Part shown: piece by piece, positions 1 to 64,000 of the stretch | Layout of the letters: every line of letters starts with the position of its first letter | How positions within the stretch are numbered: position 1 is the first letter of the stretch | Assembly: GCA_040768745.1 (NCBI GenBank) | Contig: JAXGMI010000001.1 | Location: 928,001-992,000, forward strand | Reading direction: 5' to 3' | DNA from: Desulfomicrobium sp. | GTDB lineage: Bacteria > Desulfobacterota > Desulfovibrionia > Desulfovibrionales > Desulfomicrobiaceae | Length of the DNA stretch: 64,000 bases | Program-made: the position numbers and the translations under genes | The notes under the pieces: generated by a model | Seen by the model: the letters and a program-made list of their open reading frames with translations, nothing else | The model's database searches: none | What the model was told of the DNA's origin: nothing

Positions 1-546
1 GGCCTTCATGTCGTTGTCGTGGAATTCGCGCTCAAAGGTCTGGGTGTCGGTCTTGATCCCGTACAGAAGGGCCGTGGCCAGGAGCTTTCCCGGCCGCAGC
101 CCGAGGTTGTAGAGATACTCGGTCAGGATGGTCGAATTGGACCCGTATTCGGACACGATTTCCACGTAGTCAGCATCTACGGGCGTGCCCGCCACCTTGG
201 GATGGTGGTCGATGACCAGAGAAAAACGAAACGAGGCGAACTCGGGATGATGATGGGGCTGTGAATCGACCAGGGCAAAGCGGTCATACTGCGCGGCCAG
301 AAGCGGAGTCAGCTTCTTGGTCTGAATGCGCAGAAGGCGGATCATGGCCAGATTGTCCGGCCGGGTGATCTCGTTCACATGGGCAATACCCACCTGATCC
401 ACCCGTCCGGCCAGAATGCGCTTCAGGGCCATCGCCGAGGCCAGGGCATCGGGGTCGGCATTGATGAGAATCAGCCACCGCTCGTTCTTGTTCAACAACT
501 CTTGGAGCTTGACCAGCTTCGGATCGAGCTTGCGAAAGTAGGCCAT
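1..546 (-). CDS. DHH-family phosphoesterase (NrnA-like), 3' end truncated by the window edge
   Basis: Manual translation from ATG at 546: MAYFRKLDPK...INADPDALASA...FALVDSQP...VIDHHP...LYGIKTDT. Contains the DxD, D and DHH motifs. Absent from the ORF track because it has no stop in the window. Confidence 0.85.
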   Translation of the reverse strand, partial: MAYFRKLDPKLVKLQELLNKNERWLILINADPDALASAMALKRILAGRVDQVGIAHVNEITRPDNLAMIRLLRIQTKKLTPLLAAQYDRFALVDSQPHHHPEFASFRFSLVIDHHPKVAGTPVDADYVEIVSEYGSNSTILTEYLYNLGLRPGKLLATALLYGIKTDTQTFEREFHDNDMKA

Positions 547-553
547 GACCCTC

Positions 554-1069
554 TCACTTGAATTTTTTGGCCAAACCGGCAACCACTAAATACACGCTTG
601 CGCTGACCCTGGCAATTTCACGGTTGAGCTGTCCCAGGTTGCGGACAAAAGTGCGCATGGGGCCGTCCAGGGCAAGCGGACCCAGACCCATCTCCGTGGA
701 TACCAGAATGAGCCGCGGACCTCTCCAGCCCTCCAGCACCTCCAGCAGGTCAGCCCCTCGCGCCTGCCTTTGCGGCTCCAGGTCCAGGTTGTGCATGACC
801 GAAAACATCCAGAAATCAAGGCTGTCCACCAGAATGCCGCCAGCCCGGACCGACAGGTCCAGCAACACCTCGGGCAGTTCCGTGTCGACCTCCACGATTT
901 CGATTTTCCTGTCCCTGTTCAAACGGTGATCCTGAATCTGAGCCCGAAAGGCCTGGTCCCGGGACCTGCCTGTGGCTACCATGACCCAGGGTCGGGGTGT
1001 CTGGGACAAAAGCTCCAGCCCGAAATCCGATTTGCCGGACTTGTTCCCGCCCAGGATCAGCTCAACCAT
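554..1069 (-). CDS. cobU: Bifunctional adenosylcobinamide kinase / cobinamide-phosphate guanylyltransferase
   Basis: LILGGNKSGKS P-loop, I..HR..R, LVDSL, VSTEMGLG, LG.LN..IA, VYLVVAGL. Confidence 0.9.
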   Translation of the reverse strand: MVELILGGNKSGKSDFGLELLSQTPRPWVMVATGRSRDQAFRAQIQDHRLNRDRKIEIVEVDTELPEVLLDLSVRAGGILVDSLDFWMFSVMHNLDLEPQRQARGADLLEVLEGWRGPRLILVSTEMGLGPLALDGPMRTFVRNLGQLNREIARVSASVYLVVAGLAKKFK

Positions 1070-1781
1070 GGTCCATGCCCCATTCGGAAAGCCAGCTTTT
1101 CAAAAGCATGAGTGAATTCTCCAGGCTGGGCAGGTCAAACACCTCCACCACCAGCGCACAGCCCCGCCCCAGACGGGCCAGAATATCATGCAGCAGCGAG
1201 GGGTCGGGCAGGCAGTCCAGCCCGAGATGCCCTGAGGAATTCTCCCCACCATAGACGTGCAGGATGCGGATCCGTTCGAAAATCCCCGGCAAATCCAGGA
1301 TATGCTCCTGCCCGTAGCTGACAAGATGACCCAGATCCAGACACACACCCAGGTCCAGATCCGTGATTTCCCGCCAGAGCGCGGCCAGATCATCCTGCCG
1401 CGTATTTTCCAGGCAAAGCCGGGCAGAGATCTCTGGACGTAAAGAAAGCAGGGCTTCAAGCTGTGCTGCTCCGGGCGGATGCAGCACATAGTGGCGAGGG
1501 CGCAAAAAGGCAATTTTCTCCTCCAGGGCCAGGATCGTTGCGGACACACCCGCCGCGCCGCCATCCCAGGGCAAATCCAGGGGGAGATGGACATGGAAGG
1601 AAAGCCCCAGGCTTGGCAGGTCCAACGGCAGATCTCTCTGGTCGTAGGCCAGACAACCCGCTGTCTCCAGGAACATGAGCCCTACCTCGTCGACGCGCCC
1701 GGCCAGAACCCGGCAATTGGGTCCCACCCGATCAGCAATGACGCAGGATGGAGCGGCCAAACGAAAAGTTTTACCGGTCAA
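1062..1781 (-). CDS. cbiR: AP-endonuclease-2/TIM-barrel protein, probable cobamide-remodelling phosphodiesterase (CbiR-like)
   Basis: FRLAAPS, DEVGLMFLE, FHVHLPLDL, VLHP, LEN, CLDLGHL, LHV...H..L, VVEVF. Lies directly upstream of cobU. TTG start at 1781 overlaps the upstream stop (TTGA). Confidence 0.7.
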   Translation of the reverse strand: MTGKTFRLAAPSCVIADRVGPNCRVLAGRVDEVGLMFLETAGCLAYDQRDLPLDLPSLGLSFHVHLPLDLPWDGGAAGVSATILALEEKIAFLRPRHYVLHPPGAAQLEALLSLRPEISARLCLENTRQDDLAALWREITDLDLGVCLDLGHLVSYGQEHILDLPGIFERIRILHVYGGENSSGHLGLDCLPDPSLLHDILARLGRGCALVVEVFDLPSLENSLMLLKSWLSEWGMDHG

Positions 1782-4700
1782 AACAGGCTCAGCTGCCGTT
1801 CGCTGCGGCGGACATGACGCTTGAGGGCGCTTCTGCGGATCATGTCCTGGGGGAGTTTGCGGACCAGGGAGGACAGGCTCAGTTTGAGGGTTTTGCCGAA
1901 GACCCTGCGACTCGCACAATGGCTCATGAAGAGCATGGTTTTGGCCCGGGTCAGGCCTACATAGAAAAGACGGCGCTCTTCCTCCAGGTCCAGTCCTCCG
2001 TCCGCTCCGGGCTTGCCCAGCAGCATGTCCATCCCGGCAAAAGGCAGAATTCCCTCTTCCAGGCCCGGCAGAAAGACCGCCTCGAACTCCAGGCCCTTGG
2101 CCCCGTGCATGGTCATGACCTGCACCTTCTGGGCCTTGGCCCGGACTGCGCAGAGTTCCGTCTCCAGGCGAACCATATTCATCAGGCCACGCCAGCCCGC
2201 GCAGGTCTGAAAGGCCTTGACCAGATCCAGAAACGGCTGGCTCTTCCAGAAGAGTTCGTCAAAAGGCGCTGTTTGCCCCAGGAAGACGGCCATGCCCAGG
2301 GGTCCCTTTTCCACCACGCTTTCGGGGCAGGCTGGGATTTCCTCTCCAGGCGTGTCGGGCATGCCCAGGACATTGCCGGCAATGCGCAGCAGGATATCGA
2401 CCCTGGCGTCCATGAAGAACGGCTCCTCCTCCGGCACGGACACAGGAATTCCTGCCCCGTGCAGGGCTTTTGCAATGGGAGGGATGAGGGCCTTGAGCCG
2501 AACCAGAACGGCAATGTCACCTGGGGCCAAAGTTCCGCCTTCCTGCGCATCGGCCTGCCAGTGTCCGGTTCCGCCCAGCAGTTCACGGATCCGCCCCGCG
2601 ATCCAGTCTGCCTCCTGTTCCGCGGTCTGGGCCTCGAACAGGAAAATGGAGGCGGCATGGCTTTTCTGGGCCACCAGGGTTTCCTTGTCCGTCAGCAGCC
2701 TTGCGCTCAAACCCAGAATCTGCTGGGCCGAACGGTAGTTGTGGATGAGCCGGATGCGCTTTAATTCCGGCCAGCTGACCTTGAGCCTGGCCTCCACATC
2801 GCGGCTCGCCCCGCGAAAGGCGTAAATCGCCTGATTGGGGTCGCCGATGGCGAAAAATCCGTGTCCGTTCCTGGGGGCCAGACCCATGACCAGGCCAAGC
2901 TGCAGGGGTGAAAGGTCCTGGACTTCGTCCACCAGGACATGATCAAAGGCCGGGCTGTACTGTCCGAGTTCCAGGTGCTCGAGCCAGAACTCCAACAAGT
3001 CGGTGTAGTCCACCAGATTGAAACGGGCCTTGTGGTCCAGATAGCGCCTGGTCTGCTCACCCGGAACCCGCACCCCGCGTTCACGGGCCAGGGATTGCTC
3101 GTTCCAGGCCGTTTTCAAGGCCTTGCCCGCAAGTCCGGGGTTGGCCGCCCCGAAAAGGCGGCGGGCACTTTCCTCCGAAAGAAGGGTGGGCGGCTCGCCC
3201 ATGACCTGGGTCCAGTACTCCAGGGCCAGGGCGTGCAGGGTGTCTGCCTTGGGCACGTCAGCGCCAGGAGGCAGCATGTGCTGAAGGCGGTCTTTGAGTT
3301 CCCTGGCCGCCTTGCGGGTAAAGGTCAGGATGATCATGCGTCCGGGCTCGCCCCCTTGTTCCACCAGATGCCGAACCCGGCCCGTGAGGGTCTGGGTCTT
3401 GCCCGTGCCCGGGCCGGCCAAAACCAGGACAGGACCTGGGCCGGCCAGAATGGCCGCGAGTTGCATCTCGTTGGGCGCGGTTGTTTCGCTTTCTCCCTTT
3501 TCCTCCAGCGCCGCAAAGGGTCTGCGCCATCGCTGCCCGTCCTCCTCGGTGTTCCTGCCCGGACCCTGGGCCAGGGCCAGCATACGGCCATGCCTGAATT
3601 CCAGCAGTTCCTGGGGGCTGAACATGGATATGCGTCCGAACTCCCCGTCATAGCCTGAATGCCGATGAACCATACCTTGGCGCATCCTGCGCACTGCTTC
3701 GCCCAGGATCCTGGACGACCGGCTCAGGTCCTCCACGGGAATGACCCGCAATATGCTCAACTCCGAACTGAACTGGCGCAGCAGGTCGCTGTACATGCGC
3801 AGCACTTTCTTGGTTCCGGGCGCTGCTCCCAGGATTTCACCCAGCATTTCTGGCAGGGGAACCAGGGAACAGTACCCTGGATGCTTCGCCGGCCGGAGGG
3901 GTGAGGGCCGGTCCGCAAGCTCGAAGACACGGTTCAGGACCCCGACGGTCAGGGGCTTTGCGCAGACAGGACAGACCCCTCCATGACGTCTGGTCTCCCG
4001 TGGTTCCAGCATGACCTTGCACTTTCTATGTCCGTCGAGATGGTATTTCCCCTCTTCGGGATAGAATTCCAGAGTCCCTTGGTACAGCGTTCCCCCATCC
4101 TCACGGCGCAGGGCCTGCCGCAGTCCCGTATAGGAGATGTCCCCGGAAAAGATCGTGGCCTCGCGGCCCAGCTTTTCCCCGGAATGGGCATCAGAATTGG
4201 ACACCAGGGTGAAACGATCCAGGGCGCTCCACAGCCAGTTCATCTCCGGGTCCGACGACAGGCCGGTTTCCAGGGCAAAAATCTCGGTACTCAGATCTCC
4301 GAAACATTCCTCCACCGTATCGAATCCGGATTTGGATCCGAACAGGGAAAACCACGGGGTCCAGATATGAGCCGGAATGAGGAAAGCCAAGGGATCTGTT
4401 TCCAGAACCATTTCCAGAAGATCGCGGGCATCAAGACCAAGGATGGGTCGGCCGTCCGAGGCGAGATTGCCGACTTCGGCCAGACGGGTCGTGAAGCGTT
4501 TGGCAGCGTCCAGACCCGGCATGAAGACCAGGTTGTGGATTTTCCTGACCTTGCCGCCTTTTTTGTAGATGGAACTGATCTCAGTGCACAGGATGAATCG
4601 CGTGCCCCTGGACAGGTCAGTGCCTCCGTACCAGGGCAATTCCTGCTCCAGGGCCCTTTCGTCCTGCAGCCGAAACAGACCGTTTTCCTCAGCCACAAGC

Positions 4701-4867
4701 TGACTTTCAATGATTTCCATCCATCCCGGATGGGTGAAATCTCCGGTGGCCAGAAGGTCGATGCCCTTGACAGCGGCCCAGGCCGCCAGGTTCCGCGGCG
4801 TCAGATTCTTGCTGGTGGCTCGCGAAAACTTGGAATGGATGTGCACGTCGGCGATAAACGTCTTCAC
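1778..4867 (-). CDS. Endonuclease Q-like PHP/Zn-finger nuclease fused to a UvrD/Rep SF1A helicase, with a C-terminal clamp-binding motif
   Basis: N-terminus: DVHIHSKFS, TGDFTHP, PAHIWTP, ETGLSSD, NSDAHS, GKYHLDGHRKC..CPVC. C-terminus: AGPGTGKT, TFTRKAA, LVDEVQD, GDPNQAIY.FRGA, NYRS, TMHGAKGLEF, EERRLFYVGLTRAK. Ends in QLSLF. Confidence 0.9.
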   Translation of the reverse strand: MKTFIADVHIHSKFSRATSKNLTPRNLAAWAAVKGIDLLATGDFTHPGWMEIIESQLVAEENGLFRLQDERALEQELPWYGGTDLSRGTRFILCTEISSIYKKGGKVRKIHNLVFMPGLDAAKRFTTRLAEVGNLASDGRPILGLDARDLLEMVLETDPLAFLIPAHIWTPWFSLFGSKSGFDTVEECFGDLSTEIFALETGLSSDPEMNWLWSALDRFTLVSNSDAHSGEKLGREATIFSGDISYTGLRQALRREDGGTLYQGTLEFYPEEGKYHLDGHRKCKVMLEPRETRRHGGVCPVCAKPLTVGVLNRVFELADRPSPLRPAKHPGYCSLVPLPEMLGEILGAAPGTKKVLRMYSDLLRQFSSELSILRVIPVEDLSRSSRILGEAVRRMRQGMVHRHSGYDGEFGRISMFSPQELLEFRHGRMLALAQGPGRNTEEDGQRWRRPFAALEEKGESETTAPNEMQLAAILAGPGPVLVLAGPGTGKTQTLTGRVRHLVEQGGEPGRMIILTFTRKAARELKDRLQHMLPPGADVPKADTLHALALEYWTQVMGEPPTLLSEESARRLFGAANPGLAGKALKTAWNEQSLARERGVRVPGEQTRRYLDHKARFNLVDYTDLLEFWLEHLELGQYSPAFDHVLVDEVQDLSPLQLGLVMGLAPRNGHGFFAIGDPNQAIYAFRGASRDVEARLKVSWPELKRIRLIHNYRSAQQILGLSARLLTDKETLVAQKSHAASIFLFEAQTAEQEADWIAGRIRELLGGTGHWQADAQEGGTLAPGDIAVLVRLKALIPPIAKALHGAGIPVSVPEEEPFFMDARVDILLRIAGNVLGMPDTPGEEIPACPESVVEKGPLGMAVFLGQTAPFDELFWKSQPFLDLVKAFQTCAGWRGLMNMVRLETELCAVRAKAQKVQVMTMHGAKGLEFEAVFLPGLEEGILPFAGMDMLLGKPGADGGLDLEEERRLFYVGLTRAKTMLFMSHCASRRVFGKTLKLSLSSLVRKLPQDMIRRSALKRHVRRSERQLSLF

Positions 4868-6495
4868 GGTGAATCCTGCGTCTCCGTCCCCTTCCTCCCG
4901 GAAGGCTGCTCCTGGGTCAGTACGGCTCGGACTCCGCCATCGGGACCGTCCAGCAGTTCCAGAAAAGCTCCGTTCTGGACGGCAAGGCGGCGGGCAATGG
5001 CCAATCCCAGACCGGAACCCAGGGCTTTGGTGGTCACAAAAGGATCAAAGCACCTGCCCCGCACAGTCGGGTCCAGACCTGGCCCGTTGTCATCGACGAC
5101 CACTTTTCTTTGGCCTGAATCCCTCATATCTGCAATGGAAATGACTGGCTTTTCCCGTCCTTGCAGAGCCTGCAGGGCATTTCCCAACAAGTTGATCAGT
5201 ATCTGATGAAGGTGGTCCCTGTCGAACAGGTACGGCTCGGGGCCAACATCGACTTGGACGCGCACCATAGGGTGCTGCAGTCGAAATGACATGAGCACGT
5301 GCTCGATCTCCTGTCCCAGATCAAGAGGTTCAGGCCTGGCCTCCCGGGGCCGGGCAAAGATCAGAAAATCCTTCAGCAGAAAATCCAGGCGATCGATGTC
5401 CCGCACGATGACCCGCGCCAGCCTGTCGGAGACCTCCTGGTCCATGTCCCCGGAAAGCAGAAGCTGGAGGCTGGCCTTGATGCCAGCCAAGGGATTTTTC
5501 ATTTCGTGCGCCAAGCCGGCGGCAAGCTCGCCCACGCTGGCCAGTTTCTCCATCTCCTTGACCTGGTTTTCCAACCTCTGCACGTCGGTGATATCCGAAA
5601 AAAGAATGAGCCAACCCTGCTGGGCAGGCAGCTGGGTTATCTTGAATCCGAAAATGACGTTCCGTTTCTGACTCGTGACCGTGTTGCGGCGCAGGCTGAT
5701 CTGGCCGCGGTCTTCCCAGAAAGGCGAAAACTCGGGAAAGAAATGAACGAATGAACGGCCGATAATCTTCGAGCGATGAGATTCAGACGTCCATACCAGG
5801 GCAGTCTGGTTGATGGTCGTTATGATGCCCTGCTGGTCCACAACCATGAGTCCTGCGTCAAGCCAGTCGAAAACCCGGAACTGGAGCTCCTTGGCCCGTT
5901 GCAGAACACTCTCCTGTTCAATGACTCTGTTGAGGAGCTTGCGCTCTTGAGCTCCGCTCAATTTGACCAGGCTGTTGATCAGAACGAGGGCCACCGTCAG
6001 CATGCTGAAGTTGTAGGCCAGGTCCGAGCCGCGGACATGTATTTCACCCCAGTATCGGGGAAAATAGAACTGGACGCAGGAAATGAGAAAGATGGTGATC
6101 CAGACCAGGATGGAGGACAGGAAAATGGTCCGCATCCCCAGCATCCGACCGTAGAAAAAAAGGGCCAGCATGTAGAGGAAGGAAAATCCGCTGAACGAGC
6201 CCCCAGTCAGAATCACCCACCAGGTGATCAGAAACAGATCGGCCAGGATTTGCACGCGGAAGAGGACAATGGAGCCAAGGAACCGGAAGGTCAGGACCAG
6301 ATAGAGAATGCCGAGACAGAACCCGGTCACAAAAAAGGCAATGTATTGGACATCCCGGTAATATTCGAAGCGCATTCCCCGGTCCGTCAGATTGAAGAAC
6401 TCGGAGAAGGTCAAGAGCAGGAGAAAAACCATGATTCCCAGCCGAATCATGGAGCATTTCAGAAAAAAGGACCGGAATTCCGCCGACGAGGTCAT
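4864..6495 (-). CDS. Membrane sensor histidine kinase (PilS-like: multi-TM, PAS, HisKA, HATPase)
   Basis: About 6 TM segments, PAS-like region, LAAGLAHEMKNPL H-box, NLLGNA, DDNGPG, FDPFVTTK..GSGLGL. Start taken at ATG 6495, 1 nt after the upstream stop (ORF-track start 6549). Confidence 0.85.
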   Translation of the reverse strand: MTSSAEFRSFFLKCSMIRLGIMVFLLLLTFSEFFNLTDRGMRFEYYRDVQYIAFFVTGFCLGILYLVLTFRFLGSIVLFRVQILADLFLITWWVILTGGSFSGFSFLYMLALFFYGRMLGMRTIFLSSILVWITIFLISCVQFYFPRYWGEIHVRGSDLAYNFSMLTVALVLINSLVKLSGAQERKLLNRVIEQESVLQRAKELQFRVFDWLDAGLMVVDQQGIITTINQTALVWTSESHRSKIIGRSFVHFFPEFSPFWEDRGQISLRRNTVTSQKRNVIFGFKITQLPAQQGWLILFSDITDVQRLENQVKEMEKLASVGELAAGLAHEMKNPLAGIKASLQLLLSGDMDQEVSDRLARVIVRDIDRLDFLLKDFLIFARPREARPEPLDLGQEIEHVLMSFRLQHPMVRVQVDVGPEPYLFDRDHLHQILINLLGNALQALQGREKPVISIADMRDSGQRKVVVDDNGPGLDPTVRGRCFDPFVTTKALGSGLGLAIARRLAVQNGAFLELLDGPDGGVRAVLTQEQPSGRKGTETQDSP

Positions 6496-6496
6496 T

Positions 6497-7258
6497 TCAG
6501 GATTCTTGTCCACAATCCGTGGGATCTCCCTGCAGTTTTTCGATGGCATGCCTGAGTGCCGGCAGGACTGCCAGCAGGTTTTCCCGCACTGCCTTGGGAC
6601 TGCCTGGCAGATTGAGGACCAGGGATTCTCCCATGATGCCGGCCACGGCCCGGGAAATCATGCCATGCGGGGTTTTGACCAGGGAAGCTTGGGTCATGAC
6701 CCGCTCGAATCCTTCCAGACGCTTGTCCAGCAAGGGAAGCGTGACTTCCGGAGTGATATCGCGCGGTCCTATGCCCGTTCCACCAGTGGTGACAACAAGG
6801 TCAAACTTCTGTTCCAGACAGAAGTCCACCAGTGCAGCCTTGAGCTGACACCCTTCATCCGGAATGACCACCCCGGAGGCCAGGGAAAGATTTATGGCTT
6901 CTGCCACAACGTCCCTGATGGTCGGACCGCTTTTGTCCTCCCGTTCGCCTCGCGAGCCCTTGTCGCTCAGGGTCACCCACGCCAGACTGAATCCTCCTCT
7001 GGACACGGTGGCAGAAAACTCCCCTTTGTTCATCGCCCCGCTCACCGTGCGACAAATCCAACCTAATTGGGACAGATCACCCTCGTCGGCCAACCTGATC
7101 CTGGTCAAACACTGCATCTCACAGTTTCCGTCGCGGATCACCATACCGGCCCGCAAAGACGGAATCTGGTCCACAAATGCCTGGGCCAGGACGTGATCCC
7201 GTCCAAGACTTAAAACAAACTGCCCGGCAACCGTATCTCCCTTCCAGACAATGCGCAT
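6497..7258 (-). CDS. mogA: MogA/MoaB molybdopterin adenylyltransferase with an N-terminal extension
   Basis: TLSDKG..G.REDKSGP, TTGGTGIGPRDITPE, SRAVAG, NLPGSPKAVRE. Start uncertain (ATG 7258). Confidence 0.85.
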   Translation of the reverse strand: MRIVWKGDTVAGQFVLSLGRDHVLAQAFVDQIPSLRAGMVIRDGNCEMQCLTRIRLADEGDLSQLGWICRTVSGAMNKGEFSATVSRGGFSLAWVTLSDKGSRGEREDKSGPTIRDVVAEAINLSLASGVVIPDEGCQLKAALVDFCLEQKFDLVVTTGGTGIGPRDITPEVTLPLLDKRLEGFERVMTQASLVKTPHGMISRAVAGIMGESLVLNLPGSPKAVRENLLAVLPALRHAIEKLQGDPTDCGQES

Positions 7259-7421
7259 ACCTGCCTCATTTCTTTTTTGGTCCACCATTCTGGTCTGTTT
7301 TTGCCTACCAAAGCCCTTCCCTGTTGTCATTACACGCCAGGACCCAAGGCTGACCCCTTGTCCACAACACCGCTCTTGATTACGTGTTCTGAAACACCAT
7401 CCACACCAAGGGGGGTCGATC

Positions 7422-8300
7422 ATGAAAGGAATAATTCTGGCAGGGGGTTCCGGCACGCGGCTGTACCCTCTTACCCTGGCCACAAGCAAACAGCTTCTGC
7501 CGGTTTACGACAAACCCATGATCTATTATCCCCTGTCCATTCTTCTTCTGGCCGGGATCCGCGACATCCTGATCATCTCGACACCCGCTGATCTGCCCCG
7601 TTTTCGTGAGTTGCTCGGAGACGGACACCAGATCGGCGTGCGCATTTCCTATGCGGTGCAACCTTCCCCTGACGGACTTGCTCAGGCCTTTGTGCTGGGC
7701 GAGGATTTCATAGGCAACGATTCCGTCTGTCTGGTCCTGGGGGACAATATCATCCACGGGGTTGGACTGTCCGCTGTCCTGGAACGCTGCATGAAACTGC
7801 GCATGGGAGGAATCATCTTCGGCTATCTGGTCAAGGATCCAGAGCGCTACGGAGTGGTAGAATTCGATCATACGGGAAAGGTGGTCAGCATCGAGGAAAA
7901 GCCAGCAAAGCCAAAATCAAAGTTTGCCGTTCCAGGCATCTATTTCTACGACAACGACGTGATCAACATTGCCAAGCATCTGAAACCCTCGCCCAGAGGG
8001 GAACTGGAAATAACGGATGTGAACCGCGAATATCTCCGGAGGGGTACACTGCAAGTGGAACTTCTGGGCCGGGGATACGCCTGGCTCGACGCCGGAACAC
8101 ACGAATCCCTGCAGCAGGCCGGGAGTTTCGTCCAGGCTATCCAGGATCGGCAAGGTTTCAAGATCGCATGCATCGAAGAAATCGCCTACCGCAAGGGCTT
8201 CATCTCCGGCCAAGAACTCGTGGCCCTGGCCGCCAGATTCAGCAAGAATGACTACGGGTCCTACCTTGCGGATATTGCTGCAGCGGATAAATTATTTTAG
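7422..8300 (+). CDS. rfbA: Glucose-1-phosphate thymidylyltransferase
   Basis: [64 protein letters not shown]. Confidence 0.96.
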
Positions 8301-8660
8301 TTCATTATTTCAATAAATTATTTAAATTATGTACAGCTGTGGAAAAATGCTTCACACACCTGTTTCTGATGTTCTCAAATCCGGACATCATAAGGTCGGA
8401 AGAACAAAGAACCTGTTCATGCTGCCTGTCCCTTTTATTAATAAAATAATAATCTCAAAATATTGTTACACAAAAGAACAAAACGGAAGTCGTAATAATG
8501 AACTATAACCCTTTTTCTTTTTGGCCATAAAAAATGACAGGCACAGTTTGTCCCTCATTTCTTAAATATTGAACTCACACCACAAGTCCAGTACAGAAGA
8601 CCTGTTCTAAAATTCCAAATAATTTCAATACGATTTAAAAATTAGGAAAGTGAGGAATCC
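8287..8660. other. Probable replication origin (oriC): AT-rich 13-mer repeats plus DnaA boxes
   Basis: Tandem 13-mers ATAAATTATTTTA / GTTCATTATTTCA / ATAAATTATTTAA (8287-8325), then TTATGTACA (8327-8335) and TGTGGAAAA (8338-8346) in opposite orientation, plus TGTTACACA (8464-8472). GC skew and dominant gene orientation flip across this region. Confidence 0.7.
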
Positions 8661-10898
8661 ATGGACCTTATGAAGATGCCGGCGGACCTGGCTGATGTTT
8701 CCCTCAATCCCAATGCCCAGGTAGTTCTCAGGAAGCGTTACCTGCGCAAGGGACTGGACGGAAAGCCCATCGAAACAGTCAAGGAAATGTTCTGGAGAGT
8801 GGCGGCAGGCATTGCATCCATGGAGAAGAACTACCAGCAGTCGCCATGGACAACCGAGAAACTGGCCCGTGCTTTCTATTCCATGATGACCCGATACGAT
8901 TTTCTGCCCAATTCACCGACACTGATGAACGCCGGCACGGATCTGGGTCAATTGGCGGCATGTTTCGTCCTCCCCGTGGGCGACTCCATGGATGAGATTT
9001 TTGATGCGGTGAAGCACGCTGCCCTGATCCATAAGTCAGGTGGAGGAACAGGTTTTTCCTTTTCCCGACTGAGGCCCAAGGACAGTCGTGTAGGTTCCAC
9101 CGGAGGAGTCGCCTCGGGTCCCATTTCGTTTTTGAAGATATTCAACACTGCGACGGAACAGGTCAAACAGGGTGGAACCCGGCGCGGGGCCAACATGGGT
9201 ATTCTCCGCGTCGATCATCCCGACATCATGGAATTTATCCGAGCCAAGGAACGAGAGGGAGATCTCAACAATTTCAATCTGTCCGTGGCCCTGACCGAAA
9301 AATTCATGCAGGCGGTGGAGAATGACGAGGAATACCCCCTCGTGGCCCCTCATACCAAGGAAATCATCGAATACCTGAAAGCCCGCGAGGTGTTTGACCT
9401 GCTTGTCCGCAAGGCATGGGAGAGCGGGGATCCCGGTATCATCTTCATCGACCGCATCAACCGCGACAACCCCAATCCCGACCAGGGGGAGATCGAAAGC
9501 ACCAATCCCTGCGGTGAGCAGCCCCTGCTGCCCTACGAGGCATGCAACCTCGGGTCCATCAATTTGGCCCGTTTTGTCCTGCAGAAGGACGAAAGCCTGG
9601 AAGTGGACTGGGACCGGTTGCGCGAAATCGTGCATCTGAGCGTGCGGTTCCTGGACAACGTCATCGATGCATCGGAATATCCCCTGCAGCGCATCACCGA
9701 CACGGTGCACAATAACCGCAAGATAGGATTGGGGATCATGGGCTGGGCTGATCTGCTCTATCAGCTCAAACTGCCCTACAACAGCCGCCGGGCCATCGCC
9801 CTGGCTGAGAAAATGATGGATTTCATCCAGAAGGAATCCAAATCCGCATCCAAGGAACTGGCCCGCGAACGGGGTGCGTTTCCGTCGTATGCGACCTCGA
9901 TCTATCAGGAACAAAACCTCGGGCCGTATCGTCACTCCACGACAACGACCATCGCGCCCACCGGGACTCTGTCCATCATCGCTGGTTGTTCCTCGGGCAT
10001 TGAACCGCTCTTTGCCCTTTGTTTTGTGCGTCAGGTCATGGATGGTGAAAAGCTGACCGAGGCCAACAGCCATTTCGTGCAGGCCCTCCATGAAGCAGGG
10101 TGCTTCACTGACAAGCTCATGGCCGAGGTGGTGGAAAAAGGCTCCATCCAGTCCATGGGGTATTTGCCTGACGAATTGCGAGCCATTTATGTGACGGCCA
10201 TGGACATCGAGCCGGTCTGGCATCTCAAAATGCAGGCTGCTTTCCAGAAGTACACGGACAACGCCGTGTCCAAGACTGTGAACCTGCCCAACTCCGCCAC
10301 CCAGGAAGATATCTTCAAAATCTATTGGATGGCCTATGAGGAAGGCTGCAAGGGCGTGACCGTGTACCGGGATGGATGCAAAAGCGTGCAGGTACTGTGC
10401 ACCGGTGACGGCAAGAAAGAGGAATCCACAAAGGAAGAGGAACGTCGTCCCATGGATCGTCCGGATATCGTGTACGGGTTTACCCAGAAGGTGCGCACCG
10501 GACTTGGCGACCTGTATCTGACCGTGAACGAACTCGACGGCCGGCCATTCGAAGTATTCACCACCATCGGTCGGTCAGGGCGTTCCATCACGGCCAAGGC
10601 CGAGGCCATCGGTCGTTTGGTGTCTCTGGCCTTGCGCTCAGGGGTGCATGTGCGGGAAATTGTCAAACAGCTTAAAGGCATCGGCGGTGAGCATCCGGTT
10701 TTTCAGAAAAAAGGTATGCTCCTCTCCATCCCCGACGCGGTGTCCTGGGTGCTGGAAAACCGCTATCTGCAGGGTGCGTCCCCGCGCAATCTCGACAAGT
10801 CCCTGTCCAAGACCGAATGCCCTGAGTGCTCCACGGAACTGGTTTTTCAGGAGGGTTGTTTTGTCTGTCCGTCGTGCGGGTTCACCAAATGCGGATGA
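8661..10898 (+). CDS. nrdJ: Class II (adenosylcobalamin-dependent) ribonucleotide reductase with C-terminal TSCPD-like domain and Zn ribbon
   Basis: FLPNSPTLMNAG, QLAACFV, GGGTGF.FS.LRP, QGG.RRGANMG, TNPCGEQ, EACNLGSINL, TIAPTGT, SKTVN, YRDG, C-terminal CPEC...CPSCG..KCG. Confidence 0.95.
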   Translation: MDLMKMPADLADVSLNPNAQVVLRKRYLRKGLDGKPIETVKEMFWRVAAGIASMEKNYQQSPWTTEKLARAFYSMMTRYDFLPNSPTLMNAGTDLGQLAACFVLPVGDSMDEIFDAVKHAALIHKSGGGTGFSFSRLRPKDSRVGSTGGVASGPISFLKIFNTATEQVKQGGTRRGANMGILRVDHPDIMEFIRAKEREGDLNNFNLSVALTEKFMQAVENDEEYPLVAPHTKEIIEYLKAREVFDLLVRKAWESGDPGIIFIDRINRDNPNPDQGEIESTNPCGEQPLLPYEACNLGSINLARFVLQKDESLEVDWDRLREIVHLSVRFLDNVIDASEYPLQRITDTVHNNRKIGLGIMGWADLLYQLKLPYNSRRAIALAEKMMDFIQKESKSASKELARERGAFPSYATSIYQEQNLGPYRHSTTTTIAPTGTLSIIAGCSSGIEPLFALCFVRQVMDGEKLTEANSHFVQALHEAGCFTDKLMAEVVEKGSIQSMGYLPDELRAIYVTAMDIEPVWHLKMQAAFQKYTDNAVSKTVNLPNSATQEDIFKIYWMAYEEGCKGVTVYRDGCKSVQVLCTGDGKKEESTKEEERRPMDRPDIVYGFTQKVRTGLGDLYLTVNELDGRPFEVFTTIGRSGRSITAKAEAIGRLVSLALRSGVHVREIVKQLKGIGGEHPVFQKKGMLLSIPDAVSWVLENRYLQGASPRNLDKSLSKTECPECSTELVFQEGCFVCPSCGFTKCG

Positions 10899-10999
10899 GC
10901 AATGGATCACGCTTTGAATCGGGTTGGATCGACCATCAAGCCGCGCTGGTTTGCCACCCTTGTTGGATGTAAGAGGCAGACGGATCAGGGGGAAAGGGC

Positions 11000-11677
11000 A
11001 TGATCACCATCTCCAAGCTATCCTATTCCTTTGGCAGGCAATTGGCCTTGAAGGATATCAGTTTTTCCATGAAACAAGGGGAATTCGTGTTCCTGTGCGG
11101 ACCATCCGGAGCAGGCAAGACCACCCTCATGCGCATTCTGCACGGGGCCTTGCCAGTACAGAGGGGCAAGGTCGACGTCGCCGGATATGACTTGAACACG
11201 TTGACAGAGAGCCGCAAACATCTGCTGCGCAGGGATGTCAGCGTGGTGTTCCAGGATTTCAAAATCCTGCCCAATCAGACCGTATTCGCCAATGTCGGAC
11301 TCCCCCTTGTGGTGCGCGGCATCGCCCGGCATATCATCGACAAGAGGGTGAGGGCCGTACTGCGCAGCCTGCATCTCGATCAGAAGGCAGGGGTTCCATG
11401 TGAGGAACTTTCCGGTGGCGAACAGCAGCGCGTAGCCGTGGCCCGCGCTGTGGTGGTCAAGCCGAAACTCCTTTTGGCCGATGAACCCACAGGCAATCTG
11501 GACCGTGAGCTATCTTTGCGCATGATGGATATTTTTCAGCAGTTCCATCGCTTCGGTACATCGATCATGATCGCGACCCACAATCAGGAAATCATGGAGC
11601 GCATGGCCGAGGCACGCATCGTCACCCTGGAGGATGGAGTCATGCATGAAGGCAAAAAAAACGGAGATCAGCAATGA
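11000..11677 (+). CDS. ftsE: Cell division ATP-binding protein FtsE
   Basis: GPSGAGKTT, VFQDFK, LSGGEQQRVAVARA, ADEPTGNLD; followed by ftsX. Confidence 0.92.
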   Translation: MITISKLSYSFGRQLALKDISFSMKQGEFVFLCGPSGAGKTTLMRILHGALPVQRGKVDVAGYDLNTLTESRKHLLRRDVSVVFQDFKILPNQTVFANVGLPLVVRGIARHIIDKRVRAVLRSLHLDQKAGVPCEELSGGEQQRVAVARAVVVKPKLLLADEPTGNLDRELSLRMMDIFQQFHRFGTSIMIATHNQEIMERMAEARIVTLEDGVMHEGKKNGDQQ

Positions 11678-12546
11678 ACGTTTTTTTCCGTCTTCTGTTC
11701 CAGGGCGTGCGGGATTTGTTCCGCAGCCCGTGGTCCCTGTGCATGACCTTGGCCGCCATAACCCTGGTCACGTTTCTGGGAAGCGCCTTTCTCATGCTCG
11801 TGCACAATCTGAACCTGCAACTTGGTACGCGACATGGCAATGTGCAGTTTCAAGTCTATTGGGGCGGAAACGCAACCCAGGCGGAAATGCAAGAGGTCTG
11901 GGGGGCACTTTCTTCCATACAAGGGGTAGTCAATGTGCGCACCTTCACTCCGGACCAGGCCCTGGAAGTCCTGTCCGAGTCCTTTCAGAAGAGTGTGGAC
12001 CTTGAATGGATGAAGGGACGCAGTCCCCTGCCGCCCACGGCGTTGGTGGAATGTGAAATGCCGGAGGATGGCCAGAAGAAATGGGCCGCGGCCATGGTGG
12101 ATCGCTTGCAGGCCTTGCCCAAGGTGCAGAAAGTCAGCTTCAACCCCTTGCAGGTGGACGTGCTCAGTTCCTGGGTAGGCTTCACCCGCATGGCCTTCTG
12201 GCCGGTGATGGGATTTCTGCTCACTGTCGTGGCCCTGGTGGTCGGGAATACCATCAAGCTGGCCTTGCTCGTCCGGCGTGAGGAACTGGAAATTCTGCGT
12301 TTCGTGGGGGCCAGTCGGGCCTATATCCAGTTCCCCCTGCTCGTGGGAGGTGCGTTCCAGGGCTTTCTGGCTTCTGGCGTGGCCCTGGTTCTGCTCAAGC
12401 TTGTGCATCATGCCATCGAAAACCTGCTCAATGTCCCGCCGCTGTGGATATCCATTTTCTTTCTTCCAAATCTCTACATCCTGGCCATCCTAAGCGTTCT
12501 GGCCGGAGTGGGTGTGATCAGCTCATGTGTTGCCCTTCGCAACTGA
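11674..12546 (+). CDS. ftsX: Cell division permease FtsX
   Basis: Four-TM layout, NTIKL...RREE..ILRFVGAS..YI..P; overlaps ftsE by 4 nt. Confidence 0.9.
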   Translation: MNVFFRLLFQGVRDLFRSPWSLCMTLAAITLVTFLGSAFLMLVHNLNLQLGTRHGNVQFQVYWGGNATQAEMQEVWGALSSIQGVVNVRTFTPDQALEVLSESFQKSVDLEWMKGRSPLPPTALVECEMPEDGQKKWAAAMVDRLQALPKVQKVSFNPLQVDVLSSWVGFTRMAFWPVMGFLLTVVALVVGNTIKLALLVRREELEILRFVGASRAYIQFPLLVGGAFQGFLASGVALVLLKLVHHAIENLLNVPPLWISIFFLPNLYILAILSVLAGVGVISSCVALRN

Positions 12547-12564
12547 AACACAACGAGGATACTC

Positions 12565-14235
12565 ATGAATCGTAGCGATACAATGCTCAAAGGTCTGGAA
12601 AAAGCTCCCCATCGTTCCTTGCTCTTCGCCCTGGGTATGACCCGGGAGGAGATGAACCGGCCGCTCATTGGTGTGGTCAACTCGGCCAATGAAATCATTC
12701 CCGGACATATGCATCTGGACATCATCGCCCAGGCCGTCAAGGACGGTATCCGCATGGCCGGAGGCACGCCCATGGAATTTCCGACCATCGGCGTGTGCGA
12801 CGGACTGGCCATGAACCACGAGGGCATGAAGATGAGCCTGCCCAGCCGCGAACTCATTGCGGATTCCATCGAGATTTCAGCCACGGCAGTTCCCTTCGAC
12901 GGTTTGGTCTTCATTCCCAACTGCGACAAGATTGTGCCGGGCATGCTCATGGCCATGCTGCGTCTGAACATCCCGTCCATCATCGTCAGCGGGGGGCCCA
13001 TGCTGGCGGGCAAGCTCGATGGCAAGGCCGTGGACCTGATCACGGTTTTCGAGGGCGTCGGCAAAGTCAAGACCGGGGCCATGACCGAAGAGGAGCTGGG
13101 GCGCATGGAGGAATGCGCCTGCCCAGGCTGCGGGTCCTGCGCGGGCATGTTCACGGCCAATTCCATGAACTGCCTGTCCGAGGCCCTGGGTCTGGCCCTG
13201 CCGGGCAACGGAACTGTCCCGGCCCCGACCAGCGCACGCATCCGTCTGGCCAAGGAGGCCGGGATGCAGGTCATGGATTTGGTCGAAAAGAACATCCGGC
13301 CGCGGGACATTGTGACCGAGAAAAGCGTGGCCAACGGCGTGACTGTGGACATGGCCCTGGGCTGTTCGACCAATACGGTCCTGCACCTGCCAGCCATTTT
13401 CCGGGAAGCCGAATTGGCTCTGACCTTGGACATTTTTGACGAAATCAGTCGAAAGACCCCGAATCTCTGCCGCCTTTCCCCGGCCGGGCCGCACCACATA
13501 TCAGACCTGCATGAGGCCGGGGGCATCCAGGCCGTCATGGCCCAATTGGCTGCCAGCGGCAGGATGAACACCGACGTGCTGACCGTTACCGGGAAGACAC
13601 TGGGTGAAAATTTTTCGATCCTGAAGCCGCGTATCCTGCGGCCCGAAGTGATCCGCTCCGTAGCCGATCCTTATTCGCCGGAAGGAGGCATCGCCATCCT
13701 GCGGGGTAATCTGGCCCTGGACGGGGCGGTGGTCAAACAGTCCGCCGTGGCCCCGGAGATGATGCAGCGCACGGGCACGGCCAGGGTGTTCGAAGGCGAG
13801 GATGTGGCCGTGGCCGCCATTCTGGGGGGGAAAATCAAGGCCGGGGACGTTGTCGTCATCCGCAACGAAGGACCCGTGGGCGGGCCTGGCATGCGCGAGA
13901 TGTTGACGCCCACCTCGGTCATTTCCGGTCTGGGTCTTGGCGGGGAAGTGGCCCTGCTGACCGACGGCCGCTTCAGCGGCGGGACGCGGGGCGCGGCCAT
14001 CGGACACATCAGCCCCGAGGCGGCTGAGGGTGGAGTCATCGGACTGGTCCAGGAGGGGGATCAGATCAAGATCGACATCCCTGGCCGCACTCTGCAGTTG
14101 TTGGTGGACGAGGTTGAACTGGAAAGACGCCGGCAGGGGTGGAAACCGTACCCCAAAGAAATCAAGTCCTCCATCCTGCGCCGGTACAGTCGAATGGCCT
14201 CTTCGGCGGCCAAGGGAGCGGTGACCAAGATCTGA
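12565..14235 (+). CDS. ilvD: Dihydroxy-acid dehydratase
   Basis: [68 protein letters not shown]. Confidence 0.97.
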
Positions 14236-14963
14236 TGCTCTGGGATTCCAAGGAAAGCGCCCTGCGCTATGACCAGTGGGCCAAGACCCCCCAAGGCGCC
14301 TTTGCCCTGCGGCAGGAGGAAAAGCTGCTGCAGGGCGTCATTGCGCCCTGGCCCAGGCGCAAGCAGAAACTCGTGGACATCGGTTGCGGCACGGGCCTTT
14401 TCCTGGAATTTTTCTGGTCCTGCGGGTTCGACCTGACCGGCATCGACAGCAGTCCGGCTATGCTGGCCCTGGCCCGGGACAAGATTGGGCATCGGGCTGA
14501 CCTGCATGTGGGCTGGGCCGAACACCTGCCCTTTGAGGACAGGGAATTCGATTACGCCGCCCTGACGACCGTGCTGGAGTTCGTGGACAATCCGGGCGAG
14601 GTACTGCGCGAGGCGATGCGTGTGGTACGCAAGGGCATTGTGCTCATGTTTCTGAACCGCTTTTCCATGTATGGCTGTTCCGCGCGGCTCTTCAGGAAAA
14701 AAACGTTCCTGTCCCGGGCACACTGGTTCTCTTGGCTGGAGATGCGCGGCCTGATCCAGAAAAATCTGTCCCCTGGCCTCATCGAAGCCAGGTCCATTCT
14801 GCTCGGACCCCCGTCTACGTGGAATCAGGCACCCGTCTTTCGCCACGTGAACAGCCTGCCCGTTTTTCCCTGGCTCGGGGCCGTCACGGCCGTGCGCATC
14901 GATCTGACCGCGCCGCCAGCCCAGACTCCGCTGATGGCCTGGAACACTGAACCAACGGTGTAG
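14235..14963 (+). CDS. Class I SAM-dependent methyltransferase
   Basis: LVDIGCGTG, GIDSS..ML, AEHLPF.D..FD, LEFV. ATG overlaps the ilvD stop (TGATG). Confidence 0.85.
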   Translation: MLWDSKESALRYDQWAKTPQGAFALRQEEKLLQGVIAPWPRRKQKLVDIGCGTGLFLEFFWSCGFDLTGIDSSPAMLALARDKIGHRADLHVGWAEHLPFEDREFDYAALTTVLEFVDNPGEVLREAMRVVRKGIVLMFLNRFSMYGCSARLFRKKTFLSRAHWFSWLEMRGLIQKNLSPGLIEARSILLGPPSTWNQAPVFRHVNSLPVFPWLGAVTAVRIDLTAPPAQTPLMAWNTEPTV

Positions 14964-15020
14964 CGGAGATGCGGCAGCCTCTGGCGCCCTGGGCTGAGGC
15001 GGTCGTTTCCGCAGCTTTTT

Positions 15021-15779
15021 CTAGGCTCCGTGCACCAGGCTGCAGACCTCTTCCAAGGCCTTGGCCGGATTGTCCTGTTGAAAGATGTTGCGGCCGATGC
15101 ACACTCCTGCCGCGCCAGCGTCCAGTACTTCCCGCACCATGCGCAAAAAGGATCGGAAATCCCCGCTCCTGGGTCCGCCGCCGATGACCACGGGCGCCGG
15201 GCAGGCAGCCACGGCCCGGGCGAAACTCTGCTGGCTGCCGCAGTAGGGAACTTTGATCACGTCCGCACCCAGTTCAGCCCCGATGCGGATGCTGTGTGCC
15301 ACCAGGGCAGGGTCGTTCTCGTTCACGATCTGCCCACCTCGCGCATAGATCATGGCCAGCAGGGGCAAACCCAGCTGGTGGGCATCTTCCACGCAGGCCC
15401 CGAGGTCTGAAAGCATGCGGTCCTCCAGATCGTTGCCGATGTTGATGTGCATGGAAACCATGTCCGCGCCCAGGCGCAGGGCCTCCTGCACCGAGCAGAC
15501 CAGAGCCTTGTTATAGAACGGGAGCCCATGCCGGGTACCGGCTGAAAGGTGAACGATGAGGGCTTGGTCCAGGCGGACCTCCCCGGCATGGGCCATGACC
15601 ATACCCTTGTGCAGGATCACACCCTGTACGGGCAGTCGGCTCAGGCTGCGCAGTAGGCTGCCCAGATCCTCCAGGCCCGGGATGGTCCCTTCGGACAGGC
15701 CGTGGTCCAGCGGCAGGAGGATGGTCCGCTTTGATTCCGGATGAAAGAGGCGGGCTGCCTTGCGCAGGTTTCCTATCAT
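15021..15779 (-). CDS. DhnA-type class I aldolase (possible 2-amino-3,7-dideoxy-D-threo-hept-6-ulosonate synthase-like)
   Basis: LPLDHG, ILHKG, HLSAGT, GADMVS.HINIG, AMIYARG, ELGADVIKVPY, GGGP, GVCIGRNIFQ. Confidence 0.85.
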   Translation of the reverse strand: MIGNLRKAARLFHPESKRTILLPLDHGLSEGTIPGLEDLGSLLRSLSRLPVQGVILHKGMVMAHAGEVRLDQALIVHLSAGTRHGLPFYNKALVCSVQEALRLGADMVSMHINIGNDLEDRMLSDLGACVEDAHQLGLPLLAMIYARGGQIVNENDPALVAHSIRIGAELGADVIKVPYCGSQQSFARAVAACPAPVVIGGGPRSGDFRSFLRMVREVLDAGAAGVCIGRNIFQQDNPAKALEEVCSLVHGA

Positions 15780-15796
15780 GGTGTTCTCCTGTTGCG

Positions 15797-17041
15797 TTAC
15801 CGGTCAGACCATAGGCAGCGTCTGCCTTTGACGGTCAGAAAACCGAGGGGAAGGTTGCGGAAATAAAGGGGCCGCTGTTTGGCGTTCCCTTCATAGGGCC
15901 GGCTCTGTCCGGCCAGCAGGGCGTGAACGTCCCTGGGCTCGTCAAGGATCAGGGACTCCGCGTCGGCTGTGGGCGGGACAAAGAGGCGCAGGCCAGGATA
16001 GGGCAGGAGCGCCCCTTTGGCCATCTTGCCCACACCAAAGCCCTGCCAGCGGAGACCGTGCGGGAGAAACGCGGTCTTGTCCACGATCAGGTAGAGCCTG
16101 CCCCCGGTGCCCAGAAAACTGTGTGGGGGCAGCCAAGTGCTGTCCAGTCTGGTCAAGGCGGAAAATTCCTGAGCCGAAAAGGTCTGTCCGGGGAGGCGGA
16201 CAGGATCGGGTTGTTTCTGTTCTCTGACCATGCCTGGCTTGGTCAGGCCGGCCAGGAAAAAGCCTTGGGCCGCACTGCCGGCTCCATCCACCAGCAGGCA
16301 TCCGGGAAGGGACTGAGCGAAGCTGAAGCCGGCGAATGGGGGCAAGGGCAAGGGTAAAAGTCCGAGATGGTCGATGGCGAACCGGACCTGCTCCTCGTTC
16401 TCGCGGACATTGGTGGTGCAGGTCGAATAAATGAGCCTGCCGCCGGGAGCGAGAATCCGGGCCGCCTTGGCCAGCAGGCTGCGCTGAAGGGTTTCCAGCG
16501 GGGCGGTCTTGTCCCCGGCCCAGATCTGGATTGCCCTGGGGTTTTTGTCCAGGGTGCCCCACCCGCTGCAGGGCGCATCGAGCAGGATATTGGGCCAGGA
16601 ATCGTCCCCCAGGGGCAGGTCCTGGCCTTCGTAGCGGCAGGTGATCACGTTGCAGCAGCCCAGGTGGCGCATGTTCACGCGCAGGGTGGCCAGCCGGTCA
16701 GGACTGGGCTCATTGGCCAGAACCAGGCCTGCGGGACCGGTCAGGCTGGAGAGCATGCCGGTCTTGCTGCCCGGGCTCGCGCACATGTCCAGGATCATCT
16801 CTCCCCTGTCCGGGTTCAGGGCCAGGGGCGGAAGCATGGAGGATTTGTCCTGGATGTAGATGTATCCGAACAGGGACGCGATGCTGCGTCCCAGGGGCAG
16901 GGGTTCCGCTGTCAAGGTCCTGGCAAGCGGGGAAAAAGGCTCCTGGTGGAAGCGGAATCCCTCGGCTTCAAGCAGGGTTTCCACGTCCGGGATTTGGTCC
17001 GGTTGGCAGACAAGGCGGAAGGAGCGGGTCGCGTTTTTCAT
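15797..17041 (-). CDS. RsmB/RsmF (NOL1/NOP2/Sun) rRNA m5C methyltransferase
   Basis: YIQDKSSM, LDMCASPGSKT, LLDAPCSG.G, YSTCT...ENE. Confidence 0.9.
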   Translation of the reverse strand: MKNATRSFRLVCQPDQIPDVETLLEAEGFRFHQEPFSPLARTLTAEPLPLGRSIASLFGYIYIQDKSSMLPPLALNPDRGEMILDMCASPGSKTGMLSSLTGPAGLVLANEPSPDRLATLRVNMRHLGCCNVITCRYEGQDLPLGDDSWPNILLDAPCSGWGTLDKNPRAIQIWAGDKTAPLETLQRSLLAKAARILAPGGRLIYSTCTTNVRENEEQVRFAIDHLGLLPLPLPPFAGFSFAQSLPGCLLVDGAGSAAQGFFLAGLTKPGMVREQKQPDPVRLPGQTFSAQEFSALTRLDSTWLPPHSFLGTGGRLYLIVDKTAFLPHGLRWQGFGVGKMAKGALLPYPGLRLFVPPTADAESLILDEPRDVHALLAGQSRPYEGNAKQRPLYFRNLPLGFLTVKGRRCLWSDR

Positions 17042-17114
17042 TCGGCATGAAGTGCAGCTGTTTGACAAGCCCTGCTCTAGCCCTCAAGAAAGGACCTGTC
17101 AAAGCGGAGGCCCC

Positions 17115-18038
17115 ATGCAGTCGATCAGAACGTCCGTGCAGGTGGTGGACGTCGGCCCTGAGGAAGGCGGCCGAAAGCTGCTTTCGTTTCTGGAGGCACG
17201 GCTCGGGCATCTGCCCCCGGCCCTGCTCATGCGTCTGGTGCGCACCGGGCAGGTCCGTATCGACGGCCGTCGGTGCAAGCCCTTTGACCGGGTGCTGAGC
17301 GGCCAGAAAGTGCGTATCCCTCCGGTGTCCGTCCAACAGGACGAAGGGGTTGTGAAGCCCTTGCCGGGACTTGTCCGCGTGCACGAGGATGCGGACATGG
17401 TCGTGGTGGACAAACCAGCCGGCCTGCCGGTCCACCCCGGGACGGGGTGGCGGGATTCCGTATACGACCGGCTCAAGCGCATGTTCGCGGGCCAGGTCTT
17501 TGTCCCGGTGCCTGTGCATCGCCTGGACCGGGACACCTCGGGGCTGCTGCTCTGCGCCAAGACCCATGATTTTCTGCGCGCCATGCATGCGGCCTGGGGT
17601 GCGGTGACCAAGGCCTATCTGTGCTGGGTCGAAGGCAGGTGGGAATCCCGCGGCTGGCAAACCATGGCCTCGGACCTGGGCAAGGCCGGAGTCCCAGGCC
17701 GGGAGCGCATGGTTCCTGGCCAAGGTAAACGGGCCGTGACCCATGTCCATACCCTGCACGCCGGCAGGAAAATGAGCCTCCTTCTGGTCGTGCTTGGCAC
17801 GGGCCGGACCCACCAGATCCGGGTCCATCTGGCCGAAAGGGGGCATCCCATTGTGGGGGATCCCAAGTACGGCCACGGCCAGGGGCTGCTCCTGCATGCC
17901 GCTCTGCTGGCCTGGAGCGGACACCGCTTTTTTCTGCTTCCCCCCTGGCTTGGCGATTTTCAACCTGAAGCCGGTCTTGCCCAGGCGGTCAGCGATATTC
18001 TTGCCATTGCCCCCGCCAAGGAGAGGGGGGCCCTATGA
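17115..18038 (+). CDS. RluA/RluC-family pseudouridine synthase with S4 domain
   Basis: KPAGLPVHPG, VHRLDRDTSG, TGRTHQIRVH, HPIVGD.KYG, LHA. GGAGG RBS before ATG 17115. Confidence 0.9.
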   Translation: MQSIRTSVQVVDVGPEEGGRKLLSFLEARLGHLPPALLMRLVRTGQVRIDGRRCKPFDRVLSGQKVRIPPVSVQQDEGVVKPLPGLVRVHEDADMVVVDKPAGLPVHPGTGWRDSVYDRLKRMFAGQVFVPVPVHRLDRDTSGLLLCAKTHDFLRAMHAAWGAVTKAYLCWVEGRWESRGWQTMASDLGKAGVPGRERMVPGQGKRAVTHVHTLHAGRKMSLLLVVLGTGRTHQIRVHLAERGHPIVGDPKYGHGQGLLLHAALLAWSGHRFFLLPPWLGDFQPEAGLAQAVSDILAIAPAKERGAL

Positions 18039-19591
18039 CCGAACAGCGCAACGCATTCGTGTATTGGACCGTCGGCATCCTGCTCGTGTGCCTGACCACC
18101 TGGATCAGATACTGGTTCGTGGCCTCTGGCCAGCTCAATCTTGCCCCGGACGAGGCCCAGTACTGGGACTGGAGCCGAACCCTGCAGTGGTCCTACTATT
18201 CCAAGGGGCCTCTCATCGCGTTCATCAACCGCCTGGGGACCATGGCCTTCGGCCCCACGGAACTGGGTGTACGCAGCGGGGCCATTGTTGGCTCGGCCAT
18301 CATGCAGCTGGCCGTTCTGGGCTGGGTCGGCGGGTTCATGGGCCGCATCCGTACGGCTTTCTGGACCCTGGTGATTCTCAACACGACCCTGCTTTTCATG
18401 GCCGGGGGCCTGCTCATGACCACGGACAACCCGCTGCTGGTCTGCTGGATCTTGGGCATGGTCTGCCTGCACGTGGCCATGGAAAAAAACAGCCTACCCG
18501 CTTTCGTGGTCCTGGGATTGTGCTTGGCCCTGGGGATCATGGCCAAGTACACCATGCTCCTTTTCCTTCCCCTGGCCGTGGTGGCCAGTCTGTGGATCGG
18601 CCGCACCCACACCCTGGGCGAGGGCTACTGGCCCAGGCTGTTGAAGGCACTGGGCATCGGCGGGCTACTCGGGGTTTTGCCCATCGTGGTATGGAACGCG
18701 ACCCATGGCTGGGTCGGGATAAAGCACGTCCTTTACCGTGGAGCCATGGCCGGGGATAAAGCCCAGGTGTTTTTCCGGGTCGATAAATTTCCCGAATACC
18801 TGGCCAGCCAGATCGGCGTCCTCACGCCATGGTGGTTTCTGTTCCTGATCCTGGGAGCGTGGGCCGTGGTGCGCCGGCTTCTGGCCCGCAACGGGCACGG
18901 GGAAGCCTATGGCCTGGACCGCAAGGTGGGCATTATCCTGACCGTCTTTTTCTGGCCGGTGTGGCTTTTTTTCCTGTTCTGGAGTCTGCACACCAAGGTC
19001 GAGGCCAACTGGTCGGCCACGGCCTATCCGGCCGGGATCCTCCTTGCAGCCCTGGCCGTGGAGGCCTTCATGCGCCGGGAGCCGAGGTCGAGATGGCGCT
19101 GGACCTGGCCCACCCTGGGCGCGGCGGTTTTTCTGCTTCTGCACATGGTTGCCTTCATCCCCGTGGACAGCCCCAAAAACCCTGTGCACCGGCTGCTGGG
19201 ATGGGCAGATCTGGGGCAGCAGGTCCACCATGCGTCCACTGAGATGGGTGATCCTGACACGATTTTTGTCTTTGGGACGGAATACGGATTCACGGCGGAA
19301 CTGTCCTTCTACGTCCCGGGGCAGCGACGGGCCTACTGTCTGGCAGGAGGCCGGAAGATGAACCAGTACGATTTGTGGCCCGGTCCGGGGCCGGAGTACA
19401 CAGGGGCGATTCTGGTGGCCAAAGGGGAGAAGGGGGAGGTTTCGGAGCGGGTCAGGGAACTGTTCGAGAGCGTGGATGGGCCCCGGATCGTCACGACGCG
19501 CCACGGCCTCCGGCTCGGCCAGACATTCACCCTGTTCCTGTGCCGGGGGTACAAGGGGATATGGCCGGCGCAGGAAGGCTCGACGTTTTGA
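18035..19591 (+). CDS. ArnT/PMT-like (GT39/GT83) integral membrane glycosyltransferase
   Basis: LAPDEAQYWDW, YYSKGPL, TTDNPL, AKYTM; many TM helices and a C-terminal soluble domain. Confidence 0.85.
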   Translation: MTEQRNAFVYWTVGILLVCLTTWIRYWFVASGQLNLAPDEAQYWDWSRTLQWSYYSKGPLIAFINRLGTMAFGPTELGVRSGAIVGSAIMQLAVLGWVGGFMGRIRTAFWTLVILNTTLLFMAGGLLMTTDNPLLVCWILGMVCLHVAMEKNSLPAFVVLGLCLALGIMAKYTMLLFLPLAVVASLWIGRTHTLGEGYWPRLLKALGIGGLLGVLPIVVWNATHGWVGIKHVLYRGAMAGDKAQVFFRVDKFPEYLASQIGVLTPWWFLFLILGAWAVVRRLLARNGHGEAYGLDRKVGIILTVFFWPVWLFFLFWSLHTKVEANWSATAYPAGILLAALAVEAFMRREPRSRWRWTWPTLGAAVFLLLHMVAFIPVDSPKNPVHRLLGWADLGQQVHHASTEMGDPDTIFVFGTEYGFTAELSFYVPGQRRAYCLAGGRKMNQYDLWPGPGPEYTGAILVAKGEKGEVSERVRELFESVDGPRIVTTRHGLRLGQTFTLFLCRGYKGIWPAQEGSTF

Positions 19592-19681
19592 TGTCCGGTC
19601 CCGGCGGAAGGTGACCTCGCCGGTGCACAGCATCCTGAAAAGGGGGTACGCCTTCGGTCCGCCCGTGTTCTGGATGAGGGA

Positions 19682-20479
19682 TTATTTGTCGGGAAAATCC
19701 AGATTCAGTTCCGGATGGTTCCGCAGATAGGACAGGATGGTCCGGAAGTCGGTCTCGGTGTGTGGCTCGAACGTGGCGGTGATAGGAGTGTCACTGCTTT
19801 TCAGCCAGGCCCACAGTAAATCCCAGGGAATATTCCCCTGGCCCAATCCGAGGTGCTGATCCGCGCTGCCATCGTTGTCATGCAGGTGCAGATGGCTGAT
19901 CAATCCGCCCAGGGTGTCCAGCCACAAGCCAAGATCACCGCGTTCGTAACCCCTGGCAAAACTGTGCCAGTGTCCCACGTCCAGACACATGCGTGCCCGG
20001 CCGCCCAGGGCGCGCAGAACTTCCACGTGGTGCCTGGGCGTGTCCTCGTACACATTCTCCAGGAACAAGGGTACGTCACCGGTGTGATCGAGAATACGGT
20101 TCCAGGTCTCTACGACACGGGAGCGCCATGCGTCCTGATGGCGGCCGTACGTGCCATGCCGGTAGTCCAGGTGGGCGACGTAGTGGGCCGGAGCATAAGT
20201 TTGGGCCACGTCCACGGCCTGCAGAAGACGTTCGACGCAGACATGCCTGGCCAGACGGTCCAGGCTGCCTGGGTGGATGTCGAAAAAGGGCAGGTGCACG
20301 GCGCAGGTCAGTCCGGCCTCATGGAAGACCCGGGCCTGCTCCCGGTGCCAGGCCGGGGAGCAGCAATCGAGGACCTGGGCGTCCAGACCCAGTTCGGGGT
20401 TGAGTCCCCGGGCCAGGAAAAGTTCCACATGCTCGGGGCGCTCGGTGACATGGCGCAGAGGCAGGTTGACGAAGGTCAT
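19682..20479 (-). CDS. Sugar-phosphate isomerase / AP-endonuclease-2 TIM-barrel protein
   Basis: VHLPF.D, LENVYE, CLDVGH, HLHLHDNDG..DQHLGLG.G.I, TFEP. Confidence 0.85.
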   Translation of the reverse strand: MTFVNLPLRHVTERPEHVELFLARGLNPELGLDAQVLDCCSPAWHREQARVFHEAGLTCAVHLPFFDIHPGSLDRLARHVCVERLLQAVDVAQTYAPAHYVAHLDYRHGTYGRHQDAWRSRVVETWNRILDHTGDVPLFLENVYEDTPRHHVEVLRALGGRARMCLDVGHWHSFARGYERGDLGLWLDTLGGLISHLHLHDNDGSADQHLGLGQGNIPWDLLWAWLKSSDTPITATFEPHTETDFRTILSYLRNHPELNLDFPDK

Positions 20480-20510
20480 GGCAAAGGAGGTGGAAAGAGG
20501 CCTGGGCCTC

Positions 20511-21074
20511 CTAGCTTTTGCCCGCTTCAAGCAGTTCGTTGCGGGTGAAGATGCTCTGCAGTTCGAACCCGGCCTGGGCCAAATTTTCACGGCCCCCCTG
20601 TTCCCGGTCCAGCACGGCCATGATGGCCACGATGTTCAGACCCTGCTCGCGCACCCGGTCCACGGCCTTCAGGAGGGTGCCACCGGTGGTGATGACGTCC
20701 TCCAGGAGACAGACGTTCTGACCGGGCTCGAAGTTTTTCAGACCCTCCAGATACTGGTTGGTCCCATGTCCCTTGGATTTCTTGCGGATAATGAACCCGG
20801 GCAGGGGGTAACCTTCCAGGTAGGAGACCACAGTCACAGCCGAAACCAGGGGGTCAGCGCCCAGGGTCATGCCGCCCACGCCCTGGATGCCACCCTTGGA
20901 GCGAATCATGTCCAGAAAGAACTTGCCGATGAGCCACGCCCCTTCGGGATGCAGGGCCGTGTGCTTGCAGTCGAAATAGTAGTCGCTCTTTTTTCCCGAG
21001 GTCAGGGTGAAATTGCCCTCCAGATAGGATTTCTCAAGGAGCAGGCGGGCCAGTCGTTTCTTCAGTTCAAGCAT
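20511..21074 (-). CDS. pyrE: Orotate phosphoribosyltransferase
   Basis: FTLTSGKKSDYYFD, GGMTLGADP, RKKSKGHG, LLEDVITTGG. Confidence 0.95.
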   Translation of the reverse strand: MLELKKRLARLLLEKSYLEGNFTLTSGKKSDYYFDCKHTALHPEGAWLIGKFFLDMIRSKGGIQGVGGMTLGADPLVSAVTVVSYLEGYPLPGFIIRKKSKGHGTNQYLEGLKNFEPGQNVCLLEDVITTGGTLLKAVDRVREQGLNIVAIMAVLDREQGGRENLAQAGFELQSIFTRNELLEAGKS

Positions 21075-22377
21075 TGTTTGTCCTCTGCGCAAAGACGCGG
21101 CTGAATATGGTCTGTTCGTGCCGCAGGTAGTAATTCACGTCAAAAGCCTGATCCAGGCGAGTCGGGGTCAGGTGTGCGGTGATCCCGGCATCGGCGCGCA
21201 CGGCCGCCTCGAAGGAGGTCCGCTCCCGCCAGCAGCGCATGGCCACACCCTGGACCAGCTCGTAGGCCTTCTGCCGCTCCAGGCCGCTTTCCACCAGGGC
21301 CAGGAGCACCCGCTGGGAGAAAAAGAGGCCATAGGAGCCCATCAGGTTGCGCTCCATGTTCTCGGGAATGATGCGCAGGTTTTTCAAGAGCCCGTTCAGG
21401 CGGTGGAGCATGTAGTTCACCAGGATGGTGGAGTCGGGCATGATCACTCGCTCTACCGAGGAATGGCTGATGTCCCGTTCGTGCCACAGGGCCATGTTCT
21501 CCATTGCCGCCAGGGCGTTGCTGCGCACCAGGCGGGAGAGGCCGGTCAGGTTTTCGGCGGAAATGGGATTCTTCTTGTGGGGCATGGCCGAGGATCCTTT
21601 CTGGCCCTTGCCGAAACCTTCCTCCACCTCCAGCACTTCGGTCCGCTGCAGATGCCTGAGCTCCACGCAGATCCGCTCCACCCCGCCGGCGATGAGGGCC
21701 AAGGCCGTGAAGTACTGGGCATAGCGGTCGCGCTGGATGACCTGGGTGGAGATGGGATCCACATTGAGGCCCAGGATGGTCAGGGCCCGTTCCTCCAGCT
21801 CGGGTTCCAACTGGGCGTAGGTGCCCACTGCCCCGGAAATCTTGCCGAAACGGATGTTCTCCAGGGCAGAGGCCCAGCGCTGCCGATGGCGCTGGAATTC
21901 GGCGTGGAACACGGCCATCTTCAGGCCAAAGCTGGTGGGCTCGGCGTGGATGCCGTGGGTACGGCCCATGCACAGTCGGCCGGCGTGGGCTCGGGCCATG
22001 GATTCCAGTGTATCCAGGATGCGGTCCACATCGGCCAGGATGATCCTGCCGGCCCTGGTCAGGAGCACGGCGTTGGCCGTGTCCACGATGTCCGAGGACG
22101 TGCAACCCAGATGGATGAAGCGGGACGAGGGGCCGACCTTTTCCTCCACGGCAGACAGGAAGGCGATGACGTCGTGCTTGGTGGTCTCTTCCAGCTCCAG
22201 GATGCGGTCCAGGTCGAAGTCCGCCCTCTCCCGGATGACAGCCATGTCCTCGGCCGGAATGACCCCCATGGCATGCCAGCCCTCGCAGATGGCCAGCTCA
22301 ACTTCGAGCCAGACCCGGAATTTGCGCTCCAGGGTCCAGATTTCGCCCATTTCCTTGCGTGTGTAGCGGTCGATCAT
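21067..22377 (-). CDS. purB: Adenylosuccinate lyase
   Basis: MIDRY, HDVIAF, HLGCTSSD, GRTHGIHAEP, SGAVG, GSSAMPHKKNP, ERDISHSSVER. Confidence 0.97.
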   Translation of the reverse strand: MIDRYTRKEMGEIWTLERKFRVWLEVELAICEGWHAMGVIPAEDMAVIRERADFDLDRILELEETTKHDVIAFLSAVEEKVGPSSRFIHLGCTSSDIVDTANAVLLTRAGRIILADVDRILDTLESMARAHAGRLCMGRTHGIHAEPTSFGLKMAVFHAEFQRHRQRWASALENIRFGKISGAVGTYAQLEPELEERALTILGLNVDPISTQVIQRDRYAQYFTALALIAGGVERICVELRHLQRTEVLEVEEGFGKGQKGSSAMPHKKNPISAENLTGLSRLVRSNALAAMENMALWHERDISHSSVERVIMPDSTILVNYMLHRLNGLLKNLRIIPENMERNLMGSYGLFFSQRVLLALVESGLERQKAYELVQGVAMRCWRERTSFEAAVRADAGITAHLTPTRLDQAFDVNYYLRHEQTIFSRVFAQRTNNA

Positions 22378-22430
22378 GATGGATTGTGGTGGTTGATGTT
22401 TGCATTCCGCCCGTGCAGGGGCCGGAAATG

Positions 22431-22453
22431 AAAAAGGCAGCCGGAGCTGCCTT
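22431..22453 (-). terminator. Rho-independent terminator after the FmdB-like gene
   Basis: Minus strand: AAGGCAGC-TCCG-GCTGCCTT followed by further Ts. Confidence 0.7.
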
Positions 22454-22455
22454 GG

Positions 22456-22719
22456 TCAGGATGCCGAGGAGGATGCTGTGTCCGGGGCTGGGGCCGGGGA
22501 CGTGGAACAGGCGGTGTCCTTTTTGCCGTTTCCTCCGGCCTCCTTGGAGTACCCGGAAGCAAACCATCCTCCACCCTTGAGCACAAAGGACGTATTGGAG
22601 ATAAGCCTCTGAGCCGTGCCGCCGCAAACAGGACAGGTCTTTCCCTTGTCCTGGAAATCTTTCTGCCATTCCTCGAAAATCTGACGGCAGTCCTCACAGC
22701 AGTATTCGTAGATGGGCAT
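22456..22719 (-). CDS. FmdB-family zinc-ribbon protein
   Basis: MPIYEYCCEDC..FE...CPVCG...RLIS..SF.LKGGGW; GGAGG RBS. Confidence 0.92.
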   Translation of the reverse strand: MPIYEYCCEDCRQIFEEWQKDFQDKGKTCPVCGGTAQRLISNTSFVLKGGGWFASGYSKEAGGNGKKDTACSTSPAPAPDTASSSAS

Positions 22720-22739
22720 GAGTACCTCCGTATCCAGGC

Positions 22740-22853
22740 CTATTTGTTCTTGGCGGCTGCCTTGGCTTCACGGATGCGTTCTTTAAGACGCTCTTCCCGG
22801 CGTTTGCGGCGGCGATCCAGTTCTTTTTTGCGTTCGATTTTCTTGTGAGCCAT
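22740..22853 (-). CDS. Small, very basic 37-aa protein (below the ORF-track cutoff)
   Basis: MAHKKIERKKELDRRRKRREERLKERIREAKAAAKNK*. GGAGG RBS upstream; sits just ahead of the FmdB gene in the same orientation. Confidence 0.75.
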   Translation of the reverse strand: MAHKKIERKKELDRRRKRREERLKERIREAKAAAKNK

Positions 22854-22961
22854 GTATACAATCCTCCGCTGGGATAAATTTGGTCAACCGAATTGAAGAC
22901 TGGGCTCTTATAATAAGCCTTGCCCCTTTGTCCAGTCCCAACAGTTATATGTTTTAGCGGA

Positions 22962-24071
22962 TCATACCGGCTGCAACTCGTATTTTCGTTGACCCAGTCC
23001 CAGACTCTGGGCGTAGTCGAGCAGATACTCCCCGCGTACATGGCCATGGATGGCCTGGAACTTGTCCTGCCCGGGTTGAATGTCTGCCGGCAGGAGGCTG
23101 GGATGCAGGGGCTGGGCCGCGTTGACCAAGTCCAGACAGGCCTGGTCCAGGGCCACGGGATCCCATGAAGCCAGAAGGCCAAGGTCCGGACAGATGGGGG
23201 CGTCGGAAAAACCCATGCAATCGCAGCCCGGAGTGACCTGCTGGACAAAGGTCAGGTGAAAGGAGGGCCTGGTTCGGGTAAGCAGGGCCGCGGCCGCGTA
23301 TTCCGTCATGCGTTCCAGGAAGGTGTGCACGTCCACCCGCCAGTCCACTTCCAACCCTCCTGACTTGCAGACCAAAAAGCAGGCCGCACAGCCCGCGCAC
23401 TTATCCCGGTCGATCCGGATTTTTTTGTTCAGGTCCAACTGCAGGGCGCCGTGGCTGCAGACTTCCACGCACTGGGCACAGCCCACGCAGTGTTCCGGGT
23501 GGATGGCCGGGCCCAGGCCGCAGTGCTGCTGCATCTTCCCCTTGCGGGTGGCGCAGCCCATGCCCACGTTCTTGATGGCCCCGCCGAATCCTGCCAGTTC
23601 GTGACCTTTGAAGTGACTGACTGTGACCAGCATGTCCGAGTCCACGATATCCCCGCCAAGATAGGCCAACTCGAAATGCTTGCCAGGGCAAGGGACGGCC
23701 CGCTCATTGCCGCTTTTGAGTCCATCGGCGATAATGACCGGAGCACCCAGGACATTGGGATCGAAAAAATGGGCCGCGGCCTGCAGGGTGTGGGAGACGG
23801 ATTCCCCCCGTTGTCCGACATAGAGGGTGTTGGTGTCAGTCAGGAAGGGCTTGGCTCCGCATTTGCGCAGGAAGGTCAAAAGCGGCACCAGCAGCAGTGG
23901 CCGGATATGCCCGGTTCCGCCACCCTCTCCGAAATGAAGCTTCACCGCGGTCAGATCTCCGGACCGCACCTCCCCCCCCAAGCCGGACAGTTTGAGCAGA
24001 CGCTTGACCTTGGCCTCAAAGGGAGCCTTGCGCGAGGCGCGCAGGTTCCAGAAATAGACGATTTGGGGCAT
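22962..24071 (-). CDS. DUF362 protein with a 2x[4Fe-4S] ferredoxin domain
   Basis: VKLHFGE, PFLTDTNTLY.G.R, SHFKGH...GFGGAIKN.GMGC, CxxCxxCxxxC plus CxxCxxC, CDC, DPVALDQA. Confidence 0.88.
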   Translation of the reverse strand: MPQIVYFWNLRASRKAPFEAKVKRLLKLSGLGGEVRSGDLTAVKLHFGEGGGTGHIRPLLLVPLLTFLRKCGAKPFLTDTNTLYVGQRGESVSHTLQAAAHFFDPNVLGAPVIIADGLKSGNERAVPCPGKHFELAYLGGDIVDSDMLVTVSHFKGHELAGFGGAIKNVGMGCATRKGKMQQHCGLGPAIHPEHCVGCAQCVEVCSHGALQLDLNKKIRIDRDKCAGCAACFLVCKSGGLEVDWRVDVHTFLERMTEYAAAALLTRTRPSFHLTFVQQVTPGCDCMGFSDAPICPDLGLLASWDPVALDQACLDLVNAAQPLHPSLLPADIQPGQDKFQAIHGHVRGEYLLDYAQSLGLGQRKYELQPV

Positions 24072-24074
24072 GGG

Positions 24075-25247
24075 TTACCTCGCAGGGATGGGTTCCTGGG
24101 CCTCGGTTAGCAGAAACCGGCCCTCCTGGATCCAACGCTTGAGCTCCTCGGCCACCTCCAAGGACAGGGTGTAGCTGGTCAACGGGGTGGTCGGCACATC
24201 CTTGCCGTCGATGGTGATGACGCCCTTCTTGAGTTGGGCGAAAGAGACATGCCCATACTGGCTTGGAAGTCCATTGGGATAGTCTTCGCCGTAATCGACG
24301 ATGGGTACCAGGATGTCCTCATCGGCCACCCCTGTATACCATGCCATCTCCTCGTTCAGGATGGGGATGGGGATGCCCAGGCCCACGGCCAGGGAACAGC
24401 CATAGCCGACGATGCTCACCCCTCGCAGATACCGGGCCTGCATGCCCTTGAGATCTCCCTTGACCATGAGCGTGCCCGACGGGGTCAGCGGCAGACCACG
24501 CTCTGTCCTGCGTGGCTCGGCCACGTGTTGAGTCCCTTCGCCGATCACGTAGCCCACGCCGCCCCCCAGAAAGATGCGGGTGCCAAGGCCGATGGTCATG
24601 AAATAAGGGTCATTCAACAGAGGGCTCAATTCCCCGGCCGTGGCGTAATTGGCATTGCCCATGTTGGATTTGAGGGGGCCCATGTAGGTGTATTTGCGCG
24701 TACCTGTCCGGTTAATGGCGCAGTTGTAGTTCTGGTAGCAGTTGCGTGGATTGAGCAGGATGGCGTTGCGAAGTTCGGCCAGGGAGAGGTTCTTTTCGAT
24801 GGTCTTGCGCGGATAGCAGTCCGTCCCATAGGCTTCAGCCTTCAAATGCACACGCTTCCCCTTGACCAGGTCCTCGATGACGTGACCTCCGCCGTATTTG
24901 AACTGGCCCGGGTAAACCTTGTTCAGCGGATCCTCCTCAGAGGGCTCGGTGGCGCCGATGTAGGAGTCCACGGCCGCCAGGCCGGCATAACAGGGCACGC
25001 CGTTGAGCCAGACCTTGGCCGTCTTGATGGTTGGCGGCTGCTGGCCGATGTTGAACAGGAGACCTGAGGAGCACATGGGAGAGAATGTCCCGGTCGTGAC
25101 TACGTCGACTTTGCGGGCTGCCTTGACCTTGCCCTCCTTGCGAACTAGACTGGTCATTTCACTGGCGTTGAGGACGACCGCTTTTCCTTGCCGGATTTTT
25201 TCGTTGATTTCGGCGATGGTTCTGTGGACTTCGAATGGGGTGCTCAT
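24075..25247 (-). CDS. DUF39 homocysteine biosynthesis protein (aspartate-semialdehyde sulfurtransferase, MA1821-like, no CBS domains)
   Basis: RTIAEINEKI..G.AVV, VDVVTTGTFSPMCSSG, YGGGHVIE, AYGTDCYPR, PRNCYQNY, SPLLNDP, IGEGTQH. Confidence 0.9.
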   Translation of the reverse strand: MSTPFEVHRTIAEINEKIRQGKAVVLNASEMTSLVRKEGKVKAARKVDVVTTGTFSPMCSSGLLFNIGQQPPTIKTAKVWLNGVPCYAGLAAVDSYIGATEPSEEDPLNKVYPGQFKYGGGHVIEDLVKGKRVHLKAEAYGTDCYPRKTIEKNLSLAELRNAILLNPRNCYQNYNCAINRTGTRKYTYMGPLKSNMGNANYATAGELSPLLNDPYFMTIGLGTRIFLGGGVGYVIGEGTQHVAEPRRTERGLPLTPSGTLMVKGDLKGMQARYLRGVSIVGYGCSLAVGLGIPIPILNEEMAWYTGVADEDILVPIVDYGEDYPNGLPSQYGHVSFAQLKKGVITIDGKDVPTTPLTSYTLSLEVAEELKRWIQEGRFLLTEAQEPIPAR

Positions 25248-25361
25248 GCATGTCCTCCAATAGAGTGTGGGGCCGCTGCCGGTCCGCAATTTAATTATGT
25301 CTGATTTGTATCATGGAGTAAACTGGCCATTGCACCACAATTTCGGCAACAGGGGACAGGT

Positions 25362-26654
25362 GTGAACAAGGACGGTGCCGAGGATCGCATTGGCGAAGCC
25401 CTGCTGAAAGCCTTCGCCGCCGAGGATGCGGACAAGTTGCGCCAGGCCCTGAGCCTAACACTGGAAAACGAGGTGGTGCTGGTCCGCTTTCCGCACCGAT
25501 TTTTTGCGGATTGGTTTCAACACAATGGGCAGGACCGCTTCGAGCAGGCCATGGTTGGAGTGGGCCTTGGCGTCGCCTATGGATTCCGGGATCAGGACCG
25601 GGAACGTCCCGCCCAGGAGCCCAGGCTGGCCGGTCAGACCTTGCCCTTTGGGGCAGAATTCATTTTCGATAATTTTCTGGTCAACAACAAGAATGCGTTC
25701 CCCTTGGCTTCGGCCCAGGAAGTGGCCCAGAGTCAGAACGCACACCTCAATCCCTTTGTCCTCTGCGGTGAAAGCGGTTCGGGGAAGTCTTTCCTGTTGC
25801 GGGCCATCGCCAACGTCAAGAGCGAACAAGGACCACAGGACGTATTCGTGGCCGGGATCGAGGAGATGCATGAGCTTTTCACCTCTCGTCGAGACGCCCG
25901 CAAATTTCTCATGTCCAAGAATTTTCTCGGCGTGGACGATCTGCAGGACATCGCCAGATACCAGTACCTGCAAAACGAATTGATAGTCATTTTCGATCAC
26001 TGCCATGACCGGCGAAAGCAGATGGCCTTTGCCTGCGCCGGAAAGATGGCGGGATACACGTTTCTGCTCCCCAAGCTCAAGTCACGGTTGGAGTGGGGCC
26101 TGATCGTCACCCTGAAGGCTCCGGACCTGGATATCCGCACCAGGTATGCCATGTCCCGGGGCCGGGAGCTGCAGATGGATCTGTCCAAGGAGAGGATCCT
26201 GCTCTTGGCCCATCGCTTCAGCGATTTGCGCAACCTCGAGGGCTGCCTCTTGAAACTCTGGGCCTACCGGGAACTGGTCCGTGACCAGATCAGTGACGAC
26301 GAATTTGATAATATTTTGAATTATTTGGATGATAGACCCCGTGTTTCACTGACTGCCGAGCAGATCATGGACACGGTCTGCGCCCAGATGGGGGTCGGTC
26401 GCGAGGAGCTTTTGTCTTCAGGTCGCAAGCACGAGACGGTTTTCGCCCGGCAGGTGGCCATGTTTTTGTGCCGCAGGCATTTGGGTTTGTCCTTCCCTGA
26501 GTTGGGGAAAACCTTTGGGGGACGCGACCATTCCACGGTTCTGTACAGTTGCAGAAAAATAGAACAATTACAGCGCGATGATAAATCAGTGAAAAGCATG
26601 CTACATGCCCTGTCCGAAAAATGTCTGGTCATGAACGAGAAAGGTGTTGCCTAA
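25362..26654 (+). CDS. dnaA: Chromosomal replication initiator DnaA (divergent copy)
   Basis: FDNFLV...N..P, NPFVLCGESGSGKS, VDDLQ, LKSRLEWGL, RNLEG; domain IV ARQVAMFL...LSFPELG..FGGRDHSTV. Upstream of dnaN-gyrB-gyrA. GTG start uncertain. Confidence 0.88.
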   Translation: MNKDGAEDRIGEALLKAFAAEDADKLRQALSLTLENEVVLVRFPHRFFADWFQHNGQDRFEQAMVGVGLGVAYGFRDQDRERPAQEPRLAGQTLPFGAEFIFDNFLVNNKNAFPLASAQEVAQSQNAHLNPFVLCGESGSGKSFLLRAIANVKSEQGPQDVFVAGIEEMHELFTSRRDARKFLMSKNFLGVDDLQDIARYQYLQNELIVIFDHCHDRRKQMAFACAGKMAGYTFLLPKLKSRLEWGLIVTLKAPDLDIRTRYAMSRGRELQMDLSKERILLLAHRFSDLRNLEGCLLKLWAYRELVRDQISDDEFDNILNYLDDRPRVSLTAEQIMDTVCAQMGVGREELLSSGRKHETVFARQVAMFLCRRHLGLSFPELGKTFGGRDHSTVLYSCRKIEQLQRDDKSVKSMLHALSEKCLVMNEKGVA

Positions 26655-26672
26655 ACGGAAAAGGAGTTGGCG

Positions 26673-30265
<3,593 letters not shown>

Positions 30266-30297
30266 CGCGAACCCTATAGCTTCTTCACTGAACCGAG

Positions 30298-32844
30298 GTG
30301 GATGTGTCCGATATCAGTATCGAGAAAGAACTGCAGAAATCCTACCTGGAATACTCCCTGAGCGTCATCATCGGTCGGGCCATTCCGGATGTGCGCGACG
30401 GTCTGAAACCTGTTCACCGGCGCATCCTTTTCGCCATGCACGAGCTCGGCAACACCTACAACCGGGCCTACAAGAAATCCGCCCGTGTGGTCGGCGATGT
30501 CATCGGCAAGTTCCATCCTCACGGCGATTCGGCCGTGTACGATGCCTTGGTGCGCATGGCCCAGGATTTCAACATGCGTGACCCCCTGGTGGACGGGCAG
30601 GGCAATTTCGGCTCCATTGACGGGGACGCCGCAGCGGCCATGCGGTACACCGAAGTGCGCATGTCCAAGCTGGCCGGCTCTTTTCTGGCAGACATCGAAA
30701 AGGACACGGTGGAGTTCCGGCCCAACTATGACAACTCCCTGCTGGAGCCCGAGGTCCTGCCCACCAAGGTCCCCAATCTCCTGGTCAATGGCTCGTCGGG
30801 TATCGCTGTGGGCATGGCCACCAACATTCCGCCTCACAACCTGGGCGAGGTGGTGGAAGGCACCCTGCACCTGCTGGACAACCCGCAGGCCTCCATCGAC
30901 GAGCTGATGCGCTACATCAAGGCCCCCGACTTCCCGACCGGCGCGCTCCTGTACGGCAAGTCCGGTATCCGCGAGGCCTACCACACCGGCCGCGGCTCCG
31001 TGCGCATCCGCTCGCGCATTGAGATCGAGAAGCGCAAAGGCGACCTGGAATCCATCGTCGTCAGGGAAATTCCCTACGCCCTGAACAAATCCACTCTGGT
31101 GGAAAAGATAGCCATGCTCGTCAACGAACGTAAGATCGAGGGCATCTCGGACCTGCGTGACGAGTCGGACATGAAGGGCATCCGCATCGTCATGGATCTG
31201 AAGAAGGGCGTGTTCTCGGACGTGGTCATCAACCAGCTCTTCAAGTACACCTCGCTGGAAACGAGCTTTGGCATCAACATGATGGCCGTGGTCAGCAACC
31301 GGCCCCAGCTGCTGAACCTCAAGCAGGTTCTGGAGCACTTCCTGGATTACCGGCGAGAGGTCGTCATCAGGCGCTCGCGTTTCGACCTGAAGAAAGCCCA
31401 GCACCGCGCCCACATTCTCGAAGGCCTGCGCATAGCCCTTGATTTTATCGACGAGGTGGTCAGCCTTATTCGGGCCTCGCGCACGCCGCAGGAAGCAAAG
31501 GACAGGTTGCGCGAGCGTTTCGGCCTGTCCGAGATTCAGGCCCAGGCCATCCTGGACATGCGCCTGCAGCGCCTGACCAACCTGGAACGCGAAAAGCTGC
31601 TGGAAGAATACGCCGAACTTCTGAAACAGATCGAATACCTGACCAGCGTTATCGAAAACCCGGACGTGCTCAAAGCCGTGGTCCGCCAGGAGCTGGAAGA
31701 TCTGCGCGACACCTTCGCCAGCCCCCGCAAGTCAGAAATCCTGGCCCACGATCCCGACTCCATCGATATCGAGGACATCATTCCGGACGAGCCAGTGGTC
31801 ATCACCCTGTCCCGCAACGGGTACCTGAAACGGACCAGCCTGGACAACTACCGCCAGCAACGGCGTGGCGGCACAGGCATCACCGGCGTGCAGGTGGCGG
31901 AAGAGGATTTCATCACCTCCATTCTGACCACCTCCAACCACCAGTACATGAACCTGTTCACCAACAAGGGCAGGATGTACCAGATCAAGGTCCATCAGAT
32001 TCCCGAGGGGGGCCGCACGGCAAGGGGCAAGCACGTGGCCAACCTGCTGCCTCTGGACAGCAACGAGTACATCGCTGCGGCCATGACCTGTCGGGACCTG
32101 GACCGTGAAAAATTCTATCTTTTTTATACCCGCCAGGGGGTGGTCAAACGCAGTTCCGTGGAGTTGTACCGCAACATCCGTACTGCGGGTCTCATCGCCC
32201 TGGGCATGCGTGAGGACGACGAACTCATCGGCGTGTGCGAGGTGGAAGAGGACGACGAGATGGTCCTGGTCACGGTGGACGGGTATTCCATCCGTTTTGC
32301 CTGCGCAGAAGTGCGGGCCATGGGTCGGTCGGCCACCGGCGTCAAGGGCATCGCCCTGCGCAAGGGCGATCAGGTCGTGGCTGGCGTGGTAATCAGCAGG
32401 GACACCAAGCAGGAACTTCTGACCGTAGCCGAGAACGGCTACGGGAAACGGACCCAGGTGGGACAGTTCCGGGCCCAGACGCGTGGCGGCAAGGGTGTCA
32501 TCAATATGCGCATCACCCCCAAAACAGGGAAGGTCGTAGGGGCTATGATGGTCCACCCCACCGACGAGCTCATCCTGTTGACCTCCGGCAGCAAGATCAT
32601 CCGCATCGGCATTGCCAGCATCAGCCTGGTGGGCCGAGCGGCCCAGGGCGTGCGCTTGGTCCGCCTTGAGGACGACCAGACCGTGATCTGCTTTGATCAC
32701 GTGCCGACCGAAACAGCCGAGACGAGCACAACTTCCGGAGGTGGCGTGTTCGAAGAGGGCGGAGGCCTGCTCGACGACACGGCCGATGACGGGTTCCTGG
32801 CCGACGGGTTCAGGGATGGGGGAGATGACGACGAGGAAGGATAG
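30298..32844 (+). CDS. gyrA: DNA gyrase subunit A
   Basis: [33 protein letters not shown], GyrA-box QQRRGGTG, pinwheel repeats, acidic tail. Confidence 0.97.
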
Positions 32845-32990
32845 TGGGGGGCCCCCACAGAAACGCTCGAGGACAGTGCCCTGCAGGCTGTGTGCCCCGA
32901 TGCGTTCCACCTGGCTGGACGAGCGGGGACATGTCGTGTACGGACCATCCCATGAAGCGTGATCGGAATGCAGCAGGCGCTGGAGCACAA

Positions 32991-33022
32991 AGGGACGGGC
33001 GGTAGCCGGGTCCCTTTTTTTT
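32991..33022 (+). terminator. Rho-independent terminator between gyrA and pyrB
   Basis: AGGGAC-GGGC-GGTA-GCCG-GGTCCC followed by T8. Confidence 0.75.
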
Positions 33023-33064
33023 GGTCACCGTGGTGTCAGCAACTGACGTGGGAAGGTGTAGCGC

Positions 33065-33997
33065 ATGAATTGGCGGCACAAGGATCTCCTGGAAATTTCT
33101 CAATTGAGCAGGGATGAAGTCGAACACGTCTTCGAGACAGCGGCCCGGTTTGCGGAGGTGAACCAGCGGCCCATCAAGAAAGTGCCGATCCTGAAAGGCA
33201 AAAGCGTTGTCCTGTTTTTTGCCGAGGCCTCCACGCGGACCAAGACGTCTTTCGATATGGCCGGCAAGCGCCTTTCGGCCGACACCTTCAGCCTGACCAA
33301 ATCCGGCAGTTCCCTGCAGAAGGGTGAAAGTCTGAAGGACACGGCCCTGACCCTGCAGGCGATGCATCCCGATGCCATTGTCATCCGTCACTGGGATAGT
33401 GGAGCCGCGGCCTTTCTGGCCCAGCGGCTGGAATGCTCCATCATCAATGCCGGGGACGGCTGGCATGCCCACCCCACTCAGGCCCTGCTGGACGGGTTCA
33501 CCCTGAGTCGGGTCTGGGACTCTTTTGCCGGCAAGACCGTTTGTATCCTTGGGGACATTGCCCACAGCCGGGTGGCCAGGTCTGATGTCCAACTCCTGAC
33601 CATGCTCGGGGTCAGGGTCCGGCTTTGCGCCCCCCGGACACTGTTGCCCGCCGCGGCCTCGACATGGCCGGTGGAGATCTTCTCCGATGTGGCCAAGGCC
33701 TGCGCAGGGGTGGATGCGGTCATCTGCCTGCGTCTGCAGCTGGAGCGGCAGCAGGCCGGGCTTTTACCGGATTTGCGCGAATACGCCAGCACCTATGGCC
33801 TCAGCCCCAGGCATCTCGCAGATGCCTCGCCGGATGTGAAGATCATGCATCCCGGTCCCATGAACCGAGGGCTTGAGATTAGTTCCGAACTTGCGGACTG
33901 TGGGGCCAGCCTCATCCTGGATCAGGTGTCCTCCGGTGTGGCAGTGCGCATGACTCTTTTGCATCTCTACCTCACCCGGGCCCGCGTTTCCGCGTAG
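33065..33997 (+). CDS. pyrB: Aspartate carbamoyltransferase catalytic subunit
   Basis: [59 protein letters not shown]. Confidence 0.96.
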
Positions 33998-34018
33998 GCC
34001 AAGACCAACGGTGGCACC

Positions 34019-35320
34019 ATGGCGCACGTAGAAAGCTTGATACGTAATGTCTCCTGGCAAGGCCGTGACTGTGACCTGCTCATTGGCCAGGGCCGGATTT
34101 GCGATGTGGCGGAGGCGGGAACCATCTCGGCGGAAGGCGTGGAAATTGTTGATGGCCAGGGGCTACTGCTTTTGCCCAGCCTCATCGATGCCCACGTCCA
34201 TCTGCGGGAGCCCGGGCAGGAGTACAAGGAGGACATTGCCTCGGGCCTGTCCGCCGCTGCCGCGGGAGGATTCGGCCAGGTCATGGCCATGGCCAATACA
34301 AGGCCGGTCAACGATTGCGCGGCGGTGACCCGGTACATACTGCAACAAGGGCATGCGGCCTTCCCGCAAGGTCCCTGGGTGCGGCCGGTGGGAGCTTTGA
34401 CTGTGGGGCTCTCGGGCAAAGAGCTCGCTCCGGCAGGAGAACTGGCCCTGGCGGGATGCGTGGCCCTGTCCAACGACGGCCTGCCGATGGAGAACACAGA
34501 ACTTTTCCGGCGGGCCATGGAATATGCCGCTGATTTCGGACTTAAGGTCATCGACCACTGCGAGGACCCCTTGCTGGGCAGGGGAGGAGTCATGAACGAA
34601 GGCGAGGTCTCCAGCCGTCTGGGTCTCAAGGGGATCCCGACTGTGTCCGAAGCCATGCAGGTGGCCCGGGACATCCTCCTGGCCTCGTATCTGCAACTGC
34701 CAGTCCACTTGGCCCACATCAGCTGCCGCCAGTCCGTGGAACTCATCGCCCGGGCCAAGGAGCAGGGCATTCCTGTTACGGCCGAAACCTGTCCGCACTA
34801 CCTCATGTGGGATGAAAGCAGGGTCCACGGCTACGACACCAATGTCAGAGTCAACCCGCCTCTGCGCACCCGCGACGATGTGCTGGCCATGCGTCAGGCC
34901 GTGCGCCAGGGCGTGATCGACATCCTGGTCACGGATCACGCCCCGCATGCGGCCCATGAAAAGGAAGTGACTTTTGCCGAAGCGCCCAACGGCATTTCCG
35001 GTCTGGACACGGCCCTGTCCCTGACCTTCGAGCTGGTCCGCGGCGGAGAACTGGACTGGGCGGACATCCCCCGGTTGTGGTGCTGGAAATCAGCAGAGAT
35101 CTTTGCCTTGTCCAGCAACGCCCTGCGGCCCGGAGATCCAGCGGACTTCGTTCTTTTTGATCCCGACCAGGCCTGGGTGGTTACGCCCGAGGTCATGCTG
35201 TCCAAAGGCAAGAACACGCCATGTCTGGACAAGGAGGTTCCAGGACGCGTTATGGCCCATTTTCTCGGTGGCCGGCGCGTTTTCTCCCGGCAGGCCGGCA
35301 CGTTGGGGTCGGCGTTCTAA
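34019..35320 (+). CDS. pyrC: Dihydroorotase
   Basis: DAHVHLREPG, AAAAGGF, MANT.P, HCED, AHIS, ETCPHY, VNPPLR, TDHAPH. Confidence 0.94.
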   Translation: MAHVESLIRNVSWQGRDCDLLIGQGRICDVAEAGTISAEGVEIVDGQGLLLLPSLIDAHVHLREPGQEYKEDIASGLSAAAAGGFGQVMAMANTRPVNDCAAVTRYILQQGHAAFPQGPWVRPVGALTVGLSGKELAPAGELALAGCVALSNDGLPMENTELFRRAMEYAADFGLKVIDHCEDPLLGRGGVMNEGEVSSRLGLKGIPTVSEAMQVARDILLASYLQLPVHLAHISCRQSVELIARAKEQGIPVTAETCPHYLMWDESRVHGYDTNVRVNPPLRTRDDVLAMRQAVRQGVIDILVTDHAPHAAHEKEVTFAEAPNGISGLDTALSLTFELVRGGELDWADIPRLWCWKSAEIFALSSNALRPGDPADFVLFDPDQAWVVTPEVMLSKGKNTPCLDKEVPGRVMAHFLGGRRVFSRQAGTLGSAF

Positions 35321-35370
35321 ACCGGGAGGGACGGCCTTTACCTGTCAGCCCGCCTTCGAAGGAAACATGC

Positions 35371-36744
35371 ATGGCCAACATCCTTATTGTCGACGATGAC
35401 TTAAGCCTGCGCGAGGTTTTGGAAATCGCCCTGTCCAAAAAGGGGCATAAAGCCTGGGCCGCTCCCGACTCGGCCACAGCTCTGTCCATTCTGCACAAGG
35501 AAAATATCGCCCTCATCCTTCTTGACCTGCGTTTGGGGCAGGAAAGTGGCATCGATCTCTTGGCGCGCATCCGTGAAACCTGGACTGACATTCCAGTGCT
35601 CATGGTCACGGCCTATGCCGACGCCAAAAGCGCCATCATGGCCTTGAAACACGGGGCCAAGGACTATATCAGCAAACCCTTCGAGCTGGACGATCTGCTC
35701 TACACCGTGGAGCGGACCTTGGAAACGGCCCGGCTGAAGGAAGAGAATGCGTGGCTTAAAGGTCAGATCCGCAAGCAGTACGGAGATATCATTGGCCAGA
35801 GCCGCCAGATGCAGGTTGTCTTCGATCTGGTCCGGCGCATCGCCCCGACCAACATCAACGTACTCATCACCGGCGAGTCGGGCACGGGCAAGGAACTCTT
35901 TGCCCGGGCCATCCACAATGAAAGTCAGCGAACATCCCAGCCCTTTCTGGCCATCAACTGCGGTGGACTGCCCGACAATCTGGTTGAAAGCGAGTTGTTT
36001 GGTTTTCGTAAGGGGGCCTTCACCAGTGCGGACCGTTCCAAAAAGGGGTTGCTGGAGGTCGCCGAGGGTGGAACCCTTTTTTTGGACGAGGTTGGAGAGC
36101 TGGCCTTGTCCACCCAGGTCAAGCTTCTGCGCTACACCCAGGAGCGCTGCTTCATCCCCCTGGGCGGGACCGAGGAGCTGCGTTCAGACGTGCGTATCAT
36201 CGCGGCCACCAATCGCAACGTGGAGCAGGGGGTTGCCGACGGGACGTTCAGAGAGGATCTGTATTACCGCTTGAGCGGGGTCAAGGTGCACCTGCCTCCG
36301 CTGCGGGAGCGGGGCGAGGATGCCTTGCAGCTGGTGGATTATTTTCTGGGCAAGGCCTGCAGGTCCCAGAAGCGGCAGATACGGGGATTCACTCCGGAAG
36401 CCCGGAGCAAGCTGCTGGCCTATGACTATCCGGGAAACATCCGGGAGTTGGAGAACATCGTCGAGCGGGCAGTGGCCCTGGAACCGGGGGACATGATCAC
36501 GCCTGATTCCCTGGTCATTTACGAGAAGATCGCCACTGCTGATCAGGACAGCGGCATGCAGAAGGTCTTGTCGGGGCAGATGACCCTGGACGACTATCTC
36601 GGGCTGCACGAGCAAAAGGTCCTGCAGGAGGCCCTGCGCCGTTGTGGAGGACACAAGGGTCGGGCCGCGGAGATGGTGGGGCTCAATTTTCGCCAGTTCC
36701 GCTACCGCTTGACCAAGTCAGGGGAAAAAGATGAAGATGACTGA
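35371..36744 (+). CDS. Sigma-54-dependent response regulator (PilR/NtrC family)
   Basis: Receiver (VDDD, LLD, VTAY, SKPF); AAA+ GESGTGKE, ESELFG..KGAFTSA, FLDEVGE, FREDLYYRL, PGNIREL; Fis-type HTH with FRQFRYRL. Confidence 0.9.
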   Translation: MANILIVDDDLSLREVLEIALSKKGHKAWAAPDSATALSILHKENIALILLDLRLGQESGIDLLARIRETWTDIPVLMVTAYADAKSAIMALKHGAKDYISKPFELDDLLYTVERTLETARLKEENAWLKGQIRKQYGDIIGQSRQMQVVFDLVRRIAPTNINVLITGESGTGKELFARAIHNESQRTSQPFLAINCGGLPDNLVESELFGFRKGAFTSADRSKKGLLEVAEGGTLFLDEVGELALSTQVKLLRYTQERCFIPLGGTEELRSDVRIIAATNRNVEQGVADGTFREDLYYRLSGVKVHLPPLRERGEDALQLVDYFLGKACRSQKRQIRGFTPEARSKLLAYDYPGNIRELENIVERAVALEPGDMITPDSLVIYEKIATADQDSGMQKVLSGQMTLDDYLGLHEQKVLQEALRRCGGHKGRAAEMVGLNFRQFRYRLTKSGEKDEDD

Positions 36745-36803
36745 ACTTATTTGCTGTTCCTCCGCACGTTTTTTTCCGTGCACGACCACTCAAGGAGAGA
36801 TTG

Positions 36804-38126
36804 ATGCCCCAGCCGATACGAGAAGCCGTCTCCATCTGCAAAACCATCATGCGCAACGGCTATGACGCCTATGTCATCAATGCCGCCCTGCAACGGAAAA
36901 TTCTTGGCAATTCCAAGGAAGCCGAGGTGGAAATCTGTACGGATATCGATTTTACCGGCCTCAAAGCTCTTTTTCCGGATGCTGTCCCGGGCGGCGGCGA
37001 GACCGTGGCCCGCATCCAGCAGGGCGGATCCGTTTTCCTTTTTTACCCCGCGGATATGGCTGACGCCTCCCACCCAGAGGCATGCGTTGCCCAGATCACG
37101 GCCAATATGCTGCGGAAGCTGGAAAAGGACGACAGCTTTCCGATCCATCTCGCCTGTCCGTACATCCCCCGCTCCAGGGATGTGTACGATGGGTTCGAGA
37201 ACATTGCCGGCGGCCAGATCAAGTTCCAGGGCATTCCGGACGAAACCCTGAAGCACGACTATCTGCGGGCCATACGCGCACTGCGCTTTTCAGCCAACTA
37301 CCATCTGCCCATCGAGGAAAATTCCTGGATGTCCATTATCCGTGCCTCCCGTCGGGTGTTGGACTACGTCTCTGTGACGGACATCATGGACGAATGGCGC
37401 AAGGTTGAAGCCGAGAACATGTGGCGCTTCGCGGAACTGCTTTTCAACTCCATGATCATCCATGGATTTATACCCGAGCTGGCGGCCTTGAGCCGGATTT
37501 TTCAAGTCTTCAATGAAGAGGTCGGTCCTGAGTCCGTTTGGAGCCATACCTTGCAGGTCATGCGCCACTATCCTGAGGAGTTGCCATACGACTGGTACGG
37601 CACCCTGGCCTGTCTCTTCCACGCCTGCGGCAAGCTCTACGCCGGGGAGCAGTACGGTGGCAAGACGACGTTTTACCAGCATCATCGCATCGGGGCCAAG
37701 GTCACACGCAAGATTTTGAAGCGCCTGCGGCTCAATACCGAGGAAGTGGATCTGGTCTGTCACCTGGTCCGCAACCACATACGGTTTTTCTTCATGCTTA
37801 CGGACAAGGGCATCCGGCGGTTCAAGGCCCTGGACGACTATCCCAGGCTCATCGAGATGGCGAGGGCTGACATCAAGGCGCGCAATGCCAATTACGCGGA
37901 ATTCAATCACAACATGAAAATGCTCGAGCGGGCAGATATCCGGGAGGAACTGCTCGAACCGCTCTTGAACGGCAAGCAGATTATGGACATCGCCGGGATC
38001 AAGCCCGGTCCGGCAGTAGGTCTGATCCGGGACAGCTTGCTGCAGGCCCAGATCGCCGGCGATGTGAACAGCATTGAAGACGCCAAACGTTTCGTCATTG
38101 CGTATAAAGAGATGAATCAGCTTTAA
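36804..38126 (+). CDS. CCA-adding/poly(A) polymerase-like protein with HD domain; catalytic motifs degenerate
   Basis: GYDAYVINAALQR..G, EVEICTD, F.G.PDE.L.HDYLRAIRALRF, WSHTL.V, LACLFHACGK, FYQH..IGA, LLNG..IM...GIKPGP.VG. Confidence 0.8.
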   Translation: MPQPIREAVSICKTIMRNGYDAYVINAALQRKILGNSKEAEVEICTDIDFTGLKALFPDAVPGGGETVARIQQGGSVFLFYPADMADASHPEACVAQITANMLRKLEKDDSFPIHLACPYIPRSRDVYDGFENIAGGQIKFQGIPDETLKHDYLRAIRALRFSANYHLPIEENSWMSIIRASRRVLDYVSVTDIMDEWRKVEAENMWRFAELLFNSMIIHGFIPELAALSRIFQVFNEEVGPESVWSHTLQVMRHYPEELPYDWYGTLACLFHACGKLYAGEQYGGKTTFYQHHRIGAKVTRKILKRLRLNTEEVDLVCHLVRNHIRFFFMLTDKGIRRFKALDDYPRLIEMARADIKARNANYAEFNHNMKMLERADIREELLEPLLNGKQIMDIAGIKPGPAVGLIRDSLLQAQIAGDVNSIEDAKRFVIAYKEMNQL

Positions 38127-38223
38127 TAACCAGGATTATTCGGTTTCTTCTTCAGCAGAAGGCACGAGGAGCGCAGGATTGTCGCTCTTTGTGCCTTCGC
38201 GATTCCGGAACCAACCATGCACA

Positions 38224-39300
38224 ATGCGCAACATTCTTGAACTGATCTATCCTGAACTGGAGCACGCGGTCCTGGCCATGGGACATCAGGCGTTCCGCGC
38301 CCGACAGCTCTGGCAGTGGTTGTGGCGGCGGGGTGTGCGCGAGTATGGCCCCATGACAAACCTGGCCAGGGAATTCCGGGAGGACCTGGCCCAGGAATGG
38401 GCCATTGCCTGGCCCGAGGTGACCGAAGTCCGCACCAGTTCCGACGGGACCATCAAGTTTCTGCTGCGCATGGTTGACGGGGCAACGGTGGAAACGGTGC
38501 TTATCCCGGACAAAAGCCGCTATACGCAATGCCTGTCCTGTCAGGTCGGCTGTCCCATGGGCTGCAGTTTCTGCAGTACGGGGCAGATGGGGTATGTGCG
38601 GAACATGACCGGAGGCGAGATCGCGGCCCAGGTGCTGGTGGCCAGGGAGCATTTGCGGGGGCATGGTTTGGCCGTGGAAGTGAAGAATCTGGTGTATATG
38701 GGCATGGGAGAACCGTTGTTGAACTGGGACGAGGTGAGAAAGAGTCTGCACATCCTCTCCTACCCTGAGGGGTTGGAATTCTCCCGGCGGCGGATCACCC
38801 TGTCGACGTGCGCCATCAAGGGAAAGCTGGACGTGTTCGGAAGGGAAGGACTGGCCTTGCCGGCCATTTCCCTGCACGCCCCGACCCAGGATATCCGGAA
38901 GAGGCTCATGCCTGGCGCGGCCAAATGGCCCATCGAAGAGCTGATCAAGGCCCTGCAGGAATTCGAGTTGCGACCCCGGGAGCGGGTGACGATCGAATAC
39001 ATCCTCATCCGGGGTGTCAACGACGGGATCGAGCATGCCCGGCAACTTGTGCGCCTTCTGTCGCACCTCAAATGCAAGATCAACCTCATTGCCTATAACG
39101 CCGGACCGGGGATCGCCTACGAGGCACCGGACCCAGCAGCAGTGATGGCCTTCGAGGAATTTCTGCGCAAAAAGGGGTTCACTGTAACCCTGCGCAAAAG
39201 CAAAGGACAGGATATCGCGGCGGCCTGCGGCCAGCTCAAGACCGAGGTGGAGCGTACGCAGGGAGAAAGGAAGAATGAACAAGGATTCATCAATGGATAA
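38224..39300 (+). CDS. rlmN: 23S rRNA/tRNA m2A radical SAM methyltransferase
   Basis: [60 protein letters not shown]. Confidence 0.95.
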
Positions 39301-39679
39301 ACGTGATTTACCTGATTTTAACAAGGCCGGCGGGCTGGTGCCGGTCATCGCCCAGGACGGAGCGAGCGGGGAAGTGCTTATGCTCGCCTTCATGAACGAG
39401 GAGGCCTGGAACGAGACGCTCAGGACAAACGAGGTGCACTACTACAGCCGCAGTCGCCAGAGCCTGTGGCACAAGGGCGGCACGTCCGGCCACGTGCAGA
39501 AGGTCAGGTCCATCCGCCTGGACTGCGACCGGGACGCGGTGCTCATCATCGTGGACCAAGTCGGTGGAGCGGCCTGCCATACGGGACGCAGAAGCTGTTT
39601 TTATCGCGAACGCGACGCGCAGGGGCAGTGGACGGACTGCTCTCCCATGATGTTCGATCCCAAGGAGGTTTACAGATAA
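39293..39679 (+). CDS. hisI: Phosphoribosyl-AMP cyclohydrolase
   Basis: [47 protein letters not shown]. Alternative start at 39275. Confidence 0.95.
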
Positions 39680-40560
39680 TGGTTGACGGAAAAATCATGC
39701 GTATCGGCATTCCCAAGGGTTCACTTGAAGAGGCCACAGTCAAGCTCTTTGCAAAGGCTGGGTGGAAGGTGACCTCGCACCACCGGAACTATTTTCCAGA
39801 AATAAACGACCCCGAACTGACCTGCTCACTGTGCCGCGCCCAGGAAATGGCACGGTATGTCGAAAGCGGCCTGCTCGATGCCGGCCTGACGGGCAAGGAT
39901 TGGATCCTGGAAAACGAATCCGATGTTGTCATTGTCGACGACCTCATCTACTCCAAGGCCAGTAATCGCCCTGCGAAGTGGGTGCTGGCTGTGGCTGGCG
40001 ACTCGCCCTACAAACGTCCCGAGGATCTGGCTGGGAAGAAAATCGCCACGGAATTCGTGGGTTACACCCGCCGTTATTTTGAGACTGCAGGCATTCCCGT
40101 GGATGTGGAATACTCCTGGGGGGCAACCGAGGCCAAGGTTGTGGAAGGTCTGGTGGATGGCGTTGTGGAGATCACCGAGACCGGCACGACCATCAAGGCC
40201 CACGGACTGAGGATCATTGCCGAGTTGCTGCAGACCAACACCCAGCTCATCGCCAACAAGGAATCCTGGAAGGATCCATGGAAGCGGGCCAAGATAGAGA
40301 ACATGAATACCCTCTTGCAGGGTGCGCTGAGGGCAGAGAAGCTGGTGGCGCTGAAGATGAACGCACCAGGGGATGCCGTGGACAGAGTCATGGCTCTGCT
40401 TCCGAGCATGAACTCGCCGACTGTGGCCCATCTGCACAATTCCGACTGGATGTCCATCGAGACGGTGGTGGACATTTCCCTGGTCCGGGACTTGGTGCCC
40501 AGGCTCCAGGCAGTTGGAGCCCAGGCCATCATAGAGTATTCCCTGAACAAGGTCATCTAA
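39679..40560 (+). CDS. hisG: ATP phosphoribosyltransferase (long form)
   Basis: IGIPKGSL, RAQEM..YV..G..DAGLTG.D, IATEF, GATEAK, ITETGTT; ACT-like C-terminus; AAGGAGG RBS. Confidence 0.95.
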   Translation: MVDGKIMRIGIPKGSLEEATVKLFAKAGWKVTSHHRNYFPEINDPELTCSLCRAQEMARYVESGLLDAGLTGKDWILENESDVVIVDDLIYSKASNRPAKWVLAVAGDSPYKRPEDLAGKKIATEFVGYTRRYFETAGIPVDVEYSWGATEAKVVEGLVDGVVEITETGTTIKAHGLRIIAELLQTNTQLIANKESWKDPWKRAKIENMNTLLQGALRAEKLVALKMNAPGDAVDRVMALLPSMNSPTVAHLHNSDWMSIETVVDISLVRDLVPRLQAVGAQAIIEYSLNKVI

Positions 40561-40599
40561 CCACAGGTTCCCTGGCGGGGACCGCGCAGGAACAACGGC

Positions 40600-41364
40600 A
40601 TGAAGATCTGTACGTGGATGCTTATTCTCTGCATTGCCCTGGCCGGATGCGCCGCGCGGGGAGGATCAGGCATTTCTTCCGGGGGCATGAACCAGCAGGA
40701 AGTGGAGCTGCGGTTGAATCTGGCGGAGTCCTATATCAACAACCGTCAGCCGCAGTTTGCCCTGCAGGAACTCCTGAAGGTGCAGTCCTCTGCCGATCAC
40801 CTGTCCCGATACCATTTTGATTCAGGCCTCGCATACATCGGCCTGGAAGAATGGGAAAAGGCACGGCAGGGTTTTGCGCAGGCAGTGCAGATCGATGACA
40901 ATTTCGCCGAGGCCTGGAACAACCTGGGAAAGATCAACGAGGTGTTGAGGCGGGACAAGGAAGCCGAAGATGCCTATCGCAAGGCCCTGGGCATTCTGAC
41001 CTATGTCACGCCAGAATTTCCGGCCTACAACCTGGGTGCGCTCATGCTGCGTCAAGGCCGGGTCAAGGAAGCAGAGGAATTAGGGCGCAAAGCCCTGGCC
41101 CGCAACTGGCGATACATCCCGGCCTACAAACTTCTGGCCGACGCCATGGTGGCCCAGAATCGCATGGAAGAAGCCGAGTCCGTGCTGAAGAGCGGCCTGG
41201 AGGCGGACATGGACAGTGCCTCAACCATGCTGGCCCTGGCCGAGCACCAGGTGCGCATGGGCAAGAGCACAGAGGCGCAGGAGATATTCCAGCGCATCAT
41301 CACCCAGAGCCCCAGATCCAATGAAGCCAAAGTGGCCAAGGATTACCTGGGACTCCTCCAGTGA
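40600..41364 (+). CDS. TPR lipoprotein, PilF/PilW/Tgl-like type IV pilus pilotin
   Basis: Lipobox LAGC, TPR repeats (AEAWNNLG), KAL....Y.TPE...YNLG pattern typical of PilF/PilW. Confidence 0.75.
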   Translation: MKICTWMLILCIALAGCAARGGSGISSGGMNQQEVELRLNLAESYINNRQPQFALQELLKVQSSADHLSRYHFDSGLAYIGLEEWEKARQGFAQAVQIDDNFAEAWNNLGKINEVLRRDKEAEDAYRKALGILTYVTPEFPAYNLGALMLRQGRVKEAEELGRKALARNWRYIPAYKLLADAMVAQNRMEEAESVLKSGLEADMDSASTMLALAEHQVRMGKSTEAQEIFQRIITQSPRSNEAKVAKDYLGLLQ

Positions 41365-42679
41365 CGGGGCCGGGGATGCCCCGCGCATCCTCGGCATCAA
41401 TCCATGGATCCACGATTTCGCAGCCTTTAACCTCTGGGCAAGGCCCGGCGGGTTGTTGTCTGTCCTGGCCATGCTGCGCGCTGGCGGAGCGCAGGTGGCC
41501 CTCATGGACTGCCTGGACCAGACCTGGTCCGATGTGCCCTGGCCCAAGCCCCGGGCCTGGGGCCACGGGCATTACCCCAAGGAGCATATCCCCAAACCCT
41601 TCGCCCTGCGCGCCGTGCCCAGACAATTCAGCCGTTACGGCCACTCCCCTTCGGTCGTGAGAGATGCGTTGCGGCTGCTCTCGCCGCCCCCCGACTTGGT
41701 ACTGCTCACCACCTCCATGACCTACTGGTATCCTGGCGCTGCAGAGGCCCTGGCCATGGCCCGGGAACTCTGGCCCGGAGTGCCCGTGGTTCTGGGCGGG
41801 ATCTATGCCACCCTCTGCCCGGAGCACGCGCAGGGGCTGGGTGCCGATGCGGTCCTGGGAGGGCGTCTCGAAGATCCTCTATGCTGGAGGGGGCTCTGGA
41901 AACTGCTGGGCTGTTCCGCTCCGCCCTTGCCTGCAGGGTCCGGGTTGGAATTGGCCCTGGACCTGTACGCAGCTCCCCGGTTTTCTGTCATCCTCGGCTC
42001 CCGCGGGTGCCCGTTCCATTGTCCGTACTGCGCAAGTCATACCCTGCATCCCGCTTTCCGGCAGGCAGAAGGCGAGACGGTGTTGTCCGGAGTGCGCGCT
42101 GAATTCGCGCGGGGGGTGAGGGATTTCGCTTTTTACGATGATGCGTTGCTGGTCAGCCCTGAAACCTGGCTTTGGCCCCTGCTGGAGTGGTTGGAGGGCA
42201 AGGGCGCGCGGTTGCATACGCCCAACGCCATGCATGCACGCTTTCTTACTCCCGAGTCGTGCAGGAGGCTCAAACGCGCTGGGCTGAGCACGGTGCGACT
42301 GGGGCTGGAGACTGTGGACTTCGAGCACAGGCTTGACGCGAAACTGTCGCTCCAGGAGTGGGAGGCAGGTATGGCAGCCCTGCGCGAGGCAGGATTCGGT
42401 CCTGGGGAGGTTGGGGCTTACATCCTCTTTGGACTCCCGGATCAGGATCCTGGAGTTGTGCAGCGCGCCATCATCATGGCCAAATCCTGGGGAATCCGGC
42501 CGGAGTTGGCCCACTTCACACCCATACCTTCCAGCCGGCTCTTTGGCCGGGCGTGCGAGGTGTCGTCCTATCCGCTGGCGAAAGAGCCACTCTGCCAGAA
42601 CAATTCCATCTGGCCCTGCGTGTCCGGCGGGTTTTCTTGGGAGCACGTGCGTTTCTGGCGCAGGTTGTTGGACGAATGA
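41321..42679 (+). CDS. B12-binding-domain radical SAM protein
   Basis: RILGINPWIHDFAAF, TSMTYWYPG, VVLGGIYATL, SRGCPFHCPYC, FYDDAL, HTPN, LGLET, YILFGLP. Start uncertain. Confidence 0.85.
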   Translation: MKPKWPRITWDSSSDGAGDAPRILGINPWIHDFAAFNLWARPGGLLSVLAMLRAGGAQVALMDCLDQTWSDVPWPKPRAWGHGHYPKEHIPKPFALRAVPRQFSRYGHSPSVVRDALRLLSPPPDLVLLTTSMTYWYPGAAEALAMARELWPGVPVVLGGIYATLCPEHAQGLGADAVLGGRLEDPLCWRGLWKLLGCSAPPLPAGSGLELALDLYAAPRFSVILGSRGCPFHCPYCASHTLHPAFRQAEGETVLSGVRAEFARGVRDFAFYDDALLVSPETWLWPLLEWLEGKGARLHTPNAMHARFLTPESCRRLKRAGLSTVRLGLETVDFEHRLDAKLSLQEWEAGMAALREAGFGPGEVGAYILFGLPDQDPGVVQRAIIMAKSWGIRPELAHFTPIPSSRLFGRACEVSSYPLAKEPLCQNNSIWPCVSGGFSWEHVRFWRRLLDE

Positions 42680-42722
42680 GGGCTGCCAGAGGGGCTGACA
42701 ACGGCTGCAGCGGGGAAAAAGC

Positions 42723-43304
42723 CTATTCCGGATCGACGCGGAGGAGGTCCTCCTCGTTCAGGTCTTCCGGATATTCGCCTGAATCGAGATCGCAGAATCC
42801 GAATCCCACAGAACAAATGGGCAGACCCAGCAGTTCCACAAGACTGAGATGCCTGTCCATGGCCAGGGAAAAACCACAATCGCTGTCCGGGCAGTGCAAA
42901 ATGTCATTGACTTCTTCCCCGGAGGCATCGGTGTTGAAGAGTTGGACCAGGATTTCGGGATTGCCGCCCCGGCTCTTGATCTCGCTTTTGGCTTCAGCAT
43001 CGAAGGAAGGGGCCGGGGACTTGTAGGAGTCCAGGAGCTCGCCGTCCGAGTAGAGCCAGTACCGGAAAAGCTCCTCGTTCACGGCCTGCACGGCCAGGGC
43101 TGGGCAGCCGAAACAGCCGGACAGGTCTTGGGCCAAGTCGGTGATGATGCTGGCGTCGCCTTCATCGCTGTCCATTTCATAGACCGTAGTCAGTCCGTCC
43201 TCGGTTGGGGAAACAAAGGCCGAACGTCCCTGGTTGCCGAGTTCCTGCAGAATATCCTGCGCATTTGGGCCTTTGAGTGTGATGTTGGAGTACATGGTTC
43301 CCAT
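42723..43304 (-). CDS. Acidic hypothetical protein (193 aa)
   Basis: GAAGGAG RBS before ATG 43304; protein-like composition (MGTMYSNITLKG...LAQDLS..FGCPALAV....FRYWLY.DG...D.Y). Confidence 0.75.
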   Translation of the reverse strand: MGTMYSNITLKGPNAQDILQELGNQGRSAFVSPTEDGLTTVYEMDSDEGDASIITDLAQDLSGCFGCPALAVQAVNEELFRYWLYSDGELLDSYKSPAPSFDAEAKSEIKSRGGNPEILVQLFNTDASGEEVNDILHCPDSDCGFSLAMDRHLSLVELLGLPICSVGFGFCDLDSGEYPEDLNEEDLLRVDPE

Positions 43305-43590
43305 AAGGGCTCCTTCAAGCAGATTGGGGATCAAGATGCAAGCCTGTGCGAAGACAATGAAGGTCAGTCGATGCTGTCCTGAGGTGTAGCTACCCTTTGG
43401 CCTGCGTGTCTTGTCAAGTCCGAAAATGTGGAAAGGCCTGCGTCGAACCGGAAGGGTGATTTTCGCTCTTCGTGGGGCTTGAGAAAGCGAGAGGCTTCGC
43501 GTACCGCCAGATGACAGCCGCCGTGATGGGGCCGATGCGACACAGGAGAACATGCCGGGGCATGTTGGAGACATATTTTACGGAGGGTTC

Positions 43591-46086
43591 ATGAACGCAG
43601 TGAAGGCGCTCTGCGCCGGTGAAAGTGGCAAAGGTGTGGTCATTCAGGGGAACATGGCATTTGCCGTAGGCTGTGTCAGGGCAGGGATACATGCTGCCGA
43701 CGGGTATCCCGGGACGCCCAGCACAGAGGTCATCGACAAGGGCCTGTCCCAGGTCCAGGACATGATCACCGTGGGCTGGTCCGTGAACGAGGCCGTGGCC
43801 GCGGGCGTGGGCTTCGGCCACACCCTGGCCGGCAGCGACTGCGTGGTGACCATGAAGATCCCGGGCCTGTTCCAGGCCGCCGACGTCATCACCAGCGCCG
43901 CCTTCTACACCGGGCAGCGCGGCAGCCTCGTCTACTACATCGCCAGCGACTACACGCCCAGCTCCACCCAGCACCTGGTGGACCCTCGCTACGTGCTGAA
44001 GAGCTGTTGCGTGCCGGTCTTCGAGCCGCGCAACCACCAGGAGATGCACGAGGCCGCGCGGATTGCCGCCGACCTGGGCCGTCGGTTCAACACCCCCGTG
44101 GCCGTCATCGCCTCGGGCGTGCTCTGCCACAGCGAAGGCTTGGTCCGGCTCATGGGCACGACCGTGCGCGAGAAGGCCCCCCTGCCCGAGAAAATGAGCG
44201 ACTTCATCACCCTGCCCAACCGGGCGCGCATGTTCCACGACCAGGTCCGCACCACGCGCATCCCGGCCCTGCGCCGGATGGTCGAGGACAGCCCCTTGAA
44301 TGCCTGGACCAAGGGCGACGGCTCCATCGGCATCATCACCCACGGCGTGAACACACTCTTCGTCGAGGAGGTCAAGTCCGCCACGGGCAAGAACATCGAC
44401 GTCCTGTCCCTGGGCTTCACCTACCCCCTGCCCATGGACCTCATCCGCCGCTTTTGCGAGAGCGTTACCGGCCCCGTCTTCGTCGTGGAGGACGGCTACC
44501 GCTTCATCCAGGAGAGCATCCTGGCCGAAGGTATCGCCGTTGAAGGCAAGGGCCAGGACGAGACCGTCACCGAATGGTCCCCGGCCCTCATCGCCGCCCG
44601 TCTGGGCCTGCCTGTGCGAGCCGGGAAGCCCGGCGCGGCCAGTCTGCCCCGACCGCCCATGATCTGCGCAGGCTGTCCGTACCGCCTGTTCGGCCAGATC
44701 GTCGGCAAGATGCGCTCCAAGGGCAAGCTGGAGGCAGTCTTCGGTGACATCGGCTGCAACACCCTGCTGCACTTCCTGAACGCCATGGACACGGCCCTGG
44801 CCATGGGCGCCAGCGAAGCCAAGCGCCTGGGCTACGTCCTGTCGCGGCCCGAGGCGGCGAGCAAGTGCCTGGCCGTGCTGGGCGACGGCACTGAGTGCCA
44901 CAGCGGCATGGACGCCACCCGTAACACCATTTTCCGCAATGTTCCGGGCGTGAAGGTCATCCTCAACAACAACTGGACGGCCATGACCGGAGGACAGCCC
45001 TCCCCCACGTCGCCCGCCAACCTGGCCGGCGACCCCAACGTATTCGACCTGAACGCAAGCCTGAAGGCCCACGGCGCACATGTTGTCGAGGTCAGCGGGT
45101 ATGACAAAAAGGCGTTGGAAAAGGCCCTCAAGAAAGCCCTGGCCGATGCCGAGGCCGGCACCTTCACCACCCTGGTGGTCACAGGTGTCTGCATCCGCAA
45201 GATGCCCAAGGACTCCTACGGCGTCAAAATGGCTGTGGACCCTGAGCTGTGCGTGCGCTGCGGCATGTGCCAGATCTGTCCCGGCATCGAGGCCGACGCC
45301 GAAGAACTGCCCTTCTTCAACAACATCTGCACGGGCTGCGTCAGCCAGAAGCAGGCCTGCGCCCAGATGTGCCCCAAGGGGGCCATCGCCCCGGCCAGGG
45401 ACCAGAGCGCCTGCGGTCTGACCAGCTGCCCCGACCTGCCCGTGCCGCCCGAAACCATCGATCTGCCGGCCGTGACCCGCGGCCTGCCGCCCTTTCTGTC
45501 CGTGGCCATCCGCGGCGTGGGCGGCCAGGGCAACCTCTTCTTCGGTCGCGTGCTGACCCAGCTGGCCTACCTGCTGGGCTACGACAAGCAGAACATCGTC
45601 AAGGGCGAGACCCACGGCATGGCCCAGATGGGCGGCCCCGTCATCAGCACCTTCGCCTGTGGCAGCGTCCATTCGCCGGTGCTCATGCCCGGCACCACCC
45701 AGTGCCTGGTCTGTATGGAACGCAGCGAAGTCTTCCGTCCCGGTTTCCTGGACATGCTCAGGCCCGGCGGTACGGTCATCCTGGCCGACACGGCCATCAT
45801 GCCCCCTCTCTTCAAGGCCGAGAACTACCCCTCGGTCCAGGCCGTGCGCCAGGCCCTGGAGGGGTACAAGGTCATCGATGTGGACGTCCTGAGTACGGCC
45901 CTGGGCCTGGGGGACCCCACAGGCCGCTGTGCCAACGTGGTCATGATCGGGGTCCTGAGCACCCTGTCCCCCTTCGACTCTTTCCCCATGGAGTACTGGC
46001 TGCAGGCCTTGAAGAACGTCAGCCCCAAGCCGGCCGTCTGGCAGGCCAACTACGCGGCCTTTCTGGCCGGGCAAAAACTCGGATAA
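43591..46086 (+). CDS. Indolepyruvate:ferredoxin oxidoreductase-like enzyme, alpha and beta subunits fused
   Basis: GN.AFA.G, GYPGTPSTE, VNEAVA, PRPP.ICAGCPYR, GDIGC, GDG..HSG, N..TAMTGGQ, ferredoxin Cys motifs, then the beta-type GVGGQG, ETHGMAQMGG.V, NVVMIG. Confidence 0.9.
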   Translation: MNAVKALCAGESGKGVVIQGNMAFAVGCVRAGIHAADGYPGTPSTEVIDKGLSQVQDMITVGWSVNEAVAAGVGFGHTLAGSDCVVTMKIPGLFQAADVITSAAFYTGQRGSLVYYIASDYTPSSTQHLVDPRYVLKSCCVPVFEPRNHQEMHEAARIAADLGRRFNTPVAVIASGVLCHSEGLVRLMGTTVREKAPLPEKMSDFITLPNRARMFHDQVRTTRIPALRRMVEDSPLNAWTKGDGSIGIITHGVNTLFVEEVKSATGKNIDVLSLGFTYPLPMDLIRRFCESVTGPVFVVEDGYRFIQESILAEGIAVEGKGQDETVTEWSPALIAARLGLPVRAGKPGAASLPRPPMICAGCPYRLFGQIVGKMRSKGKLEAVFGDIGCNTLLHFLNAMDTALAMGASEAKRLGYVLSRPEAASKCLAVLGDGTECHSGMDATRNTIFRNVPGVKVILNNNWTAMTGGQPSPTSPANLAGDPNVFDLNASLKAHGAHVVEVSGYDKKALEKALKKALADAEAGTFTTLVVTGVCIRKMPKDSYGVKMAVDPELCVRCGMCQICPGIEADAEELPFFNNICTGCVSQKQACAQMCPKGAIAPARDQSACGLTSCPDLPVPPETIDLPAVTRGLPPFLSVAIRGVGGQGNLFFGRVLTQLAYLLGYDKQNIVKGETHGMAQMGGPVISTFACGSVHSPVLMPGTTQCLVCMERSEVFRPGFLDMLRPGGTVILADTAIMPPLFKAENYPSVQAVRQALEGYKVIDVDVLSTALGLGDPTGRCANVVMIGVLSTLSPFDSFPMEYWLQALKNVSPKPAVWQANYAAFLAGQKLG

Positions 46087-46097
46087 CAACGCATCAG

Positions 46098-46120
46098 GGC
46101 GGGCTTCGGCCCGCCTTTTT
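46098..46120 (+). terminator. Terminator-like hairpin with a cUUCGg tetraloop between the ior and ligase genes
   Basis: GGCGGGC-TTCG-GCCCGCC-TTTTT. Confidence 0.7.
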
Positions 46121-46138
46121 CATTTTCAGGGATGATCC

Positions 46139-48541
46139 ATGCACACGCCCGACTACATCGACTTCGAGGCCATCACGGCGCTCTTCCGCGTGGCCCACGC
46201 AGAAGGCCGCAACTTTCTCTACGAATACGAGGTCTACACTCTCCTGGCCCGTTCCGGGGCTGAGACCCCGCCCAGGGCGAGCCTGCTGGTGCGCGGCGCG
46301 CGGCCGTCCGACGAGGAACTGGCCGCCATGCCCGGCGACAAGGCGGTGCTCAAGATCGTCTCCCCGACCATCGTGCACAAGACCGAAGTCGGCGGGGTGC
46401 GCATCGTGCCCAAGACGCCCGACAGCGTGCGCTCGGCCCTGCGGCGTATGCTCTACGAGGTGCCCGAGAAGTACGCAGCCTGGATCGAGCGTCATCCTGA
46501 CGCCGCGCCGCCTTCCTATCGCGGGCTCACCGGGCAGGGGCTGGTGGCGGCCATCGGTCGGGACCTGAAGGGCGTGCTGCAGGTGCAGTTCATGCCGCCC
46601 GACTCCGACGCCTTCGGCAACGAGCTCATCGTCGGCCTGCGCCGCACGCGCGAGTTCGGCATGGTCCTCTCGGCCGGCCTGGGCGGCACGGACACGGAAC
46701 TCTACGCCCAGCGCTTCCGCAAGGGCCAGGCCATCGTGGCCGCGTCCACGGCCCTGACCGATGGCGAGGCCTTTTTCGAACTCTTCCGCCAGACCATCTC
46801 CTACAAAAAATTGGCCGGCCTGACCCGCGGCCAGCGGCGCATCGTTGGCGACGATCAGCTCATCGAGTGCTTCGAGAGCTTCATCGCCATGGCCAACTTC
46901 TATTCCCCGGAAAATCCCTACACGCCCTTCGTCATCGAGGAGCTCGAAATCAACCCCTTCGCCTTCACGGACTATCTCATGGTGCCCCTGGACGGCATGT
47001 GCCGCTTCTCCGTGCCCGGCAGCCGCCCCGCGGCGCGGCCCGTGGGCAAGATCGGCCACCTCCTGCACCCTGAGCGCATCGGCATCGTCGGCGTCTCGGC
47101 CATGCGCCGCAATTTCGGGCGCATCATCCTGGACAACGTCCTGGCCCAGGGATTTGGGCCCGAAAACGTGACCATCCTGCGCGAGGGCGGACCCGACGCG
47201 AGCGGCGTGGCCTGCGTGCCCGGCTTGGCCAGCCTGCCCCACAAGCTCGACCTGCTGGTGGTGGCTGTGAACGCGGCCCAGGTGCCGGATCTGGTGGAGG
47301 AGGTCATCGCGCGGGACGCGGCCCAGGCCGTCATGCTCATCCCCGGCGGCATGGGCGAGACCGAGGACAGCCGGGAGAGGGCGGCGCAGGTCATGGCCCG
47401 CATCGACGCGGCCCACGGCCAGGGCGACGGCGGGCCTGTGTTCCTGGGGGCCAACTGCATGGGCGTGGTCTCCAGGCCAGGGAGCTACGACACGTGGTTC
47501 ATCCCCGAGGAGAAGCTGCCCCGGGAGCGCGGCAAGCCGTACCGGCGGGCGGCCCTGGTCAGCCAGAGCGGGGCTTTCATGCTGCACCGCAGCAGCCAGT
47601 GTCCGGAGCTGGCCCCGGCCTACATGATCTCCATGGGCAACCAGACGGACCTGACCCTGGGCGACATGGTCAGCTATTTCAAGGACTCGGAGGAGGTCGA
47701 TGTCATTGCCGTCTACGCCGAGGGCTTCAACGACCTCGACGGCCTGGCCTTCTGCAAGGCCGTGCGCGGGGCTGTGCTGGGAGGCAAGGAGGTGGTTTTC
47801 TACAAGGCCGGCCGCACGCCCGAGGGCAAGTCCGCCACCAGCGGCCATACGGCCTCCCTGGCCGGAGACTACATGGTCTGCGAGAGCTGCGTGCGTCAGG
47901 CCGGGGCCATCGTGGCCCAGAACTTCAACCAGTTCCAGGACCTCTTCCTGCTGGCCGAAACCCTGCACGGCAAGAAGATCCGCGGCAACCGATTGGCGGC
48001 CTTGAGCGGGGCCGGCTTCGAGGCCGTGGGCATGGCCGACTCCATCCAGAGCGACGACTACGCCATGCAGCTGGCGCCCTTCGCGGCGGACACGGTCGAG
48101 AGGATCGGAGACGTGCTGCGGGATAAGCGCCTGGACAGGCTGGTCAGCATCGTCAATCCTCTGGACATCAACCCGGCGGCCGACGACGAGGCCCACGCCC
48201 GCATCGCGGCCATCCTGGCCGAAGACCCGGGCGTGGACGCGGTGGTCATGGGCCTGGATCCGCTCTCGCCGGCCATGCACACCCTGGCGGACACGGACGT
48301 GCCGGCCTTCGACCTGGGGGCCGCAGTCAGCATCGCGCGGCTGTTGCCCGAAGTGGCCGGGCAAAGCGACAAGCCCGTCATCGGCATCATCGACGGCGGC
48401 AGGTTGTACGACCCCCTGCGCGACGCGCTCATGGCCGGCGGCGTGCCGGTCTTCCCGGTCTGCGACCGGGCTGTGGCCGCCCTGGCCCAGTACATCCAGG
48501 CCCGGCTCTACGCCGACCTGCTGCGGGGCGGGCTGGGCTGA
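46139..48541 (+). CDS. ADP-forming acyl-CoA (acetate--CoA ligase family) synthetase, ATP-grasp domain first
   Basis: VLKIVSP.I.HKTEVGGV, ELIVG, G.GG, EINP, then CoA-binding IGIVGVS, LGANCMG, SQSGA, SMGNQ.D, KAGRT..G..A.SGHTASLAG, NPLD. Confidence 0.9.
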   Translation: MHTPDYIDFEAITALFRVAHAEGRNFLYEYEVYTLLARSGAETPPRASLLVRGARPSDEELAAMPGDKAVLKIVSPTIVHKTEVGGVRIVPKTPDSVRSALRRMLYEVPEKYAAWIERHPDAAPPSYRGLTGQGLVAAIGRDLKGVLQVQFMPPDSDAFGNELIVGLRRTREFGMVLSAGLGGTDTELYAQRFRKGQAIVAASTALTDGEAFFELFRQTISYKKLAGLTRGQRRIVGDDQLIECFESFIAMANFYSPENPYTPFVIEELEINPFAFTDYLMVPLDGMCRFSVPGSRPAARPVGKIGHLLHPERIGIVGVSAMRRNFGRIILDNVLAQGFGPENVTILREGGPDASGVACVPGLASLPHKLDLLVVAVNAAQVPDLVEEVIARDAAQAVMLIPGGMGETEDSRERAAQVMARIDAAHGQGDGGPVFLGANCMGVVSRPGSYDTWFIPEEKLPRERGKPYRRAALVSQSGAFMLHRSSQCPELAPAYMISMGNQTDLTLGDMVSYFKDSEEVDVIAVYAEGFNDLDGLAFCKAVRGAVLGGKEVVFYKAGRTPEGKSATSGHTASLAGDYMVCESCVRQAGAIVAQNFNQFQDLFLLAETLHGKKIRGNRLAALSGAGFEAVGMADSIQSDDYAMQLAPFAADTVERIGDVLRDKRLDRLVSIVNPLDINPAADDEAHARIAAILAEDPGVDAVVMGLDPLSPAMHTLADTDVPAFDLGAAVSIARLLPEVAGQSDKPVIGIIDGGRLYDPLRDALMAGGVPVFPVCDRAVAALAQYIQARLYADLLRGGLG

Positions 48542-48581
48542 GGTTTACGAACGGAGCTGCCCAGTGAGTGCCGCGTTCAAC

Positions 48582-49727
48582 TCAGAAGTCCCAACGCTTT
48601 CTCCTGCACCAGTCGTACGATCTTATGCCATGCACCATTTCGGCCAGTACGTTTCCCCTCATTCGGAAGTAGCGTCCAAGGTTCGTCGGATTGATCATGT
48701 TCAGGCCGTATAGCAGCCAGCGCAGGCGGTTGGCTCCGCGCATTTCCGGCAGCACAAAGCCGCGAATGCGTTCGCGGTAGGCCGGGCCGGGATGGAAGCC
48801 ACGTTCCAACGCCTCGGCCACGGCTTCCCCCGCATACCAGCCTGTCAGGAGGGCGTAGAAGATCCCCTCGCCCAGGAGCGGGTCGGCATAGCCGCCGGCG
48901 TCTCCGGCCAGGAGGATGTTGCCGTGGGTTGGATTTTGCAGGGCGTTTCCATAGGGGATGGGGTGCCCGTGCAGGGGGTGGCTGCAGATGAGTCCTCGAG
49001 GGTCCGTTACACCCAGGATGCTCAGGAAATCGGCAAAAGCGTGCCTGAAATTCTCAGCATGCCTTCTCAAACCGCACAGGCCCAGGATCACTCCGTGCCG
49101 GCTGGGGAAGACCCAGCCGTATCCTGCCGGCAGGATTCCTGCGTGCAGTTCAGGTCGGTCCGTTGCATGCGGGATGGCCTCTTGCGGAGCGGTGATTTCA
49201 ACGGCTGTGGCCAGGTTTCTCATCCACCGCTCACGTGACAAGCCAAAGCATTTACGGATCGTGGAATTGACGCCGTCGGCGCCGATGACGAAACGGCCCC
49301 GAAAATGGCCGCGGTTCGTGCATAGCGTCCCGTCCGGGGAACAGTGCGAAACGTTGCAGTCTTGAATGACCTGGGCTCCTGACATGCGGGCCAAGTTCAG
49401 CAGGTGATTGTCGAACGCGGATCGACGGATGAGATGGAAGGGGTAGGCGAAGCGGCCCAAGGCAAGGGGATGGCCGCGATGGCAGACGCTATACCCATCG
49501 GTAACCGTGTCCACGGCCCCGGACTCGGTCAGGACTGTGGGCGTGCTTCCGTGTATCCGCTCCAGAAGGCGTATAGTTTTCCACGTCAGCAGTCCGCCGC
49601 AGAGCTTGGAGCGGGGAAAAGAGGCCTTGTCCATGAGCAGGACGTCAAAGCCCCGGCGGGCCAGGGTCAGGGCTGCGGTGCTGCCCGCCGGCCCGGCTCC
49701 GGCGATGACCACGTCTGCGAGTTGCAC
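48582..49727 (-). CDS. Geranylgeranyl-reductase-family FAD-dependent oxidoreductase
   Basis: DVVIAGAGPAGS.AA, FPRSKLCGG, R..FD, GADGVNS, YGWVFP, GDAGG..DPL.GEGI.YA. GTG start with GGAGA RBS. Confidence 0.88.
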   Translation of the reverse strand: MQLADVVIAGAGPAGSTAALTLARRGFDVLLMDKASFPRSKLCGGLLTWKTIRLLERIHGSTPTVLTESGAVDTVTDGYSVCHRGHPLALGRFAYPFHLIRRSAFDNHLLNLARMSGAQVIQDCNVSHCSPDGTLCTNRGHFRGRFVIGADGVNSTIRKCFGLSRERWMRNLATAVEITAPQEAIPHATDRPELHAGILPAGYGWVFPSRHGVILGLCGLRRHAENFRHAFADFLSILGVTDPRGLICSHPLHGHPIPYGNALQNPTHGNILLAGDAGGYADPLLGEGIFYALLTGWYAGEAVAEALERGFHPGPAYRERIRGFVLPEMRGANRLRWLLYGLNMINPTNLGRYFRMRGNVLAEMVHGIRSYDWCRRKRWDF

Positions 49728-49764
49728 TGCATCTTCTCCAGGCGTTTGTCTGCGAGTGTCAGGG

Positions 49765-51678
49765 TCAGTCCTCGACGATGGAGGACATGTCGGTTTCGAT
49801 TCCGGCTTCCCTCGCCTTGAGAACCCGGCGGACAATCTTGCCACTGCGGGTCCGGGGCAGCGTGTCCACGAATTCCACGGAGCGGATTACGGCCACGGGC
49901 CCAACCTCTTTGCGCATGTGGGCCTTGAGCATGCGGACAATCTCGTTACGGTCGTCCAGTACGGCGAACTCGGGTTGCAGCACAACAAAGGCCTTGGCTA
50001 CCTCACCCTTGATCTTGTCCGGAATGCCGATGACCGCCACGTCAGCCACGGCCTTGTGGGACAGAAAGGCGTTTTCCAATTCCACGTTGCCGATGCGGTG
50101 CCCGGCTATGTTCAACGCCTCGTCGGAACGGCCGTGAATCCAGATCAGTCCGTCCTCGTCCCGGGTGGCAATGTCTCCGGCCCAGTATTGCCCCGGTCCC
50201 AGGGGCCAGTAGGTGGATCTGAAGAGGTCGGGTTTGCGGTAAAGCCCCAGGAGCATGGATGGCCAGGGCTTGGTCACGACCAGATTGCCCTGCTCTCCTG
50301 TGCGGACTGGCTCGCCCTGGTCGTTGACCACATCTACCTCAATGCCGGGTAATGGTCGGTGTACGGATCCAGGCTTGAGAACCGAGACTGGGAAGGGGGA
50401 GATCATGCACCCGCCGGTTTCGGTTTGCCACCAGGTATCCAGGATAGGGCATTCGGAATGGCCAATATGCTTGTAGAACCACAGCCATGTGTCAGGGGAA
50501 ATGGGTTCTCCCACGCTGGCGAGAAGGCGCAAGGTGGAGAGGTCGTGCATGCGCGGATACTGGTTGCCGTAGCGCATGAGCATGCGGATCACCGTGGGTG
50601 CGGTATAGAGGATGGTTACGCCGTAGCGGGCCACGATGTCCCACATGCGGTCGGCCTGGGGATAGAGGGGATGTCCTTCGTACATGACCGTGGTTGTGCC
50701 GGCGATAAGCGGCCCATAGACCACATAGCTGTGCCCGGTGATCCAGCCCATGTCCCCGGTGCACCAGAAAATATCCGTGGGCTTGATGTCGAAAACCCAG
50801 TCCAGGGAGCGGTGCAAGCCAACCATGTATCCAGCGTGGCCGTGAACCACTCCCTTGGGTTCGCCAGTGGTGCCAGAGGTGTGCAGAATGAAGAGTGGAT
50901 CATCGGCTTCCATGATTTCCGTGGCCGCTTCGGGGCGCTCCTGGCGGACCAGCGCATCGTACCAGATGTCCCGGGCTTCGCTCATGTCTACGTCCAGCTT
51001 GGCCCGGTTGACCACGATGACGGTCTCTACACAGTCACACCCGCTGACAAGGGCTTCATCCACCGTGGACTTCAGGTTGACGATATGTCCATTGCGGTAA
51101 AATCCATCAGCCGTGATGACCACCTTGGCTTCGATCTCGGTGATGCGCTGCTTGAGGGCTTTGGCCGAGAAGCCGGCAAAGACCGCGCAATGCACAGCCC
51201 CGATTTTGGCGCAGGCGAGCATGGCCATCATGGTCTGCGGGATGAGAGGCATGTACAGGACGACCCGGTGCCCCTTGCCCACGCCCAATGAACGCATGGC
51301 ATTGGCCAGTTTGTTCACCTCGCGGTAGAGTTCATAATAGGTGAATTTTTTGGTATCCCCTGCCTCGCCTTCCCAGATGAGGGCGAGCTTGTTTTTGTTG
51401 CCCGTGGCGATATGGCGGTCCAGGGCGTTGTAGACAATGTTGCACTGTGAACCCTTGAACCATTGGTAATGCGGCGCGAGCGTGTCATCGAGGACAGTGT
51501 CCCATTTGCGGAACCAGTCCAGCTCCTGGGCGGCGTCCTCCCAGTAACCGATCTGGTCGGCTTTGGCCGAAGCCAGGGCCGTGGCGAATTCCTGTGGATT
51601 GACATTGGCTTCGATGACCAGTTGGGGCAGAGGCCGGAAGACGAGCTCTTCGGTGTAGGCCATGTAGGCTTCTTTCAT
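49765..51678 (-). CDS. acs: Acetyl-CoA synthetase (AMP-forming)
   Basis: [71 protein letters not shown]. Confidence 0.93.
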
Positions 51679-51734
51679 GGCGGTCTCCTTGCGCGGCGGG
51701 GTGCGTTTCGTGTCATGTACTCGTTTTCGTCGGT

Positions 51735-51783
51735 TGAGCGAAGGGTGTTCTCGGCTAATGGTCTGTCTTGGCTGGTGAGCGAT
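51735..51783 (-). promoter_or_regulatory. Direct repeat TCGCTCA x2 upstream of acs (possible LytTR site)
   Basis: Minus strand ATCGCTCA (51783-51776) and TTCGCTCA (51742-51735), 41 bp apart, between the LytTR gene and acs. Confidence 0.3.
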
Positions 51784-51795
51784 GGACGCGGGGGT

Positions 51796-52653
51796 CTAGA
51801 GCTGCAAGATTTTCTTTAATTCACCGATGCGGCGTCGGCTGACAGGCAGTTCGATCTTTTTCCGACCGGCCGTGCGGAGCATGAAATTCCCCCCGGGCAT
51901 GGATGCGATTTCCGTGACCATGTCCAGATTGACTAAGTACTTGCGATGAACGCGACAGAAGCGGTGGGGACGAAGCCTGGTCTCCAGATTTTTCAGCCGG
52001 TAGGAGGTCAGGAAGCGGTCCTGAGCGGTGTGCACGAAACTGTAATCCTCGTAGGCCTCCACATAGACGATCTGCGTATAGGGAATCAGGATGTGTCGGC
52101 CATCCTGGTTCACGGACAGCTTTTCGATCTCCGGCGGTCGTTCCCGGTTCATGTCCCAGGCCTGGCGGAGGGCGTTGACGAATACTTCCTCCTCGTCCTC
52201 GCCCAGAGGCAGGTGCAGGGTCTCTTCGGGCACGATCTGGCGGCTGCGCAATGGCTGTGTCGGCGGGGCGGCAACCTTGCGGGGCAGAAGGGGGCGCAGT
52301 CTCTCAATAGTCCGCGCGAACCGGTTTGCGTTCACGGGCCAGAGCAGATAGTCGGCCGCTCCCAGCTCGAAGGCGGCAAAGGCCTGATCTTCTTCTTTGG
52401 CCAGGAAGACCAGGGCTGGAGGGTCGTCTCCCTGGGCCAGATGGCTGGCCAGCTCCATGCCGTTGACCCCATGGGGCAGCTCCGTGCCCATAAAAAAGAC
52501 ATCGTAGGGGATGAAGGACAGCAACTCCAGGGCTTCGAACGAGGATACCGCCTCTCCGAGTACGACGATGTCCTTGACAGGGGCAAGCATGTCCCGCAAT
52601 TGGGTCCGCACTCCGGGGTCCGGATGAAGAAGTAACGCTTTGAGTTTAGGCAT
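51796..52653 (-). CDS. LytTR-family regulator with a degenerate receiver domain
   Basis: C-terminal LytTR (I.YVEA..DY, L..LE.RL....F.RVHRKYLVNL, LPVSRR). Receiver lacks the phospho-Asp (DVFFMG) and Lys (DYLLWP). Confidence 0.88.
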   Translation of the reverse strand: MPKLKALLLHPDPGVRTQLRDMLAPVKDIVVLGEAVSSFEALELLSFIPYDVFFMGTELPHGVNGMELASHLAQGDDPPALVFLAKEEDQAFAAFELGAADYLLWPVNANRFARTIERLRPLLPRKVAAPPTQPLRSRQIVPEETLHLPLGEDEEEVFVNALRQAWDMNRERPPEIEKLSVNQDGRHILIPYTQIVYVEAYEDYSFVHTAQDRFLTSYRLKNLETRLRPHRFCRVHRKYLVNLDMVTEIASMPGGNFMLRTAGRKKIELPVSRRRIGELKKILQL

Positions 52654-52905
52654 GGTCTGGCCTGGTCGCGGTCAACGGGATGACAATTCTCTATCCTTGA
52701 CGCGCCAAGACCTCAAGAGTCGAGCATGGGGAGGCGCGGCGGGGGTTCTCCGTGCCAGCCTGTGGAGGGCAGAGCCAGTCGCCGTTCTGGTTTCCGTCTG
52801 CATATCGCCCCCAGGTGGTCGGTTGGACATCGGCAGGGAAATCAAATATGGATAAACGCTTTTTATCCGCAATGCACGGAGCATTCAGCTTCTCCAACAG
52901 GAATT

Positions 52906-54708
52906 ATGGCCAAGCAAGAACACATCAGAAATTTCAGCATCATTGCCCATATAGACCATGGCAAGTCCACCCTGGCCGACCGGATCATGGAAAAAACGGG
53001 GCTCATTTCCGATCGGCAAAAAAAAGACCAATACCTGGACCGCATGGAGCTGGAGCAGGAGCGCGGCATCACCATCAAAGCCCAAACCGTACGTATTCCG
53101 TTCCGGTCCAGGAAAGGCCGGGACTATATTCTGAATCTCATCGACACGCCTGGTCATGTGGACTTCTCCTATGAGGTGTCCCGCAGCCTGGCCGCGTGCG
53201 ACGGGGCGTTGCTGGTGGTGGATGCGTCCCAGGGCGTTGAGGCCCAGACCCTGGCCAATGTGTACATGGCTTTGGACAATGATCTGGAGGTACTGCCGGT
53301 TTTGAACAAGATCGACCTCCCCAGTGCAGAGCCCGAAAGGGTGGCCGAGGAGATCGAGGAGGTCATCGGCTTGGACTGCACGGATATTGCCACAGTTTCG
53401 GCCAAAACCGGGCTGGGTGTGGAGGAACTGCTCGAACGTTTGGTGGAGAAGGTTCCTTTCCCCAAAGGCGACACCGAAGCGCCTCTCAAGGCGCTGGTTT
53501 TCGATTCCTGGTACGACTCCTATCAGGGTGTGGTTGTGCTTTTCAGGGTGCTGGATGGGCGGGTCAGAAACGGCCAGCGCATCCAGATGTGCGCCACGGG
53601 CAAGAAGTTCGAGGTCACCCGGCTGGGCGTCTTCTCGCCCGAGGCCACAGACATCAGGGAATTGGCAGCAGGGGAAGTCGGTTTTTTGTGCGGGGCCATC
53701 AAGGAGTTGAAGGATGCCCAGGTCGGCGATACCATCACCGACCCCGATCGGCCCACGGATTCTCCGTTTCCGGGATTCAAGGCGGTCAAGCCCATGGTTT
53801 TCTGCGGCCTGTATCCGGTGGAGCCGGCGGAATACGACACCCTGAAATCCGCCCTGGAAAAGCTGCAGCTCAACGACGCGGCCCTGTACTACGAGCCAGA
53901 GACCTCGCAGGCCCTGGGCTTCGGCTTCCGGTGCGGATTCCTGGGGCTTTTGCACATGGAGGTCATCCAGGAGCGTCTGGAGCGCGAGTTTCAGGCCAGA
54001 CTCATTGCCACAGCCCCCTCGGTCATCTACCGGGTGACCCGTACCGACGGGATGACCTTTGACATTGACAACCCGAGCAACCTGCCGCCTCAGGAAAAGA
54101 TCGCATCCATTGCCGAACCGTATGTACGTATGGAAATCCATGTCCCCAACGAGTTTGTCGGCAACGTGCTGGGATTGTGCGAAGAAAAACGGGGCATCCA
54201 GAAGGACATGCGCTATCTGACTTCGACCCGCGTGGTCATCAGCTACGAATTGCCCTTTTCGGAAATCGTCTACGACTTTTTCGACCGCCTCAAGTCCGTG
54301 ACAAAGGGATTCGCCTCCCTGGATTACGAGGTCATTGACTACCGAGAGGCCGATCTGGTCAAACTGGACGTGCTTATCAACGGGGAGCCCGTGGATGCCA
54401 TGGCAGTCATCGTACATCGATCCAACGCTGCCTATCGGGGCCGGTCCCTGGCCTTGAAGCTGAAGCGGGTCATTCACCGCCAGCTTTTCGAAATCATTAT
54501 CCAGGCGGCCATCGGCAATAAGATCATCGCGCGGGAAAGGGTCTCGCCCCTGCGCAAGAACGTCACGGCCAAATGTTACGGCGGGGACATTACCAGAAAA
54601 CGCAAGCTTCTGGAAAAACAGAAGGAAGGCAAAAAGCGCATGAAGCGCATGGGCAGTGTGGAAATCCCTCAGGAGGCTTTTCTCGCCGCCCTGCAGCCTG
54701 ACGAATAG
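52906..54708 (+). CDS. lepA: Translation elongation factor 4
   Basis: [68 protein letters not shown]. Confidence 0.97.
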
Positions 54709-54761
54709 CACCCAGAGCTCCCCAAAAAACCGCAAGCGCGGTCCAATACAGGTAGGTATCC

Positions 54762-55367
54762 ATGAATCCTCGTTGGCAGACAATGCTCAAGGAATACGCC
54801 GAAGCCCTCATTGTGGCGATCATTCTGGCGTTTTTTATCCGCTCTTTCGTGGTGCAGGCGTTTAAAATCCCGTCCGGCTCCATGCTGCAGACCCTGCAGA
54901 TCGGCGACCATCTGCTGGTGACCAAATTTTCCTACGGTGTGAAGATCCCCTTCACCAATGTGATGATTGTCGAACGCGATGGCCCTAGACATGGGGACAT
55001 CATTGTCTTCGAATTTCCCGAGGATCCATCCAAAGATTTCATCAAACGAGTCATCGGCGTTCCCGGGGACGTGATCGAGATCCGGGACAAGGAGGTCTTG
55101 CGCAATGGAGTGAAGCTGCAGGAGTCCTATGTCCAGCATGTGGACGCGGCCAGCACGTCAGTCCTCCGGAGAGATAATTTCGGACCTGTCATGGTGCCAG
55201 AGAACAAGTACTTCGTCATGGGCGACAACCGGGACGAGTCCTATGATTCCCGTTTCTGGGGCTTTGTGGAGCGCAGGACCATCGCTGGAAAGGCCCTCAT
55301 CCTGTACTGGTCCTGGGAACGTCTGACCAACATCCGCTGGGAACGGATCGGCCAGCTGGTGGAATAG
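54762..55367 (+). CDS. lepB: Signal peptidase I
   Basis: IPSGSM..TL..GD, FIKRVIG.PGD, GDNRD.S.DSRFWG. Confidence 0.96.
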   Translation: MNPRWQTMLKEYAEALIVAIILAFFIRSFVVQAFKIPSGSMLQTLQIGDHLLVTKFSYGVKIPFTNVMIVERDGPRHGDIIVFEFPEDPSKDFIKRVIGVPGDVIEIRDKEVLRNGVKLQESYVQHVDAASTSVLRRDNFGPVMVPENKYFVMGDNRDESYDSRFWGFVERRTIAGKALILYWSWERLTNIRWERIGQLVE

Positions 55368-55369
55368 GT

Positions 55370-56905
55370 ATGATCGCCACGGTCTCCACCGCCGCACTGC
55401 TGGGAATCGACGGATTCACCATCGAGTTGGAGGTGGACCTGGCCCGTTCGGGTTTACCGGCCTTCACCATGGTCGGTCTGGCCGAAGGGGCAGTGCGCGA
55501 GGCCAAGGAGCGTGTGTTTTCAGCCCTGAAGAATTCAGGCTTCAAGCTTCCTCCATCCCGCATCACCGTGAACATCGCCCCTGCTGACATCCGCAAGGAA
55601 GGGTCAGGCTACGATCTGCCCCTGGCCCTGGGTCTCTTGGCTGGGGCAGAGGTCATCCCCCAGGAACGTCTCCTTGGCCTTTACCTCGTTGGCGAACTGT
55701 CCCTGTCCGGGGAGCTGAAGCCCGTGCCCGGGGTTTTGCCTCTGGCCCTGCGGGCCAAGGAAGCCGGGGCCCGAGGTATCGTTGTGCCCGCAGCCAACGG
55801 CCGGGAAGCAGCCGTGGTCAAGGGGCTCCCGGTGTTCGCCTGCGAGACGCTTTCGCAGGTGGTGCGGTTTGTTCTGGACGAAACAGATCTGCTCCCCATG
55901 ACCTGCGATGTGAACACATTGTGGGGCGGACACCAAATCTTTTGGCGGGATTTTTCCGAGGTCAAGGGCCAGGAGCGGGCCAAGCGGGCCATTGAGATCG
56001 CCTGCGCAGGGGCGCACAACCTCCTTTTCATCGGTCCCCCGGGCAGTGGCAAGACCATGCTTTCCAGCCGCATTCCCACGGTTCTGCCACCCCTGACTTT
56101 TGACGAGGCCCTGGAGGTGACCAAGATCTATTCCGTGGCCGGAAAGCTTCCGTCAGACCAACCCCTGGTGGTCAATCGACCGTTCCGATCTCCCCATCAT
56201 ACCATTTCCGATGCCGGTCTCATCGGCGGGGGCCAGTATCCGCGCCCGGGAGAGCTGTCCCTGGCTCACCGGGGAGTTCTTTTTCTGGACGAACTGCCGG
56301 AGTTCAAGAAGCATGTCCTTGAGGTGCTACGCCAGCCATTGGAAGAAGGGCGGGTGACCATTTCCCGGGCTGCCGTATCGCTGGAGTACCCCGGTGACGT
56401 CATGCTGGTAGCGGCCATGAATCCTTGCCCGTGCGGGTATCTCGGCGACGACAAGCACCACTGCTCCTGCACGCCCATCCAGATCCAGCGCTATCGCTCC
56501 CGGCTTTCAGGCCCTCTCCTGGACCGCATCGACCTGCACGTGGAGGTCCCGGCCGTGCCCTACCGCGATTTGAAGCAGGAAAGCGGGGCCATCAGCTCCG
56601 CAGCCATGCAGGAGCGGATCAACAGGGCCAGGGAGGTGCAGCTGGCGCGGTATGAGGGCCTGCACTTTTCCTCCAACTCGGAGCTTTCGGGCAAATGGCT
56701 GGAACGCTTCTGTCCGTTGACGGAGTCAGAACACGCCTTTCTGGAGGGCGCAGTGCAGCGTCTAGGGATGTCGGCGCGTGCCTTCACCCGGGTGCTGCGC
56801 ATCTCCCGCACCATCGCCGACCTGGCCGGGGACAGCGACCTCACGGTCAGGCATCTGGCTGAAGCCATCAACTATCGCGGTCTGGATCGGCAGAGCCAAG
56901 AATAG
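55370..56905 (+). CDS. comM: YifB/ComM Mg-chelatase-like AAA+ ATPase
   Basis: VGL...AVRE..ERV, NIAPADI.K.G..YDLP, GPPGSGKTML, PFRSPHH, PGE.SLAHRGVLFLDE, AMNPCPCG, SGPLLDRID. Confidence 0.9.
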   Translation: MIATVSTAALLGIDGFTIELEVDLARSGLPAFTMVGLAEGAVREAKERVFSALKNSGFKLPPSRITVNIAPADIRKEGSGYDLPLALGLLAGAEVIPQERLLGLYLVGELSLSGELKPVPGVLPLALRAKEAGARGIVVPAANGREAAVVKGLPVFACETLSQVVRFVLDETDLLPMTCDVNTLWGGHQIFWRDFSEVKGQERAKRAIEIACAGAHNLLFIGPPGSGKTMLSSRIPTVLPPLTFDEALEVTKIYSVAGKLPSDQPLVVNRPFRSPHHTISDAGLIGGGQYPRPGELSLAHRGVLFLDELPEFKKHVLEVLRQPLEEGRVTISRAAVSLEYPGDVMLVAAMNPCPCGYLGDDKHHCSCTPIQIQRYRSRLSGPLLDRIDLHVEVPAVPYRDLKQESGAISSAAMQERINRAREVQLARYEGLHFSSNSELSGKWLERFCPLTESEHAFLEGAVQRLGMSARAFTRVLRISRTIADLAGDSDLTVRHLAEAINYRGLDRQSQE

Positions 56906-56968
56906 CAGGGTTGTCATGGCTTGGGCCAATGGCGTAAGCAAGGATTACGCAACAATAAGGAGTGAGCC

Positions 56969-58303
56969 ATGACGTCTATTTTTGGTGATCGGGCCTATAG
57001 AGGAGTGCTGACCCGTCGGGATTTCATTACGTTGGCAGCCCTGGCCGCCGTATCCACTGTTGCTGGGTGTGCCGCCAATCCCGTCACCGGCCAGAGCCAG
57101 CTCATGCTCATGAGCGAAGGAGAGGAAATTCAGGTCGACAAGGTCAATGCCCCTCACCAGTTTTCGGCAGATTATGGTGTGACCCAGGATGCAGGTCTGA
57201 ACGCGTATGTCAGGGGGGTGGGCATGGCCCTGGCCAGAAGTTCGCACCGCGCACATATGCCCTACCAGTTCAATGTGGTGAATGCGACGTATGTCAACGC
57301 CTACGCCTTTCCTGGCGGGAGCATCGCCATCACTCGCGGCATCCTGGCCGAGTTGGATAACGAAGCCGAACTGGCCGGGCTCATCGGCCACGAACTGGGA
57401 CACGTCAACGCCCGGCACACGGCTGCGAGTATGTCAAAAAGCAAGATCCTCGGCACTGTTGTCGGGGGTGTCTCGCTCATTGCTGGAGCGGCCAGCCAGG
57501 GTCTGGGCAATCTGGCCGGCACAGTAGGCGGCCTTGGGGCCAGCCTTTTCCTGGCCAAGTACAGCCGCGAGGATGAGCGCCAGGCTGACGAGCTGGGCAT
57601 GGAGTACATGGTCAGCGCAGGATATTCCTCCCAGGGTATGGTCGGACTTATGGATGTGCTGCGGTCCATGAGCAAAAGCCAGCCCAGCGCCATCGAAGCC
57701 ATGTTCTCTTCGCATCCCATGAGTGCCGAACGCTACGAAACAGCAGTGCAACGTTCCCGCCAGCAGTATCCTGACAAGCAGAAGCTGCCGCTCAACGCTG
57801 AACGCTACAAGGACTCCACGGCCTCTTTGCGCAGACTCAAGCCCATGTTCACGCTTTTTCAGGAAGGGGACAAAGCCATGGCGGCAAAGGAATACGCCTC
57901 CGCCCAGAATCGGTACGCGGAGGGGTTGCAGCATGCCCCCAACGACTACGCCGGTCTGCTCATGATGGCCAAATGCCTCGTGGCCCAGAAAAAGGGCAAC
58001 CAGGCTGCGGAGTATGCGGCCAGGGCAAGAAAGGCCTACCCGACAGAGGCCCAGGCCATGCATATTCACGGCGTGGCATCCATCATGAACAAGGATTATT
58101 CTGCGGCCCTGGTGGACTTCAGCGCCTACGAACGGGCCTTGCCGGGGAATCCGACCACGGTGTTCATGAAGGGTTTTTCTTACGAGGGCATGCAAAACAA
58201 ACAGAACGCGGCCCAGGAATACCAGCGCTACCTGAAGGCCGTGAACCAGGGTGAAATGGCCCAGCACGCCTATTCCAGACTCAAAACCTGGGGATATCTG
58301 TGA
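56969..58303 (+). CDS. M48 metallopeptidase lipoprotein with C-terminal TPRs (BepA/YfgC-like), Tat signal
   Basis: TRRDFI twin-arginine, VAGC lipobox, NAYAFPGG, HELGH, YSRE.E..AD, SSHP, TPR tail. Confidence 0.88.
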   Translation: MTSIFGDRAYRGVLTRRDFITLAALAAVSTVAGCAANPVTGQSQLMLMSEGEEIQVDKVNAPHQFSADYGVTQDAGLNAYVRGVGMALARSSHRAHMPYQFNVVNATYVNAYAFPGGSIAITRGILAELDNEAELAGLIGHELGHVNARHTAASMSKSKILGTVVGGVSLIAGAASQGLGNLAGTVGGLGASLFLAKYSREDERQADELGMEYMVSAGYSSQGMVGLMDVLRSMSKSQPSAIEAMFSSHPMSAERYETAVQRSRQQYPDKQKLPLNAERYKDSTASLRRLKPMFTLFQEGDKAMAAKEYASAQNRYAEGLQHAPNDYAGLLMMAKCLVAQKKGNQAAEYAARARKAYPTEAQAMHIHGVASIMNKDYSAALVDFSAYERALPGNPTTVFMKGFSYEGMQNKQNAAQEYQRYLKAVNQGEMAQHAYSRLKTWGYL

Positions 58304-58328
58304 TACTGGCGGGACACACAGTTCAGAG

Positions 58329-58360
58329 AGGCCATTCGGGAACGGGTGGCCTTTTTGTTT
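58329..58360 (+). terminator. Rho-independent terminator after the M48 peptidase gene
   Basis: AGGCCATTCG-GGAA-CGGGTGGCCT-TTTTGTTT. Confidence 0.65.
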
Positions 58361-58369
58361 GAGGGGTAA

Positions 58370-60721
58370 ATGAAAATAAAGATTCTTGTCATGGTTGCGC
58401 TATGCGCAGGCATTTTGTTCGGTAACCATGGATTGGCCCAGGAAGACCGGCCAGTTTCAGAGAGCGTCTCGGTCCTGTCCTCTTTTTTCCAGACCAAGGC
58501 CAAGGAAGTGGGCGATCTGCAGAGGGAAGCGGATGCGCTGCAAGAGCGGTTGAAGAGCCAGGAAGCGGGATTCAAGGCCGTCATGGATACGGCTCGCGAT
58601 CGCCTGCAGACTCTCGACGTAATGGCGCGCATGGTCAAGACAAACCCTTACGACATGCGTGTGGCCCTGGCAGAAGCCACATATCTCCACCTGAGCCTGA
58701 CCAAGGATTCCGAGCCCCTGATGGCTCTGGTCAAGGAGGTCGGGGCCATGGGGGTCACCGTCGGCTCCCTGCAGGAAGACTTGGAGCGCAAGTGGGCCGC
58801 CGGGCAGGACAGGATCGTGCGGGAGGACGTGCAGCTCATTCGCAAGGATGTCACAGAAGTTGCCAAGAAAATTAAGGAGTTGCAGGTCAGCGTGGAAAAG
58901 CTGCAGGCCCAGACGACCGAAATCCAGACCCGCACCGCTGAGTGGATCACCGCCTTCCAGACTCAGCTTCCCTTGATCTGGAAGGCGGAGTTTCTGGATG
59001 CAAAGGAGTTTCGGCTGTTGCCCACCAGAGGGGACGACATCAGCAAGGACCTCGTGGACTGGTTGACGAATCTGAAAGCGCTTTTTTCCAGCCAGTACGC
59101 TTCGGCCACCCAGGAGCACGGGGATTGGATCGGGATGCTTGTCCTTTTCTGGCTCCCTTTCGTGTTCGTCGGTTTTGCCGCCTATCGCTTTCTGAAAGGG
59201 GTTTTTGAAAACGCACATGCTGGCGGACGACTGGCCTCTGCTTTTGGCATCCTCTGGCTGTCCCTGGCCTTGTCCCTGCTCGCCGCCTTTCTGGCCGGTC
59301 TGGTAAAACAGACCTCCCTGCTGCTGGTCGCCACGCACGTGCTCATGCTGATGGGGGTGCAGGCACTGGCCTGGGTTTTCCGCAACGTGCGGGGAACTCT
59401 GCAGAAAAAAAGCCTGCAACCCTTACTGCCATTGGTTTTCCTGTCCACCAGCGTGTCCGTTCTGGACCTCCTGCGCCTGCCCCACTGGCTGGAGCATCTT
59501 TCCTGGGTGGGTCTGGTGGTGTTGAGCAGCCTTTTTTTCGGCATGATCCAGCCAAAGTTGCGGTACGAGCGCCTCATCCGCCGGGCGCACCCATACGTTA
59601 TGGCGATTCTGGTGGCCGTGGCAGTCCTTGGCTGGGGCAATCTGGCCATTCTGGCCAGCACTCTGTGGGGCGTTGTGGCTCTGGCGCTGCAACTCGGCAT
59701 TGGGGCGACGAGCGTGGTAAGGGTCTTGTTCGAAAAGCTGGACAAGACCGGCTTCAAGGCCCTGGTGGCTGACCTGGCCGTGACGTTCCTGACGCTCCTG
59801 GTTTGGCTTGTGGTGCTGCTTGGGATCATGGCTTGGATTTCCATCAATCTCGGCACCAACGTCGTTTACGAAAAGCTTTCGACCATGGAACTGAACTGGG
59901 GTGATTTTTCCTTCAATTTCCTGCGGCTGGGCGTCGTCATTCTGCTGTTTCAGGTTGTGCGCTCCCTGGCCATGGCCTGGAAGACGGTCCTGGACAGCGA
60001 GCACCTGCGCTGGAAGAATATCGACCACGGTGCGGCGGCTTCCCTGCAGCGTATCGGTATCTACTGCCTGTGGCTGCTGTATGCACTTGTCAGCCTGAAT
60101 TTACTGGGCATCAGTCTGACCAGCTTCGCGGTCATCGCCGGGGGCCTTTCCGTTGGCATCGGCTTCGGCATGCAGACCATTATCAGCAATTTCATCAGCG
60201 GCCTCATCCTTCTCTTCGACCGCGCCATCCAGCCCGGCGATGTCATCGAGGTGAACGGGGTCTGGGCCAAGGTCATGAGCGTCAACATCCGCAATACCGA
60301 GGTGCAGACATTCGAAAATGCCAAGATATTCCTGCCCAATTCGACCCTTATCGCCAACCAAGTCACCAACTGGACGCACCGCAACGATGTGCGCATCCGT
60401 CGCGACGTGGCCGTGGGCGTGGCCTATGGTTCGGATGTGCAGCTGGTCAAGCAGCTCCTGCTGGAGGCAGTCACTGAACATCCTGCTGTGCTCTCCGCGC
60501 CTGCGCCCTGGGTCATTTTCAGTAATTTTGGGGTGAACTCTCTGGATTTTATCGCCCGCTTCTGGGTCCGGCACGTGGATCTGTCCGCATCTGCCCCTTC
60601 TGAAATCCGGGAGGCCATCGATGCCAAGTTCCGGGAGAACGGCATTGAAATCCCGTTTCCACAGATGGATCTCCACGTCCGATCCGGGGAGGGGTTCGTT
60701 CGGATAAAGCGGGAGGACTGA
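58370..60721 (+). CDS. Large MscS-family mechanosensitive channel (MscK-like)
   Basis: Signal peptide, coiled-coil periplasmic region, multi-TM, GGLSVGIGFG.Q.I.SNF.SG, GD.IE, PNS.L, VGVAYGSD, GIEIPFPQ. Confidence 0.9.
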   Translation: MKIKILVMVALCAGILFGNHGLAQEDRPVSESVSVLSSFFQTKAKEVGDLQREADALQERLKSQEAGFKAVMDTARDRLQTLDVMARMVKTNPYDMRVALAEATYLHLSLTKDSEPLMALVKEVGAMGVTVGSLQEDLERKWAAGQDRIVREDVQLIRKDVTEVAKKIKELQVSVEKLQAQTTEIQTRTAEWITAFQTQLPLIWKAEFLDAKEFRLLPTRGDDISKDLVDWLTNLKALFSSQYASATQEHGDWIGMLVLFWLPFVFVGFAAYRFLKGVFENAHAGGRLASAFGILWLSLALSLLAAFLAGLVKQTSLLLVATHVLMLMGVQALAWVFRNVRGTLQKKSLQPLLPLVFLSTSVSVLDLLRLPHWLEHLSWVGLVVLSSLFFGMIQPKLRYERLIRRAHPYVMAILVAVAVLGWGNLAILASTLWGVVALALQLGIGATSVVRVLFEKLDKTGFKALVADLAVTFLTLLVWLVVLLGIMAWISINLGTNVVYEKLSTMELNWGDFSFNFLRLGVVILLFQVVRSLAMAWKTVLDSEHLRWKNIDHGAAASLQRIGIYCLWLLYALVSLNLLGISLTSFAVIAGGLSVGIGFGMQTIISNFISGLILLFDRAIQPGDVIEVNGVWAKVMSVNIRNTEVQTFENAKIFLPNSTLIANQVTNWTHRNDVRIRRDVAVGVAYGSDVQLVKQLLLEAVTEHPAVLSAPAPWVIFSNFGVNSLDFIARFWVRHVDLSASAPSEIREAIDAKFRENGIEIPFPQMDLHVRSGEGFVRIKRED

Positions 60722-60734
60722 TCGTATTTTATGG

Positions 60735-60771
60735 AAAAGAAGGCCATCCCAGAACGGGATGACCTTTCTTT
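60735..60771. terminator. Probable bidirectional terminator between convergent genes
   Basis: AAAAGAAGG-CCATCCC-AGAAC-GGGATGA-CCTTTCTTT. Confidence 0.6.
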
Positions 60772-61411
60772 ATTCCTGGCGTGGGGGTTGATGGGGCATA
60801 TGTTCCTTGCTGCGGAACAGGTTGAAGATAAAACGGAAGACCTTTTTCACGCCACTCCAGATTTTGGGCAAAAGCCAAATCATGAGGGCAATGAAGCACA
60901 CGAAGAGGGCCAGGAAAAGGAAGGGATGGTTCAGAGCCATCCACAGTCCGCCCACGACCATGACGTCCTCGCTCACCGAGGCGGCCCAGTTGCTGAAGGG
61001 CTCGGGGGAGGCGTTGATGACGATCCGGGTTCCTGATTTGGCTGCGTGGGAAACAGCAGCCACACCCCCGCCAACCAGGGCCGCAGCCAGGGATAGCGAC
61101 GGATCCACGGCACCAGCCGCTCCTGCCGCCAGCACCGCTCCTGCCGGGATGCGCACAAAGGTGTGCAGGGTATCCCAGCCCGTGTCCACCCCAGGGATTT
61201 TGTCGGCCACGAATTGAACAACATACATGAAGCCAGCGGCCAGCAGTACGGCCGGGTGGGCCAGGATCTGCAGATCCGGAGGAAGTTGTACGCCCCCGCT
61301 CATGCCCATGATGCCGAGCATGAGCACCGCTGCGTAGAGATTGATGCCGCTGGCCCAGGCCGTGCCCATGGTCAGGGCGATGATGGTGGCGACATGCGAG
61401 AGTTGGTCCAT
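60770..61411 (-). CDS. DUF4126 membrane protein
   Basis: AWASGINLYA, ADKIPGVD..WD.LHTF.RIPAGA, K.G.R..IN.SPEP.SN...S..ED; AGGAGG RBS. Confidence 0.88.
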   Translation of the reverse strand: MDQLSHVATIIALTMGTAWASGINLYAAVLMLGIMGMSGGVQLPPDLQILAHPAVLLAAGFMYVVQFVADKIPGVDTGWDTLHTFVRIPAGAVLAAGAAGAVDPSLSLAAALVGGGVAAVSHAAKSGTRIVINASPEPFSNWAASVSEDVMVVGGLWMALNHPFLFLALFVCFIALMIWLLPKIWSGVKKVFRFIFNLFRSKEHMPHQPPRQE

Positions 61412-61585
61412 ATTCACCTCCTGCTTGTTTCTCGGTGCTGTTCTTTTTTTTGTTCGTCAATCCCCAGTTTATAAAACCGTCAAGACAAACACCTGAATTC
61501 ATTTTTTGAACAGGCAATGAACAGAATTATCAGCCGCAGGGAAAATGGTTGATGTGTTCGCAAAAGTATTATTGCAATGTTCGGA

Positions 61586-61624
61586 TTGATATTAATATTC
61601 TGAAATAATAGAATAAAATATCAA
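61586..61624. repeat. AT-rich imperfect inverted repeat
   Basis: TTGATATT-aa-TATTCT-gaaataat-AGAATA-a-AATATCAA. Confidence 0.55.
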
Positions 61625-61946
61625 CTAGTGGGTGTCAGTAACTTTTATTGGGCAAAGCCAGCCGGATTATCGGCCCATTTAGGAACACACCAGCCGAGGC
61701 AGAGTTTTCGGGGATTACGAACATCAGCATCTGCGAAAATGTAACCTTGTGTTGGCGGGGGGGCGGGCCATTGAGCGGGCTCCAACGATCGCCGGCGCGG
61801 GTTGAGAAGAACAGGGACTGAGACTGTCGGAGTCTTGCTTGCAGGCGGGAAGACGTGCCGCAGTGTGCATGCCGAGAAGGGGGTCTGTTAAGTTCCTTCC
61901 ATGGATATTATATTGAATTAAAGGGATTAGTTGTGAACAGCACGAC

Positions 61947-62405
61947 TTATGAAGCCCATGTGAAGGTAAAAAGGCATGCGGGCGCCCCCTGCATGATGGT
62001 CCTGGAGCGGTACATGGACAGGTTTGGGCTGTAGCCCTGGGCAAAGGGTTCATCCCGGGAACAGGACAGGATGGACCCAAGTTCCGGTGCCAGGCCCATG
62101 TCAGCATAGGATTGGGCATAGCCGCAGGCCGTCACGGCGAAATGCAGGGCCGTCTCAGTCAGGCGGATGTCTTTTATATTCAGCGCACCTCCGTCCTGCC
62201 AGCGGTCCAGGACCGTGGCAAAATGGTGCAGGCTCGCTCGGCCCGGGGCCGTGCGGGCAAACGTTTCCCCCGCACATCGGGCGTCGGCTGCGATGGCTGC
62301 GACCAGGATCGCACTGGCCCGCTCAGTGCCGACCTCCTGTCTCAAGGATTCCCAGATGCGGGCGACAAGTCCGGCCTGGGCGATACGAATGGCAAGCATG
62401 TGCAT
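61947..62405 (-). CDS. L-2-amino-thiazoline-4-carboxylic acid hydrolase-family protein
   Basis: F.VT.C.YA..Y..MG...LG..LSC.RD.....GY.P......TIM.GA..C.F.F pattern. Confidence 0.75.
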   Translation of the reverse strand: MHMLAIRIAQAGLVARIWESLRQEVGTERASAILVAAIAADARCAGETFARTAPGRASLHHFATVLDRWQDGGALNIKDIRLTETALHFAVTACGYAQSYADMGLAPELGSILSCSRDEPFAQGYSPNLSMYRSRTIMQGAPACLFTFTWAS

Positions 62406-62449
62406 GGGGTCTCTTTGCTTTCAGATTGGAGTGGGATAATTGATACGCC

Positions 62450-62857
62450 ATGTTTCAGGGCCACTTGTTCATCAGCTGCCGGCGGCTGGAATGTCCCGGC
62501 CATGATCCTTTTCTGGTTGACGAGAGCAGGGCCGACTTGGAGTCATCCGGCCAGAGAATGCTGCTCTGTCGGGCCTGCGGCCAGCCCATCGCCAGCCCCA
62601 GGGACCGGATCGAGGTGGGCGGTAGACACATCCATGCCCTCTTCAACCCTATGGGCATTCTTTTCGAGGTCGGTTGCTTTGCCCAAGCCGGGGGGTGCGG
62701 CTTCGGTGGGGATTCCACCCTCGCCTTCACTTGGTTTGCGGGATATGCATGGCGTTTTGCCTTCTGCCGCCAGTGCTCCGTCCAACTTGGCTGGGAATAT
62801 CAAAGCCGGTCGGACAGGTTTGTGGGTCTCATCATGACCGAACTGCGTGAGTCATGA
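62450..62857 (+). CDS. Bacterial cereblon-family (CULT / thalidomide-binding domain) protein
   Basis: LLCRACG..I, H..FNP.G..F...CF, FTWFAGYAW....CRQC..QLGWEY, F.GL: two CxxC pairs plus the three-Trp cage. Confidence 0.88.
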   Translation: MFQGHLFISCRRLECPGHDPFLVDESRADLESSGQRMLLCRACGQPIASPRDRIEVGGRHIHALFNPMGILFEVGCFAQAGGCGFGGDSTLAFTWFAGYAWRFAFCRQCSVQLGWEYQSRSDRFVGLIMTELRES

Positions 62858-62995
62858 TTTGTCCTTGTCTCTGGGCTGCCAACTGCAGCCCTTGGTGGCT
62901 GGGCCTCAGCCATGAATCCCGATTTTCGGGAATACGACCTTGACCAGCACGATCCATACGCCGACGATAAGCAAGACATACAACAGATCTTCCAT
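62852..62995 (-). CDS. Small single-TM protein, candidate selenoprotein (UGA at codon 30; 29 aa if it is a stop, 47 aa if recoded)
   Basis: GAGGAGGG RBS; MEDLLYVLLIVGVWIVLVKVVFPKIGIHG-UGA(62908-62906)-GPATKGCSWQPRDKDKS*; SECIS-like hairpin downstream of the UGA. Confidence 0.65.
62873..62891 (-). promoter_or_regulatory. Putative bacterial SECIS element
   Basis: GGGCUGC-AGUUG-GCAGCCC starting 15 nt after the UGA; apical loop starts at +22 with G in position 2 followed by U. Confidence 0.55.
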
Positions 62996-63007
62996 ATTTC
63001 TCCCTCC

Positions 63008-63697
63008 TCACATTCCAAGCAGTTCATCCACGAGAAGCGGCACGCGCCGGGTGGCCTTTTCACGGAACACCCTGGCTCCCGGGATCCACCCCGGTTCGGC
63101 CTCGGGATCAATGACGAATACCACCGCCCGTGCCGGGGCCTCATGGGCCAGGGATGCCGCGGGATATACGGCCAGGGACGTTCCGATGATCAGGAGCGTG
63201 TCTGCCGTGGCCACCACTGCGCTCGCTTTGTGCATCATGGGTACGGGTTCCCCGAACCAAACCACGTCGGGCCGGAGCTGGCTGCCCAGGGGACAGGTGT
63301 CACCCATGCGGATGGGTCTGTATCCGATGTCCACGACTAGGTCCGGGTCCGCGGAGCTGCGTGCCTGGCACAGCTGGCCGTGCAGGTGCAGGACATTGGT
63401 TGAGCCGGCCCGTTCATGCAGATTGTCCACGTTCTGGGTGACTATTGTGACCCGGTACCCTTGCTCCAGACGGGCAAGGGCCGTATGGGCCTTGTTGGGC
63501 TGCGCGATTTCCAGTTGGGCCCGGCGCTGGTTGTAGAACTCCAGGACCAGTGCCGGACTCCGGGCAAAGGCTTCTGTTGTGGCCACGTCCTCGATGCGGT
63601 GCTTGAACCACAAGCCACCGGCACCCCGAAATGTGGGGATGCCGCTCTCGGCGCTGATCCCAGCGCCGGTCAAAACCACGACGTGTTTATAGTCCAT
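63008..63697 (-). CDS. cobB: NAD-dependent protein deacylase (sirtuin, class III-like)
   Basis: LTGAGISAESGIPTFR, FYNQRR, QPN.AH, TQNVD.LHERAG, HLHG, LRPDVVWFGE, GTSL.VYPAA. Confidence 0.92.
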   Translation of the reverse strand: MDYKHVVVLTGAGISAESGIPTFRGAGGLWFKHRIEDVATTEAFARSPALVLEFYNQRRAQLEIAQPNKAHTALARLEQGYRVTIVTQNVDNLHERAGSTNVLHLHGQLCQARSSADPDLVVDIGYRPIRMGDTCPLGSQLRPDVVWFGEPVPMMHKASAVVATADTLLIIGTSLAVYPAASLAHEAPARAVVFVIDPEAEPGWIPGARVFREKATRRVPLLVDELLGM

Positions 63698-63790
63698 GAA
63701 TGTTCCTGCGGATGAGGGCTGGCCGCTGCCCCATGTGTTTCGCATAGCACAGGGCAAGGGGCTGCAAAAGGGAAAAGGGGGGTGTTTTTC

Positions 63791-64000
63791 GTGACAGATT
63801 GGAGTGTTCTGCAAGACCTGGATCTGGTCGATGCCCATTGCCACCTGCAGGACGGGTTTCTGCGCCATGCCCTTGAGCCCGCCCTGATCCGGGCCAGGGC
63901 GGCCGGGGTACGCATGATGTGTTGTAACGGAACCCACCAGGGGGATTGGCCCTATGTGCTAGGTCTTGGAAAAAATCATGCGGACATCTGCGTTTCCCTG
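63791..64000 (+). CDS. TatD-family hydrolase, 5' part (runs off the window)
   Basis: Manual translation: ...LVDAHCHLQD...L.RARAAGV..MCCNGT...DW. Start GTG 63791 or 63782. Confidence 0.8.
   Translation, partial: MTDWSVLQDLDLVDAHCHLQDGFLRHALEPALIRARAAGVRMMCCNGTHQGDWPYVLGLGKNHADICVSL

What the first reader, a model, noticed from the sequence alone, without database searches (positions are those of the whole stretch)
1778..4867. EndoQ-like nuclease fused to a compact UvrD helicase and ending in a beta-clamp motif (QLSLF)
Seen: an intact PHP metal-site set plus a Zn-finger region (GHRKC...CPVC), fused to a roughly 570-aa SF1A helicase carrying all core motifs but shorter than UvrD/PcrA, so 1B/2B appear reduced. 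The protein ends exactly in QLSLF. Established: EndoQ (Pyrococcus, Bacillus YqxK) nicks 5' of uracil, hypoxanthine and AP sites; the archaeal enzyme binds PCNA; QL[SD]LF is the consensus DnaN-binding motif. Inference: a single-chain, clamp-tethered nick-and-unwind excision-repair machine for deaminated bases. I know of no characterisation of such a fusion.
Basis: partly seen in the sequence, partly recalled or inferred. Interest (0 to 1): 0.72.

Follow-up and report, generated by a model that had tools for sequence, protein, structure and literature searches.

The report
EndoQ nuclease–UvrD helicase repair fusion
One gene joins a nuclease of a family that cuts DNA beside deaminated bases to a shortened UvrD-type motor and a sliding-clamp tag; it likely repairs uracil and hypoxanthine in sulfate-reducing bacteria, many of which show no recognisable standard enzyme for that job.

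Summary
The 1029-aa ORF joins a full EndoQ (all tested catalytic and pocket residues kept; model vs PfuEndoQ Z 44) to an SF1A helicase with every core motif, and ends in QLSLF. The tag is conserved: 42 of 53 complete fused relatives, against 2 of 2341 background ORFs.

It is not new as a family. Long bacterial EndoQs with C-terminal clamp motifs were tabulated in 2016 (PMC4858679, Fig. S1), and this scan met the fusion at least 15 times on other DNA. I found no biochemical study.

This copy adds three things:
- It belongs to a Desulfovibrionales-type clade that lost about 50 residues of the helicase 2B domain and the second, internal clamp motif.
- EndoQ occurs in 101 of 101 genomes sampled from the order; 65 show neither a uracil glycosylase nor EndoV, and polA lies within 10 kb downstream in 59.
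- Their ExoIII resembles the archaeal uridine endonuclease Mth212, a rival uracil enzyme.

The parts
1778..4867 (-). EndoQ-UvrD fusion gene, 1029 aa; its GTG start overlaps the stop of the upstream histidine kinase gene
3587..4867 (-). EndoQ domain, aa 1-427 (PHP barrel, Zn-binding domain, helical domain). Metal and pocket residues H9, H11, E96, H111, R140, H167, W172, G202, L203, S204, D226, H228 correspond to Pfu H8, H10, E76, H84, R114, H139, W144, G169, L170, S171, D193, H195
   Evidence: alignment to 5zb8; each invariant in 95 of 95 sequences; model Z 44.3, rmsd 2.4 over 386 residues
3962..4030 (-). Zn-binding motif H280-x2-C283 ... C299-x2-C302 (His replaces the first Cys of the archaeal C4 site)
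   Evidence: His in 93 of 95; the three Cys in 95 of 95
3485..3586 (-). Linker, aa 428-461, with low pLDDT at 441-460. The internal Q-x-x-L-F clamp-like motif seen here in other lineages is eroded (RHGRMLAL)
1820..3484 (-). SF1A UvrD/PcrA-type helicase, aa 462-1016: Q motif, I (GPGTGKT), Ia, Ib, II (DEVQD), III, IV (NYRS), IVa, V, VI (EERRLFYVGLTRA) and separation pin; family-specific GGTxH insert in 2A
   Evidence: model vs Deinococcus UvrD 4c30 Z 40.8, rmsd 3.3 over 490 residues
2153..2425 (-). Shortened 2B subdomain (about aa 815-905; limits read from the model). It lacks about 50 residues that carry the PGIG/PGVG motif in long-2B relatives and in the genome's own PcrA
1781..1795 (-). C-terminal QLSLF, the beta-clamp-binding consensus QL[SD]LF, preceded by a basic low-confidence tail
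   Evidence: consensus as in PMC4858679 Fig. S1
1..1919 (-). Co-directional downstream genes cbiR, cobU and a DHH-family gene; polA follows just outside the window (G000:C1:924938-927490, minus strand)
26673..27827 (+). dnaN (beta clamp), the presumed partner, in the dnaA-dnaN-gyrB-gyrA cluster about 22 kb away; binding not tested
   Evidence: TIGR00663, 151.5 bits, over cut-off

Best explanation
This is a chromosomal core gene whose single chain carries an intact EndoQ nuclease, an intact UvrD-type motor and a clamp-binding consensus, and it likely starts glycosylase-free repair of uracil, hypoxanthine and abasic sites.

Shown here: homology, catalytic residues, motif conservation, distribution and gene neighbourhood.

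Inferred steps: (1) QLSLF docks the protein on the beta clamp, as the archaeal enzyme docks on PCNA. (2) EndoQ flips the damaged base and nicks 5' of it, leaving a 3'-OH upstream and the lesion at the 5' end of the downstream strand. (3) The 3'-to-5' motor runs on the intact strand and peels off the lesion-bearing strand as a 5' flap; loss of part of the auto-inhibitory 2B domain would let one chain unwind without dimerising. (4) Pol I, encoded three genes further on, extends the 3'-OH and cuts the flap, and ligase seals.

In the many Desulfovibrionales with no detectable UDG or EndoV, it would be a main route for hypoxanthine and would share uracil with an Mth212-like ExoIII.
For: Nuclease: all mutagenesis-defined metal and pocket residues of PfuEndoQ (PMC5961232 passages) are invariant in 95 of 95 aligned homologues, and the fold matches. 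Motor: all SF1A motifs are conserved. Clamp tag: a strict motif lies in the last 14 aa of 42 of 53 complete fused GTDB relatives from many phyla (50 of 53 by a looser pattern), against 2 of 2341 own-genome ORFs and 23 of 72,274 internal windows. PCNA stimulates archaeal EndoQ (PMC4858679 passages). Housekeeping profile: EndoQ in 101 of 101 order genomes, in frames of at least 950 aa in 98; the genome has a separate full PcrA. Repair context: in the order sample UDG-family 35 of 101, EndoV 7 of 101, DUF99 dU-endonuclease 0 of 101, neither UDG nor EndoV 65 of 101, whereas family-4 UDG is in 149 of 161 phylum genomes. polA is co-oriented within 10 kb in 59 of 101, unlinked in 11, and on another contig in 31. 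2B deletion activates monomer helicases (PMC13238157 passages; PMC13646824 abstract).
Against: No activity has been measured for any fused member, as far as my searches reach. TIGR00375 scores 154.7 bits, below its 326.6 cut-off. Two DNA-contact residues differ: Pfu K276 is T in 95 of 95, and R201 is K or N. In the protein's own clade the terminal motif passes in only 40 of 56, and the internal motif is lost. 12 stand-alone EndoQs of the same wider family lack both helicase and terminal motif, so EndoQ can persist without either. The own genome does have a divergent UDG-like gene (24.9 bits), Xth, Nfo and MutS. The order's ExoIII keeps the four Mth212 uracil-recognition residues in 42 of 50 sequences, so uracil repair need not depend on the fusion. 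Across the phylum outside the order, EndoV is not excluded by the fusion (16 of 42 fused, 32 of 71 solo, 22 of 42 without EndoQ). The polA linkage is interrupted by cobamide genes, is absent in one large genus (0 of 24 linked, 20 on other contigs), and may be plain synteny. Only part of 2B is missing, so activation is a guess.
Confidence: 0.6

Rival explanations
1. The nuclease is an EndoQ, but the motor is a translocase rather than a strand-displacing helicase. It scans DNA behind the clamp or strips the product-bound EndoQ off the nick, and Pol I does the strand displacement.
For: PfuEndoQ stays bound after cutting and is predicted to be single-turnover (PMC5961232 passage). SF1A monomers translocate but unwind poorly unless activated. 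The duplex-contacting GIG-type segment of 2B is missing here (its role is recalled, not from a call).
Against: The separation pin and ssDNA-binding motifs are conserved. 2B removal increases unwinding in Rep and UvrD1. The two readings are not exclusive.
Confidence: 0.2
2. The fusion is a back-up. Uracil in these bacteria is handled mainly by an Mth212-like ExoIII or by divergent glycosylases that the profiles miss, and the fusion matters mainly for hypoxanthine, xanthine or AP sites, or has drifted to another lesion.
For: The best PDB match of the genome's ExoIII is Mth212 (3fzi, E 1.8e-92; identity of the entry from PMC6093668). K125, N153, S171 and R209 are kept in 42 of 50 sequences. PF03167 only just detects the genus-specific UDG-like gene.
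Against: The 8 sequences from the largest UDG-less genus have T and K in place of S171 and R209. The M. mazei ExoIII, about as close in the C-terminal half, lacks U-endo activity (PMC1636421 abstract). The EndoQ pocket residues are invariant.
Confidence: 0.12
3. It is an anti-phage nuclease-helicase that attacks uracil- or otherwise base-substituted phage DNA, as suggested for Bacillus EndoQ.
For: A review reports a proposed antiviral role for Bacillus EndoQ and that Ugi does not inhibit it (PMC8307549 passage). The helicase half hits GajB and DRT helicase profiles.
Against: It is single-copy and present in 101 of 101 genomes, with housekeeping neighbours, unlike patchy defence systems. The PADLOC hits shown lie only in the generic helicase half, and no GajA partner is among the adjacent genes I annotated. 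A host clamp tag points to the chromosome.
Confidence: 0.06

Closest known systems
Archaeal endonuclease Q with PCNA (PfuEndoQ PF1551, TkoEndoQ TK0887; PDB 5zb8, 7k30-7k33)
   Same: PHP + Zn + helical fold (Z 44.3), all metal and lesion-pocket residues, and a C-terminal sliding-clamp motif
   Different: Fused to an SF1A helicase; His-Cys3 Zn site; K276 is T; beta-clamp rather than PIP motif; activity untested
Long bacterial EndoQ homologues of Shiraishi et al. 2016, Fig. S1 (e.g. Desulfovibrio sp. X2 WP_020880034, D. vulgaris WP_012612878); probably one of the bacterial families of the 2017 classification (paper not read)
   Same: Same length class (about 945-1245 aa), same terminal QL[SD]LF-type motif, same order of bacteria
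   Different: The passages I read do not name the helicase or test these proteins; the 2B truncation, the loss of the internal motif and the UDG/EndoV scarcity are not mentioned in what I read
Stand-alone bacterial EndoQ
   Same: Same nuclease family; nicking 5' of dU, dI and AP reported
   Different: About 390 aa, no helicase; this protein scores below the TIGR00375 cut-off
UvrD / PcrA / Rep SF1A helicases (PDB 4c30, 2is1, 1pjr, 1uaa)
   Same: All core motifs and fold (Z 36-41)
   Different: 1B about 30 and 2B about 50 residues shorter, no PGIG segment, no C-terminal RNA-polymerase-binding domain, far below the equivalog cut-offs; the genome has a separate PcrA
Glycosylase-free uracil repair of Methanothermobacter thermautotrophicus (Mth212 ExoIII plus EndoQ, no UDG)
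   Same: The same toolkit appears in most sampled Desulfovibrionales: EndoQ, an Mth212-like ExoIII, and no detectable UDG
   Different: Bacterial; EndoQ carries its own motor and clamp tag; neither activity has been measured

Membership tests
Endonuclease Q | PHP domain with the six metal ligands plus R114 and H195 | tested here: met
   each invariant in 95 of 95
Endonuclease Q | Lesion pocket and wedge (H139, W144, G169, L170, S171) | tested here: met
   H167, W172, G202, L203, S204
Endonuclease Q | Zn-binding and C-terminal helical domains; overall fold | tested here: met
   Z 44.3, rmsd 2.4 over 386 residues; the site is His-Cys3, a form also shown for Desulfovibrio in the 2015 EndoQ alignment
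Endonuclease Q | Nicks 5' of dU, dI, dX and AP sites | not testable with these tools
   needs an assay
TIGR00375 equivalog | Score above the curated cut-off of 326.6 bits | tested here: not met
   154.7 bits
SF1A UvrD-like helicase | Motifs Q, I, Ia, Ib, II, III, IV, IVa, V, VI, and the 1A/2A fold | tested here: met
SF1A UvrD-like helicase | 3'-to-5' ATP-dependent translocation and unwinding | not testable with these tools
   inferred from family
UvrD/PcrA/Rep orthologues | Equivalog score, full 2B and C-terminal domain | tested here: not met
   about 200 bits against cut-offs over 900; short 2B; separate PcrA in the genome
Beta-clamp-binding proteins | QL[SD]LF-type motif, conserved, in a flexible terminal position | tested here: met
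Beta-clamp-binding proteins | Physical binding to DnaN | not tested
Gabija / nuclease-helicase defence systems | Cognate partner gene, patchy distribution, defence-island context | tested here: not met
   101 of 101 genomes, housekeeping neighbours, helicase-only PADLOC hits

The most novel reading that the evidence does not exclude
Most Desulfovibrionales have dropped uracil-DNA glycosylases and EndoV and repair deaminated bases by direct strand incision, as some methanogens do. The core enzyme is this one-chain machine: clamp-docked EndoQ nicks, a naturally 2B-truncated and therefore self-active monomeric UvrD displaces the damaged strand, and the neighbouring Pol I finishes. That would supply the missing downstream step of the EndoQ pathway and a bacterial order living without glycosylase-initiated uracil repair.
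Probability: 0.4. Interest if true: 0.75.

Novelty: new variant of a known kind. Interest (0 to 1): 0.52.

Why it matters
What happens after EndoQ nicks is only modelled in the papers I read (Pol/Fen1 or an unnamed helicase; PMC4357722). A natural fusion names a candidate helicase and makes the pathway reconstitutable from four proteins: the fusion, DnaN, Pol I and ligase. Because about two thirds of the sampled order show no UDG or EndoV, knockouts there would escape the redundancy that usually hides such phenotypes. The protein is also a natural test of the idea that 2B auto-inhibits UvrD-family monomers. The limits are that the family is widespread, its clamp tag has been in print since 2016, and its function follows largely from its parts.

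Tried and rejected
- **Clamp complex:** Complex prediction for DnaN (alignment A3) with the last 40 residues was not available. Nothing was folded, so there is no verdict on binding.
- **Literature:** EndoQ+UvrD gave 3 papers, EndoQ+helicase+fused 5, 'endonuclease Q'+helicase 9, TIGR00375 0, D. vulgaris+UvrD+PHP domain 0, Desulfovibrio+cytosine base editing+uracil 0, and Desulfovibrio+UDG+lack 10. Neither the listings nor the passages I read describe the fusion's activity or the UDG loss; most listed papers were not opened. Shiraishi 2017, Shiraishi and Iwai 2020, Shi 2021 and Lucas-Lledo 2011 were not held and may already describe the helicase fusion or the UDG gap.
- **Assembly artefact:** rejected.
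- **Recent transfer or island:** not supported. GC is 0.61 and GC3 0.73, within the range of three neighbours (0.69-0.83).
- **Housekeeping UvrD:** rejected; the genome has a separate PcrA.
- **Phylum-wide exclusion of EndoV by the fusion:** not seen.
- **Expression and operon:** RNA-library contigs cover the gene but cannot show transcription. The promoter scan was at chance level (2 found, 1.9 expected).
- **Other uracil enzymes:** the SMUG2-like family PF16265 is not in the library, so it is untested. At E up to 10, five closed UDG-less genomes gave no PF03167 hit over cut-off; the best was E 0.002. Family-1 ung was not found in 5 of 5. The third HhH-GPD protein of four of five genomes looks MJ1434-like (label recalled; one search gave only sub-cut-off hits), a family reported not to process uracil (PMC2926615 abstract).
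- **Tree:** the careful tree did not finish; the quick tree is used only for the one long, fully supported branch.
Full report
OBSERVATION. Window 1778-4867 (-) is one open frame of 1029 aa ending in QLSLF. Residues 6-423 match Pyrococcus furiosus EndoQ (5zb8, E 7e-47), and the rest matches UvrD families. An AlphaFold2 model from a 95-sequence alignment has mean pLDDT 87.5 and pTM 0.81, with a low-confidence linker at 441-460 and a low-confidence tail. It aligns to PfuEndoQ over residues 2-427 (Z 44.3, rmsd 2.4) and to Deinococcus UvrD over 462-1016 (Z 40.8, rmsd 3.3). A 2495-base contig in public run X15 bridges the junction without gaps (the run may be the assembly's source). Named homologues at 77% identity are Desulfomicrobium, so I read the order as Desulfovibrionales; this is an inference.

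NUCLEASE. By the alignment, the residues shown by mutagenesis to matter in PfuEndoQ (PMC5961232, passages read) map to H9, H11, E96, H111, R140, H167, W172, G202, L203, S204, D226, H228, K274 and Y275. Each is invariant in 95 of 95 aligned homologues. There are three differences. The Zn site is His-Cys3 (His in 93 of 95). Pfu K276 is T in all. R201 is K (66) or N (27). TIGR00375 matches below its cut-off (154.7 against 326.6).

MOTOR. The Q motif, Walker A and B, and motifs Ia, Ib, III, IV, IVa, V and VI with the arginine finger are conserved. The IVa-V span is 131 aa against 180 in the genome's own PcrA (C3:227678-229849), and the 1B span is 75 against 104. The missing roughly 50 residues include the PGIG/PGVG segment kept by long-2B relatives. 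The short form marks a clade of 56 of the 95 aligned sequences (at least 47% identity; median span 131). In a quick helicase tree of 61 rows (34 close homologues left out, own PcrA added) this clade sits on a long branch with SH-aLRT 100. 2B length varies in the other 39 too (104-195). Deleting 2B activates monomeric Rep and mycobacterial UvrD1 (PMC13238157 passages; PMC13646824 abstract). Applying this to a natural partial loss is inference.

CLAMP TAG. Of 121 stored proteins (the query counted twice), 48 end exactly in QLSLF and 84 match a looser pattern. Of 80 GTDB loci, 65 are fused. Among 53 complete ones, 42 have Q-[LMI]-x-[LM]-F in the last 14 aa and 50 a looser form. The 27 rows left out were 12 fused rows that were cut, broken or missed my motif-VI filter, and 15 without a helicase in frame (1 split, 2 at locus ends, 12 stand-alone, none with the motif). 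Background is 2 of 2341 six-frame ORFs of the own genome, one being the query, and 23 of 72,274 internal windows. Against this, only 40 of 56 in the protein's own clade pass. A second, internal Q-x-x-L-F right after EndoQ, seen in 28 of 39 other members, is in 0 of 56. I noted this internal motif, before reading the scan's earlier notes, which also report it.

DISTRIBUTION AND CONTEXT. The family is large: 7908 of 7995 scored candidates, a count that includes helicase-only matches. An EndoQ domain was found in 119 of 161 phylum genomes and in 101 of 101 order genomes, 98 of them in frames of at least 950 aa. One exception is a 1.6-Mb genome with no helicase half. In the window the gene lies in a co-directional run: histidine kinase, fusion, cbiR, cobU, DHH gene, then polA just outside. 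polA is co-oriented within 10 kb downstream in 59 of 101 genomes from all seven families, unlinked in 11, and on another contig in 31; one large genus shows 0 of 24 linked. In 15 of the 80 GTDB loci, largely Desulfobacterales, the gene lies a few kb from dnaN instead. I ran no synteny control, so this is weak support.

REPAIR REPERTOIRE. In the order sample PF03167 (UDG superfamily) was found in 34 of 101 genomes (28 over cut-off), and one more was found with the genus-specific homologue as query. EndoV was found in 7 and the DUF99 dU-endonuclease in 0. 65 of 101 had neither UDG nor EndoV. In the phylum sample family-4 UDG is in 149 of 161, but in 0 of the 6 order members. These are 'not found in those searched' results among related genomes, and the profile only just detects the divergent UDG-like gene of the window's own genus (24.9 bits against 24.3). 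The own genome lacks ung, family-4 UDG and EndoV, but has that UDG-like gene, Xth, Nfo, MutS and three HhH-GPD proteins. Against a sole role for the fusion, the ExoIII's best PDB match is Mth212 (3fzi, E 1.8e-92), the archaeal uridine endonuclease (PMC1636421 abstract). The four residues named for uracil recognition (PMC6202378 passage) are kept in 42 of 50 sequences examined, out of 98 found; the 8 exceptions are all from the largest UDG-less genus. Outside the order, EndoV presence does not track the fusion.

MECHANISM. EndoQ cuts 5' of the lesion and leaves a 5'-phosphate and 3'-OH. SF1A motors move 3' to 5' (abstract listing). A motor on the intact strand therefore displaces the strand that carries the lesion at its 5' end, which suits Pol I's polymerase and 5' nuclease. 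This polarity fit, the invariant active sites, the clamp tag and the core distribution give my best reading (0.6). The rivals are a translocase or recycling role (0.2), a back-up or altered substrate range (0.12) and anti-phage defence (0.06).

PRIOR KNOWLEDGE. Shiraishi 2016 (PMC4858679; passages and the whole supplement read) already lists putative beta-clamp motifs in 44 bacterial EndoQ homologues, 34 of them with the motif at residue 941-1244, including five Desulfovibrio. Shiraishi 2015 (PMC4357722; passages, one section and part of one supplement; another supplement could not be searched) includes a Desulfovibrio homologue and models a helicase step after the nick. Miyazono 2018 states that EndoQs were divided into three families by domain organisation in 2017; that paper was not held and may name the helicase. 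My searches found no experimental study of a fused member and no note of UDG loss in this order. The scan's own notes hold at least 15 findings of the fusion in other genomes. A word search adding Desulfovibrionales, glycosylase absence and polA returned none.

VERDICT. The feature is real and correctly described. It is a variant of a catalogued but untested EndoQ class. Its own marks are the truncated 2B, the single clamp tag, and its core status in an order that mostly shows no UDG or EndoV. That last point makes the open question of what follows the EndoQ nick directly testable. Interest 0.52.

Noticed in passing
G000:C1:570821-571594 (locus L094:1471-2241, minus strand; outside the window): The genome's ExoIII is closest to archaeal Mth212 and keeps K125, N153, S171 and R209; 42 of 50 order sequences examined do too. 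It is a candidate bacterial uridine endonuclease, an activity so far reported only in archaea and weakly in eukaryotes.
   Followed up: partly
L093:1426-2103 (G000:C1:1023711-1024385, minus strand): A divergent UDG-fold-like protein (PF03167, 24.9 bits; no NCBIfam or PDB match), found in 17 of 17 genomes of the genus and in none of the other 84 order genomes.
   Followed up: partly
window 25362-32844: dnaA-dnaN-gyrB-gyrA cluster. DnaA scores below its cut-off (234 against 344 bits) and DnaN is divergent: 51% to an order relative but only 21-26% to other phylum members.
   Followed up: no
L020, L027, L038, L039, L044, L048, L050, L051, L055, L063, L068, L070, L080 and two more: In many Desulfobacterales-type loci the EndoQ gene lies within a few kb of dnaN-gyrB on the opposite strand.
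   Followed up: partly
window about 2560-2580 (aa 764-772, LGGTGHWQAD): A family-specific insert in helicase domain 2A (G765 in 93 of 95), absent from UvrD and PcrA; function unexplained, possibly a contact to EndoQ or DNA.
   Followed up: no
L216 / L017 (G131:C6:105688-106959): A 1.6-Mb genome of the same family keeps EndoQ near polA but has lost the helicase half and the terminal motif.
   Followed up: yes
window 554-1919: The cobamide-remodelling genes cbiR (NF041277, over cut-off) and cobU sit between the fusion and polA; a B12-dependent ribonucleotide reductase lies at 8661-10898.
   Followed up: no

Follow-up and report, generated by a model that had tools for sequence, protein, structure and literature searches.

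A small Desulfomicrobium gene probably encodes a single-helix membrane selenoprotein of a neglected family

A 47-codon gene on the minus strand (62995-62852) of a 64,000-nucleotide stretch of Desulfomicrobium sp. DNA (the whole of which we call the window) appears, from its translation and homologues, to encode a single-helix membrane selenoprotein. We consider it very probable that the in-frame UGA at codon 30 (62906..62908, minus strand) is read as selenocysteine (Sec), because the genome carries the Sec machinery, almost every homologous locus has TGA at this codon, the frame stays open beyond it, a positioned hairpin follows, homologues with Cys at the same position exist, and no match was found in Sec-negative genomes.

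The frame consists of 29 residues, a TGA as codon 30, 17 further codons, and a second TGA; were the first TGA read as a stop, the product would end at 29 residues. A sequence-only reading of this DNA had described such a frame, with one transmembrane (TM) helix and a Cys seven residues after the UGA, and all of these elements are present on the minus strand. A plus-strand reading of 62852..62995 was rejected, as it is not the gene. Also as described, a strong ribosome-binding site (GAGGAGGG; 63002..63009, minus strand) precedes the gene and 12 nt separate the stop codon of the upstream cobB from the ATG. Its AGGAGG is 7 nt upstream of the ATG, the site overlaps the cobB stop, and an RBS-like word is found upstream of 101 of 126 homologous loci. 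The predicted TM segment spans residues 4-22 (62930..62986, minus strand; Kyte-Doolittle 19-residue mean 2.83). It runs into the family motif P-[KR]-[LIMF]-G-[IV] at the helix end (residues 23-27; 62915..62929, minus strand), in which P and G are each found at 92% of the 126 loci. The helix is preceded by a slightly acidic N-terminus and followed by basic residues, and conservation within the family is highest in the first 29 residues. An AlphaFold2 model of a Cys homologue (P0094) has a helix at residues 2-25 with pLDDT >90 and a low-confidence tail. Contigs from the RNA runs of one study span 62725-63725, the UGA included, although strand, level, and whether this is a single transcript cannot be deduced from them. 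A promoter search returned one promoter-like site, at chance level.

Consistent with Sec insertion, selA, selB, and selD were all found above cut-offs in the genome together with a tRNA-Sec, a check that the sequence-only reading had proposed, and selD itself has an in-frame TGA. ARAGORN reported a 92-nt tRNA with an undetermined anticodon at G000:C1:800738-800829. The SECIS-type hairpin (GGGCUGC-AGUUG-GCAGCCC; 62873..62891, minus strand; -13.3 kcal/mol) has a 7-bp stem and an AGUUG loop, and the codon for Cys37 (U+7; 62885..62887, minus strand) lies inside its 5' arm. As the earlier reading had it, the hairpin begins at the 15th base past the UGA; the loop begins 21 nt past it. The accompanying claim that there is no U-tract on either strand also held, and no terminator-like site was found at the hairpin on either strand. 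Under our own implementation of the published criteria, which is distinct from bSECISearch, the candidate scored positive on all four consensus SECIS criteria. Set against the consensus model of bacterial in-ORF SECIS elements read by SelB (PMC13188914, section 5, Fig. 2), the window copy is nothing unusual: a 5-nt loop with G at position 2 followed by U, a 7-bp stem, a spacing of 21 nt, and -13.3 kcal/mol; many of its relatives have weaker stems by a strict stem-only score. Its position is similar to those of the hairpins after the UGA codons of SelD, FdhA, and NiFeSe-hydrogenase in the same genome (spacings of 20, 23, and 17 nt; -9.9, -9.1, and -6.7 kcal/mol, respectively).

Considered alone, the hairpin is unremarkable (z = -1.5; 12 of 200 shuffles were as stable), and the case for Sec rests on conservation. 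At 110 of the 126 loci, the UGA is followed by a SECIS-type hairpin that reaches -5 kcal/mol or lower. The same threshold was reached after 301 of 1701 control TGA stops (those ending the genome's long open frames), after the second stop at 14 of the 126 loci, and in 6.8% of shuffles. At -7.5 kcal/mol by the strict stem-only score, the figures were 51/126 loci versus 132/1701 control stops. Across the loci, the loop G falls 17-28 nt from the UGA despite widely differing stem sequences. The sequence-only reading had looked to a covarying hairpin for support. A positioned hairpin is conserved; covariation among 23 distinct close sequences was modest, with two compensatory pairs that were matched by 15 of 500 shuffles.

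We scored 173 fetched loci, dropped 8 because of a low score or an offset, and kept 126 after removal of duplicates; these loci are related to one another, and none of the counts is a probability. Four of the eight dropped loci look like divergent members with TGA. Codon 30 is TGA at 125 of the 126 and TAA at one, whereas the next stop in the same loci is TGA in 55, TAA in 53, and TAG in 18. Within 11 codons of the UGA, the frame contains no stop at any locus, whereas 26 and 44 loci have one in the other two frames, and the extension beyond the UGA runs for 11-46 codons. Homologues with UAA or UAG at this position, which had been named as evidence against a selenoprotein, thus came down to a single TAA. 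This allele (L106; G041:C11:52757-52921) lies in a 1.6-Mb Sec-positive genome, retains a visible hairpin and downstream Cys, and has no clear ribosome-binding site, and a congener (G089) has TGA. The locus counts against the Sec reading and is most simply explained as a decaying allele. In three divergent loci (L113, L118, and L120), the motif ahead of the TGA is shortened or rich in Gly, and the hairpin and the Cys are kept.

Conservation past the UGA, another expectation of the earlier reading, was found in the open frame at all 126 loci and in the second Cys. Of the 126 loci, 112 have a Cys codon at positions +4 to +8, compared with 4 and 4 in the other frames. The U-x6-C arrangement described for the window copy is correct for that copy; the family as a whole has U-x4..6-C, and 10 of the 126 loci lack a near Cys. 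Four of the loci without a near Cys (L109-L112) end in a GGCG motif, and in three of them an FmdB-type zinc-ribbon gene with a similar tail motif comes next. RNA constraint contributes to conservation of the Cys, because its codon lies wholly within the stem in 58 of 60 order-level loci, the window's included. The residue is also constrained as an amino acid, since in 23 of 52 phylum-wide loci no part of its codon falls within the stem.

Interchange of UGA and Cys, which had likewise been anticipated, was found among the homologues. We identified 13 proteins (among them the RefSeq protein WP_078683970.1) that carry Cys at the Sec position and read on, two of which are cluster mates of others. 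All 13 retain another Cys, at +5 or +7, and five have a third. Among other proteins, one ends at the Cys, one has Ser, and one has Lys at this position. A motif match annotated 'HesB' was set aside: it has no hairpin and is probably in the wrong frame. Two congeneric genomes differ at the Sec codon, with TGC in G703 and TGA in G157. In G703 the hairpin is degraded in its 3' arm, the second Cys and a Trp are retained, and selA, selB, and tRNA-Sec are still present.

The gene proved to be widespread among sulfate reducers and related bacteria. A profile search matched it in 103 of 201 genomes of the order Desulfovibrionales, and a wider profile in 186 of 401 genomes of the phylum Desulfobacterota, with two matches in nine of the phylum genomes (G224, G264, G273, G327, G335, G403, G438, G441, and G595). 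Among the 150 phylum matches listed, all contain TGA save one with TAA. One large genus has the gene in none of its 37 genomes, 31 of which have selA. Because selA alone did not discriminate (it was found in 191/201 order and 378/401 phylum genomes and missed in 10 and 23, three of the latter having been identified by inference), selB and tRNA-Sec were added to the test. In all nine gene carriers where selA was missed, selB is present and tRNA-Sec matched at about 70 bits or more. No gene match was found in any of the 20 genomes without selA, selB, and tRNA-Sec, six of which belong to the 37-genome genus without any gene match and are not independent. The range outside the phylum is drawn from named proteins and papers. 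One ESM Atlas cluster (123 members, score 0.90; mostly Planctomycetota among the five with a record) may be a relative of the family and is a lead only. As the sequence-only reading predicted, gene callers truncate the gene: 209 of 225 motif-bearing proteins in public gene calls end at the UGA position.

The surroundings of the gene are conserved within the genus only. The upstream sirtuin (SIR2/CobB-like; 63008..63691, minus strand; Pfam SIR2, E 2.9e-42) is indeed co-oriented, as had been noted. It is not a conserved partner, because it lies directly upstream in 8 of 126 loci, all within part of the genus. The convergent gene (62450..62857, plus strand) encodes a stand-alone cereblon-like (CULT) protein (cereblon isoform 4, PDB 4V2Y, E 4.2e-22) and is adjacent in 16 of 126 loci, again all within the genus; flanks were short for four loci in both counts. 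A functional link to either gene was rejected, each being a genus-level neighbor. Within a TCATGA palindrome (62852..62857), the small gene has its true stop and the convergent gene its own. At most loci from this genus, the cereblon-like gene is adjacent and convergent, and the TCATGA double stop is often shared. A second hairpin (62832-62857; 9 bp, closed by two TCATGA words) lies 3' of the true stop and falls within the end of the convergent gene. Further downstream on the minus strand are genes for an ATC_hydrolase-family protein (61947-62405) and a DUF4126 membrane protein (60770-61417). A scan of 150 of the 160 nearest open reading frames at 81 loci revealed no constant neighbor or redox partner.

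How might such a peptide work? SelB would bind the hairpin 3' of the UGA, and selenocysteine would be inserted at residue 30. Basic residues lie preferentially on the cytoplasmic side of membrane proteins (the positive-inside rule), and the charges here suggest that the short acidic N-terminus is outside and the basic tail cytoplasmic. With this topology, the Sec would sit just past the helix, at the cytoplasmic face of the inner membrane. There it would most likely act as the nucleophile of a redox pair, with the Cys 5-7 residues later resolving a selenenylsulfide; the variable spacing and the low-confidence AlphaFold2 tail would suit a flexible resolving Cys. The peptide would then assist or regulate some membrane partner as a small redox-active factor. 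On balance we lean toward this as the best explanation, namely a selenoprotein with a Sec/Cys redox pair that serves a putative membrane partner.

The main alternative, less likely, is that the protein is a selenoprotein that uses the Sec and the second Cys to ligate a metal or an Fe-S cluster, making it a membrane-anchored metal carrier or sensor, with four ligands supplied, for example, by a helix dimer. The retention of the second Cys in every Cys form and the third Cys in five of them would fit this idea, as would the Cys found further along the tail in 5 of the 10 loci without a near Cys. FmdB-type zinc-ribbon genes also lie on the same strand within 1.5 kb at 17 of 126 loci, and MerR, ArsR, and a heavy-metal ATPase are occasional neighbors. 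However, most chains offer only two ligands, the spacing of the second Cys varies from +5 to +10, and 5 of the 126 loci have no second Cys whatsoever. Moreover, no Pfam or NCBIfam metal-binding family matched, and loci with metal-related neighbors are a minority.

Bacterial Sec insertion competes with termination, and the UGA and hairpin could in principle serve mainly as a selenium-responsive switch, in which the balance between the 29- and 47-residue forms or ribosome stalling is the signal and Sec chemistry is secondary. We judge this improbable. The strong conservation of the first 29 residues is in keeping with it, and the TAA allele of G041 would give only the short form, but the existence of Cys alleles, one of them in a Sec-positive genome, fits chemistry over sensing. 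Nor does a leader peptide fit the 45 of 81 loci in which the closest gene downstream is convergent. Finally, that the UGA is an ordinary stop ending a 29-residue membrane peptide, with the hairpin as a terminator or stability element, is very improbable: public gene calls do end here and the hairpin alone is not significant, but this account does not explain why TGA is near-invariant, why Cys forms exist, why stops are missing from this one frame, why a Cys allele has lost the hairpin, or why Sec-negative genomes gave no match, and there is no U-tract.

The family to which we assign the Sec/Cys peptide is already predicted in supplements published in 2008, 2016, and 2025. Dataset S1 of the 2008 GOS paper (PMC2398784), in the part available to us, has a group 'Unknown' with 0 Cys homologues and 15 reads, of which 14 are family-like by eye. 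The corresponding part of Peng 2016 (PMC5029168) gives 'Unknown (Geobacter lovleyi)' in 5 organisms. From the sequences and names, we infer that both entries are the family labeled in 2025. A Geobacter sulfurreducens copy is listed in deep-Sep Data S1. Like the window protein, the members published in 2025 have the same length, a single hydrophobic helix, and an L-P-[KR]-[LM]-G-[IV] motif with U two residues later. They differ in that the Cys follows 5-6 residues after U, rather than at +7, and all six sequences have T-U-[ML] where the window has G-U-G. We filed the window gene in this family because a profile of 36 T-U loci of our own matched that of the window subtype in hhalign (98.7%, E 1.6e-16); the published 2025 sequences were compared with these T-U loci by eye only. 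The window gene would accordingly belong to a predicted but neglected family, in a G-U-G subtype absent from the 2025 sequences.

Judged by names and motifs, the family was not found in the part of Table 1 of a 2026 review (119 families) available to us. Within the portions at hand, it was likewise absent from the hits in deep-Sep Table S1 and not found in the BSepDB supplement text or in PMC9312934, PMC1794560, and PMC1976440. Neither the window protein nor its homologues matched any family in Pfam or NCBIfam 20.0, a PDB sequence search found no family, and no functional study appeared among the literature listed. New here are the occurrence in 186 of 401 phylum genomes, the Cys forms, and the G-U-G subtype; as far as the available parts of the 2008 and 2016 supplements go, the family is far commoner than its published counts of 0 Cys homologues and 5 organisms. 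As the gene is present in about half of the sampled phylum genomes and public calls cut it at 29 residues, selenoproteomes are likely to be undercounted. Earlier lists gave the family as rare and lacking Cys homologues, and neither the current catalogue table nor the HMM libraries searched include it; on this evidence it deserves to be reinstated. With about 50 residues, natural Sec and Cys alleles, and the listed Geobacter sulfurreducens copy, it could be an easy system in which to study selenium at a membrane surface.

Several known systems resemble the predicted protein in part. The KCU-star small selenoproteins (NF033934) are also very small predicted selenoproteins, but they have a CU motif, and the window protein and 11 homologues had no NCBIfam match above cut-off. 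Unlike thioredoxin-fold UxxC selenoproteins, the protein has U-x4..6-C, a single helix, and a low-confidence tail. FeoB-associated Cys-rich membrane proteins consist of a single N-terminal helix with a short Cys-containing tail behind it, a layout similar to that of the window protein, which lacks a Pfam match. No feoB transporter was found among the nearest neighbors scanned, where weak FeoB_N matches proved to be small GTPases. The eukaryotic proteins SELENOK and SELENOS each cross the membrane once and carry Sec near the C-terminus, in a flexible cytosolic tail, whereas the window Sec would lie about five residues after the helix; the likeness is an analogy only. In the part of PMC10298544 available to us, an internal selenenylsulfide is reported for SELENOS and a cofactor role for SELENOK. 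We tentatively propose that the family, possibly among the commonest selenoproteins of Desulfobacterota, is a minimal single-helix redox switch that services or regulates a membrane complex of these anaerobes through a Sec at the membrane surface, a bacterial counterpart in design of SELENOK and SELENOS.
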